From: Methanobacteriota archaeon | GTDB taxonomy: Archaea > Halobacteriota > Syntropharchaeia > JAUWIL01 | Length of the DNA stretch: 35,813 nt | Assembly: GCA_030605385.1 (NCBI GenBank) | Contig: JAUWIL010000003.1 | Location: forward strand, 1 to 35,813 | Direction: 5' to 3' | Shown: positions 1-35,813 of the stretch, piece after piece | Position numbering within the stretch: the first letter of the stretch is position 1 | How the letters are laid out: the number at the start of each line of letters is the position of its first letter | Program-made: the position numbers and the translations under genes | Notes under the pieces: generated by a model | What the model was told of the DNA's origin: nothing | Databases searched by the model: none | What the model saw: the letters and a program-made list of their open reading frames with translations, nothing else

Positions 1-1
1 A

Positions 2-109
2 GAAGTAATGGAGGGAAAAGTCAAGAAGATTGGAAACGGCGGGATGATACTGTCATCAAAGAAATATATTGGAAGAAATGTTTACGTCCTGATTAGGAGA
101 CAGAAATAA
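2..109 (+). CDS. 3' end of a DUF2080-like (transposon-associated) small protein, probably truncated by the window start
   Basis: My translation: EVMEGKVKKIGNGGMILSSKKYIGRNVYVLIRRQK*, which resembles the K-V-x-x-x-GN-x-x-x-I-x-x-x-K-x-YIG-x-x-VYV pattern of DUF2080. Not in the ORF track. Confidence 0.6.
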   Translation, partial: EVMEGKVKKIGNGGMILSSKKYIGRNVYVLIRRQK

Positions 110-205
110 TTATGCAACACAGCAATAATTTAACCTGTTAGTGCAATTCAGCCTCATTTTCCCAGCCAATCCACACTCACTAGGTTTCTACACACTCGCT
201 CGATT

Positions 206-251
206 TCTATGGTGACCTCTATGGTAGTCTCTATGGTGACCTCTATGGTGA
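206..251. repeat. 12-bp tandem repeat TCTATGGTGACC, about 4 copies
   Basis: Units at 206, 218 (variant), 230 and 242 (partial). It explains the MVTSMVVSMVTS N-terminus in the ORF track. Confidence 0.9.
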
Positions 252-340
252 TAGCTATATATCATCACTTAACAAATCATTTAACAAATAATCACTTAGC
301 GAAGGGTAGCATTAAGGGCATTAAGGGTGGCACTAAAATC

Positions 341-673
341 GTGATAGAGATAAAGTCAGACAGTCTTGATGAGAGGATTATCAGGATATTGATGAACCAC
401 TCTCGCCCGGTAACCTTGTCTGAGCTGCAATCGGAGCTGGGTATTTCAGAGAGTCAGTTTGATAGGGCAGTAAGAAGGATATATCGCAGGGGCATAATAG
501 GATTCGATCCACTTCCTGACAGGACATACGTGAGACTCATGAGGACCGACATAATCTTTACTGGAAGGGGCATCACCCAGAAGAAGCCGCTGAAGAAGAA
601 AAAAGGCAGAACAAAAGGTGTTAAAGGCATTGAGAACGCAGGGGCGGACGAGCATGATATCATGTATGCATGA
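341..673 (+). CDS. Winged helix-turn-helix protein, putative transcriptional regulator
   Basis: LDERIIRILM...VTLSELQSELGISESQFDRAVRRIYRRGII is a wHTH pattern, followed by a Lys-rich tail. Start moved to the in-frame GTG at 341 because the upstream part of the ORF is repeat-derived. Confidence 0.75.
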   Translation: MIEIKSDSLDERIIRILMNHSRPVTLSELQSELGISESQFDRAVRRIYRRGIIGFDPLPDRTYVRLMRTDIIFTGRGITQKKPLKKKKGRTKGVKGIENAGADEHDIMYA

Positions 674-815
674 ATCGCATGTATGGTGCGGGAAAATGAA
701 ATCAGATGAACTACCATCCAAGTGAAATAGCATCAGCTAATCAAGGTCTATTAGAGATTGAGGTCCATCAAGGGTTGGTAGACTTTCCGATACCAACCTC
801 TGTGTGTAATCAATC

Positions 816-1052
816 TCAGCTCTTATTATCAACAGTCTCGAGCTTGAACATGGTATTGAGACCTTTAAGTGTGAGATGGACTTTATCGCTGAGATTCAGG
901 ATCGCCTCAACACTAACCTTTTTGCTGCCCCAGTTGTAAACAAAATCATAGTTCCCTTTCACAGTCTTAAAACCCAGGGATAGGAGTCGCGAGTTTACCT
1001 CGCTTGGTGCCGCACCATCGCTGTTAAACCATACAACAAGATACGTTTTCAC
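816..1052 (-). CDS. Small hypothetical protein (78 aa)
   Basis: GTG start preceded by a GAGGTGG ribosome-binding site on the minus strand; normal globular composition. Confidence 0.75.
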   Translation of the reverse strand: MKTYLVVWFNSDGAAPSEVNSRLLSLGFKTVKGNYDFVYNWGSKKVSVEAILNLSDKVHLTLKGLNTMFKLETVDNKS

Positions 1053-1162
1053 CTTACCACCTCATTACGCTCCATTACTTTCACCTTACCACCTCATTAC
1101 GCTCCATTATGGATAGCCCCATTATGGATAGCCCCATTATGGATAGCCCCATTATGGATAGC
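1047..1162. repeat. 32-bp direct duplication containing an RBS and start codon, followed by a 15-bp tandem repeat CCATTATGGATAGCC x~4
   Basis: TTTCACCTTACCACCTCATTACGCTCCATTA at 1047 and 1079; 15-mers at 1104, 1119, 1134 and 1149. Confidence 0.92.
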
Positions 1163-1245
1163 ATATAATATTTCTATCTCTGTTGTTCTATAAGTGTATC
1201 CATGGGGAACGGAATCTCATCCACCAAATCAATGAACTTTCGCAA

Positions 1246-2637
1246 TCATTCCTCGTCCTTCTTCCACAATCCAAGCACATGCCATAGCATGAAAAGGATA
1301 ATCTCTCCCATGATAAGCACTCCCATAACAAGTGCGAAGTTAAAATCCCCACCCTGAGAATAGCCAATGAGTGGGATACTAACGACCAGCAGGACAGGTA
1401 TCAGGAGCATCAGGCACAGACTCATTCCATAGATATAATGCTCCATAGCGGGAGATTCATAATTGGGGTCGATTACACGGCACAGCGACAATCCAGAGCT
1501 CATCGTTCCTGTTAGAGTTCCATAGCAAAGCACAGTCCTTTCCAGATGAGAATCTCTCCATACGTGCTTTGGTAGCAGTACGAATGCCAGCACGGTGGCA
1601 GCTCCGCCAGCGAGGGCGATAACGGCGATTGGTACGGCATACTTTGACACTGCGACTATTGGTATGGCTGCGAGCGATGCCACCACAAGATAGTCAACGC
1701 ATAGACCTGAAATTCTTGTTTGGATTCCAGAGTCTATCATTCTATCGAGCCCCAGGGGGTCAAGGATGAGGCTCCGTACGAGCATACCCACCACAACGAC
1801 TATTATGAACATGAAGCCCCAGAGTCCATCTGCGACTGCACCCATGCCTGCATATGACATGAGCTTTGTGCCGCCCAGCACTACAAGATACCCGCAGAGG
1901 TATACGATAAGACATAATGCCACCTGCAGGCTTAAGGTATCGATCGCCTCGGGGGAGGTTACAAGCCGACCGGCGGAAACTCTCCGCTCGTCATCGCTTA
2001 TTATACCGGTCCATATGTCGTCGTGGATCTCATCGTGACTGCCGATAAACTCAGCCTTATTGCGGCGCAGCCCCACGTTGATCATGATAATTCCCACGAG
2101 GAATGCCCACAGAAAACCTACCGCACCGAAGGCAAGCCCCACGCCGCTGCCGTCTATGAATCCAAGTGGTTCCCATGCCAGACCTATCGAGTATGCCTGT
2201 CCAGGTCCGCATGCATACCCCATCATCATCAGGGTGCCAAATGTGGGGAACATATCAGGGTACCATGTGTTGATGAAGAATATGGTGAGAACCGTTCCGA
2301 CAATGAGCTGCAGAATGGTGACGAAAGTCATCATTATGCCGGTGCTGATGGCTCCACCCCTAACCTCTTTATGCGCGTGGCGCTTCACGTTTCCAAGTGC
2401 AAGGGCTGCGAAGGTGATGTTGAGAAGATGGTAGATATAGCCGCCCATGTTGTCGGATAACGCTATTATGCCCATGTATTTGTTGCAGAGAATGAATCCA
2501 ATAGCCCCTCCAAGCACTGCGTTGGGTATTAGAAGTCTCTGCACGAATCTGACTCTTGCGCGTATTGCTGTGGCTGTCAGGAGAAAAATGCTGAGGTATA
2601 TAAAATCAAATACTATGCTCCACCCTATACCATCCAT
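1246..2637 (-). CDS. Sodium/glutamate symporter family (GltS/ESS-like) membrane transporter
   Basis: 463 aa with about 12 hydrophobic segments; LLIPNAVLGG, GYACGPGQA and YGTLTGTMSSGLSLCRVIDP correspond to GltS-family motifs. Confidence 0.8.
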   Translation of the reverse strand: MDGIGWSIVFDFIYLSIFLLTATAIRARVRFVQRLLIPNAVLGGAIGFILCNKYMGIIALSDNMGGYIYHLLNITFAALALGNVKRHAHKEVRGGAISTGIMMTFVTILQLIVGTVLTIFFINTWYPDMFPTFGTLMMMGYACGPGQAYSIGLAWEPLGFIDGSGVGLAFGAVGFLWAFLVGIIMINVGLRRNKAEFIGSHDEIHDDIWTGIISDDERRVSAGRLVTSPEAIDTLSLQVALCLIVYLCGYLVVLGGTKLMSYAGMGAVADGLWGFMFIIVVVVGMLVRSLILDPLGLDRMIDSGIQTRISGLCVDYLVVASLAAIPIVAVSKYAVPIAVIALAGGAATVLAFVLLPKHVWRDSHLERTVLCYGTLTGTMSSGLSLCRVIDPNYESPAMEHYIYGMSLCLMLLIPVLLVVSIPLIGYSQGGDFNFALVMGVLIMGEIILFMLWHVLGLWKKDEE

Positions 2638-3175
2638 ATGCTCAGAACCTGCGCTTCATTATATTTCTGCTCTTTTATGAACTGATTTATGAGTTGTTTG
2701 ATAATGGGTTGCTTGATAATATTACGCAAGGCTTTGTTGCGCAAGACTTATGAATTGCTTGGCAATTGCACAATTTTGTCAATAATTATTAATATCAGAG
2801 AACATCAGAGGGTGCGGCAAAGGGTATGTCTGTTTGCCTCTTAAGAAACTTTCGTTACCCAAATATACAATTTTCATGTACTATTTTGTACTGAAAGGAT
2901 ACTAAATGTTACATTTGGATGATAATTAATGCACGGAATAATACACAGCCTGCACAGCCATATGAAGATATAAAAACCAACCACCCACCACCCACCACAA
3001 ACCCATCTATCATCCCTACCACATGGTGCTGTGGTGCTGGATTTGGAAGTGTGTGGGACCACACCCAATCGGATGCACCTGCCTGTTGACAGATAATCCT
3101 TCACGCGGTGGTAGCCGCAGATAGAACCCCGTCACGACAATTCTTTTATAAGCGAAGCTATATATAAAGCGAAAT

Positions 3176-3622
3176 ATGGCTGATAAAAAAGTTGACAACC
3201 AAATCATGATAAAGAAGGTCATGGACCTTCTCAAGGACAAGGACAAGACGATACAGGCGATATATGAACAGATGGAAGAGCAGCTTGGAGAAGTACCGCT
3301 CGTCTCGCAGGTAATGTCCCGACGACCCGAGCAGTTCATACCGCATTCGATATACAGCTTTTTCACACTCAAAATGCCCAAGTCACTGAATGCAAAAACC
3401 GCAGAGTTGATAGCAATATCAGCGGCTGCTGCTGCGGGAAGCGAGCACTGTCTGCAGACGCATATAAACGCTGCACTGATTGCAGGCGCAAAAATGGACG
3501 AGATCTACGAAGCCATAATGATAAGCGCGCTAATGTCGCAGACGGCGGTATTGTCCAAGGCATTCAGAAAGCTTCTTGAAATGGAAGAGAGGCAGAGCAG
3601 CCGAGAGGAAAGAGAGCATTAA
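3176..3622 (+). CDS. Carboxymuconolactone decarboxylase / AhpD-like family protein
   Basis: SLNAKTAELIAISAAAAAGSEHCLQTHINAALIAGAKMDEIYEAI is the CMD-family core; the CxxC is reduced to SxxC. Confidence 0.85.
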   Translation: MADKKVDNQIMIKKVMDLLKDKDKTIQAIYEQMEEQLGEVPLVSQVMSRRPEQFIPHSIYSFFTLKMPKSLNAKTAELIAISAAAAAGSEHCLQTHINAALIAGAKMDEIYEAIMISALMSQTAVLSKAFRKLLEMEERQSSREEREH

Positions 3623-3692
3623 CAAGTCATACCATTTTGCTGTTCGGGTCCAACCGGGTTCAATACCATAAACTCTCGAGGAGAAAATACCC

Positions 3693-4943
3693 TTGGAACG
3701 CTATGACGTGATAATAGTGGGATCCGGGCCGGCAGGAACGTCAACAGCATTGAACATCAGAGCACTCGCTCCTGAGATATCTGACAGAACGCTTGTACTT
3801 GAGAAGGCATCACATCCAAGGGAGAGGGTATGTGCAGGTGCTGTAAGGGCAGGTGCAGTCAGCACGCTGGAAAGGCTCGGAATCAAACTCAGCATACCAT
3901 TCAGACAGGTCAACAGGATTAGGATAAGGTACGGGGCAGACATCCTCGACTTATGTGAGAATGATATCGGAAGGGTTGTTCGCAGGAGCGAATTTGATAC
4001 ACATCTTGCTGGAGAGGCACAGCGCGGGGGAGTGGAGCTGCATGAGAATGAAGTTCTTACGGGCATGGAGAGAAAAGATGGCGGGATGATTGTAAGCACT
4101 GCTCTGGGAACATATTGGTCAAGGGTGGTTGTAGGTGCTGACGGCACTCCAAGTCGTGTGAGAAAGCTCGCAGGCATAAGGGACCGGATGGTTGCAGCCA
4201 CAAACTACATGGTTGAGGTGCCTGCGGAGATGATATCCCCGGACTATTATGGGGAAAGTGCGGACATGCTCACTTTTGATTTTTCTCTCACTCAGAGGTG
4301 TCTGAGCGGATATATCTGGGAATTTCCATGCATTATAGACGGCAGGGATTACGTAAGCATCGGTCTATTCAATAATAACCTATTCAATACAGGCCCACCT
4401 TCATACAGGCGGAATCTCAGGCAGATTCTAATGAAGCAACTCAAGAGCAGAGGTCTGAATCCAGATGACTGCAGTGTCAAGTCGCACCCAACCCGTATGT
4501 TCCAGAAGTCAAACATCGTTTCGGCGCCGGGCGTGTTACTGGTCGGAGATGCTGCGGGCGTTGACAGTTTTGCCGGAGAAGGCATATATCATGCTATAAA
4601 GTATGGTCAACTAGCAGCGCACGAGGTTGTGAGAGCGTTCAGGACCGGGGACCTTTCATTCAGCCATTACATCAGATCGATATTGAATTCTGACTTTGGC
4701 GGTGAAATAGTTAGATTCGGAAGGGTTGCAAGAGCGCTCTATGGCAGCAGTATAAAGTTCAATTTCATACTGTCGCTTTTGTGGAACAGCCCCGACATCC
4801 AGCGCATGATGATACAGAATTACAAGGGTACTTACAAGATTAGAGGACACGTTATGAAAGTTGGATGGAAGATGGCGCACCACCTCATATTTGGGGATAA
4901 GGGAGTACCAATCAGGGGACCAATCGGAAAAGTACATGGATAG
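3693..4943 (+). CDS. Geranylgeranyl reductase family FAD-dependent oxidoreductase
   Basis: DVIIVGSGPAG Rossmann motif, CAGAV, RSEFDTHL, VVGADG, and LLVGDAAG..DSFAGEGI. Confidence 0.85.
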   Translation: MERYDVIIVGSGPAGTSTALNIRALAPEISDRTLVLEKASHPRERVCAGAVRAGAVSTLERLGIKLSIPFRQVNRIRIRYGADILDLCENDIGRVVRRSEFDTHLAGEAQRGGVELHENEVLTGMERKDGGMIVSTALGTYWSRVVVGADGTPSRVRKLAGIRDRMVAATNYMVEVPAEMISPDYYGESADMLTFDFSLTQRCLSGYIWEFPCIIDGRDYVSIGLFNNNLFNTGPPSYRRNLRQILMKQLKSRGLNPDDCSVKSHPTRMFQKSNIVSAPGVLLVGDAAGVDSFAGEGIYHAIKYGQLAAHEVVRAFRTGDLSFSHYIRSILNSDFGGEIVRFGRVARALYGSSIKFNFILSLLWNSPDIQRMMIQNYKGTYKIRGHVMKVGWKMAHHLIFGDKGVPIRGPIGKVHG

Positions 4944-4975
4944 GAGTTATTGATAGGAGTTATTGATAGGAGTTA
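4939..4975. repeat. 13-bp tandem repeat GATAGGAGTTATT x~3, overlapping the stop codon
   Basis: Units at 4939, 4952 and 4965 (partial). Confidence 0.85.
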
Positions 4976-5076
4976 AATCACAGCCTGTACTTGTGAATAT
5001 TGTTCTCCCTGAAACGGCTCTAATTAAAGCCTCTGCTTAAAGCTGTTTTTATTCAACTCCCACCCCCCGGTATAAA

Positions 5077-5829
5077 TCACATAAGCACAATTTTCATGGC
5101 GGTGAATAGTACGTCTCCGCACGTTACTGCGAGGAGGAATCCTGCTGTTATGGACATCATGAACGGCATTATTGGTGTGACCCATACCATGGCATCATCG
5201 CCTGCTGCGCTTCTCAGGTTATTGAGCACTTCATCATCAATTTCAATTCCTCTTAGTTTTAAGGCTCGTGTGAAACCTCCGTTGTTCGGCTCGTAGGTCT
5301 CTATCAGTTTGAGATTTTTACCTCCTACATCTTTTACATGTGCCTTGTAGCCAATGGCTATCAGCGGCAGACTCCTTCTCACCTCACCGTAGTCAAGTTT
5401 TGCAAGGTTATAAGCGATGAACGAGATTGGCGCAATCAAGGTAATCACGGCAGCATTGGCTAACACACTGAACGGAAACGGGTTGGCACCTGGAATGCCA
5501 AGGAGGGGCAGATAATAGCCTCCAGCGTATAACTCCGGAAACATCGGAAGCACGACAGAGATGGCTATAATCGATTTCGCATCTGCCCCACCAAATGCCC
5601 TGATTCTGAAAAGCAGGTACACTACGGCATATATGAAGGCGGTAGCCAGCACAAGGCGCAGCAGGAACATATAATCGCCTCTAAGCAGCTCGTATAACGC
5701 GAGCGCAGCGCCGACGACAATCATTACGAGCCACACTCTGTTGGAGACGCGCCTGGTGCGCAGGTCAGTGTAACATGCATATGCAAGGAACGGCAGGCAT
5801 ACCAGCACTCGAAGGATTTCCAGCTCCAT
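5077..5829 (-). CDS. Prepilin/prearchaellin peptidase (A24, FlaK/PibD type)
   Basis: YTDLRTRRVSNRVW (first Asp), FGGADAK (GxGD-like second Asp) and C-terminal VWVTPIMPFM. Start set at ATG 5829 (MELEIL). Confidence 0.9.
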   Translation of the reverse strand: MELEILRVLVCLPFLAYACYTDLRTRRVSNRVWLVMIVVGAALALYELLRGDYMFLLRLVLATAFIYAVVYLLFRIRAFGGADAKSIIAISVVLPMFPELYAGGYYLPLLGIPGANPFPFSVLANAAVITLIAPISFIAYNLAKLDYGEVRRSLPLIAIGYKAHVKDVGGKNLKLIETYEPNNGGFTRALKLRGIEIDDEVLNNLRSAAGDDAMVWVTPIMPFMMSITAGFLLAVTCGDVLFTAMKIVLM

Positions 5830-6108
5830 ATGTCTCACGCAAATATTCGATTTTGGATTACGCTCGGGACTCAAGTAATAAAGGGACTCAAGTAGTAAAG
5901 CACTGCAACAGGATATAATATTAGTGTCTTGGTAGCATGTCTGCAAACATCTTGGATTGTAGCTAAGCCAGCAGGTTGTAGCTAAGCCAGTCGTATATAA
6001 ACTGCCCACAAGAATACCCATGAGCTGTGCTGTTAACACTCTCAAAACCATTAAATAGTATCATGCGCAACCACGTCATGAACGGTTCGACGGAATTGGT
6101 GTTGCTTT

Positions 6109-6882
6109 TTGGATGAGACCATAATATCGAAAGCCATCATTGAAACCTGCATGAGGGAGCTGATGGACTACCTTGTGGTTGATGTGGCGATAGTCGGCGC
6201 TGGCCCTTCGGGCATGACTGCCGCGTGTTACCTTGCGGAAGATGACTTCAAAGTCGCGGTATTCGAGAGAAAGATGAGCGTTGGCGGCGGCATGTGGGGC
6301 GGCGGCATGATGTTCCCCAGGATAGTGGTTCAGGATGAGGGCAAGGAGATACTGGATAAATTCGGAATCAGGTCGGACAAGTATGAGGCGGGATACTGGA
6401 CTGCGGATTCGATAGAATCGGTATCGACTATTTGCTCGAAGACGGTTAAGGCGGGCGCCAGAATATTCAATTTGATATCTGTGGAAGATGTCATGATACG
6501 TGAGAAAGGTGTCGTAGAGGGGCTTGTGCTTAACTGGAGTGCGGTGGAGATGGCAAAACTGCATGTGGACCCTCTAACCATCAAGGCTGACATGGTGATT
6601 GACGCGACAGGGCATGACTGTGAGGTCGTAAATGTCCTGCTTAGGAAGATGGGCAATGTGCTCAACACCCCAACAGGCGGAATAATGGGTGAGAAGCCGA
6701 TGTGGGCAGAAGCGGCGGAAGAGAGTGTGGTAAATAACACGGTTGAAGTCTATCCGGGTCTGGTTGTTGCCGGTATGTCAGCGAACGCTGTTATGGGATC
6801 GCCGCGTATGGGGCCCATATTTGGAGGGATGCTGCTTTCAGGCAGGGCGGCTGCAAAACTCATTGCTGGCAAGCTCGGGTAA
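6109..6882 (+). CDS. thi4: Sulfide-dependent adenosine diphosphate thiazole synthase
   Basis: [24 protein letters not shown] (His-type active site), DATGH and [10 protein letters not shown]. Confidence 0.95.
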
Positions 6883-7076
6883 TGGATTTTACCGCAATGG
6901 CGTTTAGCGCCAATTTGCTAATTTCCGAAACCACCCCTTCAACACAAGGCAAAGCAACACGAACTCCACGGTCATTCCATCATTATTTTACCTGAACCGA
7001 TTATAACTGATTATCTACATGAACTGCAAAGAATCATCATGCTTTAGATTTATTTGTAAAGGGGTTAGTGTGATTT

Positions 7077-8036
7077 ATGATGAAGTTATCTGGCATCCTT
7101 TTGTTATCCCTTTTAATCCTGTGCGGCTGCACCGGCTTAATCGCATCCTGTCATACTGCATCCGATACAGAGTCTGCGGGCATCCTGCGAATACAAGGTA
7201 TTTGCAGGGCATGTGGAAGTATCTCTGAATGCAAAGCATTCAGATATCTCGCGGAAGCTTCGCACTTATGGAATCCCGGGCCAATTCAGATTGCATTTGC
7301 GCAGAATACAACAGCATACGGAAACACCACAAATGAATCAAACGCGCAGGATAACACTACACAGAACGCTGCACAGATGCCTGCAAACATAAACGAATCT
7401 CAGAATGTTAGCACTTTTGATAACACATCCTCCATCTCGGACGATAATACAACGATTGACGCTAATACAACGATCGATATTAACGTTAGTGATAACGCCA
7501 CATCTTACGCATCTCCTACAGAGGCAGTGCCTACGCATTCTCCAACAATACTGCCTACTGCGAAAATAACTTATAAACAGGAGCCGAATTTCTCGGAACT
7601 TTATGGAGACTTCATCGAGCAGATGAAAAAAGATGCTAACACCGGCATTATGAGGGGAGTAGCGGCAGTCATATGCATCGTCATCACGGCATTAACTCTG
7701 CCGGCTTTGCTATTTCCCGAGAAGTGGCGCGACATATTATGGGTAGCCCTGGAGGACGCAAAGACATATCGAAGAATCGGGATGATATTTCTGATTGTTG
7801 GTTTGGATTTAATCATCTACACGATGAGGTTAATGCCTGCCGTAATCGTAATAGCTATAACTACTGGCTTTGTCTCACTGATGATGGCGATGCTGTTCCT
7901 GAATCCATATACCTTCAGGCAGCTCATAGCAGGATGGATAGAAGACCCGGTGGCTAAACACAGGAGAGCAGTATCTTTTGTAATATCTGCAATCAGTGCA
8001 CTGACTCTTATTTTGATTCTTGCGGGAGTTATATGA
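7077..8036 (+). CDS. Membrane protein with signal peptide, Asn/Thr-rich extracellular stalk and C-terminal TM helices
   Basis: Hydrophobic N-terminus ending LILCGC, about 12 N-x-S/T sequons, and four hydrophobic segments near the C-terminus. Confidence 0.75.
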   Translation: MMKLSGILLLSLLILCGCTGLIASCHTASDTESAGILRIQGICRACGSISECKAFRYLAEASHLWNPGPIQIAFAQNTTAYGNTTNESNAQDNTTQNAAQMPANINESQNVSTFDNTSSISDDNTTIDANTTIDINVSDNATSYASPTEAVPTHSPTILPTAKITYKQEPNFSELYGDFIEQMKKDANTGIMRGVAAVICIVITALTLPALLFPEKWRDILWVALEDAKTYRRIGMIFLIVGLDLIIYTMRLMPAVIVIAITTGFVSLMMAMLFLNPYTFRQLIAGWIEDPVAKHRRAVSFVISAISALTLILILAGVI

Positions 8037-8130
8037 CGGCACTTTATTAGCATTTAACAGAGGGCATTTGACAGGATCAATAAGATTAATTTGACAGGGC
8101 CATAAAATCAGGTTGAGTCAGGAAGCCATA

Positions 8131-8185
8131 CCCACACCTATACCCATACCTATGCCCACACCTATACCCATACCTATGCCCACAC
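8131..8185. repeat. 24-bp tandem repeat CCCACACCTATACCCATACCTATG x2.3
   Basis: Units at 8131, 8155 and 8179 (partial); internal 12-bp substructure. Confidence 0.88.
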
Positions 8186-8188
8186 TAT

Positions 8189-8413
8189 TTATCCGCCAGA
8201 TACAACCCTGAGTATTTTGACATTCCCTGGCATCACCTCATCGTCCACAGGTCTTGGCATGTCATTCTGGAAGACCAGCACCATTTCAGGATTTATCTTG
8301 AGGGATTTGAGAAGCTCTTCGTAGGTTGTATGCTCAGATAGGGTGAGCACCCGCTCCTCTTTTGCACCCATAATTATTGTAACTGTTACGTTAACGCTCA
8401 TATACCCATCCAT
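8189..8413 (-). CDS. MoaD/ThiS/SAMP family ubiquitin-like small protein
   Basis: About 70 aa beta-grasp pattern ending VKILRVVSGG (C-terminal di-glycine). The true start may be the second Met. Confidence 0.9.
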   Translation of the reverse strand: MDGYMSVNVTVTIIMGAKEERVLTLSEHTTYEELLKSLKINPEMVLVFQNDMPRPVDDEVMPGNVKILRVVSGG

Positions 8414-8507
8414 TCATCCACAAACACCAGGGCAGCCCGGCATTGAATTAACCCCTGCCAGACCAATCCATCGTTTTTTCCAATAGATGTCAATCTACGA
8501 TATTAAT

Positions 8508-9095
8508 CTATGCTGTGGTTGTGTACTGGCTTTTATACGCATCCACTCTCTGCAGACTCCATTCTGCATCGTCCATCTCTCCGCGCGACTTCCAGTATTC
8601 AGCATTTTTCTTCCAGGCATCTATCGGCTTCTCGTAGTCGGAACAATCTTTGCCAGCAATTGACATAACCTCTGCCGCGTGTTCATATGCATCTGCAGAA
8701 AGGAAGAAGTTCCCGTTTTCATCAAAGAATTTGCCGAGCCCCTCATAGCATCTTGCAGATGAATCACCATCTTCTGCATTCTCATACATCTGGGATGCCA
8801 GACTGGACAGCATAAAGAGCATTGAATCATTCTTGATTTTCTTCGCAATGCTGGATGCAGCAACATAATATTTTGCAGCTTCCACATAGTTCTGAATCTT
8901 CTCGTAATTTCTTGCGACATTAAGGTGCCCGTAGATGCTTAGAAGATGGCTCCCTTTTTCCTCCTTAACTACAGCATATTGCTTCCAGGATTCGATTGCG
9001 CTGGTGTAATCCCCCGTTCTATCACTCTCTCTCGCGTTGCGCTCAAGAGATCTGGCATATGTATATGCATCAGTATTATCATTCATATCGCTCAT
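8508..9095 (-). CDS. TPR / alpha-SNAP-like helical repeat protein
   Basis: Repeated A-x-x-Y-x-x-A helices: EAAKYYVAAS, LASQMYENA, SARCYEGLG, SADAYEHAAE. Confidence 0.7.
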   Translation of the reverse strand: MSDMNDNTDAYTYARSLERNARESDRTGDYTSAIESWKQYAVVKEEKGSHLLSIYGHLNVARNYEKIQNYVEAAKYYVAASSIAKKIKNDSMLFMLSSLASQMYENAEDGDSSARCYEGLGKFFDENGNFFLSADAYEHAAEVMSIAGKDCSDYEKPIDAWKKNAEYWKSRGEMDDAEWSLQRVDAYKSQYTTTA

Positions 9096-9292
9096 GTTAT
9101 CAGCACTCCATTGGGTATATAACCTGAATTGGCATCAATTCGCATCCAATTAGTATCATATTTGTTAATATATTCTATTTTATTCATACTTATTAATACT
9201 TTTTATTTTATTATGACTACCATCTATTGCTAAGAGGCATATTGCTGTGATTAGAAAAAGCGAAAAGAATAGGGCAGAATCCGGATGGACGA

Positions 9293-9985
9293 CTACATGA
9301 TGGTTATATCTCCTTTGTGTACGGCAGTGCCGATCAGGGCGCCGCTGACTCCCATCTCTTCAAGCATCCCTAGGTCATCTTCGTTTCTAATTCCACCGCC
9401 GATTATCATGCTCTGCCCTGATATGCCGGTAACGTTCCTTATCAACTGCTCGTTTACACCAAGGGAGGTGCCAATACGATCCATTTCGAGGATTATAACA
9501 TCTTTTAACTGCCATCCCTTCATTGCTCTTATCAGGTCAGCAGGGGTTGGAGGTTCACCGCGGTATTCTGGCATCAGTACCCTGCCGTTTTTAATATCCA
9601 CACTTACAGCTACCACATTCTCATGGATAACCATCTCTATGAGGTGCAGGGGCATGGTCTCTGTACCTACCACGACAACATCGGACATGCCGCTTGCCGT
9701 CTCCATGTCATCTATGCTCTTTACACCATAGTCCAGCATAGTATTCCATCTGCTGCTGATCTCCTGGATGAGATCCCTGTTATCACCTTTGCCCATGATA
9801 TGGTCGAGGTCAGCGATATACACCTCTTTTGGCTTTAGCGCGTCAAGTATCTCGAGTGCATCCGAGGTGCCGACCACTTTGCTCATATGGTGCACGGGCC
9901 GGTATTTACTGCGTTCGCCCCTTACCGCGTGAACCACGACGCCGTCGAGCAGGTCCAGCACCAGTATGCGTCTTATTCGGCTCAT
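9293..9985 (-). CDS. HisA/HisF-related TIM-barrel protein (type associated with methanogen C1-cofactor genes)
   Basis: ILVLDLLDGVVVHAVRGERSKYRP, VYIADLD, VVVGTET, IGT..G and IIGGGIR. Start set at ATG 9985. Confidence 0.88.
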   Translation of the reverse strand: MSRIRRILVLDLLDGVVVHAVRGERSKYRPVHHMSKVVGTSDALEILDALKPKEVYIADLDHIMGKGDNRDLIQEISSRWNTMLDYGVKSIDDMETASGMSDVVVVGTETMPLHLIEMVIHENVVAVSVDIKNGRVLMPEYRGEPPTPADLIRAMKGWQLKDVIILEMDRIGTSLGVNEQLIRNVTGISGQSMIIGGGIRNEDDLGMLEEMGVSGALIGTAVHKGDITIM

Positions 9986-10118
9986 ATCAATACATACATA
10001 TATGAGTCCGCTCTTAAAATGAGTTGTTTTATCCCCCACAGTCTCAATCAAACATCATCGAGTAACATCATCGAATATTGACCATCATATGCGCTCATAA
10101 CTTATTAGAGTTGATTTA

Positions 10119-10841
10119 GTGGAGTCGTTCGACTTGAGCATAAAGCTCCTCATCAGCCCCATGAACCTGGATGAAGTTACCACAGCCGTAGACGGCGGTG
10201 CGGATATTATTGACATTAAAAAACCGGATGAAGGCTCACTTGGTGCCAACTTCCCATGGATCATACGCTCGGCAAAGGAAATGGTGCCTGACGGAACGCC
10301 GGTCAGTGCAGCCATTGGCGATTTCGACTTCAAGCCCGGTACTGCCGCTCTTGCAGCCACGGGTGCCGCAGCTGCTGGCGCCGATTATATAAAAATAGGG
10401 CTGTTTAACATTCACTCTACTGGGGAAGCCAGGGAACTCCTCGGCGGCGTTGTACATGCAGTCAAGGACACTAACAAAAAGGCTCTCGTGGTTGCAGCCG
10501 CCTACTCGGACTTTGAGCGCATACACACGATCTCGCCTCTAAAACTGCCCGGGATTGCTTCTGATGTTGGAGCAGATGTCGTTATGGTAGATACAGGCAT
10601 CAAGGACGGACGCAGTACGTTCGAGTTCATGGGCAGAGATATGCTGCAGTCATTTATCTCGGACGCGAGAGACTATGAGCTGGATTGCGCCCTCGCAGGC
10701 TCCCTGGGGGGTGAGCACATACCGCTGGTTAAAAGTCTGGCACCCGACATACTTGGAATCCGCAGTGCTGTTTGCGAAAACGGCAGAAACTCACCTATAA
10801 GCATCAGCCTTGTAAGAGAGCTTAAGGCAAGGCTGCAGTAA
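10119..10841 (+). CDS. mfnB: (5-formylfuran-3-yl)methyl phosphate synthase (methanofuran biosynthesis)
   Basis: KLLISP, GGADIIDIKKPDEGSLGANFPW, GADYIKIGL, MVDTGIKDG and ALAGSL. Confidence 0.95.
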   Translation: MESFDLSIKLLISPMNLDEVTTAVDGGADIIDIKKPDEGSLGANFPWIIRSAKEMVPDGTPVSAAIGDFDFKPGTAALAATGAAAAGADYIKIGLFNIHSTGEARELLGGVVHAVKDTNKKALVVAAAYSDFERIHTISPLKLPGIASDVGADVVMVDTGIKDGRSTFEFMGRDMLQSFISDARDYELDCALAGSLGGEHIPLVKSLAPDILGIRSAVCENGRNSPISISLVRELKARLQ

Positions 10842-11054
10842 GATGTTTGCACTACCTTTTAGAATACTCTTTAGGAGTATGTTTCAATCGTTTAACCTCG
10901 AAACTGCCTTGTATACTTTTGAAGAAATTAAAAGCACTTGAAACATTCTCTGGAGAAAATATATCGCTAAACGAAAAACGGACTTTTAAGGTAATACAAA
11001 CACACCTAATATAAACAACTTTGTTAGTTGATACTTAATGCTACTTTATCCTTC

Positions 11055-11525
11055 TTACTCATATGCGGCTTTAAAGATTATTTCTTTAGTAGTTTCAACG
11101 AGCCCATAAGGTATTTTGTTTATTTCTATAAGGTGGATAGTATTTTGCGACCAAAACCAAAATAAAATCAGTATGATTATAAGAATAATCAAGAGTGGAA
11201 TAAGAGAACAAGGGTCTGGCAAACATACCTCATAGATCAGAATAGTGACGATATTTAATCCAAATAAGTATATACAACGCTCAAAGTTCTTTAGCATTTG
11301 TTTAACTCTTAACTCACACCCATCTCTTTTTTTATCGATTGCTCCACGAATTAAATCCTTTGTTGTACGCCCCAACTTCTCATTCTTTTCTATCTGTTCT
11401 CTTTTTGTTTCAAGCTCACTCAAAACACCCTGCCGAAGAGACGAGACTCCAACGATTATTGTGTGTAACGCAATCAGACCAAATGAGATAGTATAAAGTG
11501 AAGTGGGAGAGATAAAATAGTTCAT
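11055..11525 (-). CDS. Hypothetical membrane protein (3 TM) in an AT-rich island
   Basis: One N-terminal and two C-terminal hydrophobic helices around a charged helical segment; starts 3 nt after the upstream stop. Confidence 0.7.
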   Translation of the reverse strand: MNYFISPTSLYTISFGLIALHTIIVGVSSLRQGVLSELETKREQIEKNEKLGRTTKDLIRGAIDKKRDGCELRVKQMLKNFERCIYLFGLNIVTILIYEVCLPDPCSLIPLLIILIIILILFWFWSQNTIHLIEINKIPYGLVETTKEIIFKAAYE

Positions 11526-11528
11526 TAT

Positions 11529-12071
11529 TCATATTTCTCCACTATGGCGCGTTAGAAAGTCGAAAGCACGGGCGATACTCTCTCCAATCTTAGGGTTATT
11601 AAAATTAGCAATACCTTCAACGTTGTAACTTTCCTCCTTAAAATCCTCAGGAATATGATGTTTTTCAAACCTAAAGGCATGACCTACGAGGAAAAAGTGC
11701 CCCCAATCTTTTATTCCTAGTTCTTCTTTAGTCTTTTTTAGCCCTTTTATCTTGATATCATTCTGTTTCACAAATTTTAAAAAGTCATAATTCTCAATTG
11801 ATGTTGATTTTTCAACGACTATGCTAATGGGGACATTTCTTTTGATGGCTTCTTCGAAGGCATCTCTAATCGTAGCATGATTATAGAAAATCTCCTCTAG
11901 TTCTCCTGTAAATATCTTTATTGGTTTCTCTTTATCTGCTCTCTCTATCAGAAGCTTTGATATGTAAATTGAGTGTTCAACTGCATCATTTGATATGAAC
12001 AAATTCTTGTTTTTTGTGCATGCCTCATCAACAAAATCCTTCCACTCTAGGTCTATTTTTTTTAACTCCAC
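11529..12071 (-). CDS. Hypothetical protein, possible PLD/TrmB-like alpha/beta fold, in an AT-rich island
   Basis: IKIFTGEL...ISIVV...HFFLVG.AFRFE...ANFNNP pattern. Start set at GTG 12071 after an AGGAGTG RBS. The fold is an inference. Confidence 0.7.
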   Translation of the reverse strand: MELKKIDLEWKDFVDEACTKNKNLFISNDAVEHSIYISKLLIERADKEKPIKIFTGELEEIFYNHATIRDAFEEAIKRNVPISIVVEKSTSIENYDFLKFVKQNDIKIKGLKKTKEELGIKDWGHFFLVGHAFRFEKHHIPEDFKEESYNVEGIANFNNPKIGESIARAFDFLTRHSGEI

Positions 12072-12326
12072 TTTAACCACTCCTTTTGAGGTAGGATATC
12101 CTATTAACGATTTGGTACCTATATCAGAAGTATCAGATAGCATCCGCCACATTAACCATTTTCCTTGTGCAATAGGCTGACAATCATACCATGTGTTGCT
12201 AAATTATATACAGTTATAACTATAGTTTTAACTATTTAATACATTCTATCGGAGACTACTCCTCCCTTTAGGATTTTCTCAACAGTCTTAAGCTCAATAT
12301 CAGGACCATTGTGTATTTCGCCAGAG

Positions 12327-13274
12327 CTATATCTTGTTAACCGGAATACTCACGGGCTCTCCGCGGAAGAATTTGAGCATCTCCTCTGCAACGGTTACTG
12401 CCACCCTGACCTGTGCCTCACTGGTGGATGCACCGAGGTGCGGTACCGCCAGAACATTGCTCATTTTGAGCAGCGGGCTATCTGTCGGCGGCTCCTTCTC
12501 AAAAACGTCAAGAGCAGCTCCTGCTACTGTACCATCCTCTATAGCCTTTGCAAGGGCATCTTCATCTATGATCCCACCGCGCGCACAGTTCACGATTCTG
12601 ACTCCTTTCTTCATCTTCTCGAACTGCTCTTCCCCGATCATGTGGTAAGTCTCTTTATTCTTCGGTGTATGGACCGTGATATAATCAGAGCTCTTGAATA
12701 TCTCGTCCAGCGTTACAGACTCCACCCCTAACGCTTTTACCTTCTCTGGCGGCGCCATTGGGTCGAAACCTATTGTTTTCATGCCCAGTCCCTGCGCCAT
12801 CTTTGCCACGCTGGCACCAATACGTCCGAGCCCGATAATCCCGATGGTTTTACCATTTACTTCAACGCCTTTGAATTTGCTCCGGCTCCACTCTCCTGCG
12901 CGCAGTGATGCGCTTGCTTGGGAAAGGTTTCTTGAGATGCACATCATCATCGCTATGGTGTGCTCTGCGGCTGATTGGGTGTTACCGGCAGGTGCGTTGA
13001 TCACGAGTATCTTTTTCGTGGTGGCATGTTCTACATCTATGTTATCTACTCCAACTCCTGCGCGCCCAACAATTTTAAGGTTCTTCCCCGCGTCAAGTAC
13101 GTCCTTCGTTACTTTGGTCTGACTTCTAACGACAAGTGCATCGTACTCGCCTATTTTTTCTATCAGTTCTTCCGGCGTAAGGTTGGTGTTTACATCAACA
13201 TCTGCCCCGGTTTTGAGTATTTCAACTCCTTCTCCTGCCAGTTTATCGCTGACAAGCACTTTCGGCTTTGACAT
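12327..13274 (-). CDS. serA: D-3-phosphoglycerate dehydrogenase (short form without regulatory domains)
   Basis: VGRAGVGVDNID, AAEHT, GIIGLGRIG, NCARGG, ALDVF and PHLGASTSEAQ; 315 aa. Confidence 0.88.
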   Translation of the reverse strand: MSKPKVLVSDKLAGEGVEILKTGADVDVNTNLTPEELIEKIGEYDALVVRSQTKVTKDVLDAGKNLKIVGRAGVGVDNIDVEHATTKKILVINAPAGNTQSAAEHTIAMMMCISRNLSQASASLRAGEWSRSKFKGVEVNGKTIGIIGLGRIGASVAKMAQGLGMKTIGFDPMAPPEKVKALGVESVTLDEIFKSSDYITVHTPKNKETYHMIGEEQFEKMKKGVRIVNCARGGIIDEDALAKAIEDGTVAGAALDVFEKEPPTDSPLLKMSNVLAVPHLGASTSEAQVRVAVTVAEEMLKFFRGEPVSIPVNKI

Positions 13275-13738
13275 GATACCAGCTCCAATAACTCTTATGA
13301 AATTTTATAATTTTATTTCGCTTATACCCCTACCATCCCTGCTTGTATTGCAAGTTATATCGTGACTACAGGTTATGGCTTCCTTTATTACCACGCCAGT
13401 TATCACACCCATGCTATTATTGTTTTTCGCTTATTTCTCGTTGGTCAGTCGATTACAGTCTCTAACCGAAACCACCACTCTGAAATGTACTGACAGACGT
13501 CTTGATACTACCATCCTCAACTGTCCGGATACTACTATCATGATACTGTCATCTTTACTGTCATCTTGGTATTACCAGATAATATGGGAAATCGAACGAT
13601 ATAAGAGGGGTTATATATTCTTAAGCTTATAATCTGAAAATCTGGAAGAAGTCTGAAGGAGAAGTTCGAAGGCGAAAGCTCGATCTAATGCAGTCTGTCT
13701 GCATCCAATCATATCGTTAGAGCGGAGGCGCATTCAAC

Positions 13739-14875
13739 TTGGATGAAGCCGGCACACCAATAGAAGAGGTAATAGCATCCATTGAGGAGGCTAAGAAGAA
13801 GGACCTTACATATGACCATATTCTGAGTTCCATGTGCACTGATCCGCACCCTATAGCAGTGCACGCCCATGTACGTTTCATCGAATCCAATCTTGGCGAC
13901 AGCGGTCTTTTCCCGGGTACAAAGGAGATCGAAGGGCGTGTCATCGAGATGCTGGCATCTCTTCTTAACTATCCCTCAGGCACCGAGCCTGCTGCCTATC
14001 TGACTACAGGTGGCACTGAGTCCAACATTCAGGCAGTGCGCGTTGCCAGAAACTTAAAAAATACTGATAAACCGAACATTGTCATACCAGCGTCAGCACA
14101 TTTCTCCTTTGACAAGATAGGGGACATTCTGCGCGTGGAGCTGAGGAAGGCGGACGTTGACAATGACCTGAAGGTTGACATCGCATCTGTTGAGAGTCTG
14201 ATTGATGAGAACACTGTTGGATTGGTGGGCATTGCAGGCACAACCGAGTTCGGTCAGATAGATCCGATAAAGGAGCTGTCAGATGTTGCTCTGCGTGAGG
14301 GCATCTACCTGCATGTGGATGCTGCATTTGGCGGATTTGTAATCCCCTTCATCGAGGAGAAATATGACTGGAATTTCAAGGTTGAGGGCGTTTCATCGAT
14401 AACGATTGACCCGCATAAAATGGGTATGAGCACCATTCCATCGGGAGGACTGTTCTTCAGGCGGCAGGAGGATATGGACGAACTCAGCATTGATACCCCA
14501 TATCTGTCAACGAAACAGCAATATTCACTTACAGGTACAAGGAGCGGGGGTGCTGCAGCAGGCACTTACGCGGTACTAAAGCATCTGGGTATGAGAGGGA
14601 TGCGCGAGGTAGTGCAGGAGTGCATCCGCCTTACCAGGATACTCGTGGAAGAAGCAGCCTCTTTTGGCATCTATCCTGTAATCAATCCCGTTATGAATGT
14701 TGTGGCACTTGAGGTGCCGGATATTGACGCTGTGGTCGTAGGTTTGATGCGGAGGGGCTGGAGAGTATCAATTTCCAGGGTGCCGAGAGCACTGAGGCTT
14801 GTTATCATGCCCCACATTTCTGAGGAAACGCTCAGGCTGTTCATCGATGACTTTAGGGACACCATTAAGGGCTGA
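13739..14875 (+). CDS. mfnA: L-tyrosine/L-aspartate decarboxylase
   Basis: ILSSMCT, NLGDSGLFPGT, TTGGTESN, LHVDAAFGG and IDPHKMG (PLP lysine). Confidence 0.95.
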   Translation: MDEAGTPIEEVIASIEEAKKKDLTYDHILSSMCTDPHPIAVHAHVRFIESNLGDSGLFPGTKEIEGRVIEMLASLLNYPSGTEPAAYLTTGGTESNIQAVRVARNLKNTDKPNIVIPASAHFSFDKIGDILRVELRKADVDNDLKVDIASVESLIDENTVGLVGIAGTTEFGQIDPIKELSDVALREGIYLHVDAAFGGFVIPFIEEKYDWNFKVEGVSSITIDPHKMGMSTIPSGGLFFRRQEDMDELSIDTPYLSTKQQYSLTGTRSGGAAAGTYAVLKHLGMRGMREVVQECIRLTRILVEEAASFGIYPVINPVMNVVALEVPDIDAVVVGLMRRGWRVSISRVPRALRLVIMPHISEETLRLFIDDFRDTIKG

Positions 14876-14961
14876 GAACAGCATATTTTTAATCATTTAC
14901 AGAGCACAATATTTTGTATTCGTTCCCTAAACCAGATCCAATTTCACGTGGATGGTAGATC

Positions 14962-16029
14962 ATGGACTACGACTTCGAGCTTGACAGGATTGCCAGCATA
15001 ATAAAGGAGCGCAAGCCTGGAAGGGTGGGAATCCAGCTACCTGAGGGTTTGAAGCGCCGCGCGATGACAATAGCTGATGCTATACAATCCAGTACGGGTG
15101 TTGAAGTAATTATATCGGGCGAGCCGTGCTACGGCGCATGTGACATTGATGAGAACTTGAAGGGCACGGTCGATCTGCTCCTTCACTTTGGGCACTCTGA
15201 ACTCATCGCTGACCCCGAAGAAAAGACCATATACGTAGAACTGCACTCAACCGCGGATGTTGAAAAGGTAGTTCTGGAAGCTGTTGAACACCTCCACGGC
15301 GGGACAATAGGGCTCGTTACGACGGTCCAGCATGTAAACCAGATTGATGCCGCAGTTAGAATACTGCAGAACGCGGGCAAAAAGACGGTCGTGGGTGAAG
15401 GCGATTCGAGGGTGAAGCACCCTGCACAGGTACTGGGATGCAACTTCTCGGCTGCGAGATCGGTGGGATCGGTGGAGTGCGATGAATACCTTTTCATCGG
15501 CAGCGGCGACTTCCATCCGCTGGGTGTGGCACTCTCCACGGGGAGGCGGGTGGTGGTAGCGTATCCGCTTATGGGGGAGGGGAGGGAGGTAAATACAGGG
15601 GCTGCAGAGGCGGTCCTGCGCCAGAGGTATGCCAGGATAGAGAAGGCACGGGATGCACGAACATTTGGCATAATCATGGGCATGAAACCCGGTCAGCAGA
15701 GAATTGGACTTGCTGTGAAGCTTCTGGAAAAGGCGAAAGGTCATGGGCTTGAAACCATCCTGATTGCGGTGCGTGAGATAACCCCTGAAGTGATTATGTC
15801 ATTCGGTATGGATGCATATGTCAGCACGGCATGCCCTAGACTTACCATCGATGATGCAGAGCGCTTTGACCGACCAATCCTCACTCCAGCAGAGTTCGAG
15901 ATAGCGGTGGGAGAAAGGACCCTCGAAGATTACAGGCTTGATGAGATATCTGTGGAAGCGGAGTCTTGCGAAATCAAGGATTTCGCAAATGTCTCACGAA
16001 AGCAAAACCTTCGCAAGATAACAGGCTGA
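14962..16029 (+). CDS. dph2: Diphthamide biosynthesis enzyme Dph2
   Basis: QLPEGLK, CYGACD, HFGHS, QVLGC, GSGDFH and TACPR with the three Fe-S cysteines. Confidence 0.95.
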   Translation: MDYDFELDRIASIIKERKPGRVGIQLPEGLKRRAMTIADAIQSSTGVEVIISGEPCYGACDIDENLKGTVDLLLHFGHSELIADPEEKTIYVELHSTADVEKVVLEAVEHLHGGTIGLVTTVQHVNQIDAAVRILQNAGKKTVVGEGDSRVKHPAQVLGCNFSAARSVGSVECDEYLFIGSGDFHPLGVALSTGRRVVVAYPLMGEGREVNTGAAEAVLRQRYARIEKARDARTFGIIMGMKPGQQRIGLAVKLLEKAKGHGLETILIAVREITPEVIMSFGMDAYVSTACPRLTIDDAERFDRPILTPAEFEIAVGERTLEDYRLDEISVEAESCEIKDFANVSRKQNLRKITG

Positions 16030-16075
16030 TGCTGAAAAAGATTGTGGAGAAACGAAGAGGAAGAAGAGGAAGAGG

Positions 16076-16690
16076 ATGAAGAAAAAGCAACTTGAGATGC
16101 AGCTTGAGAAAATAAAGGGATTTAAAACCCCATCTCCGAGGCTGGAACAGTACGTCACACCTGCGCCGGTAGCCGCGGAACTCCTTCATATGGCGTATAT
16201 GAGGGGGGATATAGAGGGCAGAGTGGTGTATGACCTTGGGTGCGGCACAGGGACACTTGCGATAGGCGCAAAACTGCTTGAAGCCTCTGAGGTGGTGGGA
16301 TTCGACATTGATGCGGAGGCTGTTGAAGTGGCAGAACAGAACTCCCGACTCTTCGGCACGGATGTAAGGTTCATACAATCGGATATAAACGGCGTGCAGG
16401 GAAATGCTGATACCGCGGTCATGAATCCCCCGTTCGGGGCGCAAAATCCTGGGGCAGACAGGCCCTTTATATCTAAAGCTCTCCAGATAGCGCCAGTAGT
16501 ATACTCACTTCACAATGCGGGTAGTGAAGATTTTATCAAAAGGTTTATAGAGCCAAACATCACAAAGGAGCGATGCCCCATAAGCTTTCCTATAAAGTGG
16601 ACTTTTGATTTTCACACTCAGGAAGTGAGGGAAGTGGATGTAGATTTATATATGATGAAGAGAAGAGAAAGGGGAGAAAGAGAGCGATAA
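16076..16690 (+). CDS. METTL5-family N6-adenine RNA methyltransferase
   Basis: LEQYVTP, DLGCGTGTLAIGA, MNPPFG and YSLH; sits in the familiar dph2-methyltransferase-csl4-rpoL neighbourhood. Confidence 0.92.
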   Translation: MKKKQLEMQLEKIKGFKTPSPRLEQYVTPAPVAAELLHMAYMRGDIEGRVVYDLGCGTGTLAIGAKLLEASEVVGFDIDAEAVEVAEQNSRLFGTDVRFIQSDINGVQGNADTAVMNPPFGAQNPGADRPFISKALQIAPVVYSLHNAGSEDFIKRFIEPNITKERCPISFPIKWTFDFHTQEVREVDVDLYMMKRRERGERER

Positions 16691-16750
16691 GTTATAGGGT
16701 TTATATATTGTTGCTAAACAGTGTTGTTGTGTTGTTTAAACAGTTAATGG

Positions 16751-17067
16751 ATGTTTATGGAACTTTGTTCCATAACCGTATGGAGGTGGAGCTTCCATAC
16801 ATGTTTGCGGAACAAAGTTCCGCAACAGTCTAAAAGTTCCACTTTTAGACATGTTTGCAAAAACGTAGTTTTTGCAACCGTATAAAATCAGGAGATTTTA
16901 TACATGTTTACAGAGCAGGGCTCTGTAACCGTATGAAATGCTTTGCATTTCAGACATGTTTGAAAAACCTACGGTTTTTCAACCGTCTAAAACGCAAAGC
17001 GTTTTAGACATGTTTATGGAACGTAGTTCCATAACCGTATGAAAAGCGGAGCTTTTCAGACATGTTT
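16751..17067. repeat. Array of 6 units (50-54 bp), each ATGT + hairpin A + CC/CA + hairpin B
   Basis: Units start at 16751, 16801, 16851, 16904, 16956 and 17010, with a final ATGTTT at 17062; 12 hairpins with 9-11 bp stems and 3-4 nt loops. Confidence 0.95.
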
Positions 17068-17202
17068 AAAACGGGTAATGGGCTTTGAAAACTCAGAACT
17101 GACATAAACCGACATAAACCGACATATATTCTGCAGAAACTAGTGAACGCAGAGCGTTCACAAGACTTTGTATTCGACAAGTAATCAGGAAGTGTTTTTT
17201 TG

Positions 17203-17790
17203 ATGGGCGATGAGATAGGCAGTAAAGTAGAAGAAGGTAGCTTTGTAACTCCAGGGGGCTTTATTGGGACATCGGAGGAGTTTCTGACAGGCACCGGAAC
17301 ATATGAGGAGAAAGGGAAAGTATACGCGTCGACCACAGGGATATTGAACATAAATACTAAAGAACGCATAGTCAGTGTTAAACCCACAGTGAAGACCCCG
17401 CCAATACCCAAAGTGGGGGATATAGTGGTTGGTAGGGTGCTTGATATCAAAGGCTCCATGGTATTTGTGGATGTGGGAAGGATAAAAGGCTCCGAAGACA
17501 GAGAGATAGCCGCTTCAGAGCAGGGAGTTATACACGTATCGAACGTTAAGGAAGCATATGTATCTGAACTGAGCGATGAATTCGGTTATATGGATATTAT
17601 TAAGGCGAAAGTTATTGATGCCAAGGCCATGAGACTCAGCACCTCTGCAAAGGACTTGGGAGTTATAAAGGCAATATGCTCCAGATGTAAAGTGGGCATG
17701 AAGAGGAAGAACGACCGCCTTGAGTGCCCCAACTGCGGAAGAATAGAAATGAGAAAGATCTCAGAGGACTATGGTATGGGAATAATTTAG
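17203..17790 (+). CDS. csl4: Exosome complex component Csl4
   Basis: VTPG...EEF..G.GTYE, S1 domain (PKVGDIVVGRV, IHVSNV), DLGVIKAICSRC...CPNCG zinc ribbon and RKIS. Confidence 0.95.
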   Translation: MGDEIGSKVEEGSFVTPGGFIGTSEEFLTGTGTYEEKGKVYASTTGILNINTKERIVSVKPTVKTPPIPKVGDIVVGRVLDIKGSMVFVDVGRIKGSEDREIAASEQGVIHVSNVKEAYVSELSDEFGYMDIIKAKVIDAKAMRLSTSAKDLGVIKAICSRCKVGMKRKNDRLECPNCGRIEMRKISEDYGMGII

Positions 17791-17876
17791 TTCTTGGGGT
17801 TGATGTTTAGAGCTGATTTAGAGCTGATGTTAGGATTTAGGATTGACCATTAACCGGGACTTCAGATTATAACAAG

Positions 17877-18167
17877 GTGACACTCTTGGAGATAAATATA
17901 CTGGAAAAGTCGGATAAGGAGATAAAGGTAGAGGTAGTTGGGGAGGACCATACATTTATGAACGCCCTAAAGGCCGCACTCCTCGAGGACAAGCGCGTCA
18001 ATGTTGCAACATACGATATTGAATTTCCTACAATTAGTGACCCCGTACTTCACGTAATGACAACGAGCAAACCGATCCCAATTCTAAAGGCTGCGGCGAA
18101 GCGACTGATCAAACAGTGCGACAAATTCTCTGATAAATTCGGCAAGAGTATTGAGGAAAAGCAGTAA
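17877..18167 (+). CDS. rpoL: DNA-directed RNA polymerase subunit L (Rpo11)
   Basis: GEDHTFMNALK motif; immediately downstream of csl4. Confidence 0.93.
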   Translation: MTLLEINILEKSDKEIKVEVVGEDHTFMNALKAALLEDKRVNVATYDIEFPTISDPVLHVMTTSKPIPILKAAAKRLIKQCDKFSDKFGKSIEEKQ

Positions 18168-18223
18168 ACAGTGCCGCGCGTCAAAATCCACCTACAGGCC
18201 AGGTTTGCCGTCCGCATCTTATG

Positions 18224-18335
18224 GTGTTTGCAAAATCGAAGATTTTGCAACAGTATAAAAACCGAAGGTTTTCAGACATGTTTGTAGAACCACGTTCTAC
18301 AACCGTCTAAAACACGCAGTGTTTTAAACATGTTT
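18224..18335. repeat. Second alternating-hairpin array of the same family, 2 units
   Basis: GTGT-TTGCAAAATC gaa GATTTTGCAA-CA-GTATAAAAACC gaa GGTTTTCAGAC-ATGT-TTGTAGAAC cac GTTCTACAA-CC-GTCTAAAACAC gca GTGTTTTAAAC-ATGTTT. Confidence 0.93.
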
Positions 18336-18522
18336 TAGAGGGTTTTGACACCGTTCAGACCGTTAGGTCCGATCCAGGGTGTTGAGTCCAGGGTATTAAG
18401 AAATTATTTACCTAATCAGTAACATCAATATCATACATAGTGTAAACTATGGTGTAAACTCCATAAACCCAAAAAGGTGATGCACAATCCTTCAAATTCT
18501 TCAACTTATACCGGCCGAGTTT

Positions 18523-20253
18523 ATGGGCTGGTTCATTATGACCATCATACTGGTGGTCATTGTAGTGGCATTCTGGATATGGAGTGAGATAGCACCTTCT
18601 CGCCGGGAGGTTCGCAGGAGAGCCAGAGGAAAAGCAGGTCGCAGGCGTGCCAGGAAGGATGAGGAGACCGAACGCGCCGAGGTGAAGGAGGAACATAAGC
18701 GCACCAAGATTCTTGAAAGTGCCAGGAGAGCAATGAAGCGAGAGCGCACCAAGATGGAGGGGGCAGGCAAGCGCCGTGGAAGGGGGAAGGAAAAAGAAGC
18801 TGGGGTTGACACCCAAACAGGCGAAACCGTACCATCCAAACCATCCATTTTAGACTCGGTCTATGATCTTGCAAGGAAAAGAGGAAAGGAGATACGATCA
18901 GCAGTGGAAGGCAGCTTGGACGAACCATCCGCAGACGAAAAATCACTATCAGGCATTATTGATGATGCAATCGAGACCAGGAAAGGAGAAGAGGCATCGG
19001 CATTAGGAAAGATAACCAAGCTCAGGGATAGGACCAAAGAACTTCATTTAAGTTTGAAAGAAGAATATGAGCACGGTATAATATCAGAGAAGACCTACAA
19101 GGAACTGCTGCAGATAATGGGCCAATCGGAAGGATATGAAGAAACCATAAAGAGAGTCCCAACTACGGACCAGCAAACCGCTGAAAGTGTGCGATATGAT
19201 GGCAGCGAGATAGAGGAAATAACATCCTTTGAGATTGCTCCACCTACAAGCTCCGAACCAGAGAGTTATGCCACCCGCGGCGGAAGAGCTGCTGTGCAGG
19301 CAGATCAATCGCATGTGGCAGCTCTTGAGGAATATGAGGTAATGGCTTATAAGGACATGGAGGCAGACGAAGGTAAATCGGCTGCCGAGGATACTTCAGG
19401 ACATTTTGAGTCTCTTGAACCAAATGTTCCTTTGGAGCCCGAAAGACACACCGGGCGTATAGCAGGAGAATCAGGTGGCAGCGATACCTTTGTCTTTGAG
19501 GGGCACGATATTGGAATTAAGGCCAGGTCAAGAGAACCGGAATCAGCAGAGCAAATAGGGATTGGTGCCGATGCAGAGAGCGCGGAACAAATATCTCAAC
19601 ATGAATCAGAATCCGGGGGAGCAGCTGGCAAAAGTGAGCGTGCACCAAAGCCAGAAGTCCAGGTTGACATATCCTCGGGTGAAGTGAAAGTAGGATTGGC
19701 CGAGCAAGAAACTGAATCCGAATCGTCAGGCGAGCATTATGAGGATGTAGTGCCAGCCCCAGCAGAACAGGAGCCAGAAGCAGAGGAAACGGCGCCTGAG
19801 AAAGAGAAGCATTTGCCTTCATCAGAACCAGAGCCGCTGACTCCGGCAGAACCAGAACCATCAGTTTCAGAGGAAATGGCGCCTGTGGCTGAACATGAGC
19901 CACAGGAATCAGAAGAACAGCCTGTGGGGCAGGTTGAGCCGTTTGTGCCCGAAGAGCCATCAGAACCCGAGAAACCGATCTTTGAACCCGAAGCCGGGGA
20001 AGAGAAGCCTTTACCTTCATTAGAACCAGAGCCGCTGACTCCGGCAGAACCAGAACCATCAGTTTCAGAGGAAATGGCGGATAAACAATCAGCAGAAGAG
20101 CTGGAAGCCATCATAGAAAAGACACATAAAGTACTTAGAGTGCTGGAGAAGCAGCATGAAAAAGGCGCAATTTCAGACGAAACTTACAGAGAGCTGCTTG
20201 AATTAAATGAAGAAAAAATTAAAAATGCAACAGAGAAACTTGAAAAACTATAG
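18523..20253 (+). CDS. Membrane-anchored, largely disordered Glu/Pro-rich protein with two CdvA/SHOCT-like helical motifs
   Basis: N-terminal TM helix, basic segment, EEYEHGIISEKTYKELL, long acidic PEP-rich linker and C-terminal QHEKGAISDETYRELL. Confidence 0.8.
   Translation: MGWFIMTIILVVIVVAFWIWSEIAPSRREVRRRARGKAGRRRARKDEETERAEVKEEHKRTKILESARRAMKRERTKMEGAGKRRGRGKEKEAGVDTQTGETVPSKPSILDSVYDLARKRGKEIRSAVEGSLDEPSADEKSLSGIIDDAIETRKGEEASALGKITKLRDRTKELHLSLKEEYEHGIISEKTYKELLQIMGQSEGYEETIKRVPTTDQQTAESVRYDGSEIEEITSFEIAPPTSSEPESYATRGGRAAVQADQSHVAALEEYEVMAYKDMEADEGKSAAEDTSGHFESLEPNVPLEPERHTGRIAGESGGSDTFVFEGHDIGIKARSREPESAEQIGIGADAESAEQISQHESESGGAAGKSERAPKPEVQVDISSGEVKVGLAEQETESESSGEHYEDVVPAPAEQEPEAEETAPEKEKHLPSSEPEPLTPAEPEPSVSEEMAPVAEHEPQESEEQPVGQVEPFVPEEPSEPEKPIFEPEAGEEKPLPSLEPEPLTPAEPEPSVSEEMADKQSAEELEAIIEKTHKVLRVLEKQHEKGAISDETYRELLELNEEKIKNATEKLEKL
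19816..20079 (+). repeat. Intragenic 66-bp direct repeat (PS[SL]EPEPLTPAEPEPSVSEEMA x2)
   Basis: Copies at 19816-19881 and 20014-20079, 198 bp apart and in frame, with one mismatch. Confidence 0.9.
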
Positions 20254-20276
20254 TGCCTGCGCCCACCTTAATGCTT

Positions 20277-20299
20277 GGCGAAAAACTATGTTTTTCGCC
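20277..20299. repeat. Solo hairpin GGCGAAAAAC tat GTTTTTCGCC between convergent genes
   Basis: Perfect 10-bp stem with a triloop. Could be a terminator or a solo member of the hairpin family. Confidence 0.7.
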
Positions 20300-20311
20300 T
20301 GTCTCACGGAA

Positions 20312-20947
20312 TCAAAGATTCTGCAAGGTTTTAAGTTCGGATTCTATCTCTTTTATCCTCATCGCATTCTCTCTAGCAGCACGTTCATAACTATCCTTTG
20401 ACATCAGCCCGCCGTTATAATCCTCTTTTATGGATTCCAGAATCATCTCGATACCATCCCTCTCACTTTCCAGTTCCATAGCGCGGGTTTCAACATCGAC
20501 CTCTTCCTCTTCACCCATCTCTGGCTCTTGAGTCGTAGTTGATGTGGGTTCAATCACAATTTTGCTGGCAGGCTTGCTGGCAGGCGGACTAACAGAAGGC
20601 GTGAATCCTTCACCAAGCCCATCCATCTTTAACAGCACCCTCTCAATCTTGCTGATTTTGTCTATTAATACGGAATCAACATCCGAGAGTTCGGCTATAC
20701 AATCACTGGTAACGCCAAGACACCTCTCAAGTTCAGCATCAATGGCAGCCCTTTGCTCAGACATATTGTTCTTAATCTCGTTCTTCACATCATTCAGCGA
20801 TTTGGCAAGTTCATGAAGTGCCACCTCATGCTCGCCGAGAATCCTTAGCGGGCGCTCCATGGAACTTAGCTCGTCTATGCCTCTACCGAATCCTGAAAGC
20901 TTGTTTATATTATCCTTTAGGCTACGATCATAATCGTCTTCAGCCAT
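20312..20947 (-). CDS. Coiled-coil protein with a C-terminal CdvA/SHOCT-like motif
   Basis: Heptad-rich N-terminal half, Pro/Ser/Thr linker and IKEDYNGGLMSKDSYERA. Start set at ATG 20947 by alignment with its paralog. Confidence 0.8.
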   Translation of the reverse strand: MAEDDYDRSLKDNINKLSGFGRGIDELSSMERPLRILGEHEVALHELAKSLNDVKNEIKNNMSEQRAAIDAELERCLGVTSDCIAELSDVDSVLIDKISKIERVLLKMDGLGEGFTPSVSPPASKPASKIVIEPTSTTTQEPEMGEEEEVDVETRAMELESERDGIEMILESIKEDYNGGLMSKDSYERAARENAMRIKEIESELKTLQNL

Positions 20948-20988
20948 AACCACCCACACCTATAATATCATGTTACTGAATAGTACCT

Positions 20989-21354
20989 TCATCTTGCAAG
21001 GTCGTCTGCCAAGGTACCGGATTCATCGATCTTACCCACAAGTATGTCTTCTATCTTACTAACCTTATCTATTAAGGTTGCATCTATCTCTGACAGCTCC
21101 GTAACTGCCTCTTTGACCACTTGCAGATAATCATCAATCTTACCCTCAAAGTAGGCTCTCTGCTCATCTAAATCGCTTTTAATCTCGTTCGCAGCGTCTT
21201 CAAGCATTTTAGCCAGGCTCTGTATAGCAACTTCATGCTCACCCAATCTTCTTAGCGGGCGCTCCATGGAACTTAGCTCGTCTATACCCCCACCAATCTC
21301 TGAAAGCTTTCTGAGATTATTTTTGATAATCCCTGCATAATTATCTTCAGCCAT
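20989..21354 (-). CDS. Coiled-coil protein, paralog of the N-terminal domain of 20312-20947
   Basis: Shared MAED.Y...K.N..KLS..G.GIDELSSMERPLR.LGEHEVA...LAK.L; GGGGGAGTGA RBS-like sequence upstream. Confidence 0.82.
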   Translation of the reverse strand: MAEDNYAGIIKNNLRKLSEIGGGIDELSSMERPLRRLGEHEVAIQSLAKMLEDAANEIKSDLDEQRAYFEGKIDDYLQVVKEAVTELSEIDATLIDKVSKIEDILVGKIDESGTLADDLAR

Positions 21355-21568
21355 ATTATCTCACTCCCCCTTCAATTGAAAACAGAATAGGCACATTAAG
21401 TCTATTCCCATGCATTAAGTCTATTTCTATACACTAAGTCTATTTCTATTATCCTGTTACAAATGAGCTGCATACCAGATATATTTCCACTCTCTCAATT
21501 TACTTTCAAAAGCTTATAAGCTTTATGCACGGCGATAACGCTTGTCTCAGGCAAACATCCAATCCACT

Positions 21569-22285
21569 CTAAATCTCGATGCCCATACACTCTTTGGAAC
21601 GGTTGCGAATGTAAGAGCCAGCAAGATCATCCATATCAAACGAATACGGCGCAACATCGCTGAGAAGTGCATCACCATCCAGAACCCCCACATTGTCCTC
21701 ATCAACCAGCATAACATACTCAATTCCATCATACATGAAGCCCATACATAATTCGACAATTGTCGGCGTCGGAATGAACTTTAACATAGGAAGAACATCC
21801 ATTCTGGCACGCAGCACCATTGGATTATTCTTGCCGCATGCGGGGTCAACCAGCTTCATCTTAGTATAGTCATCCGAGACCTCGATACCGTGAATGCTGC
21901 GCACGCTCAGATCAGGATAGGCAGTCTGAACGTATTTTGCGAAGCGCACCCATCCATTGTTGGTATCGGTCCACCTCCAATCAGGATTCCAGAAGCCAAG
22001 AAAGATATCCATGGTGAGTTTCAGGAGCCTCTTCCAGTCAACGCCAGAGGTTTTCAGGAAAGTGCCGCCATCAACATCCTCATAGAGGTCAACGCACTCA
22101 ACCCATTCATACCTCTGCATCACGATGGCGATTATATCAGTCCTGTAATAATCCTCTTCCACAGGGCATGCATCACTTTCATACAGCAGCCTCACCCTAT
22201 CGTCAGGGTACCATTGGAGCAAAGCATTGTTTAGACTGGAGCCGACGTAACTCAAAGATTCAGGCACATTCGATGAAACAGACAT
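21569..22285 (-). CDS. Hypothetical protein (238 aa, acidic, Trp/Tyr-rich)
   Basis: Long ORF with natural composition and a TGGTG RBS-like sequence upstream; no motif recognised. Confidence 0.7.
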   Translation of the reverse strand: MSVSSNVPESLSYVGSSLNNALLQWYPDDRVRLLYESDACPVEEDYYRTDIIAIVMQRYEWVECVDLYEDVDGGTFLKTSGVDWKRLLKLTMDIFLGFWNPDWRWTDTNNGWVRFAKYVQTAYPDLSVRSIHGIEVSDDYTKMKLVDPACGKNNPMVLRARMDVLPMLKFIPTPTIVELCMGFMYDGIEYVMLVDEDNVGVLDGDALLSDVAPYSFDMDDLAGSYIRNRSKECMGIEI

Positions 22286-22406
22286 AGCAAAACACCATTA
22301 ATATGCGATAGCAGTATTGGCTGTAAGTACAGTATAGTTAATCCGATGCGTCATTTTATATAAGCGTTTCAATAGTCGCCTCCATATCCCGGCGTGAGCT
22401 TTCGTC

Positions 22407-22538
22407 AAGTCTTGCGAACCAAAAGTTCGCGGGACAACCAAATGCCATGCATTTGTTAAGTCTTGCGGAGCAAAGCTCCGCGGGACAGACGGACTACTGT
22501 CCGTCAAGTCTCGCAAAAACTTCGTTTTTGCAAGACTT
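22407..22538. repeat. Third alternating-hairpin array with a different scaffold (AAGTCTYGC...GCRRGAC)
   Basis: Hairpins at 22409-22435, 22436-22457, 22460-22486, 22488-22505 and 22508-22536; period about 50 bp. Confidence 0.88.
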
Positions 22539-22585
22539 CCGCAAATGTATTCAGGAATTGTATCGAATTTCAGGCGGTAGCAAAG

Positions 22586-23515
22586 ATGGGTAAAGGCAGT
22601 GGGTATGGAAAAGTAATACTGTTCAATGAACATTTCGTGGTGCATGGAATACCTGCCGTAGCTTCGGCAATCAGACTTGCGACAGATGCAATCGTCAAAC
22701 GGCTCGACAGCGGATCGGGCATAACCATCCACGATGAGCGCATGGGAACCGAAGGGTACTCCGAGGCAAAGCGCGAGCATCAAAGAGAGGCGTTGGAGCG
22801 CATGATGAGGATGATGGGTGTGAACACAAGCAAGATGGCTCTCGATGTGACTGGCGGCGGAGAACTTCCCACATTCAGCGGTATCGGCGCAAGTGCAGCC
22901 AACTGTGTGGCTGTGGCAAGGGGTGTATCCGATGAATTCGGGATGGGGCTGCCAGATGACCGCATAAACGAGATTGCGTATGAAGGAGAGCGCGCCTTTG
23001 CAGGCAACCCATCGGGCATTGATAATACCGCCGCAACCTATGGCGGGCTCGTTTGGTTCAAAAGAGGTGAACAGAACGTCATTGAGAGATTGAAAATCAA
23101 GCAGCCTGTGGAGATCGTGATGGGCAACACCGGCGTCGTTGCCAACACCAAGGAGGTGGTTGCAGGCGTCAGAGAGCGCAAGGAGAAGTATCCTGACAAA
23201 TACAGCAAAATCTTCAAAGAGGCTGAAGAGCTGGTGCACAGGGCAAGAAAGGCGCTCGAGGACTTTGATCTTGAAACTGTGGGCGAGTACATGAACCAGA
23301 ATCATGCACAGCTTCAGGCAATAGAAGTGTCGTCAGAAGTGCTGAACCGTCTTGTCGATATTGCAAGAGACCATGGTGCGCCCGGTGCAAAGATGACTGG
23401 GGGAGGGCGCGGCGGCTGCATGGTTGCACTGACTCCCGGAAAAGATCTGCAGGAAACGGTTGCGCAGGCAATGGAAAAAGAGGGTTTCGTGGCACTCAGA
23501 ACCACAATAGGCTGA
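22586..23515 (+). CDS. mvk: Mevalonate kinase
   Basis: GKVILFNEHFVVHG, PTFSGIGASAA (GHMP motif), GNPSGIDN and AKMTGGGRGG. Start set at ATG 22586; the upstream extension reads through the hairpin array. Confidence 0.95.
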   Translation: MGKGSGYGKVILFNEHFVVHGIPAVASAIRLATDAIVKRLDSGSGITIHDERMGTEGYSEAKREHQREALERMMRMMGVNTSKMALDVTGGGELPTFSGIGASAANCVAVARGVSDEFGMGLPDDRINEIAYEGERAFAGNPSGIDNTAATYGGLVWFKRGEQNVIERLKIKQPVEIVMGNTGVVANTKEVVAGVRERKEKYPDKYSKIFKEAEELVHRARKALEDFDLETVGEYMNQNHAQLQAIEVSSEVLNRLVDIARDHGAPGAKMTGGGRGGCMVALTPGKDLQETVAQAMEKEGFVALRTTIG

Positions 23516-23570
23516 ACTCGCCATCTTTACATATTCATTCTAAATGAGGTCATTAATGAGGTGTGTTACC

Positions 23571-24848
23571 ATGAACATGAGAGAATTCATAGGTGTGCTG
23601 GATGAAAAAGGGCTTCTGAAGCGCGTCAAGAAGCCCATGAGCGTCAAATACGAAATACCAACGCTGATGAAGCTGATGGATGGTACGGCCCTGCTGTTTG
23701 AAAATCCCGAGGGCTTCTCAATGCCCATTGCGGCAAATATATGTTCATCGAGGGAGCTTGTCGCGGCGGGTCTTGGCATAAAAAAGGAAGAGCTTATACA
23801 GAGGCTTGCAGGTGCCATAGACGACCCGCACAAACCGGAAGTCGTTGGAGCGGAGGAGTATAATGAAGTACCTGCCGATCTGTCACAATTGCCGATACTC
23901 ACCTATTACCCATTCGACGGCGGCCCGTACATCGCATCGGGAGTGGTCATTTCCAGAGACCCCGAACTGGGCATGAATGCATCCTACCACCGCATGATGG
24001 TGATTGACAAAGATCATATGGTGCTGCGGATTCTCCAGCGCAATTTTGACAAGATACTGGAGCGCGGCAGCACCGAATTTGCCATATGTATCGGCAGCCC
24101 GATGCCCGTACTTGTCGCCTCTGCGGTATCGGTGCCGCTGGGTGAATGTGAACTAAATGTCGCCAATGCACTGAGTGATATAAAGTTGGTGGAGCTTGGC
24201 AGCCATACCGTGCCCGAGGCTGAGATCGTAATGATCGCAGAGATGACAGGAGAAATGCACGACGAAGGCCCATTCCTTGACCTGACGGAGACGCCCGACA
24301 TCGTGCGCCAGCAGCGCGTTGCGCGCATAAAACAGATGTTTCTGCGCGAGGGTGCAGTATTCCATGGTCTCCTGCCCGGCGGACTTGAGCATAAACTGCT
24401 GATGGGAATGCCGCGCGAACCCACAATATTCCGCGAGGTGAGCAAGGTGTGCGAATGCGCTGACGTATCGGTGACTCCCGGCGGCTGTTCATGGCTGCAC
24501 GGCGCGGTGGCAATACGAAAGAAGAGCGCGGATGACGGCAGAAAGGCGATAGAGGCTGCGTTTAGAGGGCACACCTCCATGAAGCACGTGTTCGTGGTGG
24601 ACGACGACATCGACATCCACGACCCCAACGAGATAGAATGGGCAATGGCAACGCGCTTCCAGGGCGACATAGATATGATAATCAAGCCGAACGAGAAGGG
24701 TTCCTCACTTGACCCGTCATCCAATCTGGAAACGCGCGAGACCGCGAAAATAGGATTCGACCTTACCATGCCGTGGGGGCGCAAGCCAGAAGAGTTCAAG
24801 AAGCCCGAACTGCCGTTGAAGATGAAGATAGGGGATTATTTGGAGTGA
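23571..24848 (+). CDS. UbiD-family decarboxylase, probable anhydromevalonate phosphate decarboxylase
   Basis: DGGPYI, NASYHR, EGPF, EH..LMGMPREP and VVDDDIDIHDPNEIEWAMATRFQ; adjacent to mvk; GAGGTG RBS before ATG 23571. Confidence 0.88.
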   Translation: MNMREFIGVLDEKGLLKRVKKPMSVKYEIPTLMKLMDGTALLFENPEGFSMPIAANICSSRELVAAGLGIKKEELIQRLAGAIDDPHKPEVVGAEEYNEVPADLSQLPILTYYPFDGGPYIASGVVISRDPELGMNASYHRMMVIDKDHMVLRILQRNFDKILERGSTEFAICIGSPMPVLVASAVSVPLGECELNVANALSDIKLVELGSHTVPEAEIVMIAEMTGEMHDEGPFLDLTETPDIVRQQRVARIKQMFLREGAVFHGLLPGGLEHKLLMGMPREPTIFREVSKVCECADVSVTPGGCSWLHGAVAIRKKSADDGRKAIEAAFRGHTSMKHVFVVDDDIDIHDPNEIEWAMATRFQGDIDMIIKPNEKGSSLDPSSNLETRETAKIGFDLTMPWGRKPEEFKKPELPLKMKIGDYLE

Positions 24849-24961
24849 TGTTCAGGTGCAAATCTGAGGGTGGGCGCTGGATGTATGTAGATAGGATGTG
24901 GATGTACAACTGTTGATTAATGTCTCCAAAAAAAACAAACCCCTTACATTCCCAGCCGCAC

Positions 24962-25570
24962 TCATTCCTCTTGCTTGCTGCCTATCCACATAATAGGGGA
25001 TTTGCTGTAAACAGGTCTTCCTAAGCCGGTAACCTGACCTCTCCGCTCTTTGTGCTCATGGCACAGGGCGCAGAAGATCGGATTCGGGTTGAAGAGGTAG
25101 TGTCCGCTGTCAGTCTTCATCGGCTTTCCCATGTGCGCAGGGTTGTCCTTTTTGGATAACAGGTAAAATGAACATATTCCATCATGCTCATCGTAATGCG
25201 CGCAGGAGTCTTTCTTGGCGGATCCTATCTTGGATGCAGAATACTCTAGAATATTGATTGTGCCTTGAATATTGAGTGCGCCTTCAAGCGATTTTGCCCT
25301 GCCTTCAACCAGATCGGGCGCTTTTTTTTGTACGGTTTTCTTGCTGGATTTTGGACCGCGCTTTCGGCTGGACGTTTTGACAGTCTTTTTGCTTACATTT
25401 GCGGATGTGTCCTTGCAGTATCTTCTTACTGTTGGGATGCTGTAACCCGTGATGCTTGCTATCTCCTTGTAGCTTGTTCCTCCGGCTCTCAGTTCTCGCA
25501 TTCTTTTAATTTCCTTCTGTTTCAGCGCCAAATAAACACCCCGTGTCAAGCCATAGTTTTCTAAACGCAC
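24962..25570 (-). CDS. HTH protein with a Lys-rich linker and a Cys/His-rich C-terminal domain
   Basis: GGTSYKEIASITGYSIPTVRRY HTH; CAHY...CSFY...CALCHEH putative metal site. Start uncertain. Confidence 0.7.
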   Translation of the reverse strand: MRLENYGLTRGVYLALKQKEIKRMRELRAGGTSYKEIASITGYSIPTVRRYCKDTSANVSKKTVKTSSRKRGPKSSKKTVQKKAPDLVEGRAKSLEGALNIQGTINILEYSASKIGSAKKDSCAHYDEHDGICSFYLLSKKDNPAHMGKPMKTDSGHYLFNPNPIFCALCHEHKERRGQVTGLGRPVYSKSPIMWIGSKQEE

Positions 25571-25709
25571 CCAATATAAGCATCCAATATAATATTAGTT
25601 CTTTCCCAGCCTACGAGTCTACGCACCAATATAAATTAATTCTTTCCCCCACCCACATTACATTACCAGAGTCATCCTACGGAATCTATTTATTAAATGT
25701 TTATCTAAA

Positions 25710-25742
25710 TGACTGTGAGTGACTGTGAGTGACTGTGAGTGA
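25710..25742. repeat. 10-bp tandem repeat TGACTGTGAG x3
   Basis: Read directly from the sequence. Confidence 0.88.
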
Positions 25743-25919
25743 GCTTAATGTGCATTGAAGTTAAAGGGCTGCCCGAGACGTTTAACGGCAGAAGTTTAGC
25801 GGCAAACATGAAAAATATATGAAACAGTACGACGTTATTGATTGCGGCAGTATACGAACGCCCCAAACCAAAACAAGACAGGACTGCATGACTGGATTAT
25901 TTGACTGTCAAAACAGCGT

Positions 25920-26008
25920 TCACCAATAACCATTTCACCAATAGCCACCTCACCAATAGCCACCTCACCAATAGCCACCTCACCAATAGCCACCTCACCA
26001 ATAGCCAC
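25920..26008. repeat. 15-bp tandem repeat TCACCAATAGCCACC x6
   Basis: Units at 25920 (variant), 25935, 25950, 25965, 25980 and 25995; ends about 21 bp before the next ATG. Confidence 0.95.
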
Positions 26009-26029
26009 GCAAACGATAAGTGATATCAC

Positions 26030-26806
26030 ATGAAGCGCTTCAGCTGGGAAAGGATCGGATGGGAAGTTGCACTCGGCGTATTTCTAGTTGTATTATCCTT
26101 TATCCTCTATTTCCTCCACTACATTCTCTTCCATGACCTGCACCATATCCTCATATATCTCGTCGGAGATCTCGCCTTCCTACCTGTCGAGGTCCTGATT
26201 GTCACCCTCATCATACACAAGCTTCTCAGTGAAAGGGAGAAAATCTCCCGTCTGGATAAGATGAATATGGTCATAGGCGCCTTCTTCAGCGAGGTTGGAA
26301 CATCACTTCTGACCTATCTGTCTGACCTTGATCCAAAACTGGACGAAATAAAAGAGAAACTTATCGTTACCAATGACTGGAGTGATGAAGAGTTCGACAG
26401 AGTGAATAAGATTCTCAAAAGCTACGATTATGGAGTTCAAATCCAGAAAATAAACCTGGATGATTTGCGCAACTTCCTGACCTCGAAGCGCGATTTTCTG
26501 CTCAGACTACTTGAAAACCCCAGCCTTCTCGAGCACGAGTCATTTACAGAGCTTCTCAGGGCAGTCTTCCACCTGGAGGAGGAGTTGAGTCGGCGGAGTG
26601 ATATGGGTCAACTCCCTGATGTCAACTGCCAACTCCCTGATACCGACTGTGAGCATCTGGCTGGAGACATTAAAAGAGCGTACACCATGCTCGTACATCA
26701 ATGGCTTGACTATATGAAGTACTTGAAAGATAGTTATCCCTACATGTTCTCATTTGCCATGAGGACCAATCCTTTCGATGCAAGTGCGTCGCCGGTAGTA
26801 ACATAA
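26030..26806 (+). CDS. Hypothetical membrane protein (2 N-terminal TM helices)
   Basis: DLAFLPVEVLIVT, KMNMVIGAFFSEVG, LLENPSLLEHESFT and RTNPFD resemble an uncharacterised family I recall from anaerobes. Confidence 0.8.
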   Translation: MKRFSWERIGWEVALGVFLVVLSFILYFLHYILFHDLHHILIYLVGDLAFLPVEVLIVTLIIHKLLSEREKISRLDKMNMVIGAFFSEVGTSLLTYLSDLDPKLDEIKEKLIVTNDWSDEEFDRVNKILKSYDYGVQIQKINLDDLRNFLTSKRDFLLRLLENPSLLEHESFTELLRAVFHLEEELSRRSDMGQLPDVNCQLPDTDCEHLAGDIKRAYTMLVHQWLDYMKYLKDSYPYMFSFAMRTNPFDASASPVVT

Positions 26807-27084
26807 GTGTACAGTAACATAGGTATGGTAACCTAGGTAACAATTGAGTTACACACCATGGGTAACAACCAGATTGCAAACAACAATTGGGTCATACACT
26901 TACCAAAACTTTTTTATATATAGGAAGTTACCTTCCTACCTTAATATCAGATGCTTATGTAAGCTGATTATCGGTCTAAAACCCGATATCTGGTGTATGC
27001 CAATAATAAACGTGCGTAAAAGATTTGAAATAGCAAGAGTGTAATAGGGCATATTTAAAAATAGGGAAAAAGCGGGAGAACAAA

Positions 27085-28332
27085 ATGTCAGACTTTAATC
27101 CTTTTGAGGTTGCGCGAAAACAAATTGATGAGTGTGCAGAAATTTTAAAACTGGATTCGAGTATTCACGAAGTTCTTAAAAACCCGATGCGAGAGCTCCA
27201 TGTATCGCTTCCAATCCGCATGGATAACGGAGAGGTCCATGTTTTTAAAGGGTTCAGGATTCAGTACAATGATGCCAGGGGTCCGGCAAAGGGAGGCATC
27301 AGATTTCATCCTGAAGAGACGATTGATACTGTACGGGCACTTGCATGCTGGATGACATGGAAGTGTGCACTTGCCGATATACCTCTTGGTGGGGGGAAAG
27401 GTGGTATCATTTGCAATCCAAAAGAGATGTCTCAGGCCGAGCTGGAGCGTTTAAGCAGGGCATACATAGGGGAAATATACAGGTTCATCGGACCGAGGAT
27501 GGATGTTCCTGCCCCGGATGTCTACACAAACCCTCAGATAATGGCATGGATGATGGATGAATATTCAAAAATTGTTGGGGGGCACCAATTCGGTGTCATT
27601 ACGGGCAAGCCCTTATGTGTGGGTGGATCTCGCGGGCGCGGAGATGCAACTGCCCGTGGAGGTATGTACACCATTCGTGAGGCAGCTAAAGTCTGTAATA
27701 TAGATCTTGAAAAGGCGACCATTGCTGTGCAGGGTTATGGAAATGCAGGTTATTTTGCGGCAAAACTTGCCAAAACATTCTTCGGCTCCAAAATAGTAGC
27801 AGTAAGCGACTCTAAAGGTGGAATCTACAGCAGCAAAGGTATTGACCCTGATGCTGCCATGGAGCATAAATCTAAAACACGTTCGGTAGTAGGTTTGCCA
27901 GGTACCGAGAGCGTTTCCAATGAAGAACTCTTGGAACTCGAAGTTGACGTACTGATACCAGCAGCACTGGAGAATGTCATCACAGAAAAGAATGCCAAGA
28001 ACATTAAGGCTAAGATTGTTGCCGAACTGGCCAACGGACCAACTACACCGGAGGCTGACGTAATTCTCAACAAAAACGGCATCCATCTGATACCTGATTT
28101 CCTCTGCAATGCCGGCGGCGTAATAGTGTCATACTTCGAGATGATTCAGAACTCCTCAATGTACTACTGGGAGGAAAAAGAAGTCTACGAGCGCCTGGAT
28201 AAGAAAATAACGGCAGCCTATCAGTCAGTACTGGAGAGTTCCAAAAAATACAACATAAACATGCGTCAGGCTGCTTATGTGGTGGCTGTTGAACGTGTTG
28301 TCGAGGCGATGAAGACCCGCGGTTGGGTCTGA
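27085..28332 (+). CDS. gdhA: Glutamate dehydrogenase (Glu/Leu/Phe/Val dehydrogenase family)
   Basis: [42 protein letters not shown] and [11 protein letters not shown]. Confidence 0.95.
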
Positions 28333-28354
28333 TTCAAAGCCACATGTAAAGAAA

Positions 28355-28398
28355 CACCGGTCAATAGATCAATAGACCGGTAGCATGTAGGTTTCAAT
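28355..28398. repeat. Dispersed 36-bp direct repeat, copy 1 (with an internal 8-bp duplication)
   Basis: CACCGGTCAATAGA(TCAATAGA)CCGGTAGCATGTAGGTTTCAAT, just after the gdhA stop. Confidence 0.85.
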
Positions 28399-28718
28399 GG
28401 TGGGAGACATCCTATCTAAAACCATTTATAGAGGTTAGTGCCGCTGCCCGACAAGAACTATCTGGTGGATCATCCGCACCTGAATATCCAGGGCTGCGCT
28501 GTAGGAACAAGAGGATTGCTATAGGATGTGGAGGCTGATGCATCCTATAATCTCGGTGAATTAAGTGTTGTAGTAGGAGCGGGGGAGTTGCCAGAAGATG
28601 TGGAGGCTGGCCCTGATACTGCAATCATAGCGGCAGTATGTATAGCAGCAGTATGATTACCGTATGAAAAGATTTATGATGTAAACAATATGTTGATGGT
28701 TATTGTGGGTACACAAAT

Positions 28719-30146
28719 ATGAGCGGCATCTTTGGTGTAGTCTCTGAAGAGGATTGCTCAGAGCTGTTATTCTACGGCACTGACTACCATTCTCACATGG
28801 GCACGGAGTTTGGAGGTTTGGCAGTTTTCGGGAAAGATGGAATAACCAGAAAAATCCATGATATACGGAGCGTTCAGTTTAAATCTATCTTTTACGACGA
28901 CTACAAAAAAATGAAGGGCAAGTATGGCATAGGGGTCATCTCAGCTCAGGAGGAACAGCCCATTTACCTGAATTCAAAATTTGGGCCTCTTGCTATCTGT
29001 ACAAACGGCAGGATTGGGAATCTGGATAGACTGGTCGCTGTGCTGCACAAAAAAGGGATCTCCTTTAGCGAGGTTTATGAAGGTTCTGTGAATCCAACCG
29101 AAGTAGTGTCAAAGCTGATAAACCAAGGAAAAAGCATCGTGGATGGAATTGAGAGCGCACAGAGCAAAATCGATGGTTCCTGCTCCATCCTGCTGCTGAA
29201 CAGCGAAGGGATATACGCTGCGCGTGATAGACTTGGTTATAGCCCTCTGGTAATAGGCAGAAAAGAGGGGTTTTGGGCTGTTACATCTGAAACAGCGGCT
29301 TTCCCCAACCTTGGATTCGAAGTGGAAAAGTACCTTAAGCCCGGCGAGATTGTATTGGTGAATGAGCGCGGGCCAAAGCAGAAGAGGGTAGGCAGCACTA
29401 CAAACCATATCTGCGCATTTCTATGGATCTACACGGGGTTTCCTGCATCCAGCTATGAGGGAATTAACGTTGAGAAGGTACGAATGAGATGCGGTGCCGC
29501 TCTTGCCAGGCGTGACTGTGTAGAGGCTGACATAGTAGCTGGAGTGCCAGACTCTGGAACTGCGCATGCAGTCGGATATGCAAATGAGTCAAAAATACCC
29601 TTTGCAAGACCCCTTATAAAATACACTGATGGGTGGGGCAGAAGCTATACACCCCCATCGCAGGAAGTTAGAGATATAGTTGCGACGATGAAATTAGACC
29701 CTATCAACGACCTGATCAAGGGTAATAAAATAATCCTATGCGATGACTCGATTATTAGGGGAACACAGTTGGGGAATTCCACCCTTCAAAAGCTGTGGAA
29801 GAATGGGGCTGTAGAGGTACATGTGAGGGTGGCTTGCCCTCCGCTAATGTGGCCGTGCAAGTATAATGTCTCAACAAGAAGTATAGAGGAGCTGGCAGCG
29901 CGCAAGGCTATTGAAGTGCTTGAAGGCAGGGATGTAGAGAATGTTTCAGAATATCTCGATCCGGACTCTGAGAAGTACAAGCGGATGGTTGAGGAGATCA
30001 GAGAGGAAATAGGTGCAACCTCCCTAAGATATCAGCGCCTGGATGACATGGTCGAAGCCATAGGCATACCGAAAGAGGATTTGTGCCTGTACTGCTGGAC
30101 AGGGGAATCTCCAAAATCTCACCACATCAGGCTATCAAGTTTTTAA
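28719..30146 (+). CDS. purF: Amidophosphoribosyltransferase, variant lacking the N-terminal Cys
   Basis: Glutaminase-like N-domain (NG, ARD.LG..PL..G), GVPDSG, PRPP loop CDDSIIRGT and Fe-S cysteines (CAF, CKY, CLYC); N-terminus is MSGIFG. Confidence 0.9.
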   Translation: MSGIFGVVSEEDCSELLFYGTDYHSHMGTEFGGLAVFGKDGITRKIHDIRSVQFKSIFYDDYKKMKGKYGIGVISAQEEQPIYLNSKFGPLAICTNGRIGNLDRLVAVLHKKGISFSEVYEGSVNPTEVVSKLINQGKSIVDGIESAQSKIDGSCSILLLNSEGIYAARDRLGYSPLVIGRKEGFWAVTSETAAFPNLGFEVEKYLKPGEIVLVNERGPKQKRVGSTTNHICAFLWIYTGFPASSYEGINVEKVRMRCGAALARRDCVEADIVAGVPDSGTAHAVGYANESKIPFARPLIKYTDGWGRSYTPPSQEVRDIVATMKLDPINDLIKGNKIILCDDSIIRGTQLGNSTLQKLWKNGAVEVHVRVACPPLMWPCKYNVSTRSIEELAARKAIEVLEGRDVENVSEYLDPDSEKYKRMVEEIREEIGATSLRYQRLDDMVEAIGIPKEDLCLYCWTGESPKSHHIRLSSF

Positions 30147-30176
30147 TCCATAGCCTTATTTTAAACTGTGGAGAAC

Positions 30177-30212
30177 CACCGGTCAATAGACCAGTAGCAT
30201 GTCGGTTTCAAT
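30177..30212. repeat. Dispersed 36-bp direct repeat, copy 2
   Basis: CACCGGTCAATAGACCAGTAGCATGTCGGTTTCAAT, two substitutions relative to copy 1; just after the purF stop. Confidence 0.85.
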
Positions 30213-30651
30213 ATTGACCTAATCATAGTGGAAGCAAGGGAGCGGTTTATGAGTGGGATGCACTGTATGGATACTCCCGAGGAAAAACGCCGAATAATGA
30301 GTGGGGAATATATATAGGTATTTGGGGGGAGGGTAGAAAAGATCGAACGGGTTGACTGGCTCGTTCAGGGAACCGATATGTTTCAATAGAACCGAGAGTG
30401 CTGCGACCTGTAGTAGCGCTTACTATGCCAGCCTGCCTTCTCCCGCATTGTGTATAAGCCATTGTGTGGGCATGACATTGTTCAGGCATAAAATACCTCG
30501 TGTAAGCGCAAGTGTGCAGTTATAAGAGTACATAGGTATAACACCGTGCATGGGCATAAGATACGTGACGAAAGAAAAATATAGACTCAGGACAAATGTG
30601 GACTAAAGGTTTTTCTTTTAAAAAAATAAACAAGCTGGAAATGAATTGATC

Positions 30652-32259
30652 ATGAAGTTCATATTCGTAACAGGCGGCGTGATGAGCGGTATCGGTAAAG
30701 GCATAACGGCAGCCTCTGTCGGACGACTTCTGAAAAGCTACGGCATATCAGTCACCTCCATAAAAATTGATCCTTACGTAAACGTAGATGCCGGAACGAT
30801 GAGTCCATATCAGCACGGAGAGGTCTGGGTAACCGAAGACGGCGGAGAGATCGACCTTGACCTGGGACACTATGAGCGATTCCTGGATCAGAGCATACCA
30901 AAGGACCATAACATCACCACCGGTCAGATTTACCAAACCGTAATAGGGAAAGAAAGACGGGGCGAGTATCTGGGACAGACCGTCCAGATCATCCCCCACA
31001 TCACAAATGAAATAAAACGCCGCTTTAAAGCAGTCGCGGAGCATACAAAAGCCGACGTAGTTATTATCGAGATCGGAGGGACCGTTGGGGACATTGAAAG
31101 TGAGCCGTTTCTGGAGGCTGCACGTCAGGTAAGAGGTGATGAAGGGGTTTCAAACACACTATTTATCCATGTAACACTTGTTCCCATCTCCAAAACAAAA
31201 GAACAAAAGACCAAGCCAAGCCAGCACTCAGTGGCTAAACTGCGCGAACTCGGTATCCAGCCGGACGTTATTGTCCCGCGCTGCTCTGAAGTTCTGATGC
31301 CGGATGCAAGATCGAAAATTGCACTTTTCTGTAACGTACCTGAAGAGGGAGTCATCTCAGGATATGATGTTGACCTCATATACCGCATTCCCCTGATCTA
31401 CCATGAAGAGGGTTTGGGGGACTTCATCGCGAAAAGACTCGGTCTCAAGGTCAAGAAGAGAGAGATGGGTGAATGGAAGAAGATAGTGGAACAATTCGAA
31501 AAAACAGACAAAGAAGTCACAGTAGCCATGGCAGGAAAATATGTGGAGATGGAAGATTCATATCTCAGCCTGAATGAGGCGCTGCGCCATGCCGGTGCGC
31601 ATTTTGGCGCACGGGTCAACATCAAATTTGTGGGTACAGAAGCGTTCGAAGAAAATCCAGAAGAAGTCGGCAGTCTTGATGAAGTGGATGGCATACTCGT
31701 ACCCGGAGGATTCGGTGAGCGGGGGAGCAGGGGCAAGATTCTTACGATTCAATACGCAAGAGAGAACGACATCCCCTACCTGGGTCTCTGTTTCGGGTTC
31801 CAGCTTGCCGTGGTGGAGTATGCAAGAAATGTCGCCGGGCTGGAGAAAGCCAATTCATCTGAGATAGATGCGAACACCCCGCATCCGGTTGTTGACCTTC
31901 TCCCAACACTGAGGGGAGTTAAAGATATGGGCGGCACCATGAGATTGGGAGCACAGCCGATCAAGATCAAAGCCGGTACAAAAGCCTTTGACATATACAA
32001 CCACCAGGAGGTTATTCTGGAGCGCCACCGGCACAGATATGAAGTTAATCCCAGATATATTCCCACCTTGAAAGATAATGGATTGGTGTTCTCGGGCGCC
32101 GCTCCGGATGGGAGAGTGGAGATTATCGAGTTGGATGAACACCCGTTTTTTATGGCAACGCAGTTCCATCCGGAATTCAAATCCAGACCCGGAAAGCCGT
32201 CTCCAATTATCAGGGCATTCGTTGAGGCAGCCATTAGCAGGCGGTATGGCGCACAGTGA
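30652..32259 (+). CDS. pyrG: CTP synthase
   Basis: [58 protein letters not shown] and QFHPE. Confidence 0.98.
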
Positions 32260-32300
32260 TCGATGGGTTGTACAAAACCGCACAAAACCAATAAGTAGTA

Positions 32301-32402
32301 TAAGTCTAAAAATAAGTCTAAAACAGCATAAGTCACTTATAACTGTAGTCTAAGTCACTTATAACTGTAGTCTAAAATAGTATAGGTCACTTATAATGTC
32401 TA
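32301..32402. repeat. Cluster of short direct repeats upstream of the ferritin-like gene, including TAAGTCACTTATAACTGTAGTC x2
   Basis: 22-mers at 32329 and 32351, a degenerate third copy, and TAAGTCTAAAA x2. Confidence 0.8.
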
Positions 32403-32426
32403 ATATATATGTTTGGAGGTGTAGTT

Positions 32427-32711
32427 ATGCTTTCAGTAATACCCGTGAATATCGATAAGTTAGAGAAAAATACTCTCGACATGGAAATTTTGAGGCTCGG
32501 AATGATAGCTGAACTGGATGCCGTAAACCTCTACGAGCAACTTGCTGCAAAGACTGATAACAATGACATCAGGAAAATTCTGCTGGACATAGCAAAAGAG
32601 GAGAAAACGCATGTTGGGGAGTTCCAGACTCTGCTGCTGAGAATGGATGCCGAACAGGTCAAGGAACTGGAGAACGGAAAAAAAGAGGTTGACGAAGAAC
32701 TATCAAAATAA
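32427..32711 (+). CDS. Short ferritin-like protein (encapsulated-ferritin / half-rubrerythrin type)
   Basis: [12 protein letters not shown] and [12 protein letters not shown] di-iron ligands; GGAGGTG RBS before ATG 32427. Confidence 0.88.
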
Positions 32712-32724
32712 TGGGAGTTTAGAT

Positions 32725-33102
32725 ATGACAGAAAAGTTACAAGTATATAAATGCAGTATTTGCGGTAATATTGTTGAGGTTCTGCATGCAGGGAAGGGAC
32801 AGCTTGTCTGCTGCGGACAGCCGATGGAACTGCTTCAGGAAAAGTCCAAGGATACCGGGATGGAGAAACACGCGCCTGTGATTGAAAAAACAGATTCCGG
32901 AGTAAATGTAAAGGTCGGTTCAGTTGCACACCCGATGGAGGAAGACCATTATATAGAATGGATAGAGGTAATTGCCGACGGCAGTGCCTACAGAAAATCC
33001 CTTGCACCTGGCAATGCGCCAGAAGCGAGCTTTGGTATAAAAGCAGACAAAATTACCGCAAGAGAGTACTGCAGTGTACATGGGTTGTGGCGGTCAGGTT
33101 AA
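32725..33102 (+). CDS. dfx: Desulfoferrodoxin (2Fe superoxide reductase)
   Basis: YKCSICGN...CCGQPM desulforedoxin domain; EKHAP, HPM, HYIEWI and CSVHGLW. Confidence 0.96.
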
Positions 33103-33320
33103 TTCACTTGAGCCATAACCGCAACTCTCCATTACCGTAGTAATCCATGTTAATCTACGTAATCTATGGTAATCTACGATTAATCCACAGGCTGGCAATC
33201 TACATGCTGAATTTGGCTGAATTTTATAGGTTAGGTGGAGTGTGCAATGCTGAAAGGCGCTGCCTGACAGCACCTTTATTTCTTTAGCCTGTAAACTACT
33301 ACAAACTAAAGTTTGTAGCG

Positions 33321-33397
33321 TTTACAAAATTGCTTGATGATGTGCTGCATTCACCCCCGTCTTTAAAGGCGGAGCGTTCTGCAAGCAATTTTGTAAA
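33321..33397. mobile_element. 16-bp inverted repeat enclosing a hairpin resembling an IS200/IS605-family end (possible non-autonomous remnant)
   Basis: TTTACAAAATTGCTTG (33321) and CAAGCAATTTTGTAAA (33382) flank GCATTCACCCCCGTCTTTAAAGGCGGAGCGTTCT. The IS assignment is from recalled resemblance only. Confidence 0.45.
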
Positions 33398-33551
33398 TGA
33401 TGCGGGTAGCGCAGGCGTTTGCCGCAAAAGTTGTCGAGCTGCCGATTCGCCATAATAGGGTTTAACTATAACAGGTGTTAGAAAGAAGTTAATATAAGTG
33501 GATAAAATTAAGTGAATAAGGTATAGAGCCTACAGAGGAGCTGTAACGATC

Positions 33552-34745
33552 ATGTATCTGACAAAGGAAGAGGAAGGAATGCTGGCAGGGGAGCAGGGAG
33601 ATGTCATAGAAAGGCTCTTCCGCCTTCTGGTGCGCCTGGGAGATATATACGGAGCCGACCGCATGATACCCATAGGCTCGGCGCAGGTTGCAGGAGTGTC
33701 ATACAAATCGCTGGGCATGCCGGGGCTGGAGTTTTTGGAGGACTACGCCAGACAGGGTGCCAGAGTACGAGTACTAACATTTCTCAACCCTGCAGGCATG
33801 GACCTCGAGAACTGGAAAGAGCTTGGATTTCCTGATGAGTTTGCCAAGATGCAGACACGAGTTATGGATGCTTTCAGGAAAATGAGGATAATAATCACGT
33901 CAACCTGCACCCCATACCTGGCTGGAAATCTGCCGCGCTACAGGGAGCATATCGCATGGTCAGAATCATCAGCGGTCTCCTTCTCCAATTCGGTTATAGG
34001 TGCGCGTACTAACAGAGAGGGGGGACCCTCGGCACTTGCTGCGGCAGTATGCGGAGTGACACCCAACTACGGTCTGCATCTGGATGAGAAACGCACACCT
34101 GATCTCGTGGTGAGACTTGGCAAAGATGTCAAGCTGGAGTTTAACTCGGATTTCGGCGCTCTAGGCTACTATGTTGGGCGTCAGGTCAAGAACAAGATAC
34201 CCTATTTCACGGACATGAAAAGTGCCAACACCGACCGGCTAAAGGCGCTCGGTGCCGCCATGGCTGCCTCCGGGGCAGTTGCGCTGTACCATATTGAGGG
34301 GCAGACACCTGAGGCTCAGCTTATGGACACTACAGGTCTTGAAGAAATAGATGTGAGCCAAAAAGATATCGACGAGACCTATGCAGAATTGAGTACCACC
34401 AGAGAGCCTGATATTATCATCTTCGGCTGTCCGCATGCCTCACTGCGCGAGATTGCAGCTCTCGCCGACAAGGTGGAGGGTAAAAAGCTGAAGAAGCCCG
34501 TATGGATATGTACATCGCGCATGATGAAAGAGGCTGCGACGAGAATGGGATTCACCAGGACTATTGAGGATGCCGGCGGATATATAGTTGCAGATACATG
34601 CATGGTGGTCTCACCAATAGAGGATATGGGATACAAAACCACAGGCGTCAACTCAGGTAAGGCGGCAAACTATTTGCCAGGTTTCTGCAAGCAGGAGGTC
34701 GTGTTCACCAATATTGACAAACTGCTGGAGGCGAGTTTAGAATGA
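33552..34745 (+). CDS. Phosphomevalonate dehydratase large subunit (aconitase X, DUF521)
   Basis: MYLTKEEE, AGVSYKS, TCTPY, AWSESSAV..NSVIGARTNREGG, GCPH, DTCMVV and NSGKAA. Confidence 0.92.
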   Translation: MYLTKEEEGMLAGEQGDVIERLFRLLVRLGDIYGADRMIPIGSAQVAGVSYKSLGMPGLEFLEDYARQGARVRVLTFLNPAGMDLENWKELGFPDEFAKMQTRVMDAFRKMRIIITSTCTPYLAGNLPRYREHIAWSESSAVSFSNSVIGARTNREGGPSALAAAVCGVTPNYGLHLDEKRTPDLVVRLGKDVKLEFNSDFGALGYYVGRQVKNKIPYFTDMKSANTDRLKALGAAMAASGAVALYHIEGQTPEAQLMDTTGLEEIDVSQKDIDETYAELSTTREPDIIIFGCPHASLREIAALADKVEGKKLKKPVWICTSRMMKEAATRMGFTRTIEDAGGYIVADTCMVVSPIEDMGYKTTGVNSGKAANYLPGFCKQEVVFTNIDKLLEASLE

Positions 34746-35125
34746 AGGGGAGAAGCATCTGCCCAGGCAGTGCCGAAGGGACAGCTATTGTATCGCGCGA
34801 ACCAATAGGATTCTACGGCGGCATCGATGCGAAGACAGGTATAGTGATAGAAAAAGGGCATGAACTGGAGGGCGAGTCGGTCAAAGATAAGATACTCGTA
34901 TTTCCATGCGGTAAAGGTTCCACGGTGGGCTCCTACGTAATATACGGACTCAAGATAAATGGCGTCGCACCGAGTGCCGTTGTCAACAAAGAGACCGAGA
35001 CCATTGTTGCCACGGGTGTCATTCTTGCGGGCATTCCATGCGTCGACGGTATAAACATCGATGAGATAAAAAGTGGCGATAATCTGGTTGTTGATGCCGA
35101 TAACGGTGTGGTCAATAAAAAATAG
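34742..35125 (+). CDS. Phosphomevalonate dehydratase small subunit (aconitase X swivel domain, DUF126)
   Basis: GFYGGID..TG, HEL.G and ILVFP.GKGSTVGSY; overlaps the large-subunit stop. Confidence 0.92.
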   Translation: MKGRSICPGSAEGTAIVSREPIGFYGGIDAKTGIVIEKGHELEGESVKDKILVFPCGKGSTVGSYVIYGLKINGVAPSAVVNKETETIVATGVILAGIPCVDGINIDEIKSGDNLVVDADNGVVNKK

Positions 35126-35180
35126 GGCTGAAATTCCCCAATAAGATATGTGATTCGGCAGTGGCACAAGTTGGTCGATT

Positions 35181-35813
35181 ATGTCTGATGGAATAACAAT
35201 ACTCAAGATCGGCGGCTCGGTAATCACGGATAAAAAGCAGCCGAGAACGCTCAACCGAGATGCACTTTACAGGATAGTGGGCGAGATATCAGAGGGTCAA
35301 CATCATGCGCTGATCCTCGTGCACGGAGCCGGCTCGTACGGGCACCCCCAGGCAGTGGAAAAAGGTCTTGGAACGCCTGAAAGCAGACTCGTCATACACG
35401 AGACCGTGAAGGAACTTAACAGCCTCGTTGTCAATGCTCTTGTAAATGCGAGAGTCAACTGCGCTCCTGTGCATCCAATGAGCTGCACCATTCTGCAAAA
35501 TGGCAGGATTGCGTCAATGATGACCGGGCAGATCACGGCGATGTTATCCCTGGATGTGGTCCCTGTGCTGCATGGTGATGTGGTATTGGATGCCGTAACG
35601 GGCGCATCCATACTCTCGGGTGATCAGATTGTTTCGCATCTGGCGCGCGATGTGCATGCATCATATGTTGGATTGGGCTCCAATGTAGATGGAGTGCTGA
35701 ACGTTGATGGAAAACCCATATCACGTATAACGCCTGGCACTTTCAATGACGTTAGGGGTGCAATAAGCGGCTCGGGCTCGATGGATGTCACATCAGGCAT
35801 GCTGGGGAAGGTG
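35181..35813 (+). CDS. ipk: Isopentenyl phosphate kinase (partial; runs off the window end)
   Basis: My translation: MSDGITILKIGGSVITDKK...LVHGAGSYGH...VPVLHGD...ILSGD...DVTSGMLGKV; open to the window end, so absent from the ORF track. Confidence 0.93.
   Translation, partial: MSDGITILKIGGSVITDKKQPRTLNRDALYRIVGEISEGQHHALILVHGAGSYGHPQAVEKGLGTPESRLVIHETVKELNSLVVNALVNARVNCAPVHPMSCTILQNGRIASMMTGQITAMLSLDVVPVLHGDVVLDAVTGASILSGDQIVSHLARDVHASYVGLGSNVDGVLNVDGKPISRITPGTFNDVRGAISGSGSMDVTSGMLGKV

Follow-up and report, generated by a model that had tools for sequence, protein, structure and literature searches.

Small repeats that fold into hairpins are well studied in bacteria, where they include the Rickettsia palindromic elements (RPE) and the REP/BIME repeats, which are mobilized by RAYT, a Y1 (HUH) transposase whose gene in the host genome usually has REPs on its flanks, and in organelles. 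Folded DNA is also read by dedicated enzymes, in that Y1 transposases and integron integrases recognize their sites by the structure of single-stranded DNA. The ends of IS200/IS605 elements carry subterminal hairpins on one strand and have no long terminal inverted repeats, and these elements insert 3′ of a fixed tetra- or pentanucleotide that is not duplicated, while integron attC sites are folded single-strand sites of conserved structure and variable sequence, which are arranged in head-to-tail arrays and undergo crossover beside a GTT. In the available excerpts of the literature on REP/BIME, these are described as hairpin repeats occurring in hundreds of copies, mostly extragenic, organized in mosaic arrays, with compensated stems and a lineage-specific distribution (PMC2817692, PMC3733652), and REPs are defined by a GTAG or CGTC tetranucleotide at the foot of the hairpin (PMC3733652). 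The source text available for the RPE describes elements of ~150 bp with a conserved peptide, residing in-frame in housekeeping genes (PMC10969869), and that for the double-hairpin elements and RHE of fungal and sponge mitochondria describes one or two hairpins, situated in spacers and occasionally in genes, which vary between relatives; for those of Allomyces, the same excerpts report no flanking duplication (PMC2800124). With respect to archaea, a 2025 survey covers generic palindromes between the genes of six genomes (PMC12306157), and MITEs have been listed (PMC10969869). Our literature search, which did not extend to supplementary files (where lists of archaeal REPs might be held), found no archaeal family with the anatomy reported below.

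The window analyzed here, a stretch of 35,813 nucleotides, is contig C155 of a MAG of 1.87 Mb (168 contigs, 84.8% complete, 46.7% G+C), in which genes were called crudely as longest ORFs. The MAG codes for two MCR alpha proteins and nine acyl-CoA dehydrogenase paralogues, which suggests that the host, an uncultured archaeon related to the methane-oxidizing ANME-1, oxidizes an alkane or methane. On the forward strand of the window, the spacer between the genes for a small class I methyltransferase (MTS/PrmA-like; 16076–16690) and the exosome subunit Csl4 (ECR1_N, EXOSC1; 17200–17790), both identified by Pfam, contains six head-to-tail units of two hairpins each (12 hairpins; 16751–17064, + strand). 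Sequence reading, parsing, and folding confirmed the six units, the fixed linkers, and the loops listed in the preliminary description, and placed the units, which are 50–54 nt long, at 16752–16801, 16802–16851, 16852–16904, 16905–16956, 16957–17010, and 17011–17062, with a closing TG, read directly, at 17063–17064. The layout of each is TGTTT-(hairpin A, base TT..AA)-AAC(C/A)GT-(hairpin B, base GT(A/C)T..A(G/T)AC)-A, upon which the next unit opens with TG; written with its junctions, a unit is 5′-(TG)TTT-hairpin A-AAC(C/A)GT-hairpin B-ACA(TG)-3′. The invariant flanks of the hairpins are ACATGTTT, AAC(C/A)GT, and A(G/T)AC, with no GTAG or CGTC tag among them, and a palindromic hexamer, ACATGT, is present at each unit junction, with the TG lying off-centre in it. 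Hairpin A begins 1–3 nt past the 5′ junction and hairpin B stops 1–3 nt before the 3′ junction, and the unit ends, TGT(T)T...A(G)ACA, are inverted over only 3–5 nt. Beyond the closing TG, the segment 17065–17087 (+ strand) reads as the probable start of a degenerate or truncated seventh unit (TTTAAAAC...), after which there is a TG at 17088. This 23-nt segment and the 35 nt preceding the array (16716–16750) are both single-copy in the genome by BLAST. A second array with two units (four hairpins), recovered by the module scan, the covariance model, and parsing, lies at 18224–18332 (+ strand) in the gap between the gene for RNA polymerase subunit L, as identified by Pfam, and the next ORF. As no Logan contig from four public runs spans the whole of 16751–17064, the unit order given here is that of the MAG contig, just as the order within long arrays elsewhere is that of a short-read MAG. 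In keeping with the preliminary description, in which no named family was recognized, the whole window has no Rfam match at gathering score, and the best sub-threshold scores over 16600–17200 are 13–21 bits against gathering scores of 44–195 (E ≤ 1), as befits chance hairpins. No tRNA or tmRNA was found in the window.

All 12 hairpins of the array are predicted to fold on either strand. The folding z-scores of the array are –13.6 (+ strand) and –15.8 (– strand) as RNA, and –16.5 and –17.3, respectively, as DNA, and none of 100 shuffles equalled the array in any of the four cases. In the nearest-neighbour model, the DNA folds of the two strands are equally stable (–92.9 versus –94.5 kcal/mol), and consequently any claim of strand-specificity derives from the counts of loops and mismatches. 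For the covariation of the stems we used 61 distinct aligned units from the same genome, which are related copies whose counts are not independent. In this set, 94.9% of 1219 stem cells are paired, as against 79.2% upon shuffling of columns and at most 46.7% when the partner columns are slid by 1–3 positions. Changes on both sides of a pair account for 256 cells, as opposed to 82 ± 10.7 in shuffles (0 of 500 shuffles reach 256), and affect 13 of the 20 stem pairs; one-sided (G.U) changes are confined to just 5 of the 1219 cells, and transitions predominate among the stem variants. The earlier observation that the stems differ between units yet stay paired is thus borne out by covariation, with the qualification that 185 of 425 B modules have an A.G mismatch in place of their third base pair.

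On the + strand the loops are mostly GNA or AAA triloops, mostly closed by C-G, and GNA triloops closed in this way are described, in the excerpts available, as exceptionally stable DNA mini-hairpins (PMC13037366, PMC3201870). Among copies that are not independent of each other, 319 GNA loops stand against 75 of the complementary TNC form, and 106 G.T mismatches against 66 of the A.C type. Hairpins A and B both have purine-rich 5′ arms, with GNA/AAA loops on one strand; hence, hairpin B is not an inverted hairpin A, and the preliminary description is to be corrected in that the hairpins share one polarity and do not alternate in orientation as REPs do. As a classifier of the orientation of individual hairpins, the purine content of the arms failed. 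The loops can flip between units that are otherwise near-identical, as seen in the AAA versus TTT loops of copies on contigs C51 and C96. By reading, without a dedicated tool, four of the six frames of a typical unit are free of stops.

Further copies, as anticipated in the preliminary description, are abundant in the genome. A strict pattern bounded by ACATGT retrieved 99 units (39 on the + and 60 on the – strand) and none in the control read backwards, whereas a looser module scan recovered 831 hairpins (406 A and 425 B) as against 23 in the reversed genome. These modules cluster into about 270 arrays of 1–13 modules each, which together comprise 23.8 kb (1.27% of the genome), are spaced at about one every 7 kb, and touch 34 of the 336 contig ends (about 10%). 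Searches of the genome with a covariance model of the unit, R1, yielded at least 154 matches, with 150 of about 1991 candidates scored; among the matches listed are three window units (16799–16854, 16902–16959, and 17008–17065; E about 1e-15). Irrespective of family, perfect hairpins (stem ≥8, loop 3–5) number 1198 in the genome once overlaps are merged; the control, a shuffled genome, has about 88 before merging and hence no more than that after it. Of the 1198, 669 are inside arrays of the family and 510 outside, many of the latter belonging to a second family whose linkers differ. Going by the crude gene calls, 191 of the 270 arrays share at most 30 nt with any ORF. Relative to the flanking genes the arrays are unbiased in orientation (++ 31, –– 22, convergent +– 18, and divergent –+ 17), and no leader or associated gene recurs next to them. 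Neighboring arrays share the same orientation in 49 pairs versus 28 (p=0.02), an excess that hints weakly at a regional, possibly replication-linked bias.

Within the arrays, the modules run head to tail (140 arrays in the order A..B and 5 in the order B..A), and the 330 units display 249 distinct A+B combinations, the A and B types being only weakly associated. Adjacent units rarely have the same stem: an identical A stem is found in 3.4% of 206 pairs as against a random expectation of 7.4%, and for the B stem the figures are 1.6% (182 pairs) and 5.9%, respectively, a deficit to which assembly collapse could contribute in part. Since neighboring units differ, the arrays grow by repeated insertion and not by slippage. 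Multi-unit blocks are shared between loci; for example, units 1–4 of the window array match C26:4248–4457 at 85.8% identity, and its units 1–2 match C160 at 94.5% identity. The arrays are accordingly head-to-tail stacks of unlike units, with blocks of 2–4 units common to several loci, and the stacking, the shared blocks, and the AAA/TTT flip between C51 and C96 agree with the notion that hairpin modules are added, recombined, and inverted in their loops.

That the units are inserted DNA is supported by four independent lines of evidence, one being the unlikeness of neighboring units and the other three an empty orthologous site, empty and filled copies of a second repeat, and in-frame copies in genes. 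Aligning contigs from four public runs to 16076–17790, we recovered from run X5, which belongs to a different study, a 558-nt contig (record 17) that matches 16363–16697 with 13 differences and then resumes at 17088–17306, skipping 390 nt; its 18 intervening letters look homologous to 16698–16715. Thus, in a relative that is ~96% identical, represented by one contig of depth 4 in one run, the methyltransferase-csl4 spacer is devoid of the 372-nt array-bearing segment 16716–17087 (+ strand), which supplies the empty orthologous site that had been called for. Compared with this empty site, the window insert has no clean TG-to-TG junction and includes 35 + 23 extra nt of unique sequence. Runs X5 and X6 both contain many unit-like contigs, which indicates that the double-hairpin family occurs in those communities as well.

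Cleaner junctions are provided by a second repeat of the MAG, whose two arms carry the inverted pair CCACCAGT/ACTGGTGG. Of the 27 left arms of this repeat that we found, 13 are without units and 14 are directly followed by them. A plain empty junction is seen in 4 of the 13, namely GTGGTTA (C30, C74, and C139) and AGGGTTA (C84), the context in the first three being ...gactg GTGGTTA ggactgg.... The copies with a single unit (n=3) read gactgG[TG]TTT...ACA[TG]GTTAgg, which amounts to an insertion of 52 nt bounded by TG on either side, while the other filled copies have 1.5, 2, or more units, and nine different first units are found among the 14 filled copies. The target TG sits between the arms of the inverted pair. 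The units are therefore inserted DNA, and their insertion is precise, each junction bearing a TG dinucleotide that might represent a 2-bp duplication, the common core of a crossover, or a target lying next to the unit. A target-site logo that had been derived from 104 array ends was dropped, its signal coming mostly from degenerate neighboring units.

The units also reside in coding sequences. The crude ORF call yielded 25 overlaps with long ORFs, and among the 11 that we examined nine have host genes supported by Pfam. Three of these could be compared with homologous proteins: in a PMT_2 glycosyltransferase (C45), 17 inserted residues correspond to a clean gap in a neighboring paralogue of 52.6% identity; TrpC (C51) has a 71-residue insert comprising eight hairpins; and the small subunit of PolD (C24) has a 47-residue insert, the latter two being missing in 5 of 5 aligned orthologues each, from other families of the class. 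In the searches made for these two proteins, the TrpC and PolD insert segments matched solely other hairpin arrays of the MAG. The six further Pfam-supported hosts are a second PMT_2, a VCA0040-like protein, two hydrolases, MetW, and GH15. All 11 examined intragenic copies have xTGTTT...ACATGx ends, and units occupy coding sequences on either strand and in several frames, showing that in-frame residence in genes is tolerated. Units of the family are hence found inserted in intergenic DNA, in the loop of another inverted-repeat element, at the ends of units already in place, and in coding sequences where the length preserves the frame.

The MAG is the sole member of its genus and family among the genomes compared, and the family of repeats is similarly restricted. 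The strict unit pattern was without a match in 59 of 60 relatives, and the covariance model R1 without one in 77 of 78 other genomes of the class. The exception, the Methanophagales (ANME-1) MAG G053, has all its seven matches on contig C149, within 3,090 nt at one end of it that are 99.84% identical to contig C19 of our MAG, the other 15 kb of C149 having no counterpart there; we take C149 to be chimeric, mis-binned, or the product of a recent transfer. This same contig was the sole match across 185,579 species genomes (one genome each), and a viral contig collection had no match to the unit pattern. A metagenome-wide scan for the pattern retrieved five stretches, none of which is a hairpin unit on reading, and these were taken as chance. 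The family is thus lineage-specific and new among archaeal elements: it works like REP/BIME or MITEs and falls outside the REPs by the marks that define them.

No enzyme that might mobilize the units emerged from profile searches. The link to an HUH/TnpA or TnpB enzyme envisaged in the preliminary description was not supported, as the 84.8%-complete MAG has no matches to the Y1 (PF01797; a profile whose control was positive in 6 of 14 genomes), TnpB (PF01385, PF07282), or IS110 (PF01548) profiles. The other matches in the MAG comprise one to DDE_Tnp_1, a fragment at a contig end; one weak tyrosine-recombinase match to Phage_integrase (E=8.9e-4); and a single Resolvase gene, coding for a serine recombinase with Resolvase and Recombinase domains (G000:C54:10898–11740, G000 being the MAG). 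The last is followed by two ORFs with HNH and Recombinase domains and by a truncated fourth copy ending at a 12-hairpin array, an adjacency that is not significant because arrays occur about every 7 kb. We also inspected nine multi-copy protein families and found no transposases among them; eight are metabolic or transport-related (acyl-CoA dehydrogenase, thiolase, HdrA-like, AFOR, and others) and the ninth is a glucodextranase/Ig-like-domain protein. Likewise, ten ORFs located between neighboring arrays include housekeeping genes, such as those for EPSP synthase, Spt5, and thymidylate kinase, and none belongs to a family of transposases or nucleases. As a short-read MAG that is 85% complete easily loses IS genes, a mobilizing enzyme may yet be encoded by the host.

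Taken together, these observations make it quite probable that the array comprises six copies of a small (50–54 nt) non-coding and non-autonomous mobile DNA element, which is present in several hundred copies across the genome. A mobilizing enzyme would act in trans. The 3′ end of the unit (ACA|TG) would recreate the preferred target, such that insertions pile up as arrays: ACA|TG is predicted to sit in a 4-nt unpaired linker between two hairpins, where it would mimic the target. As the target in the second repeat, too, lies between paired arms, single-stranded or extruded DNA is the likely substrate. By analogy with IS200/IS605, REP, and integron attC, the moving or recognized form may be single-stranded hairpin DNA; conserved unpaired linkers and stem bases along with free inner stems are what ssDNA enzymes that read structure would be expected to see, and the bias of GNA loops to one strand would fit a strand-specific intermediate. 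The pairing of the stems might be kept either by mobilization of well-folded copies alone or by template switching within hairpins. In quasipalindrome template switching one arm would be copied onto the other, a process that would also flip loops, and both the scarcity of half-changed pairs and the C51/C96 loop flips fit it; such switching is described as a replication error through which imperfect inverted repeats become perfect (PMC7202029). Going further, we tentatively entertain the possibility, which we hold to be less probable than its negation, of an undescribed self-stacking element as the first archaeal system of the REP/BIME type to be worked out. Such an element would insert at TG in unpaired DNA, recreate its target with its 3′ end, be moved by a non-Y1 enzyme or by host replication and repair without a dedicated transposase, have template-switched stems, and be tolerated in-frame in essential genes such as that for the PolD small subunit, where its residence might even be exploited.

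Among other explanations, integration of units or multi-unit blocks as double-stranded DNA by a site-specific recombinase (a serine recombinase, or one of the IS607/IS110 type), with TG as a 2-bp core, appears unlikely to us, though less so than the others. It would account for the TG at both junctions and for the palindromic ACATGT at all unit junctions, and a candidate enzyme is at hand in the C54 serine recombinase, with its HNH+Recombinase ORFs, near a 12-hairpin array. That proximity is, however, expected by chance given the spacing of the arrays, the centre of ACATGT is not the TG, searches of the MAG yielded neither IS110 nor TnpB genes, and the variable stems with their kept structure and biased loop polarity point instead to a folded single strand. 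To our knowledge, moreover, a 52-bp double-stranded circle would be too small as a recombination substrate. Alternatively, the hairpins could be kept for a host function, for instance in ending or attenuating transcription, in shielding the 3′ ends of mRNAs, or as sites for chromatin or topology proteins, with their spread being secondary. Bacterial REP/BIME have such roles in the literature excerpts available (PMC3733652, PMC2817692), the arrays are mostly intergenic (191 of 270, by crude ORF calls), and a TTT comes after each hairpin B; nevertheless, the lack of orientation bias, with divergent gaps (17) as frequent as convergent ones (18), the units within coding sequences on either strand, the empty locus in the 96%-identical relative, and the absence of the family from the 77 other genomes of the class render this quite improbable.

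The idea that the array is processed into structured RNAs fared worse still. Regular units of ~52 nt, conserved linkers, and strong predicted structure are what one might expect of a precursor cut at fixed linkers into small structured RNAs, in analogy to CRISPR processing. We regard this as highly improbable in light of about 270 loci in either orientation relative to genes, units translated in-frame within proteins on either strand, the lack of an Rfam family at threshold and of a leader or associated gene recurring beside the arrays, and compensated stems with few G.U intermediates (5 of 1219), which are atypical of drift at the RNA level. The preliminary description had already set aside CRISPR and slippage, and our results concur. 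A CRISPR array would have identical repeats alternating with unique, non-palindromic spacers at one or a few loci; here the conserved parts are linkers of 4–8 nt and the variable parts are palindromes, spread over ~270 loci, which rules out a CRISPR, while unlike adjacent stems, with identical neighbors rarer than random, rule out a tandem slippage array. A repeat of an origin of replication was considered and rejected. Operators of a dimeric protein were likewise rejected, for the reason that the sequence varies while pairing is kept.

As internal evidence for the behavior of small hairpin elements the family is unusually clean, with an empty, single-unit, and multi-unit series of one site, defined junctions, growth driven by insertion instead of slippage, and in-frame colonization of essential genes, in a lineage for which searches revealed no matching transposase. 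If its enzyme is found, the family would represent an archaeal branch of hairpin-directed transposition; if there is none, it would be a case of palindromes spreading without an enzyme. In practical terms, repeats at ~10% of the contig ends of the MAG and peptides derived from them in annotated proteins matter when the genomes of seep archaea are assembled and annotated.

Of the known systems, integron attC sites resemble the units in their conserved structure, variable sequence, and head-to-tail arrays, and differ in that no cassettes separate the archaeal hairpins, no integron integrase accompanies them, and the junction arithmetic fits TG and not G|TT. The mitochondrial double-hairpin elements and RHE resemble the archaeal units in their tiny two-hairpin anatomy and in having no identified enzyme in the descriptions compared, but belong to organelle genomes, and head-to-tail stacking does not feature in those descriptions. 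Like the RPE, the archaeal units also reside in-frame in unrelated genes and leave the frame open (nine Pfam-supported hosts, three of them compared); unlike them, they are merely 50–54 nt long, do not have the conserved peptide, use several frames and both strands, and are mostly found in intergenic tandem stacks. Their likeness to MITEs lies in being small, non-coding, and multi-copy, with a 52-nt insertion flanked by TG, for which a true duplication is ambiguous, whereas they do not have the terminal inverted repeats of a parent IS, and no parent IS was found. In overall behavior the units resemble REP/BIME: the archaeal units are likewise short and hairpin-forming, occur in more than 100 copies, are mostly extragenic, form mosaic arrays with fixed short linkers, vary in their stems by compensated changes, and make up a lineage-specific family. 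An archaeal analogue of REP/BIME, as first suggested for this array, is hence apt as to how the family works, but the units are not REPs by definition, given that they are without the GTAG/CGTC tag and that their hairpins share one polarity and run head to tail, while the REPs of BIMEs alternate; further differences are the archaeal host, the failure of the searches to retrieve a RAYT (Y1 HUH) gene from the 84.8%-complete MAG, the TG at both junctions, and the frequent in-frame genic copies. Finally, the miniature relatives of IS200/IS605, such as the PATEs of Haloquadratum, share with the units same-strand subterminal hairpins at both ends, the lack of long terminal inverted repeats, and archaeal hosts. 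The unit is far shorter, with almost no spacer between hairpin and end, and shows TG at both junctions in place of a target tetranucleotide on one side. The TG pattern would also fit insertion 3′ of a ..TG if ..TG were at the same time the end of the inserted unit.

The main family of double-hairpin units recurs close to its chief array in the window: a two-unit array on the plus strand (18224-18332) lies between the gene for RNA polymerase subunit L (rpoL; 17877-18167) and the next ORF. Because this second array sits past rpoL, csl4 and rpoL are flanked on both sides by arrays of the same orientation. Just upstream of csl4, the 10-mer AACCGACATA is present in three copies (17097-17126), and comparison of the contigs showed that the relative from the public run X5 is 20 nt shorter here, that is, it has a single copy. 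Many other short perfect tandem repeats are scattered through the window (1047-1162, 8128-8185, 25920-26008, and others), including a 32-mer (×2), a 24-mer (×2.3), and two 15-mer arrays (×3.9 and ×5.9).

The window also contains a five-hairpin array (22414-22531) built from a module family distinct from the main one, with linkers such as AAGTCT(T/C)GCG...CGCGGGAC / GCAAGAC. Across the source MAG (G000), 510 perfect hairpins do not belong to the main family, and some arrays interleave modules of both families (e.g., contigs C134 and C44). A separate repeat of ~120 nt (e.g., L024 in G000:C26, 3085-3258, minus strand; plus ~26 other loci) comprises inverted arms, CCACCAGT/ACTGGTGG, and an additional internal hairpin. 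Some copies lack units, others carry from one to many of the hairpin units at a single TG dinucleotide, and there are also deleted forms; the copies provided a natural gradation from empty to filled sites for hairpin-unit insertion.

The only serine recombinase gene in the MAG, coding for a protein with Resolvase and Recombinase domains, lies in the stretch L081 (G000:C54:8000-16000), where it heads a gene cluster at 2899-5388. It is followed by two tandem ORFs, each with an HNH and a Recombinase domain, and then by a fourth, truncated copy of the HNH type, which runs up to an array of 12 hairpins, an odd tandem architecture. In the PolD small subunit (L057; G000:C24:1919-3868), a proline-rich low-complexity segment of ~110 residues (residues ~100-210) is additional to the hairpin-derived insert and, as seen in an alignment, is missing in five orthologues.

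Outside G000, an 18.3-kb contig from a Methanophagales MAG (G053:C149) ends in a stretch of 3,090 nt (15207-18294) that matches G000:C19:1-3090 with 99.84% identity, arrays included, and the remainder of that contig has no counterpart in G000. We read it as a chimeric or mis-binned contig, or as a recent transfer. As for the host itself, G000 has two MCR alpha-subunit genes (G000:C123:12208-12582 and G000:C60:3750-4124), together with nine paralogues of acyl-CoA dehydrogenase and seven of thiolase; the MCR genes and the acyl-CoA dehydrogenase paralogues suggest an archaeon, from the same class as ANME-1, that oxidises alkanes or methane.
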